Part shown: positions 1 to 64,000 of the stretch, in pieces
How the letters are laid out: every line of letters begins with the position of its first letter
Position numbering within the stretch: position 1 is the first letter of the stretch
DNA from: Gemmatimonadota bacterium
GTDB taxonomy: Bacteria > Gemmatimonadota > Gemmatimonadetes > Gemmatimonadales > Gemmatimonadaceae
Assembly: GCA_040389905.1 (NCBI GenBank)
Contig: JAZJZK010000007.1
Span: 96,001-160,000, forward strand
Reading direction: 5' to 3'
Length of the DNA: 64,000 nt
Program-made: the position numbers and the translations under genes
Notes under the pieces: model-generated
What the model saw: only the letters and a program-made list of their open reading frames with translations
Database searches by the model: none
Told to the model about the DNA's origin: nothing

Positions 1-1
1 A

Positions 2-445
2 CACGAAGTCAAAGTTGGCGCGGTCTACGATCTGTTCGAACTAAAACTTCGCGAGTACTTGGGGGAACGAATCGTCGTACCATGTGTTGTCAAGTTGCTG
101 GATGACATCAATGGCAGTGAGGAGCTATTCTTGCCCAAACGCGTGATGTCAGCCTGCTTGACCGCAATTTGCTCAAATATCGATGCACGCGCGTTCCCCA
201 ACGACGATTACGAGGAGCCAGAAGTGCAAGTACAAGTGACACGACGCATTGACAGCGTCGGCAGCTCTCACATCCAATTTGCGATCAGTAATAATGGGGA
301 GCCACTGCGCAGACCAACGAGGACTGGCAAGGCGTCAAAGCGAGCAGCCGCGGCGATTGCGCTCTATGAAGGGGATTTGAGCAGTCCATATGTCGACGAT
401 GCTGGCAATGTGTGTGTCAATCTTGTAGCCAGGTCGTGGAGTTAA
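2..445 (+). CDS. 3' part of a protein with a degenerate HATPase_c (histidine-kinase ATPase)-like C-terminus; runs off the window's left edge
   Basis: Frame is open from nt 2. Motifs resemble N-box (ICSNIDARAF), G1 (ISNNG) and G2 (TGK). Stop abuts a receiver-domain gene. Confidence 0.45.
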   Translation, partial: HEVKVGAVYDLFELKLREYLGERIVVPCVVKLLDDINGSEELFLPKRVMSACLTAICSNIDARAFPNDDYEEPEVQVQVTRRIDSVGSSHIQFAISNNGEPLRRPTRTGKASKRAAAAIALYEGDLSSPYVDDAGNVCVNLVARSWS

Positions 446-447
446 CG

Positions 448-2037
448 GTGCCGACAATCTTGGTGGTAGATAACAATGGGCCGTCGCTTAGCGCGTTTTG
501 TGACGTGTTGGAGGCAACGAGTGGATTTCAGGTTGTTAGGGCATTGTCGCGCGAAGAAGCGTTGGCGCGCCTTGAGTCGATGGATGACGTCGACATCGCG
601 TTTGTGGACCTTTTGCTGAGCCAGCTTCCCTATAATGGGGGCAAGCAAGTCCTTGATCAGCCGACGGGGTTGGCGGTTGTGGAACGTGCCAGGAACCGAT
701 TCCCATTTGCTCACTTGGTTCTGTACTCCACGGCATTTGACTCGGAGGGGACCGAGATCACCGCTGAATACCGAAGGAAGGCCATCAAGGCAGGCGCGAG
801 TGACGTCCAGTCCCGTAACTGGCTTGACGGTTTGGTTGAGGAAAGTGCGCGCGAGTACGTCGAGACCGCCTTGAAGGCTAGTTTCGACCAACAGCGCGCT
901 GCGACACCAATAGAGTGGGGAAGCGACATTCGAACGCAGGCTCTTCGCGAGCGACCGGGTGAAGGTGTGGTACTGAAGGCTTTGACGCGCGCGATCGCCG
1001 AAGGCGTATCGCACAACGTTACGAGCCTAGGAGGAGGGCGCTCTGGTGCGATCATGGCAGGCGTCCTATCAAAGCGCGTCGGCGCGACCACACTCCGAAA
1101 CGTTCTGAAGTTCGACCGACGGGAATTCGCGCTCTCCCGTGAGCTGCTTGGTAAGCCACGCGTCGGGTCGCCCGAAGAGTCTACCAGCGTCGCTCCCGCG
1201 ACCGAAGTCTATGGCCCATTGGCAGGCTGGTATGTCGTGCGGATGAGGGAAGTTGAGCATGCTCTGCGTCTTCAGCAATTCCTTCTTACCGTTGACGAAG
1301 GGGACCGCAGGACGCGAGTGGCTCAGGCTGTAGCCGAGGCATGTCTGTTTAGACCTGCGCGGGTTTGGAGCCCGATCGCTTCAGGTTTGCAGGAAAGGGA
1401 CTATCGTCTCACCTTTGCGTTCGGTAGCGAGGTGCTTGACTCGCTAGATGAATTGCATGAAGTCGTCGCCCACCTCTGGACCGGGGGCGACGAGCAGATT
1501 GCCAGCGTTCGGCGATTCTTGGTGTTCGCTGTGACCCGCGGCGGATGGTCATTGCTCCGAGATAGTCGCGGTCTGGCATTTCTGCACGGTGATATGCATA
1601 CGCGCAATATCATTCTTGATGGAATGGATCGTCCCTATGTGCTGGATTTTGCCAGCGCGCGCGCGTATCCACGGTGCACGGATATTGCCGCAATGCATGT
1701 AGACCTTATCGCCACGGTTCTCGATTGTCAGGAAGGCAACCAACACATTGCAGCTCGCGCTACCGCTGCATGGGAAATTGTGTGGTCGATGTTCCCGTTT
1801 GCTCAGCGTGATGAGCCTGGCAGCTCTCATCAGGGATTCCAAAAGCTAGTGAACGACATGGTATTTGCTGCTGTTGTCGCGCTTGGTGATGTGTCCGATA
1901 CCGAGTATGAGAACGCGATGCTCTTCCAGTGCTTGCGCTACATGAGAATGTCGTATCTTCCCCTTGTTCGCCGCGCGATTCTAATGCGAATCGCCGCATC
2001 GCTTGTCGAGAGACTGCGACTAGATACAGCTGGGTGA
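448..2037 (+). CDS. Response-regulator receiver domain fused to an APH/protein-kinase-like phosphotransferase
   Basis: N-terminal ILVVDNN...AFVDLLL receiver motifs. C-terminal GGGRSGA loop, VLKFD lysine, HGDMHTRNII catalytic loop and LDFA. GTG at 448 follows GGAG. Confidence 0.75.
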   Translation: MPTILVVDNNGPSLSAFCDVLEATSGFQVVRALSREEALARLESMDDVDIAFVDLLLSQLPYNGGKQVLDQPTGLAVVERARNRFPFAHLVLYSTAFDSEGTEITAEYRRKAIKAGASDVQSRNWLDGLVEESAREYVETALKASFDQQRAATPIEWGSDIRTQALRERPGEGVVLKALTRAIAEGVSHNVTSLGGGRSGAIMAGVLSKRVGATTLRNVLKFDRREFALSRELLGKPRVGSPEESTSVAPATEVYGPLAGWYVVRMREVEHALRLQQFLLTVDEGDRRTRVAQAVAEACLFRPARVWSPIASGLQERDYRLTFAFGSEVLDSLDELHEVVAHLWTGGDEQIASVRRFLVFAVTRGGWSLLRDSRGLAFLHGDMHTRNIILDGMDRPYVLDFASARAYPRCTDIAAMHVDLIATVLDCQEGNQHIAARATAAWEIVWSMFPFAQRDEPGSSHQGFQKLVNDMVFAAVVALGDVSDTEYENAMLFQCLRYMRMSYLPLVRRAILMRIAASLVERLRLDTAG

Positions 2038-2398
2038 TATGCGCAAGTCCACCCGGAATCGGACCAGGCACCGTGCGACGGATTGATGATCCGACCCGTC
2101 TACCGATGCGTTCAAGCGGTTCACGTGGGATATCGAGTTTCGGAATATCCTGGTAATGCGTTGCCGTGTCGACGTACGTACGCGCAGACTCGTGAATGTC
2201 GCCGTAGTGGCGATGACCATCGGTCGACAACTGCTCGCGTGAAGCGGAGTAGTCACCACTGAACTTGAAGAGCTCCCCCAGCCGCTTCACACGCCATTCC
2301 CCGTGGGATCCTGCGAGGCGGGTCTGGCCGGTGAGGAGTTACTGCATGGCTGCTTGCTTCGGATCGCGTTACTTGCCGATGAGCCGGTCCAACCGTTC

Positions 2399-2741
2399 GG
2401 GACTGCACACGATCGTCGCCAAGCCTCGAACGACTGAACTGGCACACGATTACCGCCGATACTGTTTCCAGGCCGCAGCGATTCGCCAACAGTTCCTCTT
2501 CTACGCTGTTGGCACAAAGGTCTCTGGCATCAGCAAGACAAATATTCCGAAGTCGACCTTGCCTGTCCCGTCAGTGGCAGAACAAACCGCAATCGCGCCA
2601 GTGCTCTCCGACATGGATGCCGAGCTGGCAGCACTCGACGCCCGCCGCGAGAAGACACGCGCGCTCAAGCAGGCAATGATGCAGGAACTGCTCACCGGCC
2701 GCGCACGTTTGGTCGGCCCTGATGCACAGGCGAAGGCGTGA
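2399..2741 (+). pseudogene. hsdS: C-terminal fragment of a type I restriction-modification specificity subunit
   Basis: PVPSVAEQTAIAPVLSDMDAELAALDARREKTRALKQAMMQELLTGRARL is the conserved HsdS helical spacer/terminus; the N-terminal half is missing. Left boundary approximate. Confidence 0.8.
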
Positions 2742-3285
2742 GCAACGAGCCGCGGCCGCAGTCCGAGATCGTCCTCTACCAGACGGAGGACGGCCGCACG
2801 CGCATCGAATGCCGTTCGAGAATGAAACGCTATGGCTGACTCAGGCCCAGATCGCCGAGTTGTTCCAAGGCCACGCCGCAGAACGTGATGCTCCGCCTGA
2901 AGGCTATCTGCCGAAGGCGAATTGTCGGAGGAGGCAACCTGTAAGGATCACTTACAAGTTCGCGCCGAAGGCAAACGTGAGGTCTCGCGACGCCTGCGCC
3001 ACTACCGTCTCGAAGGCATCCTCGCCGTCCGTTTCCGCGTCCGTGGTCACCGCGGTACGCAGTTCCGCCAATGGGCCACCGCGCGCTTGAGCGAATACCT
3101 GGTGAAGGGATTCACCATGGACGACGAGCGCCTCAGGACTCCGCCCGGCAAAGGGCACACGGACTACTTCGACGAACTGCTGGAGCGCATCCGGGACATC
3201 CGCGCCAGCGAGCGGCGGGTGTACCTGCGAGTCCGGGAGATCCTCGCATTGGCGGCGGACTACGACGCCACCGAGCCAGCCTGGA
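2738..3285 (+). pseudogene. Frameshifted, truncated RhuM/virulence-family DNA-binding protein
   Basis: SEIVLYQTEDGRTRI, ENETLWLTQAQIAELFQ and GTQFRQWATARLSEYLVKGFTMDDERL...DYFDELLERIRDIRASERR lie in different frames; homology stops near 3285. Confidence 0.8.
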
Positions 3286-3291
3286 GAGGAG

Positions 3292-3400
3292 CCATGGTAG
3301 GAGGTTCGTTGAGCCAATGGACAAGCACTACCCCTCGTGGCGAGAAGCGCGTGCCGAGCTGAATGAGCTTCCGTTGGCACCCGAAACATGGAAGCACTGA
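3292..3400 (+). pseudogene. C-terminal remnant of a YgjP/M48-like metallopeptidase of the kind found at the end of type I RM operons
   Basis: HGRRFVEPMDKHYPSWREARAELNELPLAPETW resembles that family's C-terminus; no N-terminal part is present. Confidence 0.55.
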
Positions 3401-3407
3401 GAGGTGC

Positions 3408-3797
3408 TCAGCGGATCAGGTTGATCTCGACGCCGATGCTCAGTCCTCGCCAAGCACCGTCTGCGGTAAGCGCTGACACACCAAGATTCTTCGCCGTCGC
3501 CAAGCAGATACAATCGCCAAGGGAAAGCCCACGATCTCGAGTCGCGGCATGAATGCTCGCGGCTACCACCCCGATGTCCCAGTCGCAGGGGACGATTCGC
3601 AGGCCAAGCCGCGACACCACGGTCGCTGCCTCCGAGATCGGGAGGAAACGAGCGAGCACCGAAATACATTCGACGGCATTCACTGCACTGATCGCAGCGT
3701 TCAACAAACGTCGCCCAACGACATCCGCACCCGCTTCTCCGCCTGCGAATGCGATGACTGCCGAGGAATCGAGAACGACGAGACTATCGCTTGCCAC
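3408..3797 (-). CDS. vapC: PIN-domain VapC toxin
   Basis: VVLDSSAVIA...LSLGDCICLATA...LTAD PIN motifs; overlaps the upstream antitoxin. Confidence 0.9.
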   Translation of the reverse strand: MASDSLVVLDSSAVIAFAGGEAGADVVGRRLLNAAISAVNAVECISVLARFLPISEAATVVSRLGLRIVPCDWDIGVVAASIHAATRDRGLSLGDCICLATAKNLGVSALTADGAWRGLSIGVEINLIR

Positions 3798-4080
3798 GCC
3801 GCCTCACCGTGGGCGCCACCGTCGCGGCAACGTCGAGCGATCGGTCCTCCGCGCGTCGCAACGCTTTGAGCTCGTCCAGCAGCGACACATTCTGCGGCAG
3901 GGCCCTCGACACGGCCGCCTGGAGCTCGCGAGCCGCCATCTCGCGCGTCCACAGCAGAATTCCGTCCGCAGTAACATCGAGCAGCAGCGTATCGCCCGGC
4001 TTGAGGCCGAGCCTATGCCGCACCTCGGCCGGCAGCAGCACTCGGCCATTGGCTTCAAGACGAACTTCCACGGGCGGCAT
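3784..4080 (-). CDS. AbrB/MazE/SpoVT-family antitoxin
   Basis: EANGRVLLPAEVRHRLGLKPGDTL AbrB fold; start uncertain. Confidence 0.85.
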   Translation of the reverse strand: MPPVEVRLEANGRVLLPAEVRHRLGLKPGDTLLLDVTADGILLWTREMAARELQAAVSRALPQNVSLLDELKALRRAEDRSLDVAATVAPTVRRRGKR

Positions 4081-4369
4081 GAAATTCCCTTGTCTGGCAG
4101 GAACGTCATAATCTAGCAAGTTGGTCGTCATATGGCCAATGCCCTCTGCTGCTCCGCGGTGAGGAAAGCTTCGGATCGCGTGTCGACGCGGAGCCTGTAG
4201 CGTTGACAAATCTGGCAGAAGATGCGGACAGAAGCCGTACCAAAACATCCGTCGCCGGTCCAAAAAACAGTTTGAGTTTGTGGCGAAGAAGAGGCCCGAT
4301 GGGCGCTTGAAATGCCACCGGCTCGCACATTAGGCTCCAGATGGTACCACTCCCCAGTTCCTGACGCCG

Positions 4370-4612
4370 ATGCCAACAGTGACGATCAAGGGGATGCCCG
4401 TTCCCCTGTACCAACGCCTCAAAGCGCGCGCTGCCGAGCATCGCCACAGCTTGAATAGCGAGATTCTGGTCGCGCTCGAGCAGGTCGTTGCTGCGGAACC
4501 GGTGGACGCGCACGTGCTGCTCGCGCGCGCGGACGCCTTGCGCTCGACACTCCGCGTCGCCCCGCTGACAGAGGCTCGGCTGCGCACGGCGAAAGCGCAT
4601 GGGCGAGCCTGA
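4370..4612 (+). CDS. Arc/FitA-like ribbon-helix-helix antitoxin
   Basis: MPTVTIKGMP..LYQRLKARAAEHRHSLNSEI; TGATG coupling to a PIN gene. Confidence 0.85.
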   Translation: MPTVTIKGMPVPLYQRLKARAAEHRHSLNSEILVALEQVVAAEPVDAHVLLARADALRSTLRVAPLTEARLRTAKAHGRA

Positions 4613-5013
4613 TGATCGTCGTCGACACCAACGTTGATGCGTATCTACTCATTCCGGGGCAATTCACGGAAGCGGCGCGCGCAACGCTGGTGAAGGACCC
4701 GAAATGGGCAGCACCGATGTTCTGGCGCAGCGAGTTTCGCAACATCCTTTCCCTGTACGTGCGCAAGCGAGAACTTTCCCTCGCGCAGGCCGTCGCTCTT
4801 CAAGAGACAGCTGAATCGCTCCTGACCGGAAGAGAGTATGTCGCGGAATCGGAGGATGTGTTAAGCCTAGCCGCGGCCTCAGCGCGATCCGCGTACGACT
4901 GCGAGTTCGTGGCCGTCGCTCGCCGTCTCAAACGACGACTCGTAACGTCCGACAAGCAACTGCTTGCAAGTTTTCCGGAAGACACGGTGCCGCTCGTTAC
5001 CTTCGCGACCTGA
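4612..5013 (+). CDS. vapC: PIN-domain VapC toxin
   Basis: MIVVDTNV...SAYDCEFVAVA...LVTSDKQL. Confidence 0.9.
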   Translation: MIVVDTNVDAYLLIPGQFTEAARATLVKDPKWAAPMFWRSEFRNILSLYVRKRELSLAQAVALQETAESLLTGREYVAESEDVLSLAAASARSAYDCEFVAVARRLKRRLVTSDKQLLASFPEDTVPLVTFAT

Positions 5014-5124
5014 GCCCGAAGTCGAGTTGGAGTGTTACCGCGCCCTCTCTTGTCCGGCGCGCCTAACGCGCCCATAGTATCCGTCACGAAATCCAGTCGC
5101 ACCGCTGACGATCTGTGAGGCAGA

Positions 5125-5958
5125 ATGCGCCCTACGCGCGGCTACTTCCCTGACGACGACCTCGACACCGACGATGACGACACGTCGGACGACGACTACG
5201 AGTCCGACGACCTCGATCTCGACGACCCCGTCCCCGTAGCGCCCGACTCCAAGCCCACCTTCTCCCTCGACCCCAGGGAAATCGCCCGCGCCTATCGCGT
5301 CCCCGACCGCCCGCGCCCCGAACCCCGCGAGTCTCGCGAACCCCGCGAGCCCGGCGCCCTCCGCGCCCCCGAGCCCAAGCTCTCCCCCGATCCCGCCGTC
5401 TGGCTCAAGTCCAACGCCATGACGCAAACGGAGGTCAGCCTCCGCCTCGCCACTTATCTCATTACGCAGAGACTCATCACTGAAGACGTCTCCGTCTCAC
5501 TCCCCGGCTACGAGCTCACCCGCCGCAAGACGCCACGCTTCCCCGTCGTCCGTTATCTAATAGAACGCGGCTTCAAGCCCGTCCAGGTCCAGGAAGACTG
5601 GCGCGCCAGCTACCGTCTCAAGGACGCCAGGTTCAACATCCGCCTAAGCAACGACGCCGACGTTCCCGACGTCATGACCATGCTCACCTCTGGCCGCCGC
5701 TTCATCGCGTACACGAGTCGCGGTTCCCTCGACAGCACCCGCAGCCCTGCCGAGCACAGGTTCCTCCGCGCGGTGATCGGCCAGGCGATTACCTGCGAGA
5801 CCTTCGAAGGCAACGACGTCATCGCCGCGGTCGTCCCACGCTCGAATCGCTTCCGCAAACTCGCCAGTCGCTGGCGCACGGCCACCGGCGTCGCTCGCGC
5901 AGGCCTGCACATCCTTACGGTAGATCGCGCCGGCTTGGTCGACGGATTACCCCGATAG
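5125..5958 (+). CDS. Hypothetical protein: acidic N-terminal tail plus a possible degenerate PD-(D/E)xK nuclease-like domain
   Basis: Long ORF with strong codon bias; VPDV...RFIAYTSRG...VIGQAI...AAVVP pattern. Confidence 0.6.
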   Translation: MRPTRGYFPDDDLDTDDDDTSDDDYESDDLDLDDPVPVAPDSKPTFSLDPREIARAYRVPDRPRPEPRESREPREPGALRAPEPKLSPDPAVWLKSNAMTQTEVSLRLATYLITQRLITEDVSVSLPGYELTRRKTPRFPVVRYLIERGFKPVQVQEDWRASYRLKDARFNIRLSNDADVPDVMTMLTSGRRFIAYTSRGSLDSTRSPAEHRFLRAVIGQAITCETFEGNDVIAAVVPRSNRFRKLASRWRTATGVARAGLHILTVDRAGLVDGLPR

Positions 5959-6229
5959 GGCAGCGCCTCCGCCGCTAAAGCGCTTCAGCACTTCCGCGAG
6001 CACCTCACAAATCTGATGTGGATAAGCTGTCAAGGGCTGTTTTCGCATGCGCAAGAGTGGACGTAACCGTCAGCAACACAAGCGCTTACGCCACTCGCCG
6101 CCTCGCCGCCAAAGTAACGCCGCGAAACGCTCCTACTCGAGAGTGAAAAAACAACCCTTTAGTAGGGAGACTCGAGCGACACGATTTGGCGAGCCACCCA
6201 CCGAGATGCTTACGCGACAGATCAAGCTG

Positions 6230-6730
6230 CACCGCCGAACCATTACAAAGAACGACCGGACAACCACAAAGAACGGCCCGACACCCACAAAGAACAGCCG
6301 GACAACCACGCAGAACCGCTGGACAACCACAAAGAACCGCCGGACAACCACAATCACCAACGCAACACCTCGAAATATCACCGGACAGAACACGATACCC
6401 ACGCAGGCCGACACGACGACCACCCAGACAACCGCCTGAACCACTCGGCCACACGCAAAGAGCACGCGGCCATCCACAAAGATCACCCGGCCACCCGTCA
6501 GTACCACGCAGCCAAACGACAATTACACCCGACCAATCGACCATGACACCCGAACACGCGCGCAGTCCGCCCGGACAATCGACCGCAACGCCCGAACACC
6601 TCGCAGGAGCACGCGAACAATGAAGAGAATCACCTGAACACATCGGAACAACGCGTCGCCAACGCACCGCATCACCGAAACAGGCGACCACTCCGCACGA
6701 ACAGCGACAAATGACACCAACACGGTCGGC
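6230..6730 (+). repeat. Degenerate 21-bp tandem array, A/C-rich on the + strand
   Basis: Units at 6251 aacgaccggacaaccacaaag, 6272 aacggcccgacacccacaaag, 6293, 6314 and 6335; periodicity decays rightwards, so the right boundary is approximate. Confidence 0.75.
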
Positions 6731-6797
6731 GTGACGGACGCGCACACCGACCTTCTCTCCCTTCCGCGTCCACAACCAGAACCAATAGGTACCCGCA

Positions 6798-7487
6798 ATG
6801 CAAATGAAACAGCAGCGCCGCATCGATTCACTCCGCCGGATCCTCGACTACCTCGTGATCTACGCGGAAAAACTCGGCAGCATCGCGACGTCTGAGCCCG
6901 CCACTCAGCTCAGCATCTCGATTGCCACCGCCGAGTCACTCGGGAACGAGCAGGGTAGTGCTCAGCGTCGCATCTTCGGGCAGTTCTCCCGCGAGAGTGC
7001 GATCACGCGCGAGCTCCGCGTCGTGCACATGCAGCCGATCATCACGTTCGCAAAGGCTCGGCTGCATGGCGTTCCCGACATCGCCGCACTCACACCGTCA
7101 CCGCGGAATCTGCTCGGTCCGCACCTCGTTCGCGCGGCGCGGACGATGGCGACGGCGGCTGCACCATACGCCGAGGTGCTCACGCAGGGCGGATTTCCGC
7201 ACGACGCCCTTGCCCAACTCGGCGCCGCGGCGGACGCACTCGAGGCAGCATGGCTCGATCGCGGCAACACCAGGGTCGATCGCGCAAAATCGACGCACGG
7301 CATCAAGTGCGCGCTCGATTCCGGCGCGGAGGCGGTTTCGATCCTCAATGCACTTGTCACAAGACAGTTTGCGAAGGACCCAACATTCCTCGCCGGTTGG
7401 AACATCGCCCGGCGCGTTCACGCGAAGCCTGGCACTCTTCGCGCGGGCGTCGCATCCGAAACGCCGGAGCACACCGCCGCTGCATAG
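6798..7487 (+). CDS. Hypothetical all-helical protein
   Basis: 229-aa ORF, Ala/Leu-rich and amphipathic; no recognisable catalytic motif. Confidence 0.75.
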   Translation: MQMKQQRRIDSLRRILDYLVIYAEKLGSIATSEPATQLSISIATAESLGNEQGSAQRRIFGQFSRESAITRELRVVHMQPIITFAKARLHGVPDIAALTPSPRNLLGPHLVRAARTMATAAAPYAEVLTQGGFPHDALAQLGAAADALEAAWLDRGNTRVDRAKSTHGIKCALDSGAEAVSILNALVTRQFAKDPTFLAGWNIARRVHAKPGTLRAGVASETPEHTAAA

Positions 7488-7579
7488 CGGTGCGTAACAA
7501 GAGACCTGCATTCGCGTCAGTTCAAGAGCGGGTGCAGGTCTCGGTGCGGTGCAAAGAGCGAAGCAAGCCGCGCGACGAG

Positions 7580-7714
7580 CGTGAAGGAACCGTGAAAGAG
7601 ACCGTGAAGAAAAGCGTGAAGAAGGCCGTGAAGACAGGCGTGAAACTGCGTGCACGGGTTTTCACGTCTTTATTCACATAGTTCTTCACGGGTCACTTCA
7701 CGTCGTCGTTCACG
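7580..7714. repeat. ~12-bp periodic CGTGAA array mirrored as an inverted TTCACG array
   Basis: CGTGAA at 7580, 7591, 7603, 7615, 7627, 7639; central palindrome CGTGCACG at 7649; TTCAC(G) at 7661, 7673, 7685, 7697, 7709. Confidence 0.85.
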
Positions 7715-8202
7715 GCCTCAGCTTCTCGGTCATTGAAGAAGCGGCCGCTTCCTTGCATTGCATCGACCGCGGCTGAAGGCGCGGCACCCTGCCGTGGACA
7801 TGCAGCATCGATCGACGCGAGCCGCGGCGTTCGCCCCTCAATCAAGAATATGACATGCGCAATTCAGGCAAAGCGCCGACGTTCCCGGTATGGGTCATTT
7901 CCCTGATTCTCTACGTCGTTGCACTCGCGGCGCATTTTGGCTTCGTGCGAGTCGGTGAGCCCGCGGCAACCTGGTCATGGATCATTGGGTTGGGCCTGCT
8001 GCTGATTGCGTGCCGAGTCCGGGGCCTTTGAATCGAGTGCTCCAAGGCAGCACGCATCCACTTCTTGATGCGCGGTTCGACGGAGTCAGGGCATTTTGAA
8101 CATGTGTGACCGATTGTCCACGTATCGAGATCCGCGTGACCCGCTCGGTGGTGCGATGGACATGGCCGTTTCACGACGGACGGGAAGCTGCCACATTACG
8201 GC

Positions 8203-9249
8203 GTGTTCACCATCTGCATTCACTGCTGCCAGAAGCTCGGCACGAACGAGCTGATCGAGCACTTCCCCGTCGGCGAGAAACTCGCGTTCGACTCCGACCG
8301 CGGCCGCCTCTGGGTCATTTGCCCGCATTGCGCCCGCTGGAACCTCACGCCCCTCGAGGAACGTTGGGAAGCCGTAGAGGAATGCGAGCGCCAGTTCCGC
8401 GCGCAACGCTTACGCGCGCAGACCACCAACATCGGCTACGCCAACACCCGCGCGGGACTCGGCTTGGTGCGCATTGGCGCTCCGCTGCGTCCCGAGTTCG
8501 CCGCGTGGCGATACGGCCGCGAGTTCAGCCGCCGCCGCGCACGTGCCATCGCCATCGTCGGAGGCGGAGCGCTCCTCGGCGCGGGCCTGATCGTCGGAAC
8601 CGCCGCATTCGGCGCCGCACTCTTCCTTCCGCATCTGGCCTTTGGCGTCGCGAATCGGATACGAGAGTCGGTCGGCGGCGGGCTGAACCTGCGCATTCCA
8701 CGCGGCGGCTCGCGCGAGTGGAATGTGTCGAAAGAGCGAACCATGATCCTCGCCGACGGCAACGGTGGCTGGATGCTGCACGTCCGTCACGAATTCGGCA
8801 CCGAGGAGTATCGCGGCGCGGAGGCGCTGCGCTTCCTCTCGATGCTGCTCGCCCGCGTGAATGGCGCTGGCGCGCGGGACAACATGATCCGTCGCGCCGT
8901 CGTCGAGGTCGAGCAAAGCCCGCTTCTCGGAATGCTCGAGCAGATCGCCGTGGCGTCAACCGAATTCTGGACGCTCGACCGCGAGCGTCAGGCGTTGTTC
9001 GATGGCAGACGGTTCAAGATGCACGAAAGGCACCGGCCACCAAACCGTGCCGGCATCGGGCGCATCGATCCGGTCAAGCGACTTGCAATCGAGATGGCCC
9101 TGCACGAATCCGCGGAGCAAAAGGCGATCGACGGCGACCTCGCCGAGCTCGAAGCATCGTGGCGGGCAGCGGAAGAGATTGCGGGAATCGCGGACGACCT
9201 TCTCTTGCCTCCATCGGTGACCGAGTTCATCTCGAAGAACAAGCGTTGA
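8203..9249 (+). CDS. Hypothetical membrane protein with an N-terminal Zn-ribbon
   Basis: CIHC...CPHC pairs and a hydrophobic segment (AIAIVGGGALLGAGLIVG). Confidence 0.8.
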   Translation: MFTICIHCCQKLGTNELIEHFPVGEKLAFDSDRGRLWVICPHCARWNLTPLEERWEAVEECERQFRAQRLRAQTTNIGYANTRAGLGLVRIGAPLRPEFAAWRYGREFSRRRARAIAIVGGGALLGAGLIVGTAAFGAALFLPHLAFGVANRIRESVGGGLNLRIPRGGSREWNVSKERTMILADGNGGWMLHVRHEFGTEEYRGAEALRFLSMLLARVNGAGARDNMIRRAVVEVEQSPLLGMLEQIAVASTEFWTLDRERQALFDGRRFKMHERHRPPNRAGIGRIDPVKRLAIEMALHESAEQKAIDGDLAELEASWRAAEEIAGIADDLLLPPSVTEFISKNKR

Positions 9250-9296
9250 CGGTGTATTGCGCCCACTTGCCCCACGGAATTAGAGCCGAGCAGATT

Positions 9297-9803
9297 ATGG
9301 CCATGCCAGCGCACGCGCCGACTCATCGTTGGACGGAAGAGGAGTTCTACGCCGCGCGCGACGCGGCTCCCGCCGGCGAACGGTGGGAACTGTTCGTCAG
9401 GCTGCACGCCTATGTGCGTGAGCAACGCATCGGTACCGCCTACTGCGCGCCTCTCGATGTAAAGCTCGAGCCCGGTCTCGTGATGCAGCCCGACGTCCTC
9501 GTCGTTCCCGCCGGCCATCTCCGCCAGCACGACGATATCGTCCGCGCCTTGCTGCTGGCCGCCGAAGTCATCTCCCCAAGCTCGGCGCGCTTCGATCGTG
9601 TCATCAAGCGGCCGCGCTACCAGCGCCACAAGGTGTCCGAATACTGCGTCATCGATCAGGAGGCAGAGACGTTCGAACGTTGGCAACCCGCGGATGAGCG
9701 CCCCGCGATTCTCTCCGAGCGTCTCACGTGGCATCCATCAGCAGCGGCAGTGCCGTTCGAGCTCGACATTCCTGCATTCTTTCGCGAAGCGAAGCCTCTT
9801 TAG
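9297..9803 (+). CDS. Uma2-family (PDDEXK) endonuclease, apparently with an in-frame internal deletion
   Basis: APLDV..VMQPDVLVV..LLLAAEVISPSSARFDRVIKRPRYQ; the usual DGEL..P.P..HQ segment after WEL is absent. Confidence 0.8.
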   Translation: MAMPAHAPTHRWTEEEFYAARDAAPAGERWELFVRLHAYVREQRIGTAYCAPLDVKLEPGLVMQPDVLVVPAGHLRQHDDIVRALLLAAEVISPSSARFDRVIKRPRYQRHKVSEYCVIDQEAETFERWQPADERPAILSERLTWHPSAAAVPFELDIPAFFREAKPL

Positions 9804-9805
9804 AG

Positions 9806-10804
9806 ATGATGCCGAACACCGTTCGCCGGCTCTCACGCCTCTCGCTTGCCGCCGCGCTCACACTCGCCGCTGCCGAGCTCGGCGCGCAATCCCCGAGCGC
9901 CAACTCCGGCAATCCCATTCTGCCCGGCTGGTACGCCGACCCCGAAGCCCACGTCTTCAACGGCCAATACTGGATCTTCCCCACCTACTCGGCGCCGTAC
10001 AACCAACAGACCTTCCTCGACGCATTCTCGTCGAAGGACCTCGTCACGTGGACCAGGCACGCCCGCGTGCTCGACACCGCGGACGTGAAATGGGCGCGCC
10101 GAGCCGTGTGGGCGCCGTCGATCATCGAGAAGGACGGCTGGTACTACCTCTTCTTCGGTGCGAACGACATCCAGAACGACACCGCACGCGGGGGTATCGG
10201 CGTCGCGCGCGCTCGCACCCCCGAAGGCCCATTCAAGGACTACCTCGGCAAGCCGCTGATCGATGCGTTCCACAACGGCGCGCAGCCGATCGACCAGATG
10301 GTGTTCAAGGACGTAGACGGCTCATACTACATCATCTACGGCGGCTGGCGGCACTGCAACATCGCGCGCCTGAACGACACGTTCACTGGCTTCATCCCAT
10401 TTGCGGACGGAACGACGTTCAGGGAGATCACGCCCGCAGGCTATGTGGAAGGCGCATACATGCTGATCCGCGACGGCAAGTACTACTTCATGTGGTCCGA
10501 GGGCGGTTGGACGGGGCCCAACTACGCGGTGGCGTATGCCGTCGGCACGTCGGCCTTCGGGCCCTTCGAGCGCGTCGGCAAGATTCTCCAGCAGGACTCG
10601 ACCGTCGCCACCGGGGCGGGGCACCACTCGGTGCTGCACGCGGACGGCTCTCCGAACTGGTACATCGTGTATCACCGCCGGCCCCTTGGTGAGACCGACC
10701 GCAATCACCGCGTGGTGAGTATCGACGAATTGCACTTCGACGCGCGCGGGTTGATCGAGCCGGTGAAGATCACGCGCGACGGTGTCAAGCGCGACCCTCG
10801 CTGA
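9806..10804 (+). CDS. Secreted glycoside hydrolase family 43
   Basis: Signal peptide; NPILPGWYADPEA, WAPS, ID, VEG and GAGHHSV motifs. Confidence 0.9.
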   Translation: MMPNTVRRLSRLSLAAALTLAAAELGAQSPSANSGNPILPGWYADPEAHVFNGQYWIFPTYSAPYNQQTFLDAFSSKDLVTWTRHARVLDTADVKWARRAVWAPSIIEKDGWYYLFFGANDIQNDTARGGIGVARARTPEGPFKDYLGKPLIDAFHNGAQPIDQMVFKDVDGSYYIIYGGWRHCNIARLNDTFTGFIPFADGTTFREITPAGYVEGAYMLIRDGKYYFMWSEGGWTGPNYAVAYAVGTSAFGPFERVGKILQQDSTVATGAGHHSVLHADGSPNWYIVYHRRPLGETDRNHRVVSIDELHFDARGLIEPVKITRDGVKRDPR

Positions 10805-10831
10805 ACAATCCGAGCTCTAGCGCGAGCGTGT

Positions 10832-10863
10832 GAAAAGGGCGGGAGCCTTTAGCTCCCGCCCTT
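10832..10863. terminator. Hairpin terminator between convergent genes
   Basis: aaaagggcgggagc-ttta-gctcccgccctt. Confidence 0.7.
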
Positions 10864-10892
10864 CCGGCAGTCCAGTTACTACCTGACGATGC

Positions 10893-11534
10893 TTACGCGC
10901 GTTTCCGCCGGCGAACGAACATCACGCCGGCGAGCCCGGTCGCCACCAAGGCGAGACTCGCGGGTTCCGGTGTGGCCGAGATATCCTCGCCGTACTCGCG
11001 GAATGCCAGATCATAACTACTGATGGCCTGGTACGGGTCACTCACCTCCGTACCCGGCTTGAACAGAAACTCACCGCCGCCGTACACGTTGGTCTGCGAG
11101 TACTGAAATTCCGCAAAGAACGCATACTGCCCCTCATGCGGCTGGGCCTGGGAGTCGAGAAACGCGAGGAAATAGGTACCGCCCGGAGTGAGACTCACCG
11201 GATTGTCCCAGAATGCATCGACCCACACCGTTTGCAGGGCGGGGATGAAGAGCGTCGTGCTCTTCGATGCGAGTAGCGTACCGCCATCGTTCGGCAGGCC
11301 CCCTCCCCAGAGCGTAACGTCCATGATCGTCGTATAGTCGAGACCATAGGACGCCTTCACGAGCACACCAGCACCCAGGCTCGTATTCATCGTGGGCGTG
11401 AAACTCTGACCTGTACCGGCGTCCACGTAGCGCCCCGTCGTCCCCGACGTCGATTGCTGGTCGATGGTTTGTGCGAGCGCAGGTGCGCTGACGAGTAGCG
11501 TGAGCGCGATACCGCGAACTGTCCTGGAAAACAT
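10893..11534 (-). CDS. PEP-CTERM sorting domain protein
   Basis: Signal peptide; C-terminal TPEPASLALVATGLAGVMFVRRRKRA; AGGAG RBS. Confidence 0.9.
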   Translation of the reverse strand: MFSRTVRGIALTLLVSAPALAQTIDQQSTSGTTGRYVDAGTGQSFTPTMNTSLGAGVLVKASYGLDYTTIMDVTLWGGGLPNDGGTLLASKSTTLFIPALQTVWVDAFWDNPVSLTPGGTYFLAFLDSQAQPHEGQYAFFAEFQYSQTNVYGGGEFLFKPGTEVSDPYQAISSYDLAFREYGEDISATPEPASLALVATGLAGVMFVRRRKRA

Positions 11535-11793
11535 CCTGGCTCCTGATGGCGGGTAGAGGTCGTATCTCGACCGCTGACGCAAGTTCATGCCCAAATCATC
11601 AACGTCAATGCAATCCACCTAAACGTTGAGACGTCAAAGACTTAGGCCCGAGTGTGGCCTGTCGAAGGAGGATGCGGCGCACAGATGTGTGGTGCACCAG
11701 AAGCAAGGTGTGGCGAAAAAACTACAGCTGACCCCATTCTCGAGATCATGCTCACGTGCCAGCCACCCGCGCGCGATCTTCGCCGAACAACCC

Positions 11794-11975
11794 CTGAGCT
11801 CGAGTCATGAGCCATCAGCGAGAGCATGAGCGTGAGCCTCCAGCATTGAGCCTATGAGAGCTTGAAGCTCGAGCTCTGAGCAACAGCTCAGGCTCTGATC
11901 TGCTCATGGCTGGAAGCTCGCGCTCACGCTCACGCTCAGGCTCACAGCTCGAACTCAAGCTCCAGCTCGAGGCTT
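11794..11975. repeat. Low-complexity TGAGC/GCTCA imperfect palindromic repeat
   Basis: Runs of tgagc on the left and gctca on the right; related to 26586-26745. Confidence 0.6.
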
Positions 11976-12009
11976 GTGATGCGTTCGGGCGGCCAATAGT
12001 ATTCAGTGA

Positions 12010-12078
12010 ATGACAAGCACCGCACGCACGCTGACCCCCAGCTGGCGCTGGCCCTCTCCCGGAGTGGCCAGTCGGTAG
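12010..12078 (+). CDS. Putative Trp leader peptide MTSTARTLTPSWRWPSPGVASR
   Basis: 22-codon ORF with TGG-CGC-TGG, directly upstream of a terminator hairpin and trpS. Confidence 0.7.
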   Translation: MTSTARTLTPSWRWPSPGVASR

Positions 12079-12106
12079 CGCACGTCAGGTGACGTCGTAA
12101 TTCCCA

Positions 12107-12142
12107 CGGGCTGCTCGCTGTCGAGCGGCCCGTTCTGTTTCT
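12107..12142 (+). terminator. Attenuator terminator upstream of trpS
   Basis: cgggctgctcg-ctgt-cgagcggcccg 11-bp stem followed by ttctgtttct. Confidence 0.7.
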
Positions 12143-12181
12143 GCAAACCGCATTCGGCGCGAGCTGCCCTCAATTCCAGGA

Positions 12182-13210
12182 ATGAGGAGTCTCATGTCGA
12201 ACACCCAGATAGAACCCGGTGACGTCGTACTCACCGGCGATCGTCCCACCGGCCGTCTGCACCTCGGCCACTTCGCCGGATCGCTCAAGAGTCGAGTCGC
12301 ACTTCAGGGCCGCGTCAAGCAGACCCTACTCATCGCCGACCTCCAGGCGCTCACCGATAACAGCGGCAAGCCCGCGGACATCGCGGCCCATGTCGAGGAA
12401 GTCGCGCTCGATTATCTCGCCGTGGGCATCGATCCCGCCATCACCATGATCGCGGTACAATCACAGCTGCCTGCGCTCGCGGAGTTGACGGTACTCTACC
12501 TCAACCTCGTCACCCTCGCGCGCCTCGAGCGCAATCCAACCGTCAAATCCGAGATCGCCGCGCGCGGATACGATCGCGACGTCCCCGCCGGGTTTCTCTG
12601 TTACCCCGTGAGCCAGGCCGCCGACATCACTGGCTTTCGTGCCACGCTGGTACCTGTTGGCGACGACCAGCTTCCGATGCTCGAGCAGACGAATGAGATC
12701 GTGCGCAAACTCAATCGCTTGGCGGGCCGAGATCTGCTTCCGGAGTGTCGGCCAATGTTGTCGAACGCACCGCGCTTGCCCGGCGTCGACGGGCGCAAGG
12801 CGAGCAAGTCCCTCGGCAATGCCATCCCGTTGACCGCGACGCCGGAAGACATCGCGACAGCCGTGAACGCGATGTACACCGATCCCGCCCATCTCCAGGC
12901 CGACTTTCCCGGAACCGTCGAAGGGAACGTGGTCTTCGCGCACCTCGACGCATTCGATCCGAACGTCGAGGCCGTGGCCGAGCTCAAGGCGCGCTACCGG
13001 CATGGCGGGCTTGGCGATCAACAACTCAAACGCCGACTCACCGGTGTGCTCGAAGAGGTCGTCGCACCGATGCGCGCTCGGCGCAAGGCCGCCGAGGCTG
13101 ACCGTGAGTACGTGCGCGCTGTGCTCGAAGAGGGCACTCGGCGTGCACGTGACGTCACCGCCGGCGTCCTCGCCGATGTGCGTCGCGCCTTTTCGCTGCT
13201 GTCGTGGTAG
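12182..13210 (+). CDS. trpS: Tryptophanyl-tRNA synthetase
   Basis: TGDRPTGRLHLGH (HIGH-like), YPVSQAADI, VPVGDDQ, KASKS (KMSKS-like); start may be 12194. Confidence 0.95.
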   Translation: MRSLMSNTQIEPGDVVLTGDRPTGRLHLGHFAGSLKSRVALQGRVKQTLLIADLQALTDNSGKPADIAAHVEEVALDYLAVGIDPAITMIAVQSQLPALAELTVLYLNLVTLARLERNPTVKSEIAARGYDRDVPAGFLCYPVSQAADITGFRATLVPVGDDQLPMLEQTNEIVRKLNRLAGRDLLPECRPMLSNAPRLPGVDGRKASKSLGNAIPLTATPEDIATAVNAMYTDPAHLQADFPGTVEGNVVFAHLDAFDPNVEAVAELKARYRHGGLGDQQLKRRLTGVLEEVVAPMRARRKAAEADREYVRAVLEEGTRRARDVTAGVLADVRRAFSLLSW

Positions 13211-13234
13211 GCGCCGGTGCACCAATAGCAAGAA

Positions 13235-15625
13235 TCACGGCCACGGCAGCGGCAGCACCGCAAATCGCGACCGCGTCTTCGCATCGTCCTGTCCATCGAA
13301 ATACCGCTTGATGTCGCGAACAGCCTTCGCTCGGAGCGCTCGATCCGCCGCCGTTCCGCCGTTCGCCGCCGACAGCCGATTCTTCAGCGCTTCGAGATGC
13401 ATCTCGATCGTCGCACGAACGTCCGGTAGCGCCTGCGCATCGCCCGCCCGATCCAGCATTGTATTCAGCACCACTTGTTGCGTCGTCCGCCGCAACGCCT
13501 GCGTCCCCGTATTCGCCGAGGGCGCAGCACCCCACGTCCGTCCAACGACGGTGCCGATCACTTCATCGAGCGACAAATTCGACGCATCACGCGCGTTGAA
13601 TAACACCAGCCGTCCGAGCCGATCGCGCTCGAACAAGTTCTCGATCACTTCAGTCGAAAGACCACCTGCCAGCGACACCTGATCGAGTGCCGTGCCCGCA
13701 TAGCCCAACCACGCCATTGACGCATCGCCACCAGGCGGCACGGGTGGAATCATGGCCAGCACGCGCTCCGGCACCGCGAGCGCAGCCGGTTCGAGCGCAT
13801 CGAGCGCCATCGTCAGTGCGCGCCGCTGCTGCGCGGCGGGAAGAATCGTCGTCGGCGTCTGGCCGTCGCCACGCATCGCGTACCGGAAGTCCATTCCGCC
13901 CACGTACTTCACCAGACCCTCGAGCGAGTACCGATGGTGCAGATACACATGTGCAAAGCGCATGTTGAGGAGGTACATCGGCTCGCCGGGCTTGATGGCG
14001 CGCTCGTCGAACTTGTCGATCAACAGCCGCCGCACCTTCGACGTCCGCTCGACCGCATCGAACATCGTCGCACCTGCGATCCAACGTGTGGCCTCGGGGA
14101 TCGAACCGTCCGCATCCGCATGCTGATCGGCGACGAAGCGCACGTTCTTCGACAACCCGTCCTTGATGATCTTCTCAAGCCCGGCCTTCTCGGCCGCTGC
14201 ATTCGGGAACCACGTGTAACCGTAGCGCACCGTCAGCGTATCCCACGCGCCACCGGCAGGTGCATATGCCTTGGAGAGGTCGATCTGGCCCGCCGCATTT
14301 AGCGAGATGAGCGGGAAGGGATAATCCATCACCGACGTGCGGCCCTGCGCATGCGCGATGTAGTTGTGCGGGAAGCCGAGTGTGTGGCCGATCTCGTGCG
14401 CGGCGTGCTGGCGTCGGCGCCACATCGCGAACGCGTCGGCCGACATGCCGAGTCCTTGTGGACCGGCCGCGGGCAGCAGGCCTGCGTAGATGTTGTAGTC
14501 AACGAGCGAGCGCCATGCGTCCATGCGGACCACGGTGCGAATGATCTCGCCGGTACGAGGATCGGACATCGATGGGCCAACGGAGGGACCTGGTCCACTG
14601 CGGTGAACCCAGTACACCATGTTGTAACGCGCGTCCATCGGATCGACGCCAGCGGGAAGATCGAGCACCGCGAACGCGTTCTTGAATCCCGCCGCCTCGA
14701 ACGTCTTGTTCCACCACATGCCGCCTTCGCGCAGCGCTTCGCGGTACTCGGCAGGAATGCCCGGATCGAGATAGTAGATGATCGGCGTTACCGGCTCCGT
14801 GAGTTCGCCGCGCTGATACGCCGCGGGGTCCTTCGGCACCAACCGCCAGCGACCGGCAATCGCGTCGCGATACGTGCCGTCGTAACTCTGGCCGAAGTCG
14901 TAGAACTGCGGCCCGTTCACGCCGGAGCGCGAGTCGCCTTCACGCGCGCGGAAGCCTTCCGCGCTCGGAAGCTCGACGAGCGAGTGATGCACTTCCATCG
15001 TGATCGACGCCGGATCCGGCGCCCCTCGGCGCAGCGCTGCGCCGGGGTTGTCGACGGCAAAGGTCAACACCGAGTGCACTTCGGTGTTCTTCGGGAAGGC
15101 CTTCGTTCGCGCGGGGTCGATCCAGCTTCGGTTCGCGTCGAGTCGTGCGGTTCCTTGCTGCCCACGACGAATGGCGTCGGCGATGCCTTGTGGATCGGCG
15201 AGGAAGAACGACGTCGCATCGGCGACCATCACGCCATTCGCTTCCGACTCGATGGGGAACTGCGCAATCACCGATGTCGCGAATGCTTCGGATGCCGCAC
15301 GCATGCTCGCGGCGGTGGCGCCCTGCGCGCGGACGCTCCAGTTGTCGCGCACCATCACGATGCGCTTGCCTCGCCGCTCGAAGCGCACGACAACGCTGCC
15401 GCCGAGGTTGCCGCGATCGAGGCCGAGTGAGCCAAAGCCTGTCGCGAGCACGTTCTGATAGAGGAAGTCCTTGCCGAGCCGGTCGTTGGTGATCTCGAGC
15501 AGCACCTTGTTGCGGTCGGCATCGACGCGAACGCCGACGAAGTCGGCGAAGGCTTTGGCGGGCGTCGGTACGAATGCGGCAGTGACGCAGAGCAGGGCGA
15601 GGAGTGCGGTACGGTTGAGGCGCAT
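13235..15625 (-). CDS. Secreted zinc-dependent metalloprotease (DUF5117/DUF4953 type)
   Basis: Signal peptide; HEIGHTLGFPHN and SVMDYP metzincin motifs. Confidence 0.9.
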   Translation of the reverse strand: MRLNRTALLALLCVTAAFVPTPAKAFADFVGVRVDADRNKVLLEITNDRLGKDFLYQNVLATGFGSLGLDRGNLGGSVVVRFERRGKRIVMVRDNWSVRAQGATAASMRAASEAFATSVIAQFPIESEANGVMVADATSFFLADPQGIADAIRRGQQGTARLDANRSWIDPARTKAFPKNTEVHSVLTFAVDNPGAALRRGAPDPASITMEVHHSLVELPSAEGFRAREGDSRSGVNGPQFYDFGQSYDGTYRDAIAGRWRLVPKDPAAYQRGELTEPVTPIIYYLDPGIPAEYREALREGGMWWNKTFEAAGFKNAFAVLDLPAGVDPMDARYNMVYWVHRSGPGPSVGPSMSDPRTGEIIRTVVRMDAWRSLVDYNIYAGLLPAAGPQGLGMSADAFAMWRRRQHAAHEIGHTLGFPHNYIAHAQGRTSVMDYPFPLISLNAAGQIDLSKAYAPAGGAWDTLTVRYGYTWFPNAAAEKAGLEKIIKDGLSKNVRFVADQHADADGSIPEATRWIAGATMFDAVERTSKVRRLLIDKFDERAIKPGEPMYLLNMRFAHVYLHHRYSLEGLVKYVGGMDFRYAMRGDGQTPTTILPAAQQRRALTMALDALEPAALAVPERVLAMIPPVPPGGDASMAWLGYAGTALDQVSLAGGLSTEVIENLFERDRLGRLVLFNARDASNLSLDEVIGTVVGRTWGAAPSANTGTQALRRTTQQVVLNTMLDRAGDAQALPDVRATIEMHLEALKNRLSAANGGTAADRALRAKAVRDIKRYFDGQDDAKTRSRFAVLPLPWP

Positions 15626-15773
15626 CGATTGGGGATGTGGGCTGGTGGGGAGTGCGCTGAAACTACGCTCCGCTGTCTCGTGTCCGCTATCCACCGATCG
15701 GATCAACCGCCGGCTTGTAGCCAGGCGGCACGAGGGTCAGGCACGCAGAGCACAATTTGGCTACCTTTGTAGT

Positions 15774-18700
15774 ATGAAAATCCGGAACATCTTGCTACCG
15801 ATGCTGGTTGCGGGTGCTGCGCCGCGGCTGGCGGCGCAGACAGTAACCTTGCGCGCTGGGTCAACCGTCAGCCTGCAAGTGGAACCGAGGACGAGCGTGG
15901 TCATTCCGCTTGTAATCGATCCCAGTGGATCCGGTGGACTGTCCCTTGGCTCACTCGGCCTGGGCCTGAACTGGAATGCCGCGCGTCTGCGCTTCGACTC
16001 GCTGAAGGCAGGAAGTCTTGGCGCCGTCGGCCCTGATGTGTCGAACGCCGCCGCCGGTTCGGTTTCGCTGGCGCTCACTGCGTCCGCGGTGATTGTCGCC
16101 CCAACGACGCTGGCGACAGCGTATTTCACGTCGACCGCCGGCATCGGCGGTACGCGCTTGACGCTCAACACGACGTCCGCCTCAGACGCCGCCGGCAGCG
16201 ACGTTCGCGCGCAAGTGCGCGTTCGGCACCTCGACGTGTGCGTCGCGGGCGAAGCCCTCTGGGGCGATGGAAATGGCGACAAACGCGTCGATATCATCGA
16301 CGCACAGCAGGTCGCGCGCTTTTCTGTGGCGCTGAGTGTTGCGAATTTCGATGCGATCGCCGGCCAAGCCGATGTCAACATCGATGGCGCGGTGAATGTC
16401 ATTGACGCGCAACAGATCGCCCGCTTCAGCGTGGGGTTGAGTGCGTCGCCGCGCGTGAATACGAAATCGAGCAATGCGCCTTCCGTGAACACGATCGCGC
16501 TGAGCGATCTCGTTCCGGTCACGTACATTGGTTTCCCCACCGAATTGGGGGCGACGCCGAGTGACGTGCTGAGCAACGCGATCAACGGGTGCCACCCGAT
16601 CACGTGGAGTTCCAACGCACCGGAGATCGCGACCGTCGATTCCACAGGCCGCATCGTCGGGCATGCGACTGGTAGGGCGACCATCACTGCCACGAGCGAA
16701 GGGCGCTCACAGAGCGGCCTGGTCACGGTGCTGGCGCTGCCGTCCACCGGGGTCGCCCCGTTTACGCTCTCAGTCGTCGCCGGGAGTGGCCAAACCGCCT
16801 TCGTGCGCGCGACGCCTGCAATCAAGCCAGAGATTCTCGTCAGTGACGCGTTGGGCCGCCCGATGCCCAATGAAGACGTCCAGTTCACGGTTTCGTCCGG
16901 TGGCGGTTCCGTACCCGGCACCGGCGTGGTGCAGACCGCGCCGAATGGTCGGGCGACGCTCACCGGGTGGAAGCTGGGGTTGATTCCCGGCACGAACACC
17001 CTGACGGCGTCGGTTAGTGGCTCGTCATCCACGGCGACTGTCACAGCGACTGGCAAAGTGGAATTCACGATCGACTTTACGATGCCGTGGCCATTGCCGG
17101 AGGCGGGTGGTGTCCAACCCTCCTCCGACGTGACGATTCCGACCGCGTCCGCGCACGTTCCCTCATTCCCCTATCCCGTGGTCAGCACCACGGTGTCGGG
17201 GGCGGGGCGAACTGCCAGCTTGGTCTACAAGGGCCCGCAGACATTGGCGCAGCAGTGCGGCCACTGCTGGTATGGCGCGATCGACCTCAATGGCGTCGCG
17301 CCGGGGAGCTACTGGTTTGTATTCCTGGCGACCGACTCGATCGGCAATCAGGTAACGGACAGCGTGCAGTACACCATGCCGACGGCGGTTGCGACGATTA
17401 CCGCGGCGGTCGGCAATGCAGCATTGGTCATTGGTTCGACGACACAGGCGACAGCGATACTTCGCGATGGGTCGGGTTCCATCCTGCCGAACACCCTTGC
17501 CATCCCGCGGCCCGTATTCTGGACGTCCTCTGACACCACCGTCGCTAAGGTCAGCAAGTCCGGCGTCATTACAGCAGTCGGAAATGGCACAGCGTCGATT
17601 ACCGCATCGCGTGAGGGCCAGAGCGGGTCGGTCAGTGTCACGGTGGCTTCAGCGCCGGCCGCGGCCTCATTGACCATTACGGCAGGCGACGCGCAGACGG
17701 GCTACGCGCACGAGGTACTACCCAACGCAGTCAGGATCAGGCTCCTCGACGTGAGTGGCAATCCGCTCTCGAATGTGACAGTCACGTTCGCGGTCGCGAG
17801 TGGCGGAGGCACGTTGGTCGGTTCGCCAACCGTGCAGACAGACGCCAACGGCATCGCGTCGACGACAGGCTGGAAACTTGGTGACACGCCCGGCACGAAC
17901 ACGCTCACGGCGTCGGCGCCAGGTGTATCGCCGGTCACTGTTTCGGCGACCGGAATCGTGAGAATCGTGATCAACTTTGCCGTCGCGTGGCCCGTTCCGG
18001 AGCCCGGTGGCGTGCGCGCGGCGACCGATGTGACCGTGCCATCCGCCTCGGCGAGCATCTCGTGGCGGCCGTATCGGGTTGTGAGCGCCACAGTGAACGG
18101 CGCGGGACGCTCTGCTGCATTGGTCTACAAGGGGCCGAGGACGCTGGCGCAGCAGTGCTCCGATTGCTGGTACGGCAGCGTCGACTTGAACGGTGTCGCA
18201 CCCGGAGCGTACTGGTTCGTTTTCCAGGCGACTGACTCCCTCGGGAATCAAGTTGCCGACAGCGTGCAATACACCGTGCCCCCGGCCGTCGCGACGATAA
18301 CGGCGGCCGTCGGTAATCCCGCCCTCGTCATTGCCTCGACGACGCAAGCAACGGCGACGCTACGTGATGGATCGGGTTCCGTGCTGCCAAATACGAGCGC
18401 TATTCCGCGCCCCGTCGTGTGGACGTCGTCAGATACGACGATCGCGCGTGTGAGCACGATGGGATTGGTCACCGCGGTCGCGAATGGCACCGCATCGATC
18501 ACGGCGTCGCGTGAGGGTCAGAGCGGGTCCGTGGGTATCACGGTAGGGGGGGCGCCAACGCCCTCGTCGTTGGTCGTCACCGCCGGCAACACACAGACCG
18601 GCTATGCGCTCGAGGCGCTGCCGAACGCGGTGAAGGTCAAGCTCCTGGACGGGAGCGGCAACCCGCTCTCGAATGTGACGGTGACCTTCGCGGTCGCGAG

Positions 18701-19454
18701 TGGAGGCGGCACGTTCGTCGGTTCGACGAGCGCGCAGACGGACGCGAACGGCATCGCGACGACGACGGGCTGGCGCCTCGGCTCCCTGCCGGGCGCCAAC
18801 ACCCTCACTGCCTCTGTCACGGGCGTGTCGAGTGTGACGATCAGCGCGACCGCGATCGTGAAGCTGACGCTCGACTTCGCGATGGCCTGGCCGGTGCAGC
18901 AAGCAGGCGGAGTGCAGGTGTCGAACGATGTGATGATTCCCGAGATATCAGCGCATATCGTCTCGCGACCGCACGCAGTCACAAGCGCCACAGTGCGCGC
19001 CGCCGGGCGCACAGCGACGCTGACATTCCTCGGCCCACAGACGATTAGTCAGAAGTGCGCCAACTGCTGGTACGGAGGATTCAACGTGGCGGGCGTCGCA
19101 CCGGGGACGTACTGGTTCGTCTTCGAAGCCACCGACGCCATCGGGACGTATGTCGCGGACAGCGTGCAGTACACGACACCGACTGCCGTCGCGACGATCA
19201 GCGTCGGACTGGGAAGCGCCGGTTTGGTGCCGGGATCGACGACGCAGGCCACTGCGACGCTGCGAGATGCATCAGGCGCCGTGTTGCCGAAAACCTATCC
19301 GACCTTCCGGCCTGTAGTCTGGACGTCGTCCGATGTCACGGTCGCGACGGTCAATGCCCAGGGAGTGGTCACCGCGGTCGGTAATGGAACTGCAACCATC
19401 AGCGCATCACGAGAGGGTCAGACGGGAGGAACGGCTGTAACGGTTTCGCCGTAG
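15774..19454 (+). CDS. Large secreted protein: cohesin-like, dockerin-like and three 300-aa Ig-like (Big_1/Big_2) repeat modules
   Basis: Signal peptide; GDGNGDKRVDIIDA / DVNIDGAVNVIDA dockerin pair; WTSSD..VA.V...G.VTAV.NG Big_2 motifs; 900-bp repeat period. Confidence 0.85.
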   Translation: MKIRNILLPMLVAGAAPRLAAQTVTLRAGSTVSLQVEPRTSVVIPLVIDPSGSGGLSLGSLGLGLNWNAARLRFDSLKAGSLGAVGPDVSNAAAGSVSLALTASAVIVAPTTLATAYFTSTAGIGGTRLTLNTTSASDAAGSDVRAQVRVRHLDVCVAGEALWGDGNGDKRVDIIDAQQVARFSVALSVANFDAIAGQADVNIDGAVNVIDAQQIARFSVGLSASPRVNTKSSNAPSVNTIALSDLVPVTYIGFPTELGATPSDVLSNAINGCHPITWSSNAPEIATVDSTGRIVGHATGRATITATSEGRSQSGLVTVLALPSTGVAPFTLSVVAGSGQTAFVRATPAIKPEILVSDALGRPMPNEDVQFTVSSGGGSVPGTGVVQTAPNGRATLTGWKLGLIPGTNTLTASVSGSSSTATVTATGKVEFTIDFTMPWPLPEAGGVQPSSDVTIPTASAHVPSFPYPVVSTTVSGAGRTASLVYKGPQTLAQQCGHCWYGAIDLNGVAPGSYWFVFLATDSIGNQVTDSVQYTMPTAVATITAAVGNAALVIGSTTQATAILRDGSGSILPNTLAIPRPVFWTSSDTTVAKVSKSGVITAVGNGTASITASREGQSGSVSVTVASAPAAASLTITAGDAQTGYAHEVLPNAVRIRLLDVSGNPLSNVTVTFAVASGGGTLVGSPTVQTDANGIASTTGWKLGDTPGTNTLTASAPGVSPVTVSATGIVRIVINFAVAWPVPEPGGVRAATDVTVPSASASISWRPYRVVSATVNGAGRSAALVYKGPRTLAQQCSDCWYGSVDLNGVAPGAYWFVFQATDSLGNQVADSVQYTVPPAVATITAAVGNPALVIASTTQATATLRDGSGSVLPNTSAIPRPVVWTSSDTTIARVSTMGLVTAVANGTASITASREGQSGSVGITVGGAPTPSSLVVTAGNTQTGYALEALPNAVKVKLLDGSGNPLSNVTVTFAVASGGGTFVGSTSAQTDANGIATTTGWRLGSLPGANTLTASVTGVSSVTISATAIVKLTLDFAMAWPVQQAGGVQVSNDVMIPEISAHIVSRPHAVTSATVRAAGRTATLTFLGPQTISQKCANCWYGGFNVAGVAPGTYWFVFEATDAIGTYVADSVQYTTPTAVATISVGLGSAGLVPGSTTQATATLRDASGAVLPKTYPTFRPVVWTSSDVTVATVNAQGVVTAVGNGTATISASREGQTGGTAVTVSP

Positions 19455-19517
19455 GCGTCGTTCGTTATATCGCCGTCGCCGTGACGCGGAAAGGTTCGCC
19501 GACCTATCTTTCGCGTC

Positions 19518-20195
19518 ATGAGCGACGAGCACCGTTTTTCCGACGACGAGGTGGCCAGGATTCTCGAGCGCGCGGCCGCGAGGGAGACAGACATTGCCTC
19601 CCGTGCGGCTGGCACTGGACTCACCCTTGCCGAGCTTCAGGCCGTCGCCGTGCAGGTCGGCATCGCGCCAGAACGCATCGCCGTCGCGGCGCGCGAGGTG
19701 GTCGCGCCGAACCTCACCGCGAAGTCCAGCACGTTCATGGGCGCGCCGACCTCCGTCGCCCGCACCGTGTACACCGAGCGCAGGATGAGCGACGACGAAT
19801 GGCTGCAGCTCGTAGTGTTGCTGCGCGAAACGTTCGACGCACCGGGCAATGTGTCGGCCGTCGGTCCACTCCGTTCGTGGACCAACGGCAACCTGCAGAT
19901 ACACGAGGAGCCGTGGGCTGACGGGTTTCGCATCCGCATGAGCACCCGCAACGACCTGGGCGTCGCGTCGGCACTCGGTGTGATCTTCGCCACGCTCGGG
20001 TCGGTGATGCTCCTCAAGGTCATCCCGAAGGCCAATCCCGCCGGCATCGCGATCGCCGGCCTCTTCATCGCAGGTGGCATCGGACAGATCATCTCCATCC
20101 GCCTCTCCATCGGCCGATGGGGGCGCACCCGCGCCGCGCAGATGGAAGCGCTCGCGGCGCAGATCACACGCTTGCTCGACTCGAGTCGAGACTAG
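19518..20195 (+). CDS. Hypothetical membrane protein
   Basis: RFSDDEVARILERAA..GLTLAEL N-terminus and two C-terminal TM segments. Confidence 0.75.
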   Translation: MSDEHRFSDDEVARILERAAARETDIASRAAGTGLTLAELQAVAVQVGIAPERIAVAAREVVAPNLTAKSSTFMGAPTSVARTVYTERRMSDDEWLQLVVLLRETFDAPGNVSAVGPLRSWTNGNLQIHEEPWADGFRIRMSTRNDLGVASALGVIFATLGSVMLLKVIPKANPAGIAIAGLFIAGGIGQIISIRLSIGRWGRTRAAQMEALAAQITRLLDSSRD

Positions 20196-20202
20196 ACGTT
20201 CA

Positions 20203-21867
20203 TTACTGGCCGCCGCCTCCGCGCCGCCCGGTGGGAATCGCAGGCATTGCGTCCGGAGCGAAGCGCGGCAGCATCTGCTCACGGTTCGCGAGGTGCAACA
20301 TCACGGATGCGGTGATCACCGCGTTGTGAATCACGTCCTCGGGCACGATGCGCTCGTATGTGTCGAGATTCGTGTGCCACGTGGTGCTGTTGTATTCGAT
20401 GTTGTCCTGCTGCGTCCCGATTCCCGGGAGGCCGGCCACGTTGAACGCACCATTGTCGCTCCCGCCTTCGACGCGAGCCGTGCTTGCCGATGCACCGTAG
20501 ATACCCCATTCCTCGAACGGCGTGAAGTACTGCGCCAGGATGCTCGCCGCCGCAGGTGGTCCGAAGATCGACGCACCGCGCACGCGCCCCGTGCCGTCAT
20601 CGATGTTCCAATAGGCGTTCAGCTTGCCGAAGTCCTTGGTTGGCTGCTCGGCACTTCCGAAGTGCTCCCTGACGTACGCTACGGAGCCGAGCTCTCCTTC
20701 TTCCTCGCCGCTCCAGAGTGCGACGCGAATCGTGCGTCGCGGCTTCGCGCCGGTCGCGAGGAGAATGCGGGCCGCCTCCATCATGATGGCGCATCCGATC
20801 GCGTTGTCCGTCGCGCCCGTCGCACTCGTCCATGAATCGAGATGCCCGCCGAGCATCACGATCTCGTCGGATTTGTCCGTGCCGGGGATCTCGGCGACGG
20901 TGATGTACGACGTCCTGCCATCGGGGAAGTATTCGTTCTGGACGTTGAACTCGACCGTCACCGGCGTTCCATCGGCGATGATGCGGAAGATCCGGCCGTA
21001 ATCATCGGTGCGAAGAATCACGGCGGGCGGTTGCGGCGTGGTGTCGTTGTAGATCTGCCCGGCGCCGTTCTGCGCCACGATGACGCCCGGAATTCGACCG
21101 CCACCCTGCGCGATGAGACGCAGCGCCGGCATGTTCTCCCGCAGAAACGCCGTGATGCGCTGGTTGACCTGCTGCGCACTGAGATGCCCCTCGGCGATCG
21201 GAGCCTGCGCGCCACGTCCTCCACCGAAGCCGCCGGGGCCGCCGCCTGCGCCGCGTCCGCCGCGACCCGCCGCGTTGGGATCGGGAGGACCATAGCGTGC
21301 GCGCACCTGTTCATCCGGCGTACGCTTCGGCCGCTCATTGAAGTTCACGGGAACGTTGGGCGGCACGCCAACCATCACGATGCCGCCCTTCACTTTCGCT
21401 GCGAGGGGCGCGAGGAAGGCGCTGAGTTCCGCTTCGGTTGGCGCATCGGGCGCGACGACACTGACGACCTGCCCGCTCACCGTGCCTTTCGTCGAGGGCG
21501 ACCACGGCACCGCTTCGAACTTGAGATTGGCCTTCACCGGCGACGTGATGTAGCCGCTCGCGCGGCCGGGCAGCCATCCCACACCGCGCCAGGTGAACGG
21601 TTCGAGGTGGGCGTTCTTCATTCCCCAACTCGTCATGGTCTTGATCGCCCAGTTCGCCGCGGCCACGTGGTTCGGCGAGCCGATCGGACGCGGGCCATAG
21701 ACGTCCGTCAGGTTGTGCTCGATCCACATCAGCTTCGACCGATCGATCCCCTCAGCGCGAATCCTGGTGTTCATTGCCGTGTCGATTGCCTCTGGCTGCT
21801 GCGCGCTGCCAGCGGTGGCCAACGCCATGATCAATGAGGGAACGATAAAGGGGGAACGGAACGGCAT
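20203..21867 (-). CDS. Secreted M28-family metallopeptidase
   Basis: GGHLDSW, GATDNAIG, WSGEEEG, SDN, WHTNLD; AAGGAG RBS. Confidence 0.9.
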   Translation of the reverse strand: MPFRSPFIVPSLIMALATAGSAQQPEAIDTAMNTRIRAEGIDRSKLMWIEHNLTDVYGPRPIGSPNHVAAANWAIKTMTSWGMKNAHLEPFTWRGVGWLPGRASGYITSPVKANLKFEAVPWSPSTKGTVSGQVVSVVAPDAPTEAELSAFLAPLAAKVKGGIVMVGVPPNVPVNFNERPKRTPDEQVRARYGPPDPNAAGRGGRGAGGGPGGFGGGRGAQAPIAEGHLSAQQVNQRITAFLRENMPALRLIAQGGGRIPGVIVAQNGAGQIYNDTTPQPPAVILRTDDYGRIFRIIADGTPVTVEFNVQNEYFPDGRTSYITVAEIPGTDKSDEIVMLGGHLDSWTSATGATDNAIGCAIMMEAARILLATGAKPRRTIRVALWSGEEEGELGSVAYVREHFGSAEQPTKDFGKLNAYWNIDDGTGRVRGASIFGPPAAASILAQYFTPFEEWGIYGASASTARVEGGSDNGAFNVAGLPGIGTQQDNIEYNSTTWHTNLDTYERIVPEDVIHNAVITASVMLHLANREQMLPRFAPDAMPAIPTGRRGGGGQ

Positions 21868-22061
21868 GTTGAAACTCCTTTGGGACATGTGTAAGCGGAC
21901 AAGCATACTACGGTTTCCCTCCGATCCTCGCTGGATATCTCCCTTCGCCGCGGTTGGGGTCGGAGTCGTTGAAACGACTCGCGTGCAACTCGGGGCGAGC
22001 GGAGCGCGTAGGAACAGGATCATCATCTGGTCCGCTCCGCTGGTAACTCCTACATTGCCCG

Positions 22062-22805
22062 ATGCTCGAAATCCGTAATCTCCGGAAGACGTTCGGCACC
22101 CTCGTCGCAGTCGATGACGTCTCCTTCACCGTTCGCCGCGGAGAACTTGTCGGCCTCCTCGGTCCCAACGGCGCCGGCAAGACCACGACCGTCTCGATGA
22201 TCGCCGGCCTCCTTACGCCATCGCGCGGCGACGTCCTCATCGATGGGAGGCCACTCGCCGGCGACACCGATCCCGCGAAGCGGCGCATCGGACTCGTCCC
22301 GCAAGACCTCGCCCTCTACGATGAGCTCAGCGCGCGCGAGAACCTGCGCTTCTTCGGCTCGCTCTACGATTTACAGGGCACGGCACTCGACGACGCGATG
22401 CACGCCGCCCTCACCCTCGTCGGGCTCGCGGACCGCGTCGGCGATAAGGTGAAAAACTTCAGTGGCGGCATGAAGCGGCGCCTCAACCTCGCGGCGGGCC
22501 TTCTGCACGATCCTGACATCCTCCTTCTCGACGAACCTACGGTCGGCGTCGACCCGCAGAGCCGGAATGCGATCTTCGAGAATCTCGAAACCCTCCGAGG
22601 GCGCGGCAAGGCGCTGCTCTACACCACGCATTACATGGAGGAAGTCGAACGTCTTGCCGACCGCATCGTGGTCATCGACCACGGACGCGTCCTCGCCGAC
22701 GACACGCTCGCGGGCCTCAAGGCGCGCGGCACCGAGGTCGACGGCAAGCCCGCATCGCTCGAGTCGGTGTTTCTCTCCCTCACCGGTCGGAGCCTCCGCG
22801 ACTGA
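22062..22805 (+). CDS. ABC transporter ATP-binding protein
   Basis: GPNGAGKT, FSGGMKRR, LLLDEPT. Confidence 0.95.
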   Translation: MLEIRNLRKTFGTLVAVDDVSFTVRRGELVGLLGPNGAGKTTTVSMIAGLLTPSRGDVLIDGRPLAGDTDPAKRRIGLVPQDLALYDELSARENLRFFGSLYDLQGTALDDAMHAALTLVGLADRVGDKVKNFSGGMKRRLNLAAGLLHDPDILLLDEPTVGVDPQSRNAIFENLETLRGRGKALLYTTHYMEEVERLADRIVVIDHGRVLADDTLAGLKARGTEVDGKPASLESVFLSLTGRSLRD

Positions 22806-24100
22806 TGCGATTCGGCCCCTTACGCGCCATGGTCCGCAAGGATCTCCTCCTCTTCTTCAGCGATCGCCGCTCCGTCATTGTGGCGTTCGTGGTGCCGATC
22901 GCGATTGCGTCGTTCTTCGGCTCTATTTTCTCCGGTACCAGCACGAGTGAGCCGGCGCGCATCAAGATCGCGGTCGTCGATCGCGACAGCAGCGTGATCT
23001 CACGCGGCATACTCGCGAGTGTGCAGGCCGACCGCACGCTCGCCATTACGCAGCCAACCGAGGAAGCTGCACGCGACGAGGTGAAGGGCGGCAAGACAAG
23101 CGTCGCAGTGATCATCCCGAAGGACTTCGGCAACGCGTCGGGAAAGGCATTCCTCGGCATTGGCCCGCATCCCACGCTGGAGTTGCTGTTCGATCCCTCG
23201 CGCCGCACGGAGCTCGCGATGGTCCGCGGAATTCTTTCCGGCCATGTGATCGAGGCGGTGAGCCGCGAGATGTTCGGCGGCGCACAGGGCAGGGCGCTCA
23301 TCGACGCGAGCGTCTCCGGCGCACAACAAGCGCCCGGCGGCGCCGGACAATCAGCGGCGCTCGTGCAGATGCTGCGCGCGGTCCAGGGGTACTACAACAT
23401 GCAGCCCGATTCCGGTGCCGCCGCGTCGCCTGCGCCGTCTGGGTTGGTCATGCCCTACGCTATCCGCGAGGAAGCCGTCACCTCGGGCGCGAACGTCAAG
23501 TACAACGGGTACGCACATTCCTTCGGCGGCATGGCGGTGCAGTTCCTGCTGTTCGCGATGGCGAACCTCGGCATCGACATGCTGCTCGAGCGCCAGCGTG
23601 GCCTGTGGATGCGCTTGCGCAGCGCACCCCTCGCGCGGAACACGCTGCTTGCGGGCAAGGCGCTGAGCGGGACGATCATCTCGCTCATGACGCTCTGGGT
23701 CTCGTTCGCATTCGCGATGATCGTGTTCCGCGTTCGCATCGAGGGCAGCATCCTCGGCTTCGTCGCCATCTCGATCTCCTGCGCCATCATGGCGGCCACA
23801 TTCGGTCTCCTCGTCGCCGCGCTGGGCAAGACGCCGGCAACGGCGCGCGGCGTCACCACCCTTGCGGTGCTCATGATGGTGATGCTCGGCGGCGCGTGGG
23901 TGCCCACCTTTGTGTTCCCGGCATGGCTTCAGCAGGCGACGAAAGTCGTGCCGGTTCGCTGGGCGGTGGATGGTTTCGACTCGATGACCTGGCGTGGCCT
24001 CGGCCTTCGCGATGCACTTCCTCCCACCGCGGTGCTGCTCGGTTTCGCGCTGGTCTTTGGACTGATCGCCGCGAACCGATTTCGGTGGGAAGAGTCCTGA
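22805..24100 (+). CDS. ABC-2 type permease
   Basis: N-terminal TM, large periplasmic loop, multiple C-terminal TMs; coupled to the ATPase gene. Confidence 0.9.
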   Translation: MRFGPLRAMVRKDLLLFFSDRRSVIVAFVVPIAIASFFGSIFSGTSTSEPARIKIAVVDRDSSVISRGILASVQADRTLAITQPTEEAARDEVKGGKTSVAVIIPKDFGNASGKAFLGIGPHPTLELLFDPSRRTELAMVRGILSGHVIEAVSREMFGGAQGRALIDASVSGAQQAPGGAGQSAALVQMLRAVQGYYNMQPDSGAAASPAPSGLVMPYAIREEAVTSGANVKYNGYAHSFGGMAVQFLLFAMANLGIDMLLERQRGLWMRLRSAPLARNTLLAGKALSGTIISLMTLWVSFAFAMIVFRVRIEGSILGFVAISISCAIMAATFGLLVAALGKTPATARGVTTLAVLMMVMLGGAWVPTFVFPAWLQQATKVVPVRWAVDGFDSMTWRGLGLRDALPPTAVLLGFALVFGLIAANRFRWEES

Positions 24101-24105
24101 CGAAC

Positions 24106-24579
24106 ATGACGCGAATCAGAGCATCGACGATGACGCTCGTCGTTTCGGCATGCGTCCTTGCGACGAACAGTGCCGCCGCGCAGGCAACCGACAGCGCCGT
24201 CGTACTCGGCGTCGTCCAGAAGCTCTTTGACGGCATGCGAACGAAGGACACTGCGTTATTGCGAGCGGTCCTCATACCGGGCACGCAGTTTGTGTCCATG
24301 CGCGGGGGCAGGTCTATTCGTCGCCAGTCCGACTCGAGCTTCCTCGCATCGATCGGCAGCGGCAAGGAAGTGCTCGAGGAGCGGATGTGGAAACCCACCA
24401 TGTTCATTTCGCGTGACCTCGCGCACGTCACGGCGCCGTACGACTTTTACATCGACGGACGCTTTTCGCACTGCGGCGACGACTCGTTCACGCTGCTGCG
24501 CACCGAGACGGGTTGGAAGGTCGTCGGGCTGACGTACACGGTCGTCACGGCGGAATGCCCGCCGGCGCCCCCGCGATAG
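24106..24579 (+). CDS. Secreted NTF2-like protein
   Basis: Signal peptide; APYDFYIDGRFSHCGDDSFTL...GWK. Confidence 0.8.
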   Translation: MTRIRASTMTLVVSACVLATNSAAAQATDSAVVLGVVQKLFDGMRTKDTALLRAVLIPGTQFVSMRGGRSIRRQSDSSFLASIGSGKEVLEERMWKPTMFISRDLAHVTAPYDFYIDGRFSHCGDDSFTLLRTETGWKVVGLTYTVVTAECPPAPPR

Positions 24580-24701
24580 CATCGCGCCGCCCCACCAACG
24601 GTTCTCGCCGTTGGCGTGCATTCATAGTGGAACCAGCGGGGAACCTGCGTCACGCGTGTCATAGACGCACGATGTTCCTCGTCACCAGCACTCCACGAAC
24701 C

Positions 24702-25817
24702 ATGAATCGACACATTCGCGCGGCGTCGGTCGGTGCCGCATTGCTGTCTCTCGCCTGCGCGCGAGGGTCGCAGAACGCCGAGCCGAGCGCCGCGGCCCTC
24801 GCGGCGATCAACGCGACGCCGCGCGTCGTGCGCAGCGAGAGCACGTGGGTCACGCGAGGCGCCGGCTACGAACTGGTCGGGCACTCGAAGTCCGACCTGG
24901 CCATGCTCCAGCCGCAACTCGAGCAGCAGGCCGCCGTTTTCAAGAAGATCTTTCCGCTCGACACGCTCCCGCGAGTCATCGTGACGGCGCGGCGCTTCCT
25001 GCCCGAGGGCCGAGGCTTCGCACCGGCGGTTGCGTTGCCGGCGGATCTTCCCGGGCGAGTCGTCGAGATCATGATCGGCGACCCTCCCGTGGAAGCCGAA
25101 CAGGGCCGCGGGCGCGGCGGAAGAATGGGCGGCGGGCCTGGCGGGCCTGGAGCCTTTGCACCGCGCGAACGCTTGATCCCTGTCGTCGACGCGTGGCTGG
25201 CCGCACACGCGTCTGCGTTGACGCACAAGGCGGACGCTGCATCCATGAGTTCAGCTGTTGACTCGCGCGTCCCGGGTTGGGCCGCGGAAGCCATCGCCAC
25301 GCTCGTGACGGATAGCCTTGTGGGACGGATGGCGCGTGTAGTGATCGCACATCCCGATGCCATCATCGAGCTGCCGCGCTTTCTGACGATGGACCGGCCC
25401 GCGTCGCTGGGGATGGGTGAGGGAATGGGCGGGCGGGGCGATGGACCTCCTCCGGGCATGTCCGGCGGAATGGGTGGCGGTGGAGGGCGTGGCGGTGGTG
25501 GGATGAGCGGGCGTGGTGGTGGTGGCGGTCGCGGAGGCGGCGGTGGTGGACGCGGTGGCGGTGGCGGTGGCGGCGGGCGCGAGGGTGGCGCCGCGCCAGC
25601 CCTTCAGGGCGGAGCGCTCTTCAATGCACAAGCGATGCTGTTCGCCAGGTATCTGTCCGTTCGCGAAGGCGATGACCTGATTGCTGCCATCATCGACGCA
25701 CAGATCCAGTCGCAACCACTGAGCGATGTACTCGGCAAACGCCATCTGCTCACGCTCGCGAAAGTGGATGCTGATTGGCGCGGATGGATGGTCGATCGCG
25801 CCGAGCGCGGTCGATAG
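24702..25817 (+). CDS. Hypothetical lipoprotein with Gly/Arg-rich inserts
   Basis: LSLAC lipobox; GGGRGGG tracts. Confidence 0.7.
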   Translation: MNRHIRAASVGAALLSLACARGSQNAEPSAAALAAINATPRVVRSESTWVTRGAGYELVGHSKSDLAMLQPQLEQQAAVFKKIFPLDTLPRVIVTARRFLPEGRGFAPAVALPADLPGRVVEIMIGDPPVEAEQGRGRGGRMGGGPGGPGAFAPRERLIPVVDAWLAAHASALTHKADAASMSSAVDSRVPGWAAEAIATLVTDSLVGRMARVVIAHPDAIIELPRFLTMDRPASLGMGEGMGGRGDGPPPGMSGGMGGGGGRGGGGMSGRGGGGGRGGGGGGRGGGGGGGGREGGAAPALQGGALFNAQAMLFARYLSVREGDDLIAAIIDAQIQSQPLSDVLGKRHLLTLAKVDADWRGWMVDRAERGR

Positions 25818-25888
25818 CGGGCGCCTCGGCGCTCACGACGTCTTGTGTATCAGTTCAAGCTTCTGGTTCTCACTACTTCAGTGACATC

Positions 25889-26575
25889 ATGACGATCAGG
25901 CTCATCGCAACAGTCATCATTGCTGCGTCCAGCATTGCAACGGTCGCCTATGCGCGGTCCTCCGACGCCGCCACGGCATCGAACGCCCACAGCGTCGTTG
26001 GAACGAGCATGGCGGCCGGAGCGATTCGCTTCTCTGTGGCGCCCACGGGCAACGCGGCACGCTATCGCGTTCGCGAGCAACTCATGGGGAAGGATTTCCC
26101 GAACGACGCCATCGGGGAGACATCGCAGATCACCGGCGCCATCGTCGTTGACAGCACCAGCGGAGCGCTCGTCAGTGCGCAGTCGAAGTTTGTCGTCAAC
26201 ACGGGGGCCTTGAAGAGCGACAGCGATCGCCGCGACGGTTATGTGCGCGGTCGGGTTCTCGAGGTGGAGAAGTTTCCCACCGTCGAGCTGGTCCCGACGG
26301 CTTTCAAGGGCATCACGGCAGCGGCCGTGAATGGAGCAGGGCCTGTCACGTTCGACGTCATCGGCAATCTCACCGTCCGCGGCGTCACACGCCCGACAAC
26401 ATGGCGTGTGACCGCTCGGCAGGCGGGCGGACGCGTCACCGGCACTGCGGCGACGAAATTCACCTTCGCGGATTTCAGCATCAATCCGCCACGCGTGCCG
26501 ATTCTCCTCAGCGTGGCGGACACCATCGCGCTGGAGTACGATTTCACGCTCACACGGGATGGCGTGGTTCGCTGA
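25889..26575 (+). CDS. YceI-family protein
   Basis: ARYRVREQL, LKSDSDRRD, GNLTVRGVTRP. Confidence 0.85.
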   Translation: MTIRLIATVIIAASSIATVAYARSSDAATASNAHSVVGTSMAAGAIRFSVAPTGNAARYRVREQLMGKDFPNDAIGETSQITGAIVVDSTSGALVSAQSKFVVNTGALKSDSDRRDGYVRGRVLEVEKFPTVELVPTAFKGITAAAVNGAGPVTFDVIGNLTVRGVTRPTTWRVTARQAGGRVTGTAATKFTFADFSINPPRVPILLSVADTIALEYDFTLTRDGVVR

Positions 26576-26585
26576 CCCCTTCGGA

Positions 26586-26745
26586 GCCTGAGCTCGAGCT
26601 GGAACGTGAGCTGTGAGCAGGAGCGGGAGCGTGAGCGTCAGCCTTGAGCAATGAGCAGCTCAGAGCTTGAGCTTGAGCTTGAGCTTGAGCTTGAGCTTGA
26701 GCTTGAGCTACAAGCTCGAGCTGCAAGCTCTTGCTTGCTCGAGGC
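26586..26745. repeat. (GAGCTT)n tandem hexamer within a TGAGC-rich tract
   Basis: gagcttgagcttgagctt... perfect run at ~26663-26709. Confidence 0.85.
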
Positions 26746-26909
26746 TGGAAGGGCACGCTCCTGCTCAATCGGGCCCTCGCAATGAGTCGTACGGCGCGTC
26801 ATGTTACCTGACGGAGGGCTGGACCGCCCGATGCCTACCTCATGCAACCGCCGCCCGAACGACGCACGTTTCCAGGCTTGGCGCGACTGATGCCCTCGGT
26901 CGCAGCAGG

Positions 26910-28865
26910 ATGAGCACGTCCGACGACGCACGCGCCGAGCGCGAAGCGCACGACGTCCAGCAGGCGCTGTTCGACACCGCGCTCGATTGCTTCATCACCA
27001 TGGATGCCGACGGCTGCGTGCTCTCGTTCAATCGCGCCGCCGAGGAGACTTTCGGGTACACACGCGACGAGGCCGTGGGGAAGGCGCTCGTTGACCTGAT
27101 CGTGCCGGCAGAACTCAGCGACGCTCACCGGCATGGGCTCGCCCGGTACGTCAGCACAGGGAAGTCCAACATCCTCGGCCGGCGCCTCGACATGCGCGCA
27201 CGGAAAAAGGACGGCACCGAGTTCCCGGTAGAGATGGCCATCGTGCAGATCTCCGCCGATGGACCACTCATCTTCGCCGGAACCCTCCGCGATATCAGTG
27301 CGCGCCTGGCCACAGAGGAGGCGCTTCGCGCCAGTGAAGAGCGCTACCGCTTCGTGTCACTCGCCACCGACAGCGTGGTCTGGGATTGGGACATCACCAC
27401 GGGCACACTCGCGTGGAACGATGCGGTTGCGACCGTGTTCGGCTACGAACCGAGCGACATCCAGAATACCTTCGCGTGGTGGAACGAACGAATCCATCCC
27501 GACGACGCACGCCGAATACAGGACAGCGTCCACGAGGTCATTGACGGCACGGGCACGACGTGGCAGGAGCAATATCGCTTCCGTCGCGGCGACGGCCGCT
27601 ATGCACCCGTCCTCGATCGCGGGTACGTGGCCAGGAATGCCGCCGGCGAGCCCGTGCGCATGATTGGCGCGATGGCCGACCTCACCCAGCAGCACCAGCT
27701 GGAAGAGCGACTGCGCCAATCGCAGAAGATGGAAGCCGTTGGCCAGCTCGCTGGTGGCATCGCGCACGACATGAACAACCTGCTGGCCGCCATCATGGGC
27801 AACCTCGAATTCGTCAACGAGGATTTGCCCGGCGATCATCCGGTGCGCCCGGATCTGGATGAGGTCAATCACGCCGTGTCGCGCGCGCGTGCCCTGGTAC
27901 AGCAACTCCTCACCTTCAGCCGCAAGCAGCCGATCCAACCGCAGCGCCTGCGACTCGGCGAGATCGTGACGAAGGCCGAGAAGTTGCTGCGACGCCTCAT
28001 CGGTGAGGAGATCCATCTCCACGTCGAACTCTCTGCGCACGACGACGCTGTGTTTGCAGATCCGGGCCAGCTCGAGCAGGTGTTGCTCAACCTCGCCGTC
28101 AATGCGCGTGACGCGATGCTCACGCCACTGCACGGGCATCCGGGCAAGGGCGGTTCTCTCGAGATCGAAGTGAGTGAAACGGTACTCGCGGAGGCGGGCG
28201 CACGCGGATGGGCCGACCTCGAGGCAGGCGCATACGTTCGGCTGTTCGTGCGTGATACCGGACATGGGATGGATCCCACGACGCGATCGCGCATCTTCGA
28301 GCCGTTCTTCACCACCAAGGAGGTCGGATCCGGGACAGGACTTGGGCTCGCCACTGTCTTCGGCATCGTGCAGCAGTGCGGCGGTGGCATCGTGGTCGAC
28401 AGCGTGAAGGGACGCGGTACGACCTTCACGATATTGCTCCCCCGCGCCGCCACCGAGGAGGATGTCGAGACCGTAACACAGCACGCACTGACGCCGTCCT
28501 CCCGTGGTCGCGTCCTGCTCGTCGAGGATGAAACGCCGGTGCGAGTGACACTGGCGCGGACCCTCACGCGCCGCGGATTCGATGTCGTCGAGGCGCGGCA
28601 TGGCGCCGACGCCCTGCGGTTATGGAATGTGCATCGCAACGAAATCAGTGTCGTCGTCACAGACCTGCGGATGCCTGAGATGGGCGGGCGGGAGCTCGTC
28701 ACGCTCCTTCATGAGGAAGATCCGATCTTGCCCGTCGTCTACGTTTCCGGGTACAGCGAAAGCACGAACTCCCTCGCGCTCGAGGAGCACGAGACGTTTC
28801 TTGAGAAGCCATTCACGGCGGACGCATTGCTCGCTGCGCTCGACCGAGTGTTGCCTCCGGCCTGA
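26910..28865 (+). CDS. PAS-PAS hybrid sensor histidine kinase with receiver domain
   Basis: [10 protein letters not shown]-box, [28 protein letters not shown] receiver. Confidence 0.95.
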
Positions 28866-28902
28866 TCCTGCGCTCACGCGAATTCCTTCTAGCCTGCTCA
28901 CG

Positions 28903-29685
28903 TTGCGACTCTGGACCTTGCACCCAAAACATCTCGACGCGCGCGGCCTCGTCGCGCTGTGGCGCGAAGCACTGCTCGCGCAGGCCGTCCTCCTTGGACG
29001 TACGCGCGGGTACACGCGACATCCACAGCTCACGCGCTTCCTCGCGTCGCCGAATCCCGTGGCGGCCATCGGCAGCTATCTGGATGCGGTGCACGACGAA
29101 TCGATGGCGCGGGGCTACGAGTTCGATCATGCGCGCATCGTGCCGCATGAGCCGGCGGAGCGCATCAATGAAACGCGCGGGCAACTCGAATACGAATGGG
29201 ATCACCTGCGGGCCAAGTTGACGCTGCGCAGCCCACAGTGGTTCAACGAACACTGTGCGCGGACCCAACCGGTGGCGCACCCGTTATTTCGGATGCGAAG
29301 CGGCGGCGTCCGCGCCTGGGAGCGGGCCGTCGCCGTCGCGGCAATCGCCTTCCTGGTCACTGCGTGCGGAGGCGCGAACAGCGTGACCGCGCCGCCCACG
29401 ACGCCGACGCCACCGTTCCTCGTTCGGGCAACGGCTGGTGACGGCAGCGCGTCTGTCTCATTTACCGAACCATTGCTGAGCGGCGCGTCGGCCATCACGG
29501 GGTATACCGCGTCCTGCGTCGCGATGGGCGTCGTGAAGACTGGCACGGCTCCCTCGAGCCCGGTTACCGTGGCCGGTCTCACGAACGGAATCACCTATGT
29601 CTGCTCTGTGACGGCGACTAACACTCAGGGCATGAGCGTCGCGTCCGAGGGCGTTACCGTGACGCCCGTTGCCAAGCTTCCCTGA
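28903..29685 (+). CDS. Pyrimidine-dimer DNA glycosylase (T4 endonuclease V-like) in frame with a lipobox and fibronectin-III domain
   Basis: (M)RLWTLHPKHLDARGLVALWREALLAQAVL..GY..HPQL family motif; then AIAFLVTAC and TVAGLTNGITYVCSVTATN. Confidence 0.8.
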   Translation: MRLWTLHPKHLDARGLVALWREALLAQAVLLGRTRGYTRHPQLTRFLASPNPVAAIGSYLDAVHDESMARGYEFDHARIVPHEPAERINETRGQLEYEWDHLRAKLTLRSPQWFNEHCARTQPVAHPLFRMRSGGVRAWERAVAVAAIAFLVTACGGANSVTAPPTTPTPPFLVRATAGDGSASVSFTEPLLSGASAITGYTASCVAMGVVKTGTAPSSPVTVAGLTNGITYVCSVTATNTQGMSVASEGVTVTPVAKLP

Positions 29686-29713
29686 GTGAAGCGAAGGGCC
29701 CAAACCGACGTTG

Positions 29714-30256
29714 TTATCGTTTGCTCGACGGCGGCACCATGCCGTTGATGCGCATGTAGGTGATGATGTTGCCGTAGTGTTCGGCGTCGTGCGTGGCGTT
29801 CATCATCAGCGCATAGAGGCGCGTGTGTTGCTCGCCGAATACGTCGACATTCGCCGAGACGGACGCATCGCTCTGCGCATAGGCGCGCTCGCAATTCTGG
29901 TTCGACTGCTTCATCGCGGCGATCAGGTCAGCCTTGCTCTTGGCACTCACTGCATCTTCCGGCGGCGCTTTCTCGCCGAGTGCCATCGCACAGAACATGG
30001 ACTGCGCTCCGGCGACGTGCGCGATCAGTTCGCCGAATGAACGCACTTCTGGCGTCGGCTTGAACGCGTACTTGGCTTCAGGCACATCCACGGCGGATTG
30101 GAGGACGTAGCCGCTCATCGTCCGCCAGTGACTGCGGATATCGGCAACGGCCGAGCCGGCTTTGGTCGCCATTGTCTTGGTCGTAGCGGGCGTGGCGGTC
30201 TGTGCGACGACCGGTGCGGCGGCGATTGTGAGGAGGAGGAGGGCAGTTGTACGCAT
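29714..30256 (-). CDS. Secreted DinB-family protein
   Basis: FKPTPEVRSFGELIAHV, HDAEHYGNIITYMR. Confidence 0.85.
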   Translation of the reverse strand: MRTTALLLLTIAAAPVVAQTATPATTKTMATKAGSAVADIRSHWRTMSGYVLQSAVDVPEAKYAFKPTPEVRSFGELIAHVAGAQSMFCAMALGEKAPPEDAVSAKSKADLIAAMKQSNQNCERAYAQSDASVSANVDVFGEQHTRLYALMMNATHDAEHYGNIITYMRINGMVPPSSKR

Positions 30257-30468
30257 TGTCGGTCGGGTAGAGTGGTGGGTTGGGAAAACTCGCCAGTGCG
30301 GCCCGGAACGGCAACACGCCGCTGCCAACTGCAAGCGAATATCAAGCGCAGATGTCCCAGAGGACCCCGTCCTTCTCTGTGTCCTCTGTGTCCTCTGTGG
30401 TTAGGGTGTTTTGTTCCGCATCCCGACACCGCATTTGACGCGAACGAATTGCCGAGTACTATCGAGGG

Positions 30469-31539
30469 ATGAACATCCGGCTCATTCTCGCATGGCTGCA
30501 TCTCATTGCCCTTTCGTTCGGCCTTGCGGGTGTGTGGGCACGTGCGCGTGGCATGCGCGAATCCCTGCGGCATCCCGACGACGCGAGCCTCATCCGCCGA
30601 GCATTCGTCGGCGACGCCTGGTGGGGAGTCGCCGCGATACTCTGGCTCATCACCGGTGTCTGGCGCCTCGTCAAGGGAACCGAGAAGAGCCCATCGTACT
30701 ACATGACGAACCAGGCCTTCCTGCTCAAAATGGGCTTGTTTCTCACGATCGTCGCGCTCGAGATCTGGCCGATGATGACGCTCATTCGCTGGCGGACGAA
30801 GAAGGCGGTGCCCAACCAGCGCGATGTCGGGCGCATCGAGATCATCAGCTATGTCCAGTGCGCACTCGTCGTCGTGATGGTGTTCGCCGCCGTGAGTATG
30901 GCGCGCGGCTTTGGATCCGGCGCGAGCGCAGCACCGTTGAATACACCCGGCGCGACGCCGACCTCAGATGCCACGCCGCGACCGGCCAACGGCGCGCCGA
31001 ACACCGCAGTCCCCGCGAACACAGCGCCGGTGGACGTGATCGATCCAGTTCTCCCGAGCGGCACGGAGATTGTCACGGACGCCGACATCGCCCTGCTGAC
31101 GCGCAGCATCGCGATGCCGCTCGACGGCGTCGATCCCGCCAAGCTCCACAGCAGCTTCGACGAACGACGAGGCGGTGGAACTCGGCCGCATGAGGCGCTC
31201 GATCTCATGGCCGCGCGCGGCACACCTGTGAAATCGGCAACGGGCGGGAGGGTGCTCAGGCTCTTCAACAGCGTGCCCGGCGGATTGATGGTCTACGCGG
31301 CCGATTCCTCGGAGCGCTTCATCCTGATGTACGGGCACCTCGACGGGTACGCGGCCGGCCTGCATGATGGCTCGCCACTCGTACGAGGGCAGGTGATCGG
31401 ATACGTCGGCTCGACTGGCAATGCCCAGGAGAATGCGCCGCACCTGCACTTTGCCATCGCACGCAGTGCCGACGTGAAGCAGTGGTCGAAAGGCAAGCCA
31501 ATCGACCCGCTTCCGCTGCTGCAGCATTCGTCGCGCTGA
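30469..31539 (+). CDS. DUF2214-like membrane domain fused to an M23 peptidase
   Basis: Four-TM N-terminus; HEALD, YGHL and PHLHF M23 motifs. Confidence 0.85.
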   Translation: MNIRLILAWLHLIALSFGLAGVWARARGMRESLRHPDDASLIRRAFVGDAWWGVAAILWLITGVWRLVKGTEKSPSYYMTNQAFLLKMGLFLTIVALEIWPMMTLIRWRTKKAVPNQRDVGRIEIISYVQCALVVVMVFAAVSMARGFGSGASAAPLNTPGATPTSDATPRPANGAPNTAVPANTAPVDVIDPVLPSGTEIVTDADIALLTRSIAMPLDGVDPAKLHSSFDERRGGGTRPHEALDLMAARGTPVKSATGGRVLRLFNSVPGGLMVYAADSSERFILMYGHLDGYAAGLHDGSPLVRGQVIGYVGSTGNAQENAPHLHFAIARSADVKQWSKGKPIDPLPLLQHSSR

Positions 31540-31560
31540 GAACGAATGCAGGACATGTTC

Positions 31561-31628
31561 GTTTTGTCGCCCTGAGCCCTTCGTCGCTCGCGCTCCTCGA
31601 GGGTAAACTCCGCGAAGGGCCTGCACCT
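31561..31628 (+). repeat. 68-bp REP/MITE-like element; exact inverted copy at 32664-32731
   Basis: gttttgtcgccctgagccc...gcgaagggcctgcacct. Confidence 0.9.
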
Positions 31629-31711
31629 GCCGCAGTTGCAGTTGTGAAGTTTGCTGTAGCCGAGCGCGACCGCAGAGCGTGGCACACCAACTGCTTTTAA
31701 GGAGCCCACTC

Positions 31712-31915
31712 ATGAGTGGAGACTCCAGTATGCGCGACGGACATCGGGACGACGATCGTGGGCTTCCTCGCAAGGGCGGCGGGCGCCGTCGCATCCGGCG
31801 AGCTGAAGAAGCCGCGCACCCGCCCGTCGCGCGACAGAAGTCAGACAAGAACCTCGAAAAACTCTTGAAAGCGCGCCAGGAATACCTGAAGAGTCCGCGA
31901 ACGACCCTTCACTGA
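31712..31915 (+). CDS. Small basic hypothetical protein
   Basis: AAGGAG RBS; 67 aa. Confidence 0.5.
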   Translation: MSGDSSMRDGHRDDDRGLPRKGGGRRRIRRAEEAAHPPVARQKSDKNLEKLLKARQEYLKSPRTTLH

Positions 31916-32538
31916 CGAGGGGGCAGGGTCAGTGCGCTACGCGTCGTCACATCGACCGTGTAGCCGTCTTTGGCCAGCAGCGATTCCAGCAATTGGCGCG
32001 CGCTCCGGTCGGCTTGGGGGAGTAAGCCGGACTGCTCCCCTGCGGCGCGCAATTGAATGCGCGTCTGCGCCTGGATCTGGTCACGGTCCTCCGGCTTGAA
32101 CGGAAAGAGCAGGCCGGCTGATTCATCGTACGTGTGCGAGCTCAGCACCTCGATTCCAAGAATTTCAGCGCGCGGTAGCGCAATGCTGATGTGTTTCGCG
32201 CGGTCATCGATGGCGACGTCGACATGCTTCGACAAGTCGATGCCCGCGAGCACCTTTCCAGTAACGACCACCAGCATCTTGCGATGCATCCCGAAGCGAC
32301 TCTGGTCGAAGGTTACCACGTCGCGGAGCGTGAGCTCCGTCGACACCAGCTTGGCCACGTCCTGGATCTGCGTGACCACCAGCTCGTGCGTCACCTTGGG
32401 GGGCGACGCCGTCCACGGCCAGCGGACGCCGCCGACTGCGGTCTTCAGAAGCAGCCCGCCAACAACCAGTATCACGCCCACAAGCGCGATGCGAACAACG
32501 AACTTCGTTGCGAACTGGCGGAGCGTGGCCGGTGGCAT
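31909..32538 (-). CDS. DUF4230 domain protein
   Basis: N-terminal TM; GKVLAGIDLS...IALPRAEI. Confidence 0.85.
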   Translation of the reverse strand: MPPATLRQFATKFVVRIALVGVILVVGGLLLKTAVGGVRWPWTASPPKVTHELVVTQIQDVAKLVSTELTLRDVVTFDQSRFGMHRKMLVVVTGKVLAGIDLSKHVDVAIDDRAKHISIALPRAEILGIEVLSSHTYDESAGLLFPFKPEDRDQIQAQTRIQLRAAGEQSGLLPQADRSARQLLESLLAKDGYTVDVTTRSALTLPPRQ

Positions 32539-32618
32539 GACTGAAAGATAGCGAGAGGGTCTACAACCAGCCGCACGGCCACCCAAGAGTGTCATGCGAT
32601 ACGCCGGAAACCGTCTTT

Positions 32619-32783
32619 CACCGCAGAGGACGCAGAGGAGCAGAGGTACGCGGAGGACTACGTAGGTGCAGGCCCTTCGCGGAGTTTACCCTCGAGGAGC
32701 GCGAGCGACGAAGGGCTCAGGGCGACAAAACAACCATGGTTTTCCTCTGCGTACCTCTGCTCCTCCGCGTCCTCTGCGGTAAG
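32619..32783. repeat. Composite palindromic repeat: CGCAGAGG arms enclosing the 68-bp element
   Basis: accgcagaggacgcagaggagcagagg ... cctctgctcctccgcgtcctctgcggt; related copies at 45655-45856 and 55683-55880. Confidence 0.85.
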
Positions 32784-32905
32784 ATGAGAATGCCAAGTTG
32801 TACTCGGACCGAGTCGTCGGTGGTGACAACATGGATCCCGCGATAAGTTCGCAGCCGTTGGTGACGTTCTCACTTTCGTGCACAGACTTTTCACGAAGGC
32901 CGTTC

Positions 32906-34600
32906 ATGGATCGATTTATGACTTCGCGCCGAGACTTCATCGGCAGCACGGCTCTCGCGGCCGTCGGCCTCACGCTGCCAACGAGTTCGCCACTGCCCGA
33001 CGCCGCGCCGCGAGGCTTCGTCGACCTGCTGCGCAATCCGGACAGTGTTCTCGTGCAGACCGCCACCGGCGAGGTTTCCCTCGCGCGAGAAGGCAATGGC
33101 CGCTGGACCAGCGGCACCGGTATCGTGGTCACAACAGCACAGCGCGCGGCGTCACTCAACATCGCGCTCGGCGCGCCAGCCGTTGCCGTCAGGCGAATCC
33201 GCCTCCGTTGGCGCGCGCGCATGAACGACGTGCAACTCATACTCGGCGATGCGTGGGAACGCGGCTACGGTGACCTCGAATGGCGCGCATGGGCGCCAGA
33301 TCGCGTGATGCCCTGGTATGCCGCGACGCACGACGGGTTGCTCACACATTGCTACGGTGTGAAGACAGGCGCTCGCGCGTTCTGCTATTGGCACGTTGAT
33401 CCACAGGGGATCAGCCTGTGGACCGACGTTCGGAGCGGCGGCGCGGGCGTTCAGCTCGGAGACCGTGTGCTCGACGTCGCGGATGTGGTGTCGAGGGCAG
33501 GGCGGTCCGGAGAAAGCGCCTTCGCGGCCCTCCATGGCTTTTGCAAGCAGATGTGCGCCACTCCGCGCCTTCCGTCGCAACCGGTGTATGGCAGCAACGA
33601 CTGGTATTGGGCGTACGGCAAGAACAGCGTCGAATCCGTGCTGGCCGATGCGCGCAACATCGTCGAGCTGTCACCGTCCGGTAGCAACCGTCCCTTCGCC
33701 GTCATCGATGATGGCTGGCAGCCGGAGCGCAGCCGGGACAAGCAGGGCGTCGGCATGTGGGATCGCGGCAACGAAAAGTTTCCCGACATGGCTGGTCTCG
33801 CCGCCGACATTCGAAAGATCGGTGCGCGGCCCGGCATCTGGATTCGGCCGCTCCTGGCGATGAAGGACACGCCGGAGAACTGGCGTCTGCCTCGCGACAA
33901 GGCGTATCTCGACCCAACGGTTCCCGAGGTTCGGAAGAAGGTCGGCGACGATATCACGCGGCTTCGCCAATGGGGCTACGAGTTGATCAAGCACGACTAC
34001 ACCACCTACGACCTGCTCGGCCGGTGGGGTTTTCAGATGGGCGCCGAACTGACGCGCGGCAATTGGACGTTCGCGTCGGGGCCGTCGCGAACGACGGCGG
34101 AGATCATCAGCGAGTTGTACGCGACCATTCGCACCGGCGCGGGGAGCAGCCTGGTGATCGGCTGCAACACGGTGAGTCATCTCTCGGCAGGTCACTTCGA
34201 GATCTGCCGCATTGGTGACGACACGAGCGGCACCGAATGGGCGCGCACACGCAAGATGGGCGTGAACACGCTCGCCTTTCGCGGCGTGCAACACGGCGCG
34301 TTTTACGTCGCGGACGCGGACTGTGTCGGCGTCACAAATGCGATTCCGTGGGCTGAGAACAAGCAGTGGCTCGATCTGCTTGCGCGCAGCGGCACGATGC
34401 TCTTCGTCTCGCTCGCGCCCGATGCACTCGGCGCCGAGCAACGGCGCGATTTGAAGGACGCCCTCGCGCTTGCGGCGCAGCCGCATCCCGTCGGCGAGCC
34501 GCTTGATTGGCAGCGGAGCGTGTACCCCGCGCGGTGGCGGCTGATGGGGCGGGAGAAGACGTTCGATTGGGTCGGCGCGGATGGCGTTGGGGCGCCGTAA
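32906..34600 (+). CDS. Tat-exported alpha-galactosidase-like glycoside hydrolase (GH27/GH36 clan)
   Basis: SRRDFI Tat motif; NDWY, VIDDGWQ, LIKHD, RIGDD. Confidence 0.75.
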   Translation: MDRFMTSRRDFIGSTALAAVGLTLPTSSPLPDAAPRGFVDLLRNPDSVLVQTATGEVSLAREGNGRWTSGTGIVVTTAQRAASLNIALGAPAVAVRRIRLRWRARMNDVQLILGDAWERGYGDLEWRAWAPDRVMPWYAATHDGLLTHCYGVKTGARAFCYWHVDPQGISLWTDVRSGGAGVQLGDRVLDVADVVSRAGRSGESAFAALHGFCKQMCATPRLPSQPVYGSNDWYWAYGKNSVESVLADARNIVELSPSGSNRPFAVIDDGWQPERSRDKQGVGMWDRGNEKFPDMAGLAADIRKIGARPGIWIRPLLAMKDTPENWRLPRDKAYLDPTVPEVRKKVGDDITRLRQWGYELIKHDYTTYDLLGRWGFQMGAELTRGNWTFASGPSRTTAEIISELYATIRTGAGSSLVIGCNTVSHLSAGHFEICRIGDDTSGTEWARTRKMGVNTLAFRGVQHGAFYVADADCVGVTNAIPWAENKQWLDLLARSGTMLFVSLAPDALGAEQRRDLKDALALAAQPHPVGEPLDWQRSVYPARWRLMGREKTFDWVGADGVGAP

Positions 34601-34686
34601 CGAGTCCGCTGTGCGTTATGCGCTCGCCGCGATCCGCCGTACGCCTACGCCGTTCGGCCCTACGCCGTTCGCACAAGCTGGCCGTC

Positions 34687-37101
34687 CTACCGATCCAACT
34701 CCGCTCGCACGCGCCGCGCGAGCGCAGCGGACGAAAAAGGCTTCTGCAAGTACGCCGTTCCTTCGTCGATGATGTCACGCGTCGAATTGACGGCCGATGG
34801 GTATCCCGACACGAACATGCAGCGGAGTTCCGGACGCAGTGCCGTCAGCCGCTTTCCGAGCTCCACACCGTTCATCTCCGGCATCACCAGATCGAGCACT
34901 GCTAACGAGATCTTTCCCCGATTCGTCTCGAGGAGCCGTATCGCTTCGCTCGGCGCATTCGTCGAGAGCACGGTGTAGCCGAGTCCCTCGAGCATGCGTC
35001 GCGTCATGTGGAGGACCATCGGTTCGTCCTCGACCACCAGAATCGTCTCGGTTCCGCCGATCACCAGCGCCTCGTGGGCCTCTGGCGGCGTATGAACCGG
35101 CGTCGCATCATGGCGCGGCAGGTAGACAGAGACCGTGGTACCCGCGCCTAATGAGCTCTCCACGACGACGAATCCGTGATTCTGTCGCGTGATGCCGTAG
35201 ACCATCGCCAAGCCGAGACCCGTGCCGTGCCCCGGACCCTTGGTCGTGAAAAACGGTTCGAAGATGTGCTCGACGGTTTCTGCGTCCATTCCCGCGCCCG
35301 TATCGGCCACGGAGAGTGCGACGAAATCGCCGGTCGTCGCATCCGGATGCGCGAGCACGAACGCCTCGTCGATCGACACGTTCGCCGTCCGGATCGTGAC
35401 GCGGCCCGTTCCTTCGAGCGAATCGCGGGCGTTCACGGTGAGATTCGTGAGTACCTGGTCGATCTGCGACGGATCGACCTTCACCGGCCATGGTGCCTCA
35501 CCGGGCTCCCACCGTAACTCCACGTCTTCGCCGATCAAGCGGCTCAGCATGCGCATGGCCGTGCTGACGTTGTCGTTCAGCTGTTGCACGGAGGGCGTGA
35601 TCGTCTGGCGTCGTGCGAAGGCAAGGAGCTGGCGCGTGAGATCGGCCGACCGCTTGCCCGCCGCCTGGACCTCGAGCAGGTCGTTGCGCACCGGGTGGTC
35701 GGGTGGCAAGTCACCCATCGCCAACTCGATCGACCCGAGGATCACTGCGAGCATGTTGTTGAAGTCATGCGCGATGCCACCGGCAAGCCGCCCGACGGAT
35801 TCCATCTTCTCCGCCTGCGTGAGACGCTCGAGCAACCGCACACGCTCCCGCTCGGCATCGCGATTCGCGGTGACGTCGCGCGACCCGCCAACGGTGCGAG
35901 ACGGAGCGCCGTTCGCGAAGAAAGTCTGGGAGTGCGACTCGATCCAACGCACCGTCCCGTCATCGCGCACGATCCGGAAATCCACCTCGAACACGCCGTT
36001 GCCAGTCGGATCATGCGCGCGCTGCACCGCGGCGCCAATCCGCGCACGATCGTCGGGATGAATACGCTGCACGAGGTCGCCAAGCGTAACGTTGCCACGG
36101 CTGGGGAAGCCGAACAGCGTACGCGCTTCGGGCGACCAATAGATCGTTCCCGTGACGTGATCGTGATCGAATACGCCGATCTGTGACACCCGCACGACCT
36201 GCGCAAGCTGGTCCTCGCGAAACGCGAGTGCGAACTCCGCCGTGCGCCGAAGGTCAGCGGTCGCGAACGCATCGAGGGCGAAGGAGATGTTCGCACCAAT
36301 CTCGGTCAGCAGTTGCTGTTCGTCCTCGGAGAAAAAGCCCTGATCGGCGGAATCGAGGTCGAGCGAACCGACGACGACACCAAGACGGCTGAGTGAAACA
36401 CTTGCTGTCGCGCGGTGTCCTGATGCCGCGAGATTCAGGTGGTCGTCGGCTGGGCCGGCTCGCGCCACGGGGTGGATGAGTCCTGACTCCGGGAGCGCGA
36501 GGCTGATCCGTGCCATCCGGAACTGCCCTTCGGTGACGACGATGTCGCAAATCTCCTGAAGGAGCGGCGCCTGGCTGGTGTGTCGCACAATCGCGGCGCT
36601 CACGTGGCTCAGCACGGCGTAGAGCCGAGAGAGAACCGAGATGCGATGTTCGCTCGCCCGCAGCTCCATCACGTCGGTGAACGCGCCGATCATTCCCGTC
36701 GGCTTTCCAGCAGGGTCTCGCGTGACCGACGTCGACAGCCGCGAATAGAAGCGCCCGCCATCCCGGCGCACGCAGCGCGCTTCGCCAACCCAGATGCCGC
36801 GTGCCTCGAGGATTTGCGGGACGATCTCGTGCGCGACGTCGGAGAAGGACGACACTGGCCGCCCGACAACATCGTCCGTGGAGGAATAGCCCCACAACCG
36901 GAGGAAGGACGGATTGACGTAGGTGATGATGCCCTGAAGGTCCGCGAGCGCGATGGCCTGCGGCAGTGACTCCACCACCTGACGCTGCTGGAGGAGTAGG
37001 TCATCCTCCCGACGCCTCGTCGAGACGTCGTTTAGGTCGTCGTCGTCGTCATCGCCGACATTCACTGGCATCTTCGCCGTCTGTAGTGTTCCGCGGGCCA
37101 A
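34687..37101 (-). CDS. PAS/GAF hybrid sensor histidine kinase with receiver domain
   Basis: [28 protein letters not shown]; start uncertain. Confidence 0.95.
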
Positions 37102-37262
37102 CTTTTCGATGACGACGTCGCAATCGAGTTGGCAGAAGGTACGCCGACTCGCTCAGCGCGGCAAATTCTGTATGTTCGACCAGTGTTCGCGACAAGTGAA
37201 CACCGAGGCATACGTACGTTTAGGTACAGAAGGCCATCTCACCGAATGGAGCGAAGGATCAC

Positions 37263-37763
37263 ATGATTCGAACGATCGAGGATTTCGTCACCGTCTGGAA
37301 CCAGGAAGCTGCCAACACGTTGAAGCTCTTCAGGGGCCTCTCGGACGCGTCGATGCCGCAGGCCATCACCGGCGAACACCGCGACCTCGGCCGCCTCGCG
37401 TGGCACATCACGACGACCATTCGCGAAATGATGGAGCGGACGGGACTTCACGTTGAAGGCCCGGAGCCCGATGCGCCCGTGCCATCCTCCGCGGAAGAAA
37501 TCGTGAAGGAATACGCGCGTTCCTCCGAATCGTTCGTGAAGTCGCTGGACGCCTGGACCGACGCGACGCTCGATCAGGAAGACAACCTGTACGGCGAGTC
37601 CTGGCGCCGGAGTCTCACGCTTCAGATTCTCCTACTCCACCAGACGCATCATCGCGGGCAGATGACGGTCCTGATGCGTCAAGCGGGGCTTCCGGTGCCG
37701 GGAATGTACGGCCCGGCGAAAGAGGACTGGGCGAAGTACGGAATGCCGACGCCTGCTATCTAG
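37263..37763 (+). CDS. DinB-family protein
   Basis: RDLGRLAWHI, HQTHHRGQMTVLMRQAG. Confidence 0.9.
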   Translation: MIRTIEDFVTVWNQEAANTLKLFRGLSDASMPQAITGEHRDLGRLAWHITTTIREMMERTGLHVEGPEPDAPVPSSAEEIVKEYARSSESFVKSLDAWTDATLDQEDNLYGESWRRSLTLQILLLHQTHHRGQMTVLMRQAGLPVPGMYGPAKEDWAKYGMPTPAI

Positions 37764-37798
37764 GGGCAAGGTGCGTCCCTCGTCCCCAAAGAAAGTCC

Positions 37799-37827
37799 TT
37801 GACACCAATCCGGTGTTCGCCTAAGAT
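37799..37827 (+). promoter_or_regulatory. Sigma70-type promoter
   Basis: TTGACA-17 bp-TAAGAT. Confidence 0.75.
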
Positions 37828-37837
37828 GCTCGGCAGG

Positions 37838-37946
37838 GAGTCGCGTCCCGATGTTCACGTGTCGTTCAGCTATGCATATTCATGCATTGTGAGACGGCCA
37901 GACCCGAAGGCTTAGCCCTTCGCGTTGTTCATCGGCGGCGCGATTT
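37838..37946 (+). ncRNA. Candidate structured RNA (three-way junction) at the transcript start
   Basis: gtcgcgtc-ccgatg pairs with catcgg-c-ggcgcgat; internal hairpins atgcat/atgcat and cgaagg/ccttcg. Confidence 0.5.
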
Positions 37947-37994
37947 GTCGTTTTGGCCTCCTCGCACTTTCAGGAACTCAATCAATCCAACTGC

Positions 37995-38183
37995 ATGACG
38001 ACCTCACTTACCCACCTACTCGCGAACGACCGATGCGCCGGCTCCTGCCAGCGTGCCGCGAGCTCGATCGCGCGAATTGGTGGCGACGCACCGAGGCCAG
38101 TTGCAGTACAAAAAGCCTATCCGTGGACGCAGGTCAACGGAACGAACGACGCAGGCTCCGCAGGGGGAGGCCGTACTTCTTAG
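37995..38183 (+). CDS. Putative 62-aa leader peptide of the rtcB operon
   Basis: ORF ends just before a strong hairpin; its last codons are complementary to the hairpin's 5' arm. Confidence 0.55.
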   Translation: MTTSLTHLLANDRCAGSCQRAASSIARIGGDAPRPVAVQKAYPWTQVNGTNDAGSAGGGRTS

Positions 38184-38218
38184 AGTACGACATTCAACTT
38201 CGGACACGGGACAGCGAC

Positions 38219-38262
38219 AACGCCCCGCCTGCGCAAACGTGCCAGGCGGGGCGTTCTGCATT
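38219..38262 (+). terminator. Attenuator-like hairpin
   Basis: aacgccccgcctg-cgcaaacgtgc-caggcggggcgtt followed by ctgcatt (weak U-tract). Confidence 0.6.
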
Positions 38263-38265
38263 CAC

Positions 38266-38281
38266 GCTGTTTGACAAGTGA
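38266..38281 (+). promoter_or_regulatory. boxA-like antitermination motif, copy 1
   Basis: GCTGTTTGACAAGTGA; near-identical copy at 39956. Confidence 0.5.
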
Positions 38282-38517
38282 TGATCCGAAATGACGTACA
38301 CTCGTCGTCGGCCGGCGCGACATGATGCTCCATGCAGAGAGACACGCGACTCCCCTGTATGTGGTATCCGCTGTCGTTGCCGCGCTGACAGCGACGTCCC
38401 AACTGTTTTGCCTCTGGAGCGCTCGCGGTGCCCTCTCGCCACCTCGCTCCAGGGGCAGGTCAACCAACACCATTCAACCCCAGGAACGACGCGTATGGGC
38501 GTTCGCCGCGCGTCAAC

Positions 38518-38632
38518 GGGTCCGTAGCTCAATCAGAGCACGGTGTCGCCGCACGTACTCCCATTGCCTGACGAAGGCCGGACCGTGAGGAGCACGCCAC
38601 CGAAGATGCGGGTGCAAATCCCGCCGTCCCGA
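38518..38632 (+). ncRNA. tRNA-like RNA with a 52-nt insert replacing the anticodon loop
   Basis: TA-GCTC-AATCA-GAGC D-arm; CGGTG/CACCG anticodon stem; AAGAT variable loop; GCGGG-TGCAAAT-CCCGC T-arm; imperfect acceptor stem. Confidence 0.7.
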
Positions 38633-38696
38633 TTCCTGCCTGGTCGGATCATCACTGCCCAGGGCAATTCAGCCACACACTCACGAGTACCGCATC

Positions 38697-39923
38697 ATGA
38701 AGATTTTTGGTCAGCACGACGAGAAGACTCTCGTCCAGTTCAATAACGTTCGCGCGCAGGCGGTCGACGCTGCGCTGATGGCCGACGGGCATGTCGGCTA
38801 CGTCATGCCCATTGGTGGTGTGGCGTCATACCGGAATCAGGTGTCCGTCGTCGGAGTCGGTTTCGACATCGCGTGCGGCAACGCCGCCATTCGTACGGAC
38901 CTCACCGTTGCGTCGCTCGGTGAGAGCCCGGCCGACGTGCAGCAGGCACTCTCGTCGCTCGCCGATGAGATCGCGGGAACGATCAGCTTCGGTATCGGCC
39001 GGAAGAACCGCGCCGATGATGCACCGGTCGATCACGCGCTCTTCACCGACGCTTCCTGGGACGCTGTGCCCGCGAAGCACCGGCAGGCGCTGCAGGTGAA
39101 GGCGCGGCAGCAGCTTGGAACAGTCGGAAGTGGCAATCACTATGTCGACGTCTTCGCGGACGAGCGGGGCACGTTGTGGGTTGGCGTGCACTTCGGTTCG
39201 CGCGGATTCGGACACACGGTCGCGTCGGCATTTCTTGCGCTCGGCCAGGGCAAGGAGTGGGGCGAGCGCGTGCCGGAGACGGAAGTGCTGCTCGACATTG
39301 GGCAGCCGGTCGGCCACGACTATTGGCACCTGATGAATCTTGCAGGCGAGTACGCGTACGCCGGACGCGAATGGGTTGCCCGCAAGGTTGTCTCGCTCCT
39401 TGGGGGGACCGAGATGGAACTCGTGCACAACCACCACAACTTCGCGTGGAAGGAAGAGCACGATGGTGAAGAGGTGATCGTCATCCGGAAGGGCGCGACG
39501 CCTGCGTTTCCTGGGCAGAAGGGTTTTGTCGGCGGTTCGATGGGTGACGACGCCGTGATCGTGAAGGGAACGTCGGCGAGCATTGCGTCAACGGAGGTGC
39601 AGAGCGCGCAGCGCGCCTCGCTCTACTCGACGGTCCACGGCGCAGGACGCGTGATGTCGCGCACGATGGCCGCAGGAAAGCGCGTGCGTCGCACGGGCCG
39701 GCAGCTGAGCCGAGGGCTCATCTCGCCCGGCATGATGGAGAGTTGGGTGAAGGAGAAGGGCGTCACGCTCCGCGGCGGCGGTGTGGACGAGAGTCCTCAC
39801 GTCTACCGTCGACTGCCTGAGGTGCTCTCTGCTCAGGAGGGGACGATCGAAGTGCTGCACGTCCTACGGCCGCTGGTTGTCGTGATGGCCGGGGAGAACG
39901 AGTTCGATCCGTACAAGGACTAG
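38697..39923 (+). CDS. rtcB: RtcB-family RNA ligase
   Basis: ADGHVGY, GFDIACG, GTVGSGNHY, HFGSRG, HNHHN, RKGATPA, HGAGR, DESP. Confidence 0.95.
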   Translation: MKIFGQHDEKTLVQFNNVRAQAVDAALMADGHVGYVMPIGGVASYRNQVSVVGVGFDIACGNAAIRTDLTVASLGESPADVQQALSSLADEIAGTISFGIGRKNRADDAPVDHALFTDASWDAVPAKHRQALQVKARQQLGTVGSGNHYVDVFADERGTLWVGVHFGSRGFGHTVASAFLALGQGKEWGERVPETEVLLDIGQPVGHDYWHLMNLAGEYAYAGREWVARKVVSLLGGTEMELVHNHHNFAWKEEHDGEEVIVIRKGATPAFPGQKGFVGGSMGDDAVIVKGTSASIASTEVQSAQRASLYSTVHGAGRVMSRTMAAGKRVRRTGRQLSRGLISPGMMESWVKEKGVTLRGGGVDESPHVYRRLPEVLSAQEGTIEVLHVLRPLVVVMAGENEFDPYKD

Positions 39924-39955
39924 ACACCGGTAGACGCGCGTGGGGGCATCCGGAT

Positions 39956-39971
39956 GTTGTTTGACAACTGA
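39956..39971 (+). promoter_or_regulatory. boxA-like antitermination motif, copy 2
   Basis: GTTGTTTGACAACTGA. Confidence 0.5.
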
Positions 39972-40028
39972 CGTGAGTCTGTGGCACACGAAGTATCCGC
40001 GGGCGAGGTTCGATTCCGCGCTGTCTGA
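39972..40028 (+). ncRNA. Degenerate tRNA-His(GTG)-like remnant
   Basis: CT-GTG-GC loop in a weak stem, and CGAGG-TTCGATT-CCGCG T-arm; no convincing D-arm. Confidence 0.35.
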
Positions 40029-40078
40029 TGGTGCCCCGGCAAGGCGCGTTCGAACTCGAATCTTCTCGCGGGTACTTT

Positions 40079-40151
40079 CTCCCTGTCGGCAATGGACAGT
40101 CAACGAGCCTCCGAAGCTCGATTAGTGCGCGTTCGAATCGCGCCGGGGAGA
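40079..40151 (+). tRNA. tRNA-Arg(CCG), atypical D-arm, no encoded CCA
   Basis: CTCCCTG/CGGGGAG acceptor; CGAGC-CT CCG AA-GCTCG; GCGCG-TTCGAAT-CGCGC. Confidence 0.75.
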
Positions 40152-40167
40152 CTCTCCGCCGCACCAC

Positions 40168-40236
40168 ACCTCCGCCTGCGGACCAGGCAACGGGTTTCCT
40201 AAACCTGTCACGAGAGTTCGAGTCTCTCCGGGGGTT
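40168..40236 (+). tRNA. Non-canonical tRNA-Arg(CCT)-like gene
   Basis: ACCTCCG/CGGGGGT acceptor; CGGGT-TT CCT AA-ACCTG; GAGAG-TTCGAGT-CTCTC; the D hairpin follows the acceptor with no nt 8-9 linker. Confidence 0.65.
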
Positions 40237-40312
40237 CTGGCATTAGCAGGCTCGATGAGTGCCGCCAGCGACATCTGGCAGACGGTGCGTTCACGTCTCA
40301 CTCGGCCTATCT

Positions 40313-40385
40313 GTCTCGGTAGCTCCAGCGGTAGAGCGCCAGCCTGAAGAGCTGGGCGACGGTGGTTCGAATCCATCCCGAGACA
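40313..40385 (+). tRNA. tRNA-Phe(GAA), no encoded CCA
   Basis: GTCTCGG/CCGAGAC; GCTC..GAGC; CCAGC-CT GAA GA-GCTGG; GGTGG-TTCGAAT-CCATC. Confidence 0.9.
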
Positions 40386-40391
40386 CTCAAC

Positions 40392-40463
40392 GACCGGCAC
40401 CTCTGGCGAGGTGGCGCGCCTGCAAAGCGCGCAAACAGGGTTCGATTCTCTGGCCGGTCTCCA
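40392..40463 (+). tRNA. Non-canonical tRNA-Cys(GCA) with U73 and encoded CCA
   Basis: GACCGGC/GCCGGTC; ACCTC-TGGC-GAGGT D hairpin with no U8 linker; CGCGC-CT GCA AA-GCGCG; CAGGG-TTCGATT-CTCTG; TCCA. Confidence 0.75.
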
Positions 40464-40687
40464 CCTTCGATTTCGCTGTTGGCGCATGTCACGCCCCATT
40501 GCGACAGGGATTTGTCGGCAGGGCGTGACTCATTGCGGTGTACGCGGCGTCTGTCAAAGGCGCCTAAGCCCCGAGGGTACAAGGACGGGCGAGTATGACC
40601 GCAGCGTGGCGGGATCGGCCTCATGCGCGACGGCCCCTCGCCACTTCGCCGGGATCGCACAGTCAGGATGATGTGCTCGCTGACCGG

Positions 40688-40718
40688 CCCCTAATCGACC
40701 CCTAATCGCCCCTAATCG
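40688..40718. repeat. CCCCTAATCG x3
   Basis: Copies at 40688, 40699 and 40709. Confidence 0.8.
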
Positions 40719-40852
40719 CCATCTGGGAAGGCTCCGGCTCAAAACACTTGGTTCGAGCGTTGCCGCAATACGATCGATGGCTCTCTTTGGCGTCGATGCC
40801 AGTCAGGATACCGGGTCAGAGTACGTCGTACGTATGTGGTTGTACGATGTAC

Positions 40853-42040
40853 TTAAATACGTCTCTCAGCCCATCGCCGCCTGTCCGCTATCAGCAACGG
40901 AATCATCACCACGTACAGCATTGCGCCAAGTATCCAGACGGCCCCGATCCACCGAGCGCGCGTGTACGTGTAGACAAACGTCCCCACGAGCGGCCCCACA
41001 ATCGCCGTGAGGCTCATCAGGCTGGCGAGCACCCCTTGCAGTTCACCCTGCCGAGCCTCGCCGACCTCACGCGACATCATCGCCTGAAGCGCCGGTATCG
41101 CGACGCCACTCAACGCGAAGAGCGGCGAGATTGCGAACGCCACCCAACCCTGCGTCGCCAGCGCGAGCAGGATGAAGGCCACCACATCGGAACAGATCCC
41201 GATGATGATCGTGCGAACCTCTCCAACGCGCGCGATCAGTGGTCCTGTGAGCAACCCTTGCGACCCTGCGTGCCAGATGCCGAACGACGCGAGCGACAAG
41301 CCGACCATCAGTCCGTTCCACTGGAACTTGTCCTGGCCGTACAGCACCCAGACCGTTCCCGGAATGTTGCCGATCAGCCCGAACAGCGTGAATACGCCGA
41401 GGAGCGGCAGGATGATCGAGAGTCCGAACGCCCAGCGCATTGGGGCAAGGGGATTGAGCGTCGCGAGCTGGAAACGCTCGACTGATCTGGCGCGTGATTC
41501 CGGAAGGAGAAAGAAGGTGAGGGCGAGTGTGGCGCCGTTGAGTGCGGCCGCCAGCACGAAGGGCGCGCGGAGGTGCAGGTCGCCAAGCACGCCGCCGATT
41601 ACCGGTCCGACAATGAAGCCGACGCCGAACGCAGCGCTCATCCATCCGAAGCGTTTCGCTCGCTCGTCCTCGGCGGTGATGTCGGCGATGTAGGCGGTCG
41701 CGACGGCCATGTTCGCGCTTGTGAGACCGGCGATGGCGCGGCCTATCAATAAAACGGCGAAGAGCGGCGCCAATGCCATGAATACGTAGTCCACCGTCGC
41801 GCCGGCGATCGAGACAAGCAATACGGGCCGGCGCCCGTATCGGTCGCTTAGTGCGCCCAGAACCGGCGAGAAGACGAACTGCATGAACGCATAGAGCGAT
41901 AACATCACGCCGTACAGCAACGAGATGTCGCTCGAGCCCGTGATCTCCCTCAGCAACCCGGGAAGGATCGGGAAGATCAATCCGATGCCGACCGCATCGA
42001 GCGTGATGATCGAGAGAATGACGACGAGCTGCCGGTTCAT
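40853..42040 (-). CDS. TetA-like (TCR/Tet, DHA1) MFS efflux transporter
   Basis: LDAVGIGLIFPILPGLL, GALSDRYGRRPVLL motif A, GFIVGPVIGG motif C; no adjacent tetR. Confidence 0.9.
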   Translation of the reverse strand: MNRQLVVILSIITLDAVGIGLIFPILPGLLREITGSSDISLLYGVMLSLYAFMQFVFSPVLGALSDRYGRRPVLLVSIAGATVDYVFMALAPLFAVLLIGRAIAGLTSANMAVATAYIADITAEDERAKRFGWMSAAFGVGFIVGPVIGGVLGDLHLRAPFVLAAALNGATLALTFFLLPESRARSVERFQLATLNPLAPMRWAFGLSIILPLLGVFTLFGLIGNIPGTVWVLYGQDKFQWNGLMVGLSLASFGIWHAGSQGLLTGPLIARVGEVRTIIIGICSDVVAFILLALATQGWVAFAISPLFALSGVAIPALQAMMSREVGEARQGELQGVLASLMSLTAIVGPLVGTFVYTYTRARWIGAVWILGAMLYVVMIPLLIADRRRWAERRI

Positions 42041-42115
42041 GGATTCGTGCGAGGGGGGACGACCGCGGACCGGATCCGTGCGCTTGACGCCGTCGGCCGA
42101 TTGAGACATCATACT

Positions 42116-42260
42116 GTCGGCGGCGATCAACGCCCAACCTCTATGACTCCGCCCCAGCTGGAGTCCTGTGCGAGGCAAAGGGGGGTAGACCTTCTGATCA
42201 GTATCGTCGGTCCTTTGCGCCATCACGGGCGCGCTGCTGGGGAGTGGCCCGTGGTGCATC
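42116..42260 (+). promoter_or_regulatory. Candidate structured 5' leader RNA with a possible pseudoknot
   Basis: Stems gactcc/ggagtc, gcaaagg/cctttgc and cacgggc/gcccgtg; loops CCCCAGC (42152) and GCTGGGG (42236) are complementary. Confidence 0.45.
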
Positions 42261-42277
42261 CAAAGGAGACATTGACG

Positions 42278-42976
42278 ATGACACGCCAGAAAGACTTGAA
42301 GCGCCTCGTTCGCGCTCGCATGCAGAAGACGGGTGAAGCCTATACCGCCGCCCGCGCCAATATCATCAAGAAGCCCATCACGCTCGCCGCCGCGGCAGCC
42401 GCAGCCGTCCCAGAACCGGCCGTCGACTACGCGAAAGTTGCCGGCATGAGCGATGCCGTCATCGCGGAGAAGACCGGGTGTTCATGGGAGCGTTGGACCT
42501 ATGCGCTCGATCGCCACAAAGCGTACGAGCTCTCGCACGCCGACATCGCAAAGCTCGTCAAGGAGAAGTACAAGACGGATTCGTGGTGGACCCAGACCGT
42601 CACCGTTGGTTACGAGCGGATCAAGGGGCTGCGCACGAAGGGGCAGCAACGCAACGGCACCTTCGGCATGACCAAGTCGCGCACGTTCAACGTGCCGGTG
42701 GATGTGTTGTTCGAGGCGTGGAAGAATCCGCGCGCGCGCAAGCGCTGGCTCGATGGTGAGCGCGTTCGCGTGCGCACATCGATACCAAACAAGTCGATGC
42801 GGCTCGACTGGACCGATGGCGCGATCGTCGCCGTCGGCTTCCTCGCGAAGGGCGACGGCAAGAGCGCGGTCGCGCTCGAGCACAGCAAACTGCCCGACAA
42901 GGAGACGGCCGACCGCCTCAAGCAGTACTGGTCCGAGCGCCTCGACGCGCTCGGCGCGGAGCTACAGCGAGAATAG
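42278..42976 (+). CDS. Hypothetical protein (DUF4287-like middle, SRPBCC/AHSA1-like C-terminus)
   Basis: AAAGGAG RBS; MTRQKDLKRLVRARMQKTGEAYTAAR, KTGCSWERW, WWTQTVTVGYER. Confidence 0.8.
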   Translation: MTRQKDLKRLVRARMQKTGEAYTAARANIIKKPITLAAAAAAAVPEPAVDYAKVAGMSDAVIAEKTGCSWERWTYALDRHKAYELSHADIAKLVKEKYKTDSWWTQTVTVGYERIKGLRTKGQQRNGTFGMTKSRTFNVPVDVLFEAWKNPRARKRWLDGERVRVRTSIPNKSMRLDWTDGAIVAVGFLAKGDGKSAVALEHSKLPDKETADRLKQYWSERLDALGAELQRE

Positions 42977-43009
42977 CGGCCATCCTGAACGCTCCGCCTG
43001 TAAACACGG

Positions 43010-43100
43010 ATGTCACCCCGAGCGAGCAAAGCGAGTCGAGGGGTCTGCACCTCAACCCCAGACTGAACGTGCAGATCCCTCGACGTCGCTCGGGATGACA
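43010..43100. repeat. REP-like palindromic element
   Basis: tgtcaccccgagcga...gtcgaggggtctgcac / gtgcagatccctcgac..tcgctcgggatgaca. Confidence 0.8.
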
Positions 43101-43135
43101 GCCACTTCCTGTTGCGCGCAACCCCTCTGCTCCTC

Positions 43136-44236
43136 ATGAACCTTCCTATCAATCCGCCCCTTCTCCCGATGCTCGCCAAGCGCGCTGGCGAGCTTCCCGA
43201 GGGGGACTCCTGGATCTTCGAACCCAAGTGGGATGGGTTCCGCACCCTCGTCTTTCGCGACGGCAACGAGATCTTCATCCAGAGCCGAGACGAGAAACCG
43301 CTCAACCGGTACTTCCCGGAATTGGCGGACGTTTTGCTCGAGCAGTTGCCTGATCGCTGCGTCCTGGATGGAGAGATCGTCATTGCCGGCCAGCACGGAC
43401 TGGAGTTCGAATCGTTGCAGCTTCGTCTGCATCCCGCGGAATCGCGCGTGCGAAAGCTCGCGGAAGCGATGCCGTCGTCTGTGGTGTTCTTCGACGTCTT
43501 GTGCATCGGTGATCGCGACCTGCGCGCGCTGCCGTTCGCGGAACGACGCGCCGAGTTGGAAGCGCTGCTGAACAGGGCGACGGCACCGGTGCATATCACG
43601 CCGGCGACGCGCAACCGCGATATCGCCGCCGACTGGTTCCGCCGATTCGAAGGCGCGGGGCTCGATGGCGTGATTGCCAAGGGAGAAACGAGCAGCTACG
43701 AGCCGAACAAGCGCGTCATGGTCAAGGTGAAACATGAGCGCGATTGTGACTGCGTCGTCGCTGGCTTCCGTTGGCACAAGCGTGGGGACCGCGACGCCGT
43801 CGGCTCGTTGCTCCTGGGCCTCTTCGATGACTCCGGAGCACTTCATCACGTTGGCGTGTGCGCGAGCTTCACCGATGCGAAGCGGAAGGAGCTCGTCACC
43901 CTCCTCGAGCCGTTCCGTGTCGACGCCCTCGTCAACCATCCATGGCGCGAATGGGCCGCGCATCAGACGGATGACACAGGTGCGCAGCGAAAGCCCGGCG
44001 GCGGAAGCCGGTGGAGCCAAGGGAAGGACCTGTCGTGGGAGCCCTTGCGCCCGGAACTCGTCGTCGAGGTGGCCTATGACCACATGCAGGGCGCGCGCTT
44101 TCGTCACACGGCGCAATTCCGCCGGTGGCGCAGCGACAAACGCCCAGTGGACTGCACGTTCGCGCAGCTCGAAGTTGTTCCGCCGCAGGAGTTGATGGCT
44201 ATCTTCGCCGGTACATCTCGCGCCACACGCGCGTAG
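43136..44236 (+). CDS. ligC: ATP-dependent DNA ligase, LigC type
   Basis: FEPKWDGFR, LDGEIV, GLDGVIAK, EVAYDHMQGARFRHTAQFRRWR. Confidence 0.9.
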   Translation: MNLPINPPLLPMLAKRAGELPEGDSWIFEPKWDGFRTLVFRDGNEIFIQSRDEKPLNRYFPELADVLLEQLPDRCVLDGEIVIAGQHGLEFESLQLRLHPAESRVRKLAEAMPSSVVFFDVLCIGDRDLRALPFAERRAELEALLNRATAPVHITPATRNRDIAADWFRRFEGAGLDGVIAKGETSSYEPNKRVMVKVKHERDCDCVVAGFRWHKRGDRDAVGSLLLGLFDDSGALHHVGVCASFTDAKRKELVTLLEPFRVDALVNHPWREWAAHQTDDTGAQRKPGGGSRWSQGKDLSWEPLRPELVVEVAYDHMQGARFRHTAQFRRWRSDKRPVDCTFAQLEVVPPQELMAIFAGTSRATRA

Positions 44237-45509
44237 GATCGTCGTCTGGATCGGGCGTCACCTGCGGTGGCCGAATCGCTTCGGGCACGGCTCGAAGATT
44301 CACTCGAATGCGCGTCCACGTCGACGAGCGGCCGCGCATCGAATCGACGAGTACGTCGTCAACGGCGAGATGGGACGCGACGTCGGGATACCGCGCCTTC
44401 CATCGTTCGAGCCCAGCGAGCGCGGCGGACTTGTCAGGCGAGTTCGCGACGACGATGAGCGGCATCTTGGCGCGCGGAGCACGTTTGCCCGCCGTTGTCT
44501 TCGCCGCGCCCTTCGCACGCGACGGTGCCACGCGGGGCGCTTCTCCATCCATTTTGCGAAAGTGCGGCGGCCAGGGCGCGTCGCTGATCCCCGCCGCTTC
44601 ATCGCGATCCGCGAGCGCGAGCAGCGCGTCGAGCGATCCAACCGAGCCATCCATCGCAGCGTGCGGATCTCCAATGTCCGCGAAGCGCGCGGGCATAGAG
44701 AGGACTGTAAAGTCCGCCGGGTCGCAGAGCGGGACTTCCGCCCACGCTAGCGGTGCGGACACACGCGCATCGGGGAGCGGCCGAATAGAGTAGGCCGACG
44801 CCGTCGTTCGATCCTTCGCGTTCTGATTGTAGTCGAGGAAAACGCCCTTACGCTCTTCCTTCCACCACTTCGATGTCGCGAGCGAGGGAATGCGTCGCTC
44901 GATCTCTCGCGAGAATGCCAGTGCCGCGCGCCGCACCTCGGTGAACGTCCACCGCTGCTCGATGCGCACGTTGACGTGCATGCCGCGCGAGCCACTGGTC
45001 TTGGGCCACCCGCGGAGCCCGAGCTCCGTGAGCAATGCATTGGCTTCCATTGCAACCGTACGAACGTCCACCCACTCGACGCCCGGGCCCGGATCGAGAT
45101 CAATGCGCAGCTCGTCGGGATGATCGAGATCGCTGGCGCGAACGGCGTGCGGATGGAGCTCGATGCAACCCAGGTTCACGACCCACGCGAGTCCTGCCGC
45201 ATCGTCGACGACGATTTCTTCGGCGGTGCGCCCGGAAGGGAATGACAGTGTCACGGTGCGCAGCCAGGCCGGTCGCTTGTCCGGCGCGCGCTTCTGATAG
45301 AAGGGCTCTGCTTCCGGGCCGTTGACGAAGCGCTTGAGCACGATCGGCCGGTCGCGGATTCCATTGATCGCACCGGCCGCCACCGTCATGTAGTAGTGCA
45401 CGATGTCGAGCTTCGAGAGCTGCACGCCTTTGGTGAAATACGGCTTGTCCGGATGCGTGATATCGACGTCGCGATCGTCAAAAGTCAGGCGGTGTGGTTT
45501 GTCGGACAT
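44199..45509 (-). CDS. LigD-type primase-polymerase (Prim-PolC-like)
   Basis: FYQKRAP, PDELRIDLDP, KTSGSRGMH, FLDYNQNAKDRT; convergent with ligC, 3' ends overlap. Confidence 0.9.
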   Translation of the reverse strand: MSDKPHRLTFDDRDVDITHPDKPYFTKGVQLSKLDIVHYYMTVAAGAINGIRDRPIVLKRFVNGPEAEPFYQKRAPDKRPAWLRTVTLSFPSGRTAEEIVVDDAAGLAWVVNLGCIELHPHAVRASDLDHPDELRIDLDPGPGVEWVDVRTVAMEANALLTELGLRGWPKTSGSRGMHVNVRIEQRWTFTEVRRAALAFSREIERRIPSLATSKWWKEERKGVFLDYNQNAKDRTTASAYSIRPLPDARVSAPLAWAEVPLCDPADFTVLSMPARFADIGDPHAAMDGSVGSLDALLALADRDEAAGISDAPWPPHFRKMDGEAPRVAPSRAKGAAKTTAGKRAPRAKMPLIVVANSPDKSAALAGLERWKARYPDVASHLAVDDVLVDSMRGRSSTWTRIRVNLRAVPEAIRPPQVTPDPDDDPTRVWREMYRRR

Positions 45510-45654
45510 GGGAGGGGAATCTCATCAGAGGCGACAATCTCGCAATGGCGTGACGTCGTTGCACGAGGTGCACGCTCGATTTGTCGTCCTGCGCGAAGCG
45601 AAGGGCCCGCACCGGCCTTTCAGGTCTCCGCGTCACGCACACAAGTGGCGTCAT

Positions 45655-45856
45655 CTTCCCGCAGAGGACGCAGAGGACGCAGAGGAGCAGAGGTACGCAG
45701 AGGAAAGCAAAAGCATTGTGAGCTGCTGTATCCCGCTCGTTTTGTCGCCTGCCTGCCCTCGAGGAGCGCAAGCGACGAAGCGAGCGAAGCGAAGGGCCTG
45801 CACCTGCTGTTTCGCATTCCTCTGCGTGCCTCTGCTCCTCCGCGTCCTCTGCGGTT
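45655..45856. repeat. Composite palindromic repeat with a nested REP-like element
   Basis: cgcagaggacgcagagg arms; inner gttttgtcgcc...gcgaagggcctgcacct. Confidence 0.85.
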
Positions 45857-45996
45857 CATTGACAATGATCTCTGGCTCCACGACGATGCGCGGCGAGGTG
45901 GGATAATACGACAATACCATACGAGCATTCTGGACAGGTGCCGCCACCAACTCCAATTTCTTCTCGATACGTACGCTGTCCCGAGCCGCTCATACC

Positions 45997-46977
45997 ATGC
46001 GATCCTTCGCCCTTTTGCTCGTCTGCACGGCCGCCTCGGTCGCCGGTGCGCAGCAGTCGTCCGCACCGTCCGCGGCACCGCAGCTCCCCCGCGACGAAAT
46101 CGCAGCACTCGCCCGCCTCCAGGTTGCGATCAACACCGCGCACGATTCGGCGAACGTGCACCTCGCCCAGGCGCGCAATACCACGACCCAGGCGCAGGCC
46201 GCATTGCGCGAGAAGCTCGACCTGCAGATCGCCGACATTCTCCATCATGCCGGCCTCACTGAGGTGGACTACCGGCGCAAGACCTTCGTACTCAGCACCG
46301 ATCCCGCCTCTCGGAAGATGTTCGACAGTGTCGTGGTCGCCGTCAGTGGTGCGCCGCTTCCGGGTACATATATCGCACCAACCGCCGTCGCCAACGTTGC
46401 CGTGCCGGCGGGCCCCTTGGGCGTCCACATCGCACATGTGATGAACGCCTTCGGCGACACGCCGAACGGGCAGGGGCTGCTACCGACGGCGACGGCTGAA
46501 GCGCGAATCGCCATGCAGCACGCGGCGCTCGCTGGACGCCAGCCAACGAATCTCGAGTACATGAAGACACACGCCGGACACGTCATCAATGCCATCGACC
46601 CAACCATTGAAGCCGCGGGCCCTGGATTGAAATACGGCCTCAAGAAGGCTGCGATGGGCGTGGCCACGCATATCGAGCTCGCGGCTGCCGTGCCGGGCGC
46701 TTCGGCGAATGCGCTCAACCACGCGAAGCACGTCGCCATGGCCGCCCGCAATACCGTGAGCAGGGCGGATCAACTGCTCGCGCTTGCGCAGAAGGTGCGC
46801 GCATCGACCTCCGCGGAGGAGGCCGCGGCGCTGGTGACGCAGATGTCGGCGCTCGCAGAGCAGATCATCATCGGCGTGGACGCGAACGCCGATGGAAAGA
46901 TCAGTTGGGAACAGGGTGAGGGCGGACTACAGCAGTGCGACGAACACGTGCGGTTACTGCTCGCTGGGGAACGCTGA
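45997..46977 (+). CDS. Secreted helical hypothetical protein
   Basis: Signal peptide; His-rich helices; EF-hand-like DANADGKIS near the C-terminus. Confidence 0.8.
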   Translation: MRSFALLLVCTAASVAGAQQSSAPSAAPQLPRDEIAALARLQVAINTAHDSANVHLAQARNTTTQAQAALREKLDLQIADILHHAGLTEVDYRRKTFVLSTDPASRKMFDSVVVAVSGAPLPGTYIAPTAVANVAVPAGPLGVHIAHVMNAFGDTPNGQGLLPTATAEARIAMQHAALAGRQPTNLEYMKTHAGHVINAIDPTIEAAGPGLKYGLKKAAMGVATHIELAAAVPGASANALNHAKHVAMAARNTVSRADQLLALAQKVRASTSAEEAAALVTQMSALAEQIIIGVDANADGKISWEQGEGGLQQCDEHVRLLLAGER

Positions 46978-47028
46978 GAATTCTTACTGGGTCTGGCCAA
47001 AGTTCGGATCGGTGCTTGGTCGACAACG

Positions 47029-47184
47029 TCAGACCTTCAGACGTTCAGGTGCCCAGCCGTCAGCCACAGCCTACAGCATTTCAGGGGGTGTGGCGCTCTG
47101 GTGCATCGCACCCGTTACGCCACACCCCCTGAGAATCTGTTAGCTGTGGCTGATCACTGAGCACCTGAATTCCCTGAAATCTGA
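47029..47184. repeat. Long imperfect inverted repeat between convergent genes
   Basis: ttcaggtgc..tcagccacagc..tcagggggtgtggcg / cgccacaccccctga..gctgtggctga..gcacctgaa. Confidence 0.8.
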
Positions 47185-47200
47185 ACCGCTTTGGCAGGAG

Positions 47201-49282
47201 TCAGCAGCCCAGGCAGCGGTGACTGTTCTTCGACCCCAGCTTCTCGAGTAGCGCGATGGTCTCCGGGAAGGGACGTAGGCGTTGCACCGGCCCGTTCGCC
47301 ATATCCGCCGTCGTACGAAAGTTGAGCGACACGGCCTTCGGATCCGCGCCCTTGCTCACGAGATACAGAATCATCTCATTGTCGCCACGCGCCGCGGCGT
47401 GGTGCAGTGGCGTGTAGCCGTTCAGGTCACGCTGGTTGACGTCTGCTCCAAGCTCCTCCACCAGGTACCGCATCGCCGGCATCCAGGCGTCCGGCGCGTG
47501 ACGATGCGAGTTGCCCGCGAAGCCGTTCCCGTACCCAACGCCAGCGGCACAGTGGATCGGATAGACGCCGCTGCCCGGCTTCACCGCTTTGGCCGCGGAA
47601 TCGACCTGCGCATCGATAGCCACCGGCGCCGCTCCTCCTCCACCGCCTCGTCCGCCGCCACCGCCACCGCCACCGCCACCTGCAAAGCCCCCGCCGCCGG
47701 GCGGAATTGTCCCGCGACCACCCCTTGGCGCCGCCGTTGAATCACCAGCGCCGCCGCCGCGCGGCGCGCCGGGCGCAGCCAGCCGACGCCCGCCACCGGC
47801 CGCAGGCGTCGGCCGCGCAGACGGCGTAGTGGGATCAGCGCCAGCCTTCACCAACATGCGCATCACGTCGACATCGAGCGCATATGCCGCCCGCCAGAAC
47901 GGCGTCGTGCCATCGATGTTCTCGAGACCGCAGTTCGCGTTGCCGCAATTGTTGAAGGAGAAATACCAGAACTGCGACTTGAGCCTTGCGTTCGGGTTTG
48001 CCCCCTTCGCGAGCAGGGCGGTCACCAGCTCGAGGTAGTGCGTCTTCTGATTCTGGATTTCCTGCGGTTGCGGAAAGCGCGTACGCGGCGCCCACTGGGT
48101 GTTGATCGCGGCATAGAGCGGTGTGTTGCCAGAATTGCTCGCGATGTTCACGTCCGCTCCGCGGTCGATCAGGAGCTTTGCCACATCGAACTGGCCATTG
48201 ATTAAAGCGACAAGCAACGGCGTCGTGCGGTCCACGTCGCTCGTGTCGTTGATGTTGGCGCCTCCGTCGAGAAGCGCGATCGCAGCACCGGCGTGACCAT
48301 CCCGCGCCGCGTGATGCAACGCCGTCAGCCCGCCGACGCCGCCCACCGACCCCACATAACCAGCGACGCCCCCGTTGATCGTGTCGACTTGCTCCGTGAA
48401 CGCGCCGCGCCCAGAGGCCGTCGCCAGCACTGCGCGACCGGAATCGATTGCCGCCTGAATCTGCGCGGGCGTGAACGGTCCCTTTGGCTGCGGACCGCCA
48501 CCGCGCCCACCGCGACCTCCGCGGCCGGCGGCAGCGGTATCCACGGGCGCCGCCGCACCAGGAGCCATCGCACCTGGGGCCGCGGTCTTCGTCGTGTCCT
48601 TGTGCTTCTCCGGCTCGAAGGACACGAGGACTTCATTGCGTTTGCGCGCGGCGGCCTGATCGCGCGTTCCTTCTTCCGTGAGGTTCACGAGCTTCGTATG
48701 CACATTCGCGTTGGCGCCACGCTTGAGGAGCGTCTTGATCGCGTCCACGCGATCGTAGCCCGCCGCGAAGATCAACGGGGTCTGACCCCACATCGGCTCG
48801 CGGGCGTTCACGTCCGCTCCGCGGTCGACGAGCGCGTTGATGATCACGCTGTTGCCGGCCGCGGCGGCGAGATGCAGCGACGTGGCTCCCGATTCACTCA
48901 GGGCATTCACGTCGCTGCCGGCGCTCAGCAACGCCCTCACCACAGGCGCACTCCCAACCCGGCTCGCGATCAGCAACGGCGTATACTGACCGATACGCGT
49001 CCGTGCCTTGACGTCGGCTTTGGCCTTGATGAGAAGCTCCGTCATGGCGGAATCACCACGATCGGCGGCCCAGTGAAGTGCGGTCATGCCGTCGCCCTGC
49101 GCGACATTCACGCGCTCTCCCTGCGCGATGAGCTTACGAACGGTCGCGAGGTCGCCCTTCATCGCCGCATCGGCGACTACAGCCGCCGGTGGCGTCGCGG
49201 CCCGCACCATCGTGGCAGCGGCGAGAACCGCGGCGACCGATGCGGCAAACGCCAAGCTGCGCTTCGAATTCCTCTTGATCAC
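47201..49282 (-). CDS. Secreted ankyrin-repeat protein
   Basis: Repeated G.T(A/P)LH.AA...GAD.N motifs. Confidence 0.9.
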   Translation of the reverse strand: MIKRNSKRSLAFAASVAAVLAAATMVRAATPPAAVVADAAMKGDLATVRKLIAQGERVNVAQGDGMTALHWAADRGDSAMTELLIKAKADVKARTRIGQYTPLLIASRVGSAPVVRALLSAGSDVNALSESGATSLHLAAAAGNSVIINALVDRGADVNAREPMWGQTPLIFAAGYDRVDAIKTLLKRGANANVHTKLVNLTEEGTRDQAAARKRNEVLVSFEPEKHKDTTKTAAPGAMAPGAAAPVDTAAAGRGGRGGRGGGPQPKGPFTPAQIQAAIDSGRAVLATASGRGAFTEQVDTINGGVAGYVGSVGGVGGLTALHHAARDGHAGAAIALLDGGANINDTSDVDRTTPLLVALINGQFDVAKLLIDRGADVNIASNSGNTPLYAAINTQWAPRTRFPQPQEIQNQKTHYLELVTALLAKGANPNARLKSQFWYFSFNNCGNANCGLENIDGTTPFWRAAYALDVDVMRMLVKAGADPTTPSARPTPAAGGGRRLAAPGAPRGGGAGDSTAAPRGGRGTIPPGGGGFAGGGGGGGGGGRGGGGGAAPVAIDAQVDSAAKAVKPGSGVYPIHCAAGVGYGNGFAGNSHRHAPDAWMPAMRYLVEELGADVNQRDLNGYTPLHHAAARGDNEMILYLVSKGADPKAVSLNFRTTADMANGPVQRLRPFPETIALLEKLGSKNSHRCLGC

Positions 49283-49291
49283 GGTCTCCCT

Positions 49292-50692
49292 CTAGCCGAG
49301 CGTGAGTGCACCGGTGCTGTCGCCAAAGCTCTTCATGTCGTCGAGGCCAAGCGAGTGCATCAACGCGAGCATCGCGTTGGCCATGGGCGTGCCATCCGGT
49401 GCCTTGAGATGCAGGTTGCCCGGAATGCGCCCATTGCCGTGGCCAAGCACGATCAACGGGCAGCGCCGGTGATTGTGCACGTTGGGGTCGCCCATCGGAG
49501 AGCCGTACATGATGACCGTCTTCTCCAGCAGGTTCGTGTCGCCTTCCATCGAGCTCTGAAGCCGTTCGAGGAAATACGGCAGCATGCCGACGTGATACTT
49601 GTTGATCAGGTTGAAATCCATGATTGCCGCTTCGCGGCCGCCGTGGTGTGAAGCGGGATGGAAGCCTTTGTCCGTGCCGCTCTCGGGATACGCTCGGCTC
49701 GATGCATCACGCCCCGTCTTGAACGAGAACACCCGCGTCATGTCCGACTGGAAGGCCAGGACCTGGAAATCGAACATCAACTTCATGTGCTCCGCGAAGG
49801 AATCCGGCACACCGCTCGGCGCCTCCGGAATCTCTCGGCCCTCTCCGCTCCGGTTGCGCGCTTCCACGGCCTGAATGCGCTGCTCCAGCTCGCGAACGTC
49901 CTGGAGATACTTGTCGATGCGATGCTTGTCCTGCGGACCGAGTCCCTTCTTTACGGCCGCGACCTCACCCGTGATCCAGTCGAGGATGCTCTGGTTGGTT
50001 TTCCGCCGAGCGCCGCGATCGGTGTTGTTGTTCCCCGCACCGAAGAGGATGTCAAAGGCAACCCGCGGATTGCGGATCATCGGAAGTGGTTCGGTCGGGC
50101 TCGCCCAGCTGATGGTGTCGGTGTACGCGCAGGCATAGTTGTAATCGCACCCGCCGGCCTGGTCGAGATTCTCGATGCACAGTTGCATCGACGGAATCGC
50201 CGTATCGCCGCCGATGCGCCGCGCAACGATCTGGTCGAGCGACGTGCCGACGAAGAGATCGGAGCCTTGCGTCTGCTTCGGGTGTGACTGCGTGAGAAAC
50301 ACGGCGCTCGACCGGAAGTGATCGCCACCGATTTCCGGCGCGGAAAACGGCTCGGCCATTCGCACGTCGGTGTTACTCACGATCGTGAGATGCTTGCGCC
50401 ACGCGTCGAGCGGCGACAGCGCGTTGATGGGACTCAATTCGAAGTTGCGGCCGACTTCCGCCGGTGCCCACAGGTTCTTGGTCGCGCCCCACGCGTTGGA
50501 TCCAGCCGCGCCGTGCACCGACTCGATTGCCACGAATCGCGTCTTCTCCGCCGCCGCCGTCGCCGCCGCGCCTCGCGCCCCGAGCTTGCCGAGTGCGGGC
50601 ATCATCGCGTCGAGGTAGGGTAGGGCAATCATCGCTCCCGCACTCTTGAGAAAAGTGCGGCGGTGCATCGCCTCTCGCGTCAGGTAATTCAT
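49292..50692 (-). CDS. DUF1552 domain protein (Tat)
   Basis: HRRTFLKSAG...ALPYLDAM; FQSDMTRV; HPASHH. Confidence 0.9.
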   Translation of the reverse strand: MNYLTREAMHRRTFLKSAGAMIALPYLDAMMPALGKLGARGAAATAAAEKTRFVAIESVHGAAGSNAWGATKNLWAPAEVGRNFELSPINALSPLDAWRKHLTIVSNTDVRMAEPFSAPEIGGDHFRSSAVFLTQSHPKQTQGSDLFVGTSLDQIVARRIGGDTAIPSMQLCIENLDQAGGCDYNYACAYTDTISWASPTEPLPMIRNPRVAFDILFGAGNNNTDRGARRKTNQSILDWITGEVAAVKKGLGPQDKHRIDKYLQDVRELEQRIQAVEARNRSGEGREIPEAPSGVPDSFAEHMKLMFDFQVLAFQSDMTRVFSFKTGRDASSRAYPESGTDKGFHPASHHGGREAAIMDFNLINKYHVGMLPYFLERLQSSMEGDTNLLEKTVIMYGSPMGDPNVHNHRRCPLIVLGHGNGRIPGNLHLKAPDGTPMANAMLALMHSLGLDDMKSFGDSTGALTLG

Positions 50693-50790
50693 TGGTTGGT
50701 CCGTTAGCTGTTTGGGTGCACCGGGCAAACTGTCGTCGTTCGCTCAACCTTCATTCCTACCGCCGAGGGCAACGCGTAATCGCAAAAGCC

Positions 50791-50882
50791 TTAACCACAG
50801 AGGACACAGAGGACACAGAGAAAACCAGAGGCCCATCGAGTTGTTCCGCAGTCCTCTGTGTTCTCTGTGTCCCCTGTGGTAA
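50791..50882. repeat. CACAGAGGA palindromic repeat
   Basis: accacagaggacacagagg / cctctgtg..cctgtggt; related copies at ~30375-30402 and 61180-61333. Confidence 0.85.
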
Positions 50883-50900
50883 GTGTTTTTCAGTTCTTTA

Positions 50901-53384
50901 CTACTTGTTGTCATCCATGGTCGCCGCCACTTCATCCGCACGCTTCGACCTGAAGGCCGTACTGTTGATGATCCCCGCAATGAACGCCGACATCTTGTAT
51001 CCACTCGCTTCCGCCTGCCTGGTGATGGCCCGAACCGTCGGCTGATCGTAGTCCTCGATCCGGCGTCCGAGCGCATACGCCATCAGGTTTTCCGTGAACG
51101 TTCGCATCAACGGAATCGGCCGAGACAGCAACGCCCGGCTCAGATCGTTCGGCGTCGCAACGTCGGTCCCGTCGTACATACGGCCGTGCGTGTCCAGCTC
51201 GGTGGTGTTTTCGCGATAGCGCCAGCGGCCCGTCACGTCGAAGTTGTCCAGCGCCAGGCCGATGGGATCCATGTACTGGTGGCACGCATTGCACGTCGGA
51301 TTTTTTCTGTGCTGCTCCATGCGTTGCCGCGTGGTAAGCGGCTTGCCGTCTTTCGCGTCAGAGGTCTCGTCGAGCCCCGGCACGTCTGGCGGCGGTGGTG
51401 GTGGAGGCATGCCGATCAAGACCTGCATGACCCACTTGCCGCGCAGGACTGGCGACGTGCGGTTGGCGAGGGAGGTCTGCACCAGCACGCTGCCCTGGCC
51501 AAGCAGCCCGCGGCGCGTGTTGTCCGGGTACGACACCTTGCGAAACGCCGGGCCCGAGACGTTTGGAATGCGGTAGTGCCGAGCCAGCCGCTCGTTGAGG
51601 AACGTGTAGTCAGCCGTGAAGAGATCCAGCACGCTCCGGTCGTTCTCCACGATGTCAGCGAAGAAGAGCTCCGTCTCCTTCTTCATCGCGTCGCCCAGCT
51701 GCTGGTCGTAGTCCGGAAACCAGAACACGTCCGGCCGGACTTTCTCGATGTCCTGCAATCGCAGCCACTGCGCCGCGAAGCGTGTCGACAACGCGTCGGC
51801 GCGCGGATCTGCGAGCATGCGCTTCACCTGCTTGTCGAGCGTCACCGGGTTCGACAGCTTGCCCGCCTTGGCGAGCGTGAGCAGTTCGTCATCGGGAATG
51901 CTTCCCCAGAGGAAGAACGAGAGCCGCGAGGCGAGGTCAACGTCGCTCACATTGTACATCGCGCCCGGCGCAACAGGCGGTGCCGGCGACTCGAATCGGA
52001 AGACGAAATACGGGCTCGCCAGGATCGCCTGCAGCGCCATGCGAATGCCTTCGTCGAAACCCGCGGTGGCCGCGGTGGTCCGATAGAACCCGATGAGTCC
52101 TTCCTTGTCGCGCGCGGTCAACGGACGGCGATATGCGCGCGTCGCCAGCTGCGTGATGATCTTGTCCGCGCAGGGGGCTTCCTGCGCTTTCGTCTTCGGC
52201 TGGCAGGTGAAGATCATCTTGCGGCTCGGGGTCTCCGGCGCAGCGCCGGCCTTTTCCGGCCCGATGACGCTCACGTCGATGACGTGCGGCGGCGTCGTCG
52301 TCCCGGAACTGGCACTCCCGTGATTCGCCTGCGACCAGAGGTGCGGCTTGATGAGATCTTCGTACGGTCCTTCCGATTTCCGGACAAATGCTGCACTCAC
52401 GCGACGCTGCCCCGCCTTGATCCGGATTGGCTCCGTGCGGTAATAGTCGGCACCGAGAATGTTGTCCGCGGAGTTGACGGAACGTTCAACACCGCGCTCA
52501 TAGTGAAGCAACGCGACGCGCTCGCCATCAACCGAGATATCGATGTCCTCGAGCTTCGTGCCGACCCCGCCCTCGACATTGACGCGCAGCGTGTACATGC
52601 CGTCCGCGGGAAATGCATGCTCGGCGACGACCCCACCACGTGTGCCGTATGGCGCGCCATCGACGTGGTCCCACTCGTGCTGCGACGTGTACGGCGACGC
52701 GGTATACGTCGTCATGAGGTTTGCCGCGCTACGGTCGCCGAGTGCCATTCGGCTGACTGCCGCCGCCGCGTTGAGGTACGACTCGAGGAGCGTCGCCGAC
52801 AGCGACTGGACGTCCGCGATGTTGTCGAAGTTCGCGCTCTTGGTGTCGAGCGGCAGGTAGTCGGCGGCGTTGACGTCCACGCCGATGAGGTCCCGCACGG
52901 CACGTTCGTATTCGGGCCGATTCAGGCGGGGAAACGTGCGCGCTCCGGGCGTTGGGCGCGCCGCCTTGTCGATGATCTCCTCCATCGCGACGGCGAGCGC
53001 CGTCAGCGTGTCACCGAGAGGGCGCGATGCGCCCGGCGGCGGCATCATCTGCGCGCGCAGCTTGCGGATCATCTTCTCAGCGGTCGGCAGGCGCTCCGGC
53101 GTGAACACCGAATCGAGATTGAAGTCCGACAGCGAGAGATTTCCGCTCAGCGTGGCCGGATTGTGGCAGTCTTCGCAGAACCGTCCGACGACGTCGTTGA
53201 GCGCGGCGGTGCGGGCACTCTTCGATACGTTGTGAACTCGCGGAGGCGGGGGCGCTGGAGGGCGGCGCTTGACCGGTTCCCGGGTGCGAGGCGCGTCGCC
53301 TCGAGACACGGCACGCGCGCCAGCATCAGCGGCGACGACCAGCCCAGCCATCATCAGTCCTACCGCGATTCGAACACCCGTCAT
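50901..53384 (-). CDS. DUF1592-family protein with cytochrome c motifs
   Basis: CEDCH and CNACH heme motifs; RLNRPEY, LASRLSFFLW, RTSPVLRGKW. Confidence 0.9.
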   Translation of the reverse strand: MTGVRIAVGLMMAGLVVAADAGARAVSRGDAPRTREPVKRRPPAPPPPRVHNVSKSARTAALNDVVGRFCEDCHNPATLSGNLSLSDFNLDSVFTPERLPTAEKMIRKLRAQMMPPPGASRPLGDTLTALAVAMEEIIDKAARPTPGARTFPRLNRPEYERAVRDLIGVDVNAADYLPLDTKSANFDNIADVQSLSATLLESYLNAAAAVSRMALGDRSAANLMTTYTASPYTSQHEWDHVDGAPYGTRGGVVAEHAFPADGMYTLRVNVEGGVGTKLEDIDISVDGERVALLHYERGVERSVNSADNILGADYYRTEPIRIKAGQRRVSAAFVRKSEGPYEDLIKPHLWSQANHGSASSGTTTPPHVIDVSVIGPEKAGAAPETPSRKMIFTCQPKTKAQEAPCADKIITQLATRAYRRPLTARDKEGLIGFYRTTAATAGFDEGIRMALQAILASPYFVFRFESPAPPVAPGAMYNVSDVDLASRLSFFLWGSIPDDELLTLAKAGKLSNPVTLDKQVKRMLADPRADALSTRFAAQWLRLQDIEKVRPDVFWFPDYDQQLGDAMKKETELFFADIVENDRSVLDLFTADYTFLNERLARHYRIPNVSGPAFRKVSYPDNTRRGLLGQGSVLVQTSLANRTSPVLRGKWVMQVLIGMPPPPPPPDVPGLDETSDAKDGKPLTTRQRMEQHRKNPTCNACHQYMDPIGLALDNFDVTGRWRYRENTTELDTHGRMYDGTDVATPNDLSRALLSRPIPLMRTFTENLMAYALGRRIEDYDQPTVRAITRQAEASGYKMSAFIAGIINSTAFRSKRADEVAATMDDNK

Positions 53385-53709
53385 GAATGGTGCTTCTCCC
53401 TTCGGCTGGTTCCTGATCGCGCATCCCCTGTCATCGGGTCGCGTGTCCGCCAAATCTTTTGGCGGTTGAAGCGGCAAAATCCCCACCACGTACCCCGTCA
53501 TGCACGAAGCAGGGGGCAAAGTGGGCCGGCATCGGCATCAAGGTACAGTCTTTTGCTCTCTCAAGCCATGCCAAACGTTTCCATCCCTTGCCGCCTTTTG
53601 TTTTCGCGGGCATCCTACCGCGCGGCCGTTTGGCTTTCACCCCGTCACCACGCTACCGATGCGTCGTACGACATCGATCTTTTACTACGGCTCCACCCGC
53701 AAGAGAGTT

Positions 53710-54771
53710 GTGAACCGAATTTTGGCGGCAGGGATCGCCATGATCGCGGCGTCCCCAACCATCGTTTCGGCGCAGGGGCGGTGCGGCGGTGAGCGCGCCG
53801 GTACGCCCGCGTGCGACACGACGCCGGCGAAGCTCCCATTCGCGCCGACCGGGTGGAAAACCGTGGCGCTCGACCACTTCTCCATTCAGGCGACCGACTA
53901 CAAGCGCGAGGCGGCCTACTACGCGACGCTCATGAACTGGAAGGTTCGGAGCGATGACGGAACGAAGGCCGTTCTCGACATCGGCGACGTTGGCAGCGTC
54001 GAGATTCGCGGCGGATTCGTGTCGCCTCCGCCACCGCCCGCGCGCGCCGCAACGGATACTGCCGCGGGCCGTGGACGCGGCGGCGGCGGGGCGCGCGCCC
54101 CGCGGCGCAACGCGTGGGACAACTTCTGTTGGGTGATCGCGCCGTGGGATACGAAGACCGTGGAGGCGGAGCTGCGGAAGCGCGGCCTCAACCCAGTGGC
54201 GGATCATGACGGAAAGTTCGAGAGCTTTCACGTGAAGGATCCGGACGGATTCGATGTGCAGATCAGCAACGGAGCGCACGTCGCAATGCGCAAGTCCGCT
54301 CCTGCCAACGCAGCCCTCCCGGCTCCGGCTCCGTTCGCGCCGACCGACTGGAAGACCATCTGGCTCGATCACATCTCCTTTGAAGTGACAAACTACAAGG
54401 AGAGCACGGCGTTCTACGTCGCGCTCCTCGGCTGGACGCCGACGGGGGACGAGGGCAGCCAGAACGAGGTCGAAATCGGTGACTTGGGCAACGTCATCAT
54501 TCGCGGTGGCAACCCCGCCACCTTCGCGGGCGGCGTGACACCGCCTCGGCGCGTTTCGATCGGCCACGTGTCCTTCGGGTTCACGCCCTGGGATACGGAC
54601 AAAGTGAAGGCCGAGCTCGACAAGCGTGGACTCACCGGCCGAGCCGATACGGGTGGCAAGGGCGACATTCACGACGAAGCCGCGAAGTACAAGAGCTATC
54701 ACACGACGACTCCTGATGGATTCGATCTCCAGATCAGTAACGCCACCAGGGCGAACCGCACGGTTCGTTGA
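53710..54771 (+). CDS. Secreted tandem VOC/glyoxalase-fold protein
   Basis: Two LDH(F/I)S...PDGFD(V/L)QISN repeats; start uncertain. Confidence 0.8.
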   Translation: MNRILAAGIAMIAASPTIVSAQGRCGGERAGTPACDTTPAKLPFAPTGWKTVALDHFSIQATDYKREAAYYATLMNWKVRSDDGTKAVLDIGDVGSVEIRGGFVSPPPPPARAATDTAAGRGRGGGGARAPRRNAWDNFCWVIAPWDTKTVEAELRKRGLNPVADHDGKFESFHVKDPDGFDVQISNGAHVAMRKSAPANAALPAPAPFAPTDWKTIWLDHISFEVTNYKESTAFYVALLGWTPTGDEGSQNEVEIGDLGNVIIRGGNPATFAGGVTPPRRVSIGHVSFGFTPWDTDKVKAELDKRGLTGRADTGGKGDIHDEAAKYKSYHTTTPDGFDLQISNATRANRTVR

Positions 54772-54785
54772 CTCGAGGACTACCA

Positions 54786-55634
54786 ATGAATCGCCTCCTG
54801 ACCTCCATCTCAGTCCTCGCGCTACCCGCCGCGATGGCCTGTGCGCACGCTCCGGTCCGAAGCGCACCGAGCTCGGCTGAACCACTCGTCGAGTTCGAGA
54901 TGATGACGTGGCCAGAGGTCAAGCAGGCCTTTGCCGACGGCAAGACAACGGCCCTTGTCTACACTGGCGGCACCGAGCAGCGAGGACCGCAGAACGTGAA
55001 TGGCGGTCACACGCTGATGGGTCGCGCCACCGTGAAGGCGATCGCGCAACAACTCGGTAATGCGCTAGCCCTACCCGTGCTGCCGTACACGCCGAACAAC
55101 GCGAGCGCGACGCTGCCGGGTACGATTGGCCTCACCCCCGAACTCCTCGGGATGTTGCTCGAACGCATCGCGGAGCAGGCCATTGTGACCGGCTTCAAGA
55201 ACGTGGTGCTGATGGGCGACCACGGCGGAGGCCAACCGAATACCTATCGCGACGTCGCGAAGAAGCTCGATGACAGGTATGCCCCGAAGGGCATTCACGT
55301 CTACTACTGCGACGACACCTACATCAAGCAAGCGGCCGACTTCGACAAATGGTTGGCGGATAATGGCTATCCCGCGAGCTCACATGCGGGCATTCCCGAT
55401 ACGTCGGAAATGATGTACCTGAGCGACGGCACGTGGGTGCGTCTCGACATCGTGAAGGACGCAGTCGGGGATTTGGTGTTGCCGCGTGGAGCGACACGTG
55501 ATGCGAACGCTCCCCGGGTGAATAACGGCATCACCGGTGACGCGCGCCGGTCAAGTGCGGAGATTGGGCAGAAGGTGTTCGATTTGAAGGTGGAGTATGC
55601 GGTGAAGCAGATCAGAGGCTTCATACCGCGATGA
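54786..55634 (+). CDS. Creatininase-family protein with a signal peptide/lipobox
   Basis: MTWPEV, GGTEQRGP, GDHGG, HAGIPDTS. Confidence 0.85.
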   Translation: MNRLLTSISVLALPAAMACAHAPVRSAPSSAEPLVEFEMMTWPEVKQAFADGKTTALVYTGGTEQRGPQNVNGGHTLMGRATVKAIAQQLGNALALPVLPYTPNNASATLPGTIGLTPELLGMLLERIAEQAIVTGFKNVVLMGDHGGGQPNTYRDVAKKLDDRYAPKGIHVYYCDDTYIKQAADFDKWLADNGYPASSHAGIPDTSEMMYLSDGTWVRLDIVKDAVGDLVLPRGATRDANAPRVNNGITGDARRSSAEIGQKVFDLKVEYAVKQIRGFIPR

Positions 55635-55682
55635 GCCTCACCAGCATTTGGACTTCGGCGGCGATCACACAGGCGGCGCCAT

Positions 55683-55880
55683 CTTACCGCGGAGGGCGCA
55701 GAGGAGCAGAGGAACGCAGAGGAAAAGCGAGGAGCAGGCCCTTCGCTTCGCTCAGGGCGACAAAACGGACCTTCGAACGTTATTATCACCCCGAGCGAGC
55801 GCAGCGAGTCGAGGGGGTCTGCACCCTCTGTGGTCCGCAGTCCTCTGCGCTCCTCTGCTCCTCCGCGTCCTCTGCGGTAG
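55683..55880. repeat. Composite palindromic repeat with two nested REP-like halves
   Basis: accgcggagggcgcagaggagcagagg ... cctctgctcctccgcgtcctctgcggt. Confidence 0.85.
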
Positions 55881-55885
55881 AATGA

Positions 55886-56809
55886 CTACGACACTTTGGT
55901 CAACCACGATGCATACGCGGGGAGCCTCCCGTGTACGGCATCGAAGAAGACGCCCTGCAATTGTCGCGTAACCGCGCCGGGCTCCCCAGAGCCGATAACC
56001 CGCCCATCCACTTCCTTGATCGGTGTGATCTCCACCGCGGTCCCGGAGAAGAACAGTTCATCCGCCATCTCGACATCCATCAACGAAAGAGGCCGCAGGA
56101 CCACGGAGAGGCCAAGATCGCGGGCAATTTCGATGACGGCGTCGCGAGTGATCCCAGCCACGATCGACGCATTGACGTCGTTCGTGATGACCGCGCCGTT
56201 CTTTACGATGAAGAGGTTCGCGCCCGATCCTTCGGCGACGTCGCCCTGGGTGTTGCACATGAGCGCGTCGTCGTAGCCGCGACGAATCGCCTCCTGCACG
56301 GCGCGCACGGAATTGGTGTAGTGCCCGCACGCTTTCACGAAGGGCGGCAACGTCGACGAATCGATCCGTTTCACCGTGGACACCGTGACGCGTGCTCCGT
56401 GATCCGGTCCGCCCTGGATGTACTGCCTGCCCGGCACGGCGATAATCGCAACCGTCACGGGACAGTCCTTCGGCCACACGCTGAAGGAATACGAGTCGAA
56501 GACGGCGATCGGCCGCAGATACGCGTTCTCGAGCTTGTTCGCGCGCACGACATCGCACGCCGCGGCGCAGAGCGCGTCGAATGAGTAGCCCAGGTCGATT
56601 TCATAGAACGATGCGGACGCGGCAAGGCGCCGCATGTGCGCGTCGAGACGAAAAATCGCCGGGCCGTCGGCGGTGTCGTAGGAGCGAATACCCTCGAAGA
56701 CACCCGTTCCGTAGTGCAGGCCGTGCGCGGTGATGTGGATCTGCGCTGAATCCCACGGAACCAGCGCGCCGTTCATCCAGATGACATCCGCCTTCGTGAA
56801 TCCCGCCAT
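55886..56809 (-). CDS. ilvE: Branched-chain amino acid aminotransferase
   Basis: HGLHYGTGVFEGIR, KACGHY, EGSGANLF, GITR, SGTAVE. Confidence 0.9.
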   Translation of the reverse strand: MAGFTKADVIWMNGALVPWDSAQIHITAHGLHYGTGVFEGIRSYDTADGPAIFRLDAHMRRLAASASFYEIDLGYSFDALCAAACDVVRANKLENAYLRPIAVFDSYSFSVWPKDCPVTVAIIAVPGRQYIQGGPDHGARVTVSTVKRIDSSTLPPFVKACGHYTNSVRAVQEAIRRGYDDALMCNTQGDVAEGSGANLFIVKNGAVITNDVNASIVAGITRDAVIEIARDLGLSVVLRPLSLMDVEMADELFFSGTAVEITPIKEVDGRVIGSGEPGAVTRQLQGVFFDAVHGRLPAYASWLTKVS

Positions 56810-56990
56810 TCCGTCTCCTCGCGTGTAGTCGAACCGGCCGAATAATCCGCCGTGAAAATGCCGAGACGTTCCCGTCGCGGCAATACGCGGTGGCGATCTG
56901 TTGAAGCGCGAAGGTGACGGCGGATACCCATCGTGGGTAATTCACGGCAGAGAACCGATCGAGATGGCATCACCACCACACTCAAGGGCC

Positions 56991-57554
56991 ATGTCCTTTC
57001 GCGCCACCTGCATTCGAGCGATGTGTTTTGTGGTCGTCGGCCTCACGGCCTTCACGCGCACGGCAAGCGGGCAGTCAACGCCCCTCGACGCGCGCGTCGA
57101 AGCGGACCTCGACAGGCTTCGCTCGGCGACGCGCGCCTTCCAGACGCTCGATTCCGCCGTGGCCGCCGGCTATCCGCGCGAGGTGGCCGATTGTCTCGTC
57201 CATGAGCATCACGGCGCCATGGGGTACCACCACGTGAATCGCACCTATCTCGCGCCGACGCTCGACATCACGCGCCCGCAGATTCTGCTGTACGAGCGCA
57301 AGCCGGATGGCGCGTACAAGCTCAACGGTGTCGAGTTCATCATCCCGTACCGCCTCTACCCCCGGGATTCCATCGCGCCGGTCTTTCTTGGCAGGACGCT
57401 CGCGCGCGAAGACAACCTCAACATCTGGTACTTGCACGTCTGGGCCTGGACCACCAACGCCGACGGCATATTCGCTAACTTCAATCCGGCCGTCTCATGT
57501 CCTGGTGCGAGCAAGGTGTACAAGCCGTTCACGCGAGACGCGGGCTCCTTCTGA
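56991..57554 (+). CDS. Secreted hypothetical protein
   Basis: GAMGYHHVN, PQILLYE, GVEF, LHVWAW...GIFANFNP. Confidence 0.8.
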   Translation: MSFRATCIRAMCFVVVGLTAFTRTASGQSTPLDARVEADLDRLRSATRAFQTLDSAVAAGYPREVADCLVHEHHGAMGYHHVNRTYLAPTLDITRPQILLYERKPDGAYKLNGVEFIIPYRLYPRDSIAPVFLGRTLAREDNLNIWYLHVWAWTTNADGIFANFNPAVSCPGASKVYKPFTRDAGSF

Positions 57555-57576
57555 TCACTCGAAACCCCTGGTCCGT

Positions 57577-58071
57577 ATGCGCTACATCATGAAGCAGAAG
57601 CTGTTCTCATGGGGCGACGATTTCTTCATCAAGGATGAGAACGAGCGCGACGTCTACTTCGTGGACGGCAAGGCATTCAGCTTTGGGGACCAACTGTCAC
57701 TCCAGGACCTGAATGGCAATGAGTTGGCGTTCATCAAGCAGCGCGTGCTCGCGTGGGGCAAGACGTACGAGATCTTTCGAGACGGTTCGCTGGCGGCAGT
57801 GGTGAAGAAGGAACTGTTCGCCTTCTTCCACCATCGTTTCACCGTCGACGTTCCTGGCCCGGACGACCTCGAGGCCGAGGGCGATTTCATGGATCACGAG
57901 TACGCATTCCGCCGAGGCGACCGTGTCGTCGCAACCGTATCGAAGAAGTGGTTCAGTTGGACGGACACCTACGGCATCGATATCGCCGACGGCGAGGATG
58001 ACGTACTCATCCTCGCCAGCGCCGTCGTCGTCGACCAGGCCTGCCATCCCGACGACGGGAAACGCCATTAG
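57577..58071 (+). CDS. LURP-one/Tubby-C family protein
   Basis: MKQKLFSWGDDF, VSKKWFSWTDTYGIDI. Confidence 0.9.
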   Translation: MRYIMKQKLFSWGDDFFIKDENERDVYFVDGKAFSFGDQLSLQDLNGNELAFIKQRVLAWGKTYEIFRDGSLAAVVKKELFAFFHHRFTVDVPGPDDLEAEGDFMDHEYAFRRGDRVVATVSKKWFSWTDTYGIDIADGEDDVLILASAVVVDQACHPDDGKRH

Positions 58072-60758
58072 TCGCTTCTGAGCGCCACCATCGGATCGAC
58101 GCGCGCCGCCCGGAGGGCGGGCCGCAGCGTGGCAAGAATTGCGACAAGCAGCAACATCGCGGCGACGAGGCCGTAGATCGACGGATCGTTCGCTTTCTGG
58201 GAGAAGAGGAGCGGCTCGATTTTCCTGCCGGCCCACAGCGCGATCACACTCCCAATCGCGATACCGGCGGCCGCGAACCCGACTCCCTGGATCACGATCA
58301 TGCGCAACATGTCGCCGACGCCGGCACCGAGCGCAATACGAATTCCCAACTCGTGATTGCGTTGGGCGACCATGTAAGACACAACGCTGTACAGTCCGAT
58401 CGCGGCAAGGACGAGGGCGAGCACACCGAACCCGACGAACATCTTTGCGCCGAACTCCCACGACCGTTGGCGCGGTGAGACAAGTGACGCGAGCGTTACC
58501 GTGTTGACGTATGAGTCGCCCGGCATTTCCTGCTGGAGTCGCTTCCGAATCGGTTCGAGGGCATCTTCCGCCCGCCCGTTCACGCGAAGGAACAAATTCG
58601 GCCCTGCTTGCCCAAAGCGCGCCGAGAACTGGCTGACCGGCAAATAGTACCAGAACTCGTCCTTGCCGGTGATATGCTGCGCTCGCGTGTTTTCCGCGAC
58701 TCCGATGACAGTCATATAGGGATTGGTGTCACTCCCGATGCGCATGACCTGGCCGACCGCATCCTTTCGGGGCCAGATCGCTTTTGCCATCGCCTCGTTG
58801 ACGAGCACGACCGGCGCAGTCGTCGCGCGATCGGCTTCGTTAAAGGCACGGCCGTGCAGGATGCGCGTGCCCATCGTCTTGAAGTACGAGGGTGACCCCG
58901 CCTGCAAGCGGAAACTCCCAAGCGTTCGCAACGAATCCACGCCAGGCACCTTGGGCGCGCCCCGGCCTTCGCTGCTCCAGAAGGGCACTGAGATCGTGAG
59001 CGTCGCGTTCTCGACGTGGGGAACGCTGAGTGCCGCCGCGACGAGCCGCTCCGAGAGCGACTGAACTTCCGCGCGTGTCGGCTTTACGCCTCGAGCCACT
59101 CCGTCGGCGTACACGATTGGTGAGACGTCATATCCCATGCGTTGCGAGCGGACATTCGAAAGGCTTCGGACGAAGAGTCCGGCGCCAACAAGCAGGACGA
59201 CCGAGAAGGCGCCCTGAAAGAGGAGCAACGCCGTCCGAACGCCAGAGCGCCGATACGCGCCCTCACGCGAACCGGCCTTCAACGCGTCGGCGACGTCGCC
59301 ATTCAACGAATGAAGCGCGGGCGCGAGTCCCGTCAGGAGCGCGACCGACACGGTTGTTACCGCGACGAATAGCATCGTGCGGACATCAGTCGCGACGGCG
59401 GTGGCGCCATCCGCCTGAAGGAATAAACGTCGCACGATCCCCGCGCCCAGTTGCGCCACCAGCATGCCGATGACGCCGCCGAACACAGCGAGGAGCAGAC
59501 TCTCGGTGAGCAGCTGTTGAAACAGCCGACGTCGTGTGACACCGAGCGCGAGGCGAAGCGCGATTTCTCGGCGGCGCTTGACCGCGCGCGCCAGGAGAAG
59601 ATTCGTCACGTTCGCACATGCGACCAGCAGCACGATGACCGCGACTCCCATGACCCATGTGGCGACGCCGCCCGTCTCGTCGGCCTCGGGACCCCGCGCG
59701 GAGAGAAGGGGAGCGGCAACGCTGCTCGTGTGCGAACTGGCCGCCGACGGGTAGCCCGACCCTGCCTTTCCTTCGAGTTCCCAACTCTGCGCATAGACAC
59801 GTGACAAGTCGGCGTCCGCTGCTTCCCGGCTGACTCCCGCTCTCCGGCGTACGATCACATCCATCCACGTCCAGCCGTAGTCATGCACGTAGTTCGGGAC
59901 GCTCGACGCGGCGAACGCCGTCACGGGGATGTACGCGGCTGGCTCTCCCTCTTCCGAGATCCCAGCGAATCCCTTCGGCACAACTCCCACGATCGTGTGG
60001 ACAACATTCCCGATGCGGATTTTCTTGTTGATGACGTTGGCGCCGCCGTACCGCAACTGCCAAAAGGCGCGACCGAGAACGGCCACGGGACTGCCGGATG
60101 GCGGACGATCGTCGTCTGGCGTGAGGAAGCGTCCCTGTGCCGGCCGCGCGTCGAAGAAGCGGAAGAATCCTCCGCTCACCGTCGCGATGATCATCTCCTT
60201 CGCCTCGTCGCGCGAGCCGACTGCCAATCGGCGATGTCCGACCGCCTCGACCAGATCGAACGACGACGTCATTCGAGCGAAATCGACGAAGCGTGCATAG
60301 GACTGCGAGCTCTCGGTGTGACGGCGCCCGTCGGACAGGTACGTGACGAAGACGCGGTGGACGCGCTCCGGCACCGAGAGGTACTTCGCAGGCCGGAACA
60401 TCAGCCGGTCGAGGATGTCGAACATCGCCGCGTTCGTGCCGATCCCCAGGCCGAGTGTCAGCACGATCGCCGCGGTGAAGCCCGGCGTCATGCGCAGGCC
60501 ACGCAGTGCATAGCGAACGTCCTGCCGCAGCGTTTCGAACATCACGGTGCCTCGCGAGTCACGGGTGTCGTCCTTGATGCGCGTCATCCCGCCGAAGGCG
60601 AGCCGCGCCCGCCGTTCGGCTTCCCTCCGGGAAGTGCCGTCCCGCATGCATTTCTCCGTTTCACGTTCGATGTGAAATCGCAGTTCGTCGTCGAGGTCGC
60701 GCTCCATGTCGACGCGGCGGAACACTGCGCGGAGCCGAAAGCGAAGGTCCGAGAACAT
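58068..60758 (-). CDS. ADOP-type duplicated ABC permease (MacB/FtsX)
   Basis: LDDELRFH, QDVRYALR, LLVACANV.NLLLAR, RAARVDPMVALR. Confidence 0.95.
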   Translation of the reverse strand: MFSDLRFRLRAVFRRVDMERDLDDELRFHIERETEKCMRDGTSRREAERRARLAFGGMTRIKDDTRDSRGTVMFETLRQDVRYALRGLRMTPGFTAAIVLTLGLGIGTNAAMFDILDRLMFRPAKYLSVPERVHRVFVTYLSDGRRHTESSQSYARFVDFARMTSSFDLVEAVGHRRLAVGSRDEAKEMIIATVSGGFFRFFDARPAQGRFLTPDDDRPPSGSPVAVLGRAFWQLRYGGANVINKKIRIGNVVHTIVGVVPKGFAGISEEGEPAAYIPVTAFAASSVPNYVHDYGWTWMDVIVRRRAGVSREAADADLSRVYAQSWELEGKAGSGYPSAASSHTSSVAAPLLSARGPEADETGGVATWVMGVAVIVLLVACANVTNLLLARAVKRRREIALRLALGVTRRRLFQQLLTESLLLAVFGGVIGMLVAQLGAGIVRRLFLQADGATAVATDVRTMLFVAVTTVSVALLTGLAPALHSLNGDVADALKAGSREGAYRRSGVRTALLLFQGAFSVVLLVGAGLFVRSLSNVRSQRMGYDVSPIVYADGVARGVKPTRAEVQSLSERLVAAALSVPHVENATLTISVPFWSSEGRGAPKVPGVDSLRTLGSFRLQAGSPSYFKTMGTRILHGRAFNEADRATTAPVVLVNEAMAKAIWPRKDAVGQVMRIGSDTNPYMTVIGVAENTRAQHITGKDEFWYYLPVSQFSARFGQAGPNLFLRVNGRAEDALEPIRKRLQQEMPGDSYVNTVTLASLVSPRQRSWEFGAKMFVGFGVLALVLAAIGLYSVVSYMVAQRNHELGIRIALGAGVGDMLRMIVIQGVGFAAAGIAIGSVIALWAGRKIEPLLFSQKANDPSIYGLVAAMLLLVAILATLRPALRAARVDPMVALRSD

Positions 60759-60760
60759 CC

Positions 60761-61090
60761 TCAGGCCATTTTCAGCACGAGGGCGACAGCCGCAGTTAGC
60801 CGGTCCCAGGCTTCGGTGTCGGCGCCGAGTTGCTTTCGGCCGGCGCGGGTGAGTTCATAGTACTTCGCGCGTCGATTGTTGTCCGACGTGCCCCACTCGG
60901 CGCCGATCAGTCCCTGGCGTTCGAGGCGATGCAGGGCGGGATAGAGTGAGCCCTGTGGAATCTGGAGCGTGGCCAGCGACACCTGGTGAATGCGCTCCGA
61001 AATCGCCCATCCATGTTGCGGTCCGAGCGAAAGCGCTTTGAGGATGAGCAGGTCGAGTGTGCCCTGCGGCAGGTCGAGTCGGTCGGTCAT
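60761..61090 (-). CDS. PadR-family transcriptional regulator
   Basis: [28 protein letters not shown]. Confidence 0.95.
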
Positions 61091-61179
61091 TCGAGTAGCT
61101 CCCTTTTCACTTCTACACGAGGCTAGACGATCACTTGTAGAAGCGCAAGGGGTCAGCATCCTGAATACTCGAAAAGCCT

Positions 61180-61333
61180 TTACCACAGAGGACACAGAGG
61201 ACACAGAGGACACAGAGGACTACGTTGCTCGCGTCGTATGCTCCACTCTTCCTCGGCAAGAGCAATCAACGCTGAGGTCGCAGCGGAGCGCTTTCGCGCG
61301 TGGTCCTCCGTGTCCTCTGTGTCCTCTGTGGTT
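61180..61333. repeat. CACAGAGGA palindromic repeat
   Basis: (cacagagga)x4 ... cctccgtgtcctctgtgtcctctgtgg. Confidence 0.85.
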
Positions 61334-61435
61334 CATTCGTTGTTGCCGTTCCCGCGGTAGTCCACTTCCCGGACCCAACGGTCCGCCACATGCCGGAGTC
61401 TATTCACTGACGAACCATCCGGAGCCAGACGCCGA

Positions 61436-61981
61436 GTGCAGGAAACACAGCTGATCGAGCGTGTGCGCGCCGGGGACATGACGGCCGCGCGACAGCTCTA
61501 CGATGCACACATCGGTGCAGTCCACCGGCTGGCCATGCGGATGACTGGTGATGAGGCGCTCGCGCAGGACGCTGCGCAGGACGCGTTCATCCGTGCCTTC
61601 CGTTCACTCGAGCGGTTTCGCGGTGAGGCGTCGTTCGGCACGTGGATTCACCGGATCGCGGTGTCGTCGAGCCTCAACCTGATCCGCGCTCGAAAGCGAT
61701 GGTGGGCAAGGCGGGCGGAGATTGAGGACGCCGAGTTCGTTGTGGACCCGCAGGTCAACGCGGACGCGGAATTGAAACGGCGGCTCTACGGCGCCATCGA
61801 CGCGCTACCGGAGATCTATCGAACGGCGTTCGTGCTGCACGAAGTGGAAGGACACAATCACGAAGAGATCGGCGCGCTGCTCGGCATTCCGAGCGGCACG
61901 TCCAAGGCGAGACTGTCGGTTGCGCGCTCGAAGTTGCGGGACGCGCTCCGCGAATTCGAAGGAGAATGGGCCAGTGCCTGA
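61436..61981 (+). CDS. ECF RNA polymerase sigma factor
   Basis: AQDAAQDAFIRAF, FGTWIHRIA, EEIGALLGIPSGTSKARL. Confidence 0.95.
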   Translation: MQETQLIERVRAGDMTAARQLYDAHIGAVHRLAMRMTGDEALAQDAAQDAFIRAFRSLERFRGEASFGTWIHRIAVSSSLNLIRARKRWWARRAEIEDAEFVVDPQVNADAELKRRLYGAIDALPEIYRTAFVLHEVEGHNHEEIGALLGIPSGTSKARLSVARSKLRDALREFEGEWASA

Positions 61982-62606
61982 CGACGACAAGTTCGATGAT
62001 TTCCTCAAGCACGCGGCGCGCGACTACAATGCGCCCGTCACGCCACCGGCGGATGCGATCTGGTCGCAGATCGAGCGGGATGTTGCGGCGGCAATCCGGC
62101 CGGTCGCGGCCCGCGAGCGCGCGCCGCGGCGGACGTGGATCGCGATCGGTGTCGGCGTCGCGGCGACGCTCGTCCTCGGCGTCTCCGTCGGTCGATGGTC
62201 GGCGTCCGGTCCGTCCGTGCCGGCGCCGGTTGCTTCGACGGCGGCAGACGATTCCGCGCGACAAGTGGCGCATGCGCGTGCCGCAACGATCGAGCATCTC
62301 GAGGACGCGGAGGTGTTCCTGACGACTGTTCGCTCCGAGATACGGACCGGACGCCCTGACGCCGAGCGTGCACAGCGGAGTAGGGAACTACTCTCCCGAA
62401 CACGCCTGCTACTCGGCGCCTCGTCCGATCGTTCGCCGGCAATCGAACGCCTGCTGGAGGACTTGGAGTTGATGCTCGCAGAGATCGCCGCACTGCCGGC
62501 ATCGCGGCCTTCGATGGACTTGAAGCTTCTCGATGAAACCATGCGCCAGGGAAATATCCTGCCGCGCATCAGAGCCACATTGCCGGCGCAGTCGGCCGGA
62601 ACCTGA
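61974..62606 (+). CDS. Putative membrane anti-sigma factor
   Basis: Overlaps the sigma gene; single TM segment. Confidence 0.7.
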   Translation: MPDDDKFDDFLKHAARDYNAPVTPPADAIWSQIERDVAAAIRPVAARERAPRRTWIAIGVGVAATLVLGVSVGRWSASGPSVPAPVASTAADDSARQVAHARAATIEHLEDAEVFLTTVRSEIRTGRPDAERAQRSRELLSRTRLLLGASSDRSPAIERLLEDLELMLAEIAALPASRPSMDLKLLDETMRQGNILPRIRATLPAQSAGT

Positions 62607-62607
62607 T

Positions 62608-63939
62608 ATGGAGATGCACATGAACTGGATGCTGATTGCAGCCACCATGGGGACGATGCTCTTCGCGTCGCCCGCCACACCGAGTGTTCAACGCGACCAG
62701 CGGATCCCACCGCCCGCGTGGGCGGACGCCGATCCCGCGGATTCGCTCTATCGTGCCGCGCGTCGTGCATTGAGCGACAAGGACTATGAATCGGCGGCGC
62801 GACTCTTCGAGTCGATCGTATCGAAGTATCCGCGCTCGGAGTACGCGCCGGATGCACTCTACTGGAAGGGATTCGCGCTCTACCGGAGCGGAATCCTGGA
62901 TGAAGCGGTCGATGCACTGGAGGCGCAGGCCAAGCGCTATCCGCAAGCCGGTACGCGGAGTGACGCCTCGGCATTGCTCATCCAGATCAAGGGGCAACTC
63001 GCGAAGCGAGGGGACACGTCCGCGCAGCGCGACGTCGACAAGGCCGCGCAGGGATCAGGGCGCACGTGCGCCGACATGGAAATGCAGATCGCGGCGCTCG
63101 ACGCACTACAGCAGATGGACTCCGAACGCGTGATGCCGCTCCTCAGGCGCGTGCTCGCTCGTCGTGACGACTGTGCGACGCCCCTCCGCAAGAATGCACT
63201 CTTCATCCTCGCGCAGAAATCAGGCGCGGATCGCGAGAAGATCCTCCTCGATGTTGCGAAGACGGATCCCAGCATCCAGGTACGCCAGGATGCCGTCTTC
63301 CATCTGTCGTCGGTCCGCGGTGACGCATCGATCGATGCGCTCGAAGACCTGCTGATGAACAGCGACGATCGGGGCGTGCGGCAGAACGCGCTGTTCGCAC
63401 TCGCTCAGAACAAGTCCGACCGCGCGCGCAAGATCATGAGGAGCTTCGCGCTGTCCGACAAGGCGACGGTCGGGCTGCGGAACGACGCGATCTTCCACAT
63501 TGCATCGGGCGCCGATAGCCAGGACGTCGCGTGGATGAAGGAAGCCTATGCGAAGATTCCCGATCAGGAAGTCCGCAAGAACCTGCTCTTTCACCTTGCG
63601 TCGCGCCCTGGCCCGGAAACGAGCAAGTGGCTCGTCGGCGTCGTCGTCGATCCGAAGGAATCGATGGAACAGCGGAAGGATGCGCTCTTTCACCTCGCGT
63701 CGCGCAAGAACGACAGTAGTGACGAATTGAACGCGGTATACGACAAGGTCACCGTCCCGATGAAGAAGGAGATTCTCTTCCATATCGCCAGCCGGCACGA
63801 TTCGCCGTCACTCGACAAGCTCATCGCCATCGCGAAGAGCGACGCCAACCCCGAGCTTCGCAAGGACGCCCTCTTCTACGTCGCGCAATCGAAGGATCCG
63901 CGCGCCCTCAAGGCCCTCGAGGAGATTGTGAACCCATGA
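62608..63939 (+). CDS. Secreted TPR plus HEAT-repeat protein
   Basis: KYPRSEYAPDALYW TPR; repeated R..A(L/V)F.L HEAT units. Confidence 0.85.
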   Translation: MEMHMNWMLIAATMGTMLFASPATPSVQRDQRIPPPAWADADPADSLYRAARRALSDKDYESAARLFESIVSKYPRSEYAPDALYWKGFALYRSGILDEAVDALEAQAKRYPQAGTRSDASALLIQIKGQLAKRGDTSAQRDVDKAAQGSGRTCADMEMQIAALDALQQMDSERVMPLLRRVLARRDDCATPLRKNALFILAQKSGADREKILLDVAKTDPSIQVRQDAVFHLSSVRGDASIDALEDLLMNSDDRGVRQNALFALAQNKSDRARKIMRSFALSDKATVGLRNDAIFHIASGADSQDVAWMKEAYAKIPDQEVRKNLLFHLASRPGPETSKWLVGVVVDPKESMEQRKDALFHLASRKNDSSDELNAVYDKVTVPMKKEILFHIASRHDSPSLDKLIAIAKSDANPELRKDALFYVAQSKDPRALKALEEIVNP

Positions 63940-64000
63940 GCACAACCATGACAGGCCCCATACGCAGCGCGCTGATCGTGGCGAGTGCGCTCGCGATGAT
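63936..64000 (+). CDS. 5' end of the next gene, truncated by the window edge
   Basis: ATGA overlap with the upstream stop; signal-peptide-like start. Confidence 0.5.
   Translation, partial: MSTTMTGPIRSALIVASALAM

Follow-up and report, generated by a model that had tools for sequence, protein, structure and literature searches.

The window that we analyzed, a 64-kb stretch of contig JAZJZK010000007.1 (assembly GCA_040389905.1, 84.6% complete), contains an rtcB gene that is preceded by a structured leader and followed by four tRNA genes. From 5′ to 3′, the leader comprises a sigma70 promoter, a hairpin with a U-tract (gate 1), a 62-codon upstream open reading frame (uORF) overlapping an antiterminator, and a terminator (gate 2). 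Between gate 2 and rtcB lie an rrn-type boxA, a hairpin that we call the key, and a covarying tRNA-like RNA. The features are listed below.

37799..37827, + strand: sigma70-type promoter, TTGACA-17-TAAGAT, with a predicted start just before 37836
37836..37954, + strand: gate 1, terminator-like hairpin and U-tract (fold z -4.2; homologue comparison)
37995..38183, + strand: uORF of 62 codons ending A-G-x5-R-T-S-stop (homologue comparison)
38151..38232, + strand: antiterminator, GCAGGC in the uORF pairing with GCCUGC of the terminator 5′ strand
38220..38262, + strand: gate 2, GC-rich terminator hairpin and imperfect U-tract (fold z -4.1)
38265..38283, + strand: boxA-like antitermination signal (16/19 nt shared with the genome's own 23S leader)
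38306..38396, + strand: key hairpin with a long variable stem and the loop ACGCGACUCCC at 38344-38354
38410..38456, + strand: further hairpin (z -2.7 for 38385-38465), seen in some homologous leaders
38487..38515, + strand: conserved hairpin with an AUG bulge, 5′ of the class II RNA (homologue alignment)
38517..38633, + strand: class II tRNA-like RNA (sub-threshold Rfam tRNA score, 26.5 bits; covariation)
38697..39923, + strand: rtcB RNA ligase, 408 aa (Pfam RtcB in near-identical orthologues; alignment to solved RtcB)
39956..39972, + strand: second boxA-like motif, 3′ of rtcB
40079..40152, + strand: tRNA-Arg(CCG), divergent (ARAGORN; no Rfam hit; canonical copy elsewhere in the genome)
40166..40237, + strand: tRNA-Arg(CCT), divergent, non-canonical D arm (ARAGORN; no Rfam hit; canonical copy elsewhere)
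40313..40386, + strand: tRNA-Phe(GAA), G37 (ARAGORN; reaches the Rfam gathering score)
40392..40463, + strand: tRNA-Cys(GCA), divergent, U73, encoded CCA (ARAGORN; Rfam only as mascRNA, 17 bits)

A first-pass annotation of this DNA had named the promoter, a structured RNA behind it, a leader ORF with hairpin, both boxA-like motifs, a "tRNA mimic", rtcB and the four tRNAs, all of which our analysis bore out, with rtcB intact. Its His-like remnant (about 39975-40025; z -1.2) and the "decayed stems" after Cys (z +1.0) had no ARAGORN or Rfam support and folded no better than shuffles. The key hairpin and its complementarity to the 5′ end of the transcript were absent from that annotation. The promoter call is weak alone, because one match was found against 0.6 expected in shuffled sequence; at homologous sites, TTGAC recurs 35-41 nt upstream in 100 of 106, and the -10 positions T, A, and T are present in 111/112, 111/112, and 109/112 (best of three spacings).

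The rtcB product has a full-length RtcB domain (PF01139) with the metal-binding Asp, Cys, and His residues and the nucleophile His. When aligned to solved RtcB (E 3e-27), it retains D57, C60, N147, H148, H165, H247, N248, H314, and E365, which we take to be the catalytic residues. A PrfH-RtcB2 module was considered and rejected, with a score of 61 bits against a cut-off of 271.8 (TIGR03073/TIGR03072); both PrfH-model matches in the assembly fell below the cut-off and lay away from rtcB. Neither RtcR (PF06956) nor RtcA (PF01137) had a match in the window or elsewhere in the 84.6% complete assembly, so the locus does not qualify as an RtcR-controlled rtcBA operon. TROVE/Ro60 and PrfH were likewise found in neither, in agreement with the earlier remark that no rtcA, rtcR, Ro60 or prfH lies nearby. 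At E ≤ 10, Rfam models matched 37700-40900 only as tRNA-type and chance hits; no known riboswitch, T-box, GOLLD or ROOL was recognized.

Judged by comparison with relatives, the conserved core of the locus is the leader upstream of rtcB and not the tRNAs downstream. The 16-mer at the leader's 5′ end occurs in 97 of 401 Gemmatimonadaceae genomes (a reversed control gave 3 hits); one genome can carry as many as three, ahead of different genes. Cargo was counted at 106 sites with enough sequence, from genomes that are related and not independent: 70 sites precede rtcB, rsr/Ro60 or hen1-pnkp (by gene, rtcB 38, Ro60 36, hen1 12, pnkp 7), and the remaining 36 stand before something else (USP, DksA/TraR-like, cytochrome c, unknown proteins) or before no recognized gene. 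Among the 43 genomes with TROVE (Ro60), 37 carry the 16-mer, and in 32 it lies immediately 5′ of the Ro60 gene in the same orientation. At 24 of the 106 sites the leader is followed by tRNAs, and the leader-borne arrays of relatives hold 9-17 genes. At eight satellite repair loci in three genera, hen1-pnkp or rtcB comes straight after a solitary gate 1, without uORF or key, and all eight are in genomes with a second, key-bearing cassette. The first-pass idea of attenuator-controlled RNA repair found good support in the comparison: the same leader, with uORF, antiterminator, and terminator conserved, stands before rtcB, rsr/Ro60, hen1-pnkp, and tRNA arrays; its emphasis on the downstream tRNAs did not hold.

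Within gate 1, the near-invariant 5′ end GGGAGUCGCGUCCCGA pairs with 37930-37944 around a variable interior, and the U-tract comes next. The partners of U11 (G at 47 sites, A at 44) and of G5 (U at 59, C at 32) preserve pairing in 91/91 matched sites. The 10 nt after the hairpin average 6.5 U against a background of 1.5, with at least six U at 84% of the 91 sites, and the tract is broken at positions 4-6. The first 14 nt can alternatively form a mini-hairpin, the lock, with the loop GUCGCG. The key loop ACGCGACUCCC is the complement of transcript nt 1-11, and a key was found at 89 of 106 homologous sites; in 78 folds, its ACGCGAC was unpaired (pairing probability 0-0.2) and the stems were paired (0.83, 0.72). 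The lock-key duplex is worth -22.9 kcal/mol, more than the 14.2 kcal/mol by which gate 1 is weakened if nt 1-11 are blocked; these figures exclude the cost of opening the key loop. Twelve of the 13 key variants in the family keep the duplex through G-U pairs (C-to-U opposite G). On metagenome contigs, the key is present at 40 of 56 sites, and 10 of 16 key variants add a mismatch to the lock. Homologue searches with a fixed lock gave no case of lock and key changing in a compensatory way, and one lock variant (L452, U11 to C) retains an unchanged key. Neither gate 1 nor key is present in any of the eight short cassettes, which retain promoter, uORF, terminator, and class II RNA; five genomes that are 98-100% complete (G367, G112, G164, G096, and G045) have gate 1 and no key that we could detect.

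The uORF peptide is poorly conserved and its reading frame is kept: an ATG-open frame is present in 55 of 63 leaders, compared with 2 and 11 in the other two frames, and the stop lies exactly 10 codons after GCA-GGN in 51 of 63 homologues. The antiterminator helix, which encloses a stop-codon hairpin (38173-38188), forms in 61 of 63 nascent folds; because it still forms in 281 of 315 folds with a shuffled interior, its outer helix alone suffices. At the sixth pair, C occurs with G in 21 leaders versus A in 4, and U with A in 9 versus G in 2; A or G occupies this place in 27 of the 63 leaders, which cannot form the pair. Gate 2 is followed by a mean of 5.5 U in the next 10 nt (90 sites) and was missed by a simple terminator scan of the sequence. 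The leader has the anatomy of a whiB7-type attenuator: an open uORF shares sequence with an antiterminator, whose formation excludes that of an intrinsic terminator. A gate of the second type also lies upstream of a gene in the same genome that we labeled a MATE-like efflux gene from its sequence. Among key-bearing sites, boxA is present at 18 of 24 with tRNAs versus 13 of 65 without.

The tRNA-like RNA of the window belongs to a group, class II, with D and T arms and a long bulged stem replacing the anticodon loop. Across 43 aligned sequences, 25 of 47 pairs covary and 95.3% of cells are paired; in the adjacent AUG-bulge hairpin, 6 of 11 pairs show changes on both sides. The window RNA had no match to Rfam YrlA (RF02553), its order being acceptor-D-stem-T and not the permuted T-AS-D, and it has no Ro60-binding or elbow motifs, the strand equivalent to GNCGAAN0-1G reading GGCCGGA. 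The string GACGAAG appears in its apical loop, which is variable. Class II RNAs have a UUCGA T-loop in 3/43 and a D-loop GG in 9/43; they are the only cargo shared by the short cassettes. Ro60 is in the locus at 14 of 33 class II sites, and no TROVE gene lies within 4 kb of the window RNA or anywhere in the 84.6% complete assembly. Relatives also encode class I RNAs (29 sequences, selected on a GGCCGA-type strand, which is hence in 29/29), with GNCGAAN0-1G in 19, a YUAY-like motif in 25, and a D-loop GG in 28; Ro60 is in the locus at 13 of 14 class I sites. By these features (Ro60-binding motif, YUAY, canonical D/T arms, Ro60 adjacency), class I RNAs qualify as YrlA-like, although they are in tRNA order and not circularly permuted, and their best Rfam YrlA scores were 26 bits against a gathering score of 69, spanning ordinary tRNAs. 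The Ro60 loci of relatives thus hold a putative YrlA-like Y RNA in tRNA order, with Ro60 binding predicted from motifs, and the class II RNA is probably derived from a Y RNA.

All four downstream tRNAs were called by ARAGORN; only Phe attains the Rfam gathering score, and both Arg genes had no Rfam match at E ≤ 10. They are divergent and look supernumerary, and the block looks decayed. Phe and Cys are the sole ARAGORN copies in the 84.6% complete assembly; the suspicion that such tRNAs are simply the housekeeping set is probably unfounded, judging from Phe: the housekeeping Phe of the genus differs in type, and the assembly lacks its flanks. The window Phe is of the same type as one in another leader-borne array. 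The earlier picture of an rtcB embedded in an array was borne out in this genome only: downstream of the closest rtcB orthologue, which is 90% identical and has the leader, there are no tRNAs, and among 150 family genomes the block had no counterpart beyond single tRNAs. The leader is absent from 7 of 11 close rtcB loci examined and tRNAs lie within 1.5 kb at 2 of 22, so the first-pass worry that orthologous rtcB loci lack flanking tRNA-like elements was partly borne out. What is left of the operon in this genome would appear to be RtcB, a Y-like RNA that lacks Ro60 motifs, and four tRNAs in a decaying block.

We consider it probable, from sequence comparison, that the locus is a translation-stress-induced RNA-repair operon under a two-gate leader RNA that is reused as a regulon across a bacterial lineage. 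Transcription would start at the sigma70 promoter and meet gate 1, whose terminator-like form and near-invariant 5′ end are supported by conservation. Transcripts that pass would be translated through the uORF of about 60 codons. A ribosome keeping pace would melt the antiterminator made by the last ten codons, so that gate 2 terminates; a ribosome lagging or stalled by cut tRNAs, damaged ribosomes or antibiotics would leave it intact and let polymerase read through, with boxA recruiting rrn-type antitermination for the untranslated stretch. Read-through would yield the key, tRNA-like RNAs, spare or decoy tRNAs, and RtcB, and in relatives Rsr/Ro60 or Hen1-Pnkp. The key loop could then pair with the 5′ lock and compete with the base of gate 1, either in trans, where it would feed back positively by opening gate 1 of newly made transcripts and would also open it at satellite repair loci, or in cis, protecting or remodeling the read-through RNA; we give the two about even odds. 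The full version of the former, in which the key is a natural transcription-activating RNA that is made on gate-2 read-through, blocks gate 1, amplifies its own operon, and activates unlinked gate-1-only hen1-pnkp or rtcB loci, is tentative and on balance unlikely. The leader seems to switch RNA-repair genes and tRNA-like RNAs through ribosome traffic and lock-and-key hairpins without a regulatory protein.

The invariant 5′ sequence might instead be a protein site, either an RNA element bound by an antiterminator protein or a DNA operator at +1 that recurs inverted 500 bp further downstream, with an unlinked regulator and the uORF attenuator as a separate layer. Such a site would fit the near-palindromic GGGA-N6-TCCC at the transcription start, the multiple copies per genome before different genes, the five near-complete genomes with gate 1 and no key, and the co-regulation of the Anabaena trn operon and rtcB via promoter repeats (PMC8421152). 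We find it quite improbable given that the second copy is unpaired in the loop of a freely varying stem and keeps only 11 of 14 palindrome positions, that 12 of 13 family variants are C-to-U opposite G, and that 77 loci share no regulator gene on their upstream side. A rather unlikely reading is that gate 1 is not a regulated terminator and only gate 2 regulates, lock and key pairing in cis after read-through in a long-range helix, to protect the 5′ end or to prepare the tRNA-like RNAs for processing, as in rrn leader-spacer helices. In its favor, every key lies 3′ of gate 1 in one and the same transcript, boxA hints at rrn-like handling, the U-tract of gate 1 has a break, and short cassettes persist without gate 1 or key; against it stand the conserved U-tract and the eight satellite loci, which make gate 1 look like an independent control element.

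The attenuator could also run in reverse, like TnaC, with a ribosome held at the uORF Pro-stop causing read-through, in which case the signal would be defective termination or recycling and not slow elongation. The fixed stop, the Arg at -3 in 32 of 60 uORFs and Pro at -1 in 30 of 60, and a GCAGG that would lie just outside a stop-bound ribosome of the footprint size we assume point that way. This reversal is very unlikely, however: Pro is missing from half of the uORFs, the R-T-P codons are conserved because the same codons form the stop hairpin, and a stop-bound ribosome would cover most of the antiterminator 5′ strand. A real possibility, though one we lean against, is that the locus here is a decaying relic with a genuine leader, in which the downstream tRNAs and class II RNA are non-functional and only rtcB matters. 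The detection of the downstream block in this genome alone, the failure of both Arg genes and Cys in Rfam, and a class II RNA without GNCGAA, T-loop or D-loop motifs favor decay, whereas class II covaries and is the sole shared cargo of short cassettes, Phe is intact, and Cys retains U73 and CCA; decay may also apply to the downstream block while leaving the leader untouched.

Bacterial RNA repair is known as a protein-switched process, with RtcR sensing broken tRNA and TrcR acting in cyanobacteria. If our preferred reading of a ribosome-gated leader is true, a single leader governing RtcB, Ro60, Hen1-Pnkp, spare tRNAs, and Y-like RNAs would couple three repair systems directly to how well ribosomes perform. 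In the STAR mechanism, a second RNA pairs with a nascent 5′ hairpin and decides whether a terminator forms; the key hairpin is a compact natural candidate for a transcription-activating, terminator-blocking RNA and, as a trans activator, would put RNA repair under a stress regulon that needs no protein. Y RNAs in tRNA order are relevant to the origin of Y RNAs from tRNA, and retention of the class II RNA without Ro60 makes its proposed tRNA-mimic role as RtcB partner or nuclease decoy testable. What appears both unusual and conserved is the leader with its lock-and-key hairpins, together with the Y-like RNA.

Several known systems resemble parts of this locus. The Salmonella rsr-yrlBA-rtcBA operon with RtcR (PMC7790460; PMC4201824) likewise brings RtcB, Rsr/Ro60, and tRNA-like Y RNAs together as a single stress operon, and the cassette of our relatives similarly carries Ro60 and RNAs with GNCGAA and YUAY motifs; unlike that operon, the window locus has no RtcR, RtcA or Ro60 that we could find and uses a sigma70 promoter and RNA leader instead of a CARF activator, and unlike the circularly permuted YrlA, the Y-like RNAs here are in tRNA order with an open acceptor stem and a closed Ro stem. 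The b7a-tRNA (Burroughs and Aravind 2016, via 10.1101/312249) is also a tRNA-like RNA beside RtcB and sometimes Rsr; it is described as closely similar to authentic tRNA and accompanies a band-7 protein, whereas in class I and II RNAs a long stem occupies the anticodon position, and the leader cargo scanned included no band-7 gene. The Anabaena trn operon, an L-array, links supernumerary divergent tRNAs thought to serve under translational stress to rtcB (PMC8421152), much like the 9-17 tRNAs behind the same leader in relatives; against the L-array standard of a long, supernumerary, co-oriented run, the window has four genes, two with canonical copies elsewhere, and the three Gemmatimonadetes genomes in that dataset have tRNA clusters of at most 8 genes. 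Anabaena relies on promoter repeats and the repressor TrcR (PMC10272220), unlike the RNA leader here. The mycobacterial whiB7 attenuator (PMC10274678) shares a long uORF of variable length and sequence that serves as a general gauge of translation stress, efficient translation leading to termination and stalling to the antiterminator; its feedback is a protein on its own promoter, whereas here there are a second, upstream terminator-like gate, a complementary hairpin, and RNA-repair cargo. In pT181 attenuators (PMC4878617) and synthetic STARs, loop-loop recognition of a nascent 5′ hairpin decides terminator formation, as it may here, where complementarity, loop display, and the joint absence of gate 1 and key were observed, with no compensatory change seen. 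The pT181 antisense RNA comes from the opposite strand and switches off, whereas the key lies in the same transcript and, through 11 nt of complementarity, would switch on.

In the window, a sigma70-like promoter lies on the + strand upstream of a structured leader, rtcB follows on the same strand, and ARAGORN places four tRNAs 3′ of rtcB, also on the + strand, in the order Arg(CCG), Arg(CCT), Phe, Cys, all as the first-pass annotation had described. The features of the locus and its surroundings are as follows.

37836-37954 (+), gate 1, a 5′ terminator-like hairpin with a U-tract; its first nucleotides, as a mini-hairpin, are termed the lock
37995-38183 (+), leader ORF (uORF)
38220-38262 (+), gate 2, a terminator
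38306-38396 (+), hairpin whose loop carries the key
38517-38633 (+), tRNA mimic, of the type termed class II RNA
38697-39923 (+), rtcB
40687-40718, 10-11 nt unit (CCCCTAATCG) in three copies, near the array end
40853-42259 (-), MFS efflux gene of the Tet(A)/(B)/(C) family (score exceeds the NCBIfam cut-off), running towards the array end
43112-45509, ATP-dependent DNA ligase and LigD polymerase-domain genes, convergent and of NHEJ type, 2.4 kb from the array

The claimed absence of RtcR, RtcA, TROVE and PrfH was borne out, none being found in the 84.6% complete assembly. Other claims fared less evenly. Only Phe of the four ARAGORN tRNAs reached the Rfam gathering score, and neither Arg gene had an Rfam match at E<=10. 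At the same threshold the mimic was recovered as a weak tRNA match (38518-38631) whose anticodon arm leaves 51 positions unaligned, and the proposed His-like remnant and the stems 3′ of Cys found no support from ARAGORN, Rfam or folding.

The leader is a real, lineage-wide cassette that probably controls RNA repair. When 401 family genomes were searched at the DNA level, pieces of it turned up in dozens of them, and its near-invariant 5′ end, a 16-mer, occurred at 118 sites in 97 of the 401 genomes, against three matches for the reversed control. (Tallies of 401 and 121 genomes include the unpublished G307, G334, G470 and G497, none of whose sequence was used.) All 118 sites were retrieved; 12 were too short and were left out, and the other 106, with 1.5 kb or more of downstream sequence, were analyzed. 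TTGAC stands upstream at 100 of the 106 sites, the gate 1 partner strand is present at 96, the key at 89, and gate 2 at 84, the last by a loose pattern with at least one false call. Class II RNA accompanies the leader at 33/106 sites, class I RNA (a YrlA-like type found in relatives) at 14/106 and tRNAs at 24/106. RNA-repair genes lie within 4 kb at 70/106 sites (rtcB 38, Ro60 36, hen1 12, pnkp 7), and the remaining sites precede an unknown 160-aa protein with a universal stress protein (USP) gene, a DksA/TraR-like zinc finger or cytochrome c genes, or have no recognized gene behind them. Approached from the cargo side, 43 genomes have a TROVE match and 37 of them contain the 16-mer; in 32 of the 43 it lies on the same strand within 3.5 kb upstream, and one further genome has a one-base variant there. 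Metagenomes yielded 116 distinct sites, 56 of them long enough, with the key at 40, gate 2 at 43 and gate 1 at 38. Judged from 80 of at least 119 related stretches, the lineage lies in Gemmatimonadota, mostly Gemmatimonadaceae and Longimicrobiales; matches in Thiobacillaceae and alphaproteobacteria came without any other leader feature. No linked regulator gene was conserved upstream at 77 leader loci. In the window, the cassette would drive rtcB, along with a Y-like RNA and a tRNA block in decay.

Several further genes recur behind the leader. An unknown 106-aa protein (L090:4702-5019 (+) and 28 other sites) occurs in 29/106 cassettes, adjoining rtcB or rsr; it has no Pfam match, its Atlas clusters are unnamed and mostly from Gemmatimonadota, and it is a candidate for a new RNA-repair accessory factor. 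A SAM-dependent methyltransferase (L236:3017-3787 (-)) sits inside the cassette at 11/106 sites, in most cases flanked by the 106-aa gene and rtcB. The 160-aa protein was found at 13 sites and the universal stress protein at 10 (L219:3106-3606 (-), L128:5148-6206 (+)), and keys at these sites are often G-U variants. At L213:2460-2579, promoter and gate 1 occur twice, back to back in opposite orientations. A phage origin of the cassette was rejected, as 0/14 viral matches carry it. On one phage contig (L311:965-980 (+)), the 16-mer stands 109 nt before a phage tRNA array with the rest of the cassette absent, and in another stretch (L314) directly 3′ of a tRNA; both occurrences reflect either chance or a shared mini-hairpin.

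Gate 1 arises by pairing of the transcript 5′ end with a strand located 40-100 nt further 3′. Across 91 sites, only G or A was found opposite U11 and only U or C opposite G5, and the U-tract that follows averages 6.5 U in ten positions against a background of 1.5. No conserved frame starts from the AUG at +16: a peptide encoded there was rejected because lengths run from 1 to >100 codons, three frames are used (46/36/39) and the AUG occurs in only 96/117. Beyond gate 2, at a distance of about 500 nt, a hairpin with a poorly conserved stem sequence carries in its loop ACGCGACUCCC, the complement of transcript nt 1-11. Among 94 family keys, collected with a filter that demanded a CGCGAC core, 81 match exactly, 12 preserve the duplex by G-U pairing and one breaks it; the 40 metagenome keys comprise 24 exact, 6 wobble and 10 mismatched copies, six of the last at the terminal base. 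Lock and key look like a pair; they might work in cis or in trans, or be a site for a protein. In at least eight short cassettes (L067, L079, L453-L458), gate 1 and key are both absent, and promoter, uORF, terminator and class II RNA are retained. Gate 1 stands alone at eight repair loci (seven before hen1-pnkp, one before rtcB), all in genomes of three genera that hold a second, key-bearing cassette. Two observations count against an obligatory key: in five genomes of 98-100% completeness, gate 1 precedes DksA-like or USP genes and the search for a key came up empty, and in one case a changed lock has no compensating change in the key. That the key serves as a trans-activating RNA strikes us as rather unlikely.

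Gate 2 was compared at 63 sites with GCAGG 58-78 nt ahead of the terminator. The uORF stop falls exactly ten codons past GCA-GGN in 51/63, and its frame is open from ATG in 55/63 (the other frames in 2 and 11), with a variable peptide of about 40 to >100 residues. GCAGG pairs with the terminator 5′ strand in 61/63 nascent folds and also in 281/315 folds with a shuffled interior, and the antiterminator fold is therefore a matter of feasibility only. The positions of a neighboring antiterminator pair are associated (C with G in 21/25, U with A in 9/11), a purine standing there in 27/63. The boxA-like motif 3′ of gate 2 matches the leader of the genome's own 23S gene at 16/19 nt and goes with tRNA arrays (18/24 versus 13/65). 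At G000:C58:1-700 (-), in the window's own genome, lies what we take to be the start of a 23S rRNA gene, with its own promoter and boxA; because no 16S precedes it, the rRNA genes are apparently unlinked in this genome. The same genome has a second gate-2-type attenuator (G000:C14:55163 (+)) upstream of a 475-aa protein labeled MATE-efflux-like from its sequence, with a similar locus in a relative (L462). The same uORF-terminator type, with gate 1 and key absent, precedes a presumably argC-like gene at L460:910 (-) and a DksA/TraR-like gene at L322:1506 (+). The anatomy of gate 2 is that of the whiB7 attenuator (PMC10274678).

In a 43-sequence alignment of class II RNA with its 5′ hairpin, both partners have changed in 25 of 47 pairs and 95.3% of cells are paired, a degree of covariation reached by 0/500 shuffles in a kind of test that related sequences inflate. 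Class I RNA (29 sequences), found at Ro60 loci, has canonical D and T arms and a GGGCCGAAG strand facing a UUGCCC-like strand, plus UUAU, which match the YrlA motifs described in PMC4201824; Gemmatimonas is not named in the searched supplements of that paper. According to 10.1101/312249, YrlA is circularly permuted, whereas class I RNA is in tRNA order. Class II RNA shares the class I layout and lacks the YrlA motifs, and by these defining features the window's mimic is not YrlA. Since the class I model gives the window element 37.3 bits, about what an ordinary tRNA receives (tRNA-Phe, 37.2; class I, >100), we only infer that class II likely descends from class I, on the basis of layout and a gap-free alignment of the insert. 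An insert-only HMM failed as proof of this descent, with 15/43 above the 99th percentile of shuffles and the window's insert undetected. A phylum search with the class I model gave clear class I matches in 1/121 genomes, the others being tRNA-sized. Because Ro60 is missing from the locus at 19/33 class II sites, this RNA probably acts independently of Ro60, whether as a decoy, as a partner of RtcB or in controlling the gene that follows. We rejected an intron-containing tRNA spliced by RtcB and an anticodon-insertion ribozyme, as no bulge-helix-bulge or ribozyme core was seen by eye, Rfam gave no such match, and the acceptor, D and T loops are degenerate. The GACGAAG apical loop was dropped as a Ro60 motif because its sequence varies.

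Canonical copies of the block's Arg(CCG) and Arg(CCT) exist elsewhere in the genome, and its Phe and Cys are the sole ARAGORN copies in the assembly (relaxed ARAGORN, with many false calls across the genome, was not used). Four of five genus relatives carry a different, canonical Phe, and as the flanks of those loci find essentially no match here, the housekeeping Phe gene of this genome is probably unassembled. The housekeeping Cys pattern had zero matches in five relatives and is hence uninformative on Cys. The block Phe has G37, shared with the Phe of another leader-borne array likewise ordered Arg, Phe, Cys. The view of rtcB as embedded in a tRNA array held only in part among orthologues: the closest one has the leader but no downstream tRNA block, and among 22 rtcB loci in 41 genomes only the window and L012 have tRNAs nearby. 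Compared with 150 family genomes, the block matched single tRNAs only. Arrays of 9, 16 and 17 tRNAs stand behind the same leader in relatives, and the window's block appears to be what is left of a longer array. In Longimicrobiales and a related record (L110 and L116), class I RNA comes next after the leader, ahead of a run of 16-17 divergent tRNAs; that of L110 has an Ile(AAT). In a midpoint-rooted tree of 43 RtcB proteins, biased to leader loci and made without a clade test, three leaderless genus orthologues nest inside leader-bearing ones, which suggests loss of the leader at these loci; where L090 is labeled 'none', this is an artefact of the 4.5-kb cut.

Full-text literature searches returned no description of this leader, of RNA-repair control in Gemmatimonadota or of an unpermuted YrlA, although Burroughs and Aravind (2016) may cover related neighborhoods; the control cassette is apparently undescribed so far. 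The closest systems are the Salmonella operon (PMC7790460), the Anabaena trn/rtcB response (PMC8421152), whiB7 (PMC10274678) and pT181-type antisense attenuation (PMC4878617). The cassette is not a member of the RtcR system. By analogy, it would work like a whiB7 attenuator, with the same logic mounted on an rsr/rtcB-type operon.

Follow-up and report, generated by a model that had tools for sequence, protein, structure and literature searches.

What tRNA-like RNAs do in bacterial RNA-repair operons, and which targets and partners RtcB has, are open questions, as posed in the accessible parts of PMC7790460 and 10.1101/312249. One locus in the Gemmatimonadaceae raises both at once: a tRNA-like element with a 52-nt structured insert lies 64 nt 5' of an rtcB gene. 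We analyzed this element within a 64,000-nt stretch of contig G000:C7 (the window), from a genome, G000, that is 85% complete. A sequence-only reading had offered four roles for it, namely, an intron-like dedicated RtcB substrate, a decoy for tRNases, an RNase P/Z processing signal, or a scaffold analogous to YrlA. To choose among these and related possibilities, we examined the structure of the element, its homologs, its operon, and its association with Ro60 and RtcB.

The element is real and is larger than first described: its sequence and its homologs both confirm the tRNA-like fold with the insert, and the extent given initially, 38518 to 38632, overlooked a conserved 5' hairpin at 38488 to 38514 (this and the parts of its operon described below are on the + strand). 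The window thus holds a structured RNA gene of about 145 nt, in an RNA-repair operon of a soil Gemmatimonadaceae, which belongs to a family that we label T1. The hairpin comprises a 7-bp stem, an AUG bulge, a 3-bp stem, and a variable loop. It is present in 15/15 rows of alignment A1, 13 of them retrieved by BLAST without the hairpin in the query, and 5/7 pairs of its lower stem covary (folding z, -2.1). The tRNA-derived body (38517 to 38631) has an acceptor-like helix with a bulge (38517-24/38625-31), U8/A9, a D stem, a V loop, and a T stem, with degenerate D and T loops and no CCA. The D arm had been called intact; this holds for its stem (GCTC/GAGC, 38527 to 38539) but not for its loop, which is 5 nt long (AATCA) and lacks G18G19. 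The stem CGGTG/CACCG (38541-45/38598-602) encloses the 52 nt (38546 to 38597) and is followed by the V loop AAGAT and the T stem GCGGG/CCCGC with its TGCAAAT loop; like the mismatched acceptor, these are directly visible as originally noted.

Together with its enclosing stem, the insert forms an extended anticodon arm of 62 nt (38541 to 38602) that replaces the anticodon loop. Its parts are, in order, an 8-bp stem, a 3' bulge, a 7-bp stem, an internal loop, a 3-bp stem, a 3-nt bulge, a 4-bp stem, and a GACGA loop, and 11/22 pairs in its four helices covary. The inner stem proposed initially (cgtactcc/ggagcacg) can form in the window (7/8 pairs), but it is not the conserved register: it pairs in 183/264 cells, compared to 225/252 for CCGCACG/CGTGAGG (38549-55/38584-90). 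The first protein gene 3' of the RNA is rtcB (38697 to 39923), encoding an RNA ligase of 408 amino acids (Pfam PF01139, E value of 6.6e-62), with its ATG at 38697, 64 nt from the tRNA-like body; nearly all relatives of this RtcB are labeled Gemmatimonadota. The Rfam tRNA model scores the element at 26.5 bits (E value of 0.027), below its gathering score of 29, and ARAGORN calls no tRNA there. Since the folding energy of 38486 to 38633 is no better than that of shuffled sequences (z, -0.89), the case for the element rests on homologs.

Of 80 related rtcB loci, 13 gave a BLAST match to the element, and one more T1 copy emerged from a motif scan; all of these copies carry the additional 5' hairpin. 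A pattern based on this hairpin matched 120 metagenome loci, of which 118 are true copies and 2 are false matches in coding DNA. A covariance model, R1, was built from 36 sequences; as 28 of these rows were retrieved with a pattern in which some hairpin and D-arm positions are fixed, invariance in those regions is partly built in. The covariance-model search near rtcB genes suggested at the outset was borne out, with conserved-arm homologs in 14/80 loci: R1 scores 88 to 154 bits on these and the window (7 of the 14 and the window itself being training sequences), and the next score is 39. Overall, true copies reach at least 88 bits and the tRNA background at most 41. In the T1 fold, a consensus drawn from the same alignment that was tested, 94% of cells pair and 23/49 pairs change on both sides, a level reached by none of 500 shuffles and none of the slid controls.

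According to R1, 17 of 151 genomes of the Gemmatimonadaceae carry T1. In other families of the phylum, the exact T1 pattern was found in 0/230 genomes, and R1 found it in 0/8 of these. Two patterns gave no match in viral contigs, and blastn gave none in phages and plasmids. No family in Rfam 15 matches T1 apart from sub-threshold tRNA. We found no description of T1 in literature titles and abstract openings, nor any T1-like RNA by term searches of the main texts of three noncoding RNA surveys; the string "Gemmat" is absent from the supplementary files covered (all but one) of PMC4201824. An origin of T1 from one housekeeping tRNA was considered and rejected, since 0/46 tRNAs of its own genome have both signature words. 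We also considered the 5' hairpin, which we take to resemble the 23S A-loop, as an A-loop mimic, and discarded this idea: the A-loop helix of genome G281 differs, and the words shared with 16S and 23S rRNA are short (longest exact word, a mean of 8 to 9 nt, a figure with no shuffled control). Likenesses, as we presume them to be, to a hammerhead core, lambda boxB, and the 11-nt tetraloop receptor are confined to some T1 variants.

Which parts of the RNA are constrained became clear from 115 distinct copies, of which 102 were parsed and 13 were left out as truncated or divergent. The arm is 60 to 64 nt long in 99/102 copies, while the D loop ranges from 5 to 64 nt and the T loop from 3 to 58 nt, with inserts of more than 20 nt in 21 T loops. 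The Levitt pair is preserved (A15:U48 in 93/102 and G15:C48 in 4/102), whereas the D-loop GG is found in 22/102 copies, a canonical T loop in 11/102, and CCA after the acceptor in 1/102. Core and arm are therefore constrained, and the elbow is free. Every aligned copy has the normal tRNA order, with the D arm before the T arm. The features of a functional tRNA, a 7-bp acceptor, CCA, TΨC loop, and anticodon, are not those of T1, and the noncanonical T loops, bulged acceptor, and near-absence of CCA make the proposed RNase P/Z signal unlikely.

The arm is almost certainly not an intron. The anticodon-stem pairing continues into it through covarying pairs at 32:38 and 33:37, and position 33 is C in 87/102 copies, so that U33 is mostly missing. 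Removing the arm would leave no U33, no TΨC loop, and no CCA; given this and the continued stem, no excision yields a working tRNA. The idea of an intron-like dedicated RtcB substrate is accordingly not supported, with no exon boundary, no spliced product that could function, no joint in the RNA contigs described below, and 4 of 17 carrier genomes having no RtcB match.

The setting of T1 is an operon in which rsr (Ro60) and rtcB accompany an array of tRNAs and Y RNAs. In the window, it opens with a leader (37799 to 38354) that contains a sigma-70-type promoter, a short open reading frame, and a terminator-like hairpin at approximately 38221 to 38253; the 5' end of the leader, GGGAGTCGCGT, is complementary to ACGCGACTCCC about 510 nt further on. 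The leader, about 510 nt long, is conserved in 11 other loci (L001, L012, L014, L017, L023, L031, L041, L045, L056, L066, and L075). Its complementary ends are invariant, whereas the sequence of its short open reading frame varies; it contains two terminator-like elements and has no Rfam match. Judging by this layout, it is likely a tandem attenuator of translation-stress genes. A boxA-like site at 38266 to 38279 has a second copy 3' of rtcB (approximately 39956 to 39969); 2/4 genome-wide copies of the 10-mer fall in the T1 operon, and a near-identical word precedes the 16S and 23S rRNAs in G281, which suggests that the array may be subject to rRNA-type antitermination. Between the leader and T1 lies a further conserved hairpin of the array (38410 to 38456; z, -4.2), with BLAST matches in L009, L014, L022, L023, L030, L056, and others, including leaders without T1. 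A degenerate, remnant tRNA array follows rtcB (approximately 39976 to 40459), in which ARAGORN calls Arg, Arg, Phe, and Cys (40079 to 40459) and tRNA-Phe alone exceeds the Rfam cutoff.

The cargo of the operon varies among loci and includes tRNA arrays, an HNH gene, Ro60 (TROVE plus vWA), a 110-amino-acid protein, an EF-Ts-like gene, and rtcB. In many loci, T1 has tRNAs and Y-type RNAs as neighbors and precedes Ro60 by 50 to 900 nt. The protein of about 110 amino acids (L022:2600-2929 and many rtcB loci) is usually encoded just 5' of rtcB and belongs to no Pfam family; it was not found in the window's own genome, and a strict link to T1 was rejected, as each is found without the other. A gene that is EF-Ts-like by its motifs lies directly 3' of the RNA under the same leader in L096, L102, L126, L093, L103, and L152. 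In one genus, three genomes each contain two T1 copies: one is in the Ro60 operon, and the other, a diverged copy with a 55-nt T-loop insert, is preceded by a sigma-54-type site and, wherever the contig is long enough to show it, followed by a second rtcB. RtcR as the activator of sigma-54-type copies was not supported (0/5 genomes searched). Farther along the window, at 43112 to 45509, convergent genes for an ATP-dependent DNA ligase and a LigD primase-polymerase form an ordinary end-joining pair.

To look for the RNA itself, we used the homolog L107, the commonest variant, and aligned contigs from 8 of the 24 runs listed, of which seven are RNA (metatranscriptome) runs and one is of undefined type; this evidence therefore concerns L107 rather than the window's own copy. 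The L107 locus has T1 as the sole RNA, flanked by a sigma-54-type, promoter-like site on one side and a terminator-like hairpin on the other. Run X2 gave a contig over L107 3995 to 4227 at a depth of 462, against 9 to 15 downstream and none upstream, and run X5 gave contigs on the element at depths of 264 to 2356, against 5 to 10 downstream. One X5 contig stops at 3992, the foot of the 5' hairpin and about 57 nt past the predicted transcript start, against letters that we take to be adapter. Depth was 37 versus 6 in run X11, with sequence from a relative, and 7 versus 3 to 4 in X6; X1, X7, X16, and X19 were low or flat. Thus, RNA contigs of three studies have depth on the element far above that of the flanks and cross the arm, while in 4/7 RNA runs the element is not clearly raised (X1, X6, X7, and X16 being uninformative on level). 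Contigs from six RNA runs span the arm (4050 to 4110). No joint that skips the arm was found for L107 in the 7 RNA runs, in contigs that drop rare forms, and the three joints listed are all downstream, outside T1. Because contigs cannot give level, ends, or strand, these data only hint at a discrete, arm-retaining RNA from the L107 homolog.

Operon and RNA data bear on the possibility that T1 acts in cis, its fold controlling how the polycistronic transcript is processed, how stable it is, or how far it is read through into the next gene. Frequently no other RNA intervenes between T1 and a protein gene, be it rtcB, rsr, the small protein, or the EF-Ts paralog, and one contig ends at the hairpin foot. 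The distance to the next gene, however, varies from about 10 to about 900 nt with other RNAs in between, T1 of L107 is on its own between promoter-like site and terminator-like hairpin, and neither the T loop nor the acceptor suits RNase P/Z well. We consider this explanation unlikely.

A trans-acting RNA invites comparison with YrlA (RF02553), as described in the available parts of PMC4201824 and 10.1101/312249. Both have a tRNA core with a Levitt pair and a long stem replacing the anticodon loop; a GNCGAAG-like motif 22 to 24 nt before the V loop and a place in an rsr/rtcB operon are shared by part of the T1 copies. The D-arm and T-stem words of T1 equal those of the Rfam YrlA consensus, although the same words are common in ordinary tRNAs. 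In contrast, YrlA is permuted, with the T arm 5' of the D arm and a loop-closed acceptor, whereas T1 is unpermuted, ends at the acceptor, and is closed at the arm tip. The D/T elbow (D-loop GG and TΨC loop) is conserved in YrlA and lost in T1, and T1 further differs in its fixed arm length, its additional 5' hairpin, and its occurrence mostly without Ro60. RF02553 does not match the window element at an E value of ≤10, nor seven related loci at its cutoff. By these comparisons, T1 would work like a Y-type tRNA mimic yet falls outside YrlA. The Deinococcus Yrn1/Yrn2 and the small-RNA cluster upstream of rsr, as far as described in PMC4201824, are alike in that several tRNA-derived RNAs are co-encoded with tRNA-Asp upstream of rsr and in the bulged Ro60 helix; they differ in that T1 has no RF01053 match and that its Ro-type helix would be at the anticodon-arm tip, not between the two ends of the RNA.

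The Anabaena trn operon (PMC8421152), a stress-induced tRNA L-array, likewise unites a tRNA array, an HNH nuclease, and rtcB in one neighborhood, but is controlled by direct repeats in the promoter, unlike the attenuator-like leader or sigma-54-type site of T1 operons, and the available part of that account describes no T1-like RNA. Its authors suggest sponging, and the same idea has been raised for YrlA in the part of PMC7790460 at hand. T1 could similarly be a decoy that, under translation stress, soaks up tRNA-binding proteins such as anticodon nucleases; its tRNA core is retained, and this role would require no partner in the operon. Against this, the anticodon loop is absent, U33 is mostly absent, and the elbow is degenerate, and a constant arm with an invariant-looking tip is more what one would expect of an RNA with a dedicated partner than of a general decoy. 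A decoy role is rather improbable.

A possible specific partner, judging by the arm tip, is Ro60. In the window, 38566 to 38590 has a Ro60-handle-like geometry (GCC..GGCCG-N8-GG), which may be a binding site, and the YrlA motif GNCGAAN0-1G, as defined in the accessible part of PMC4201824, matches at 38570 to 38576; the predicted fold places a 3-nt bulge at the tip rather than the bulged-C Ro helix. A helix plus GGYCG-N8-GG occurs in 52/91 T1 arms, the window's included (0.6 in shuffles), GGGCCGAA on the 5' side in 22, and neither Ro-like form in 17. The strict GNCGAAN0-1G motif is found in 38/91 arms, against 6.2 in shuffles, and the Ro-like motif is on the strand toward the V loop at about the distance seen in the YrlA consensus. 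Five of the 17 motif-less arms come from Ro60-positive loci or genomes, and since motif-less arms make up 5/22 of Ro60-positive and 5/11 of Ro60-negative cases, loss does not track Ro60 cleanly.

Other RNAs of the Ro60 loci have a handle, CGGGYCG-N8-GG-GTTATC, with a spacing of 8 in 32/32 (the pattern allowed 6 to 8). These sister RNAs (L022:410-660, L092, L121, L124, L146, L147, L221, and L245-L255) are as yet undescribed and occur as tRNA bodies whose anticodon stem has the handle inserted into its 5' strand, leaving the anticodon free to drift, as shortened T-arm forms, and as free hairpins. The helix of the handle corresponds to the bulged site for Ro60 (GGUCCGA in metazoans) as given in the available text of PMC4201824. 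The strict sister pattern is present in 27/39 Ro60 loci (some of which repeat a genome) and in 0/32 T1 loci without Ro60, and is absent from G000; the sister RNAs have no YrlA match. The handle ending GGTTATC, which tracks Ro60, is found in 0/91 T1 arms, and a profile of the sister handle does no better on T1 arms than on shuffles (maximum, 4.0 versus 3.7 bits), so direct homology between the arm and this handle was undetected. The sister RNAs are better Y RNA candidates than T1.

Among the 151 family genomes, 6 have T1 and Ro60, 11 have T1 only, and 11 have Ro60 only; in other words, Ro60 is present in 6/17 T1 carriers versus 11/134 others, kin not being independent, and 11/17 Ro60 genomes lack T1. 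Many T1 copies have rsr on their own strand no more than 4 kb away; those of the window and of 11 of 17 carrier genomes do not. A quick RtcB tree places the window in a clade of 15 distinct rows with SH-aLRT support of 89, which is not strong, and no locus in this clade has Ro60; T1 is kept in 9/15 and lost in 6/15, and whole genomes of 8/9 keepers are negative for Ro60. In G281 (L218:1974-2130), the Ro60 gene is a remnant of about 37 codons, and T1 and two Y-type RNAs persist.

T1 might then be an orphaned Y RNA, functional only with Ro60 and decaying in lineages without it. The window's lineage would be one of these, as its genome has no TROVE match at 85% completeness; the losses of T1 in the clade, the loss of the Ro-like motif in 5/9 clade carriers, and a U-C mismatch in the window's arm all point this way. 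Decay is hard to reconcile, however, with 9/47 pairs that change on both sides among 8 T1 carriers of the Ro60-less clade, with the constant arm length, and with genome G102, where T1 is retained as the sole cargo of the leader. We regard a mere relic as about as improbable as a decoy. If selection persists without Rsr, a second partner would recognize both the arm and the hairpin with its AUG bulge.

RtcB is one candidate, being present in 13/17 T1 carriers versus 54/134 others; kin are again not independent, 2 of the 13 RtcBs are fragmented and 1 is of another type, and the unpublished genome G330 enters these tallies only, as one RtcB-positive noncarrier. Archaeal and eukaryal bulge-helix-bulge tRNA introns are joined by RtcB. 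T1 resembles them in its anticodon insert, its 3-nt bulges, and the nearby rtcB, but its bulges are not paired across an exon boundary, excision would give no functional product, and no joint was seen. Another possibility is a cut-and-reseal cycle, in which a 3-nt bulge would be nicked by a nuclease under stress and religated by RtcB, making a damage sensor from which nothing is removed. The two 3-nt bulges next to short helices look like half a bulge-helix-bulge site, and T1 travels with rtcB behind two promoter types; yet G102 (99% complete), G129 (95%), G365 (90%), and G376 (97%) have T1 with no match to either Ro60 or RtcB, no splicing endonuclease is known in bacteria according to the accessible part of 10.1101/312249, and the search for RtcR was negative in the 5 genomes covered. 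This reading is improbable. Finally, an intron-containing pre-tRNA, with the insert excised and the halves joined by RtcB, draws on the anticodon position of the insert and the adjacent rtcB but is very improbable given the covarying pairs and C33 at its base, the T loops and missing CCA, and RNA contigs of L107 that show no arm-skipping joint.

We therefore return to a scaffold, the proposal of the initial reading that is supported in part because of the rsr/rtcB operon, the company of Y-type RNAs, and the Ro-like motif at the YrlA position. There is, in our judgment, about an even chance that T1 is an unspliced, Y-RNA-derived protein-binding scaffold in normal tRNA order that is now partly independent of Ro60. 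The GGYCG-N8-GG geometry shared with the sister RNAs speaks for it, whereas the 11 carriers without a Ro60 match, the 4 lacking RtcB as well, the missing GGTTATC handle, and the negative profile speak against it. On this view, translation stress would activate the leader promoter, T1 would be transcribed along with the rest of the operon, and cleavage at the base of the 5' hairpin would release it. The RNA would be laid out like YrlA but in normal tRNA order, the Ro-type helix being closed at the arm tip, which would bind Rsr where Rsr exists. The second partner may be RtcB in the first place or a housekeeping RNA-handling protein, e.g., PNPase, in the second.

Such an RNA uncouples the features of YrlA: the core and a fixed arm are kept, and the elbow, the permutation, and often Ro60 are dropped. 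As T1 often occurs without Ro60, a non-Ro60 partner is directly testable, and a T1 homolog occurs in soil RNA libraries. T1 is also a natural unpermuted counterpart of YrlA and bears on the origin of Y RNA from tRNA. More tentatively, a phylum that ranks among the commonest in soil may possess an unpermuted, Y-RNA-derived scaffold that is independent of Ro60 and partners RtcB or a core RNA-handling machine, its fixed arm serving as a ruler or docking rod, within an undescribed array of at least three tRNA-built Y-type classes.
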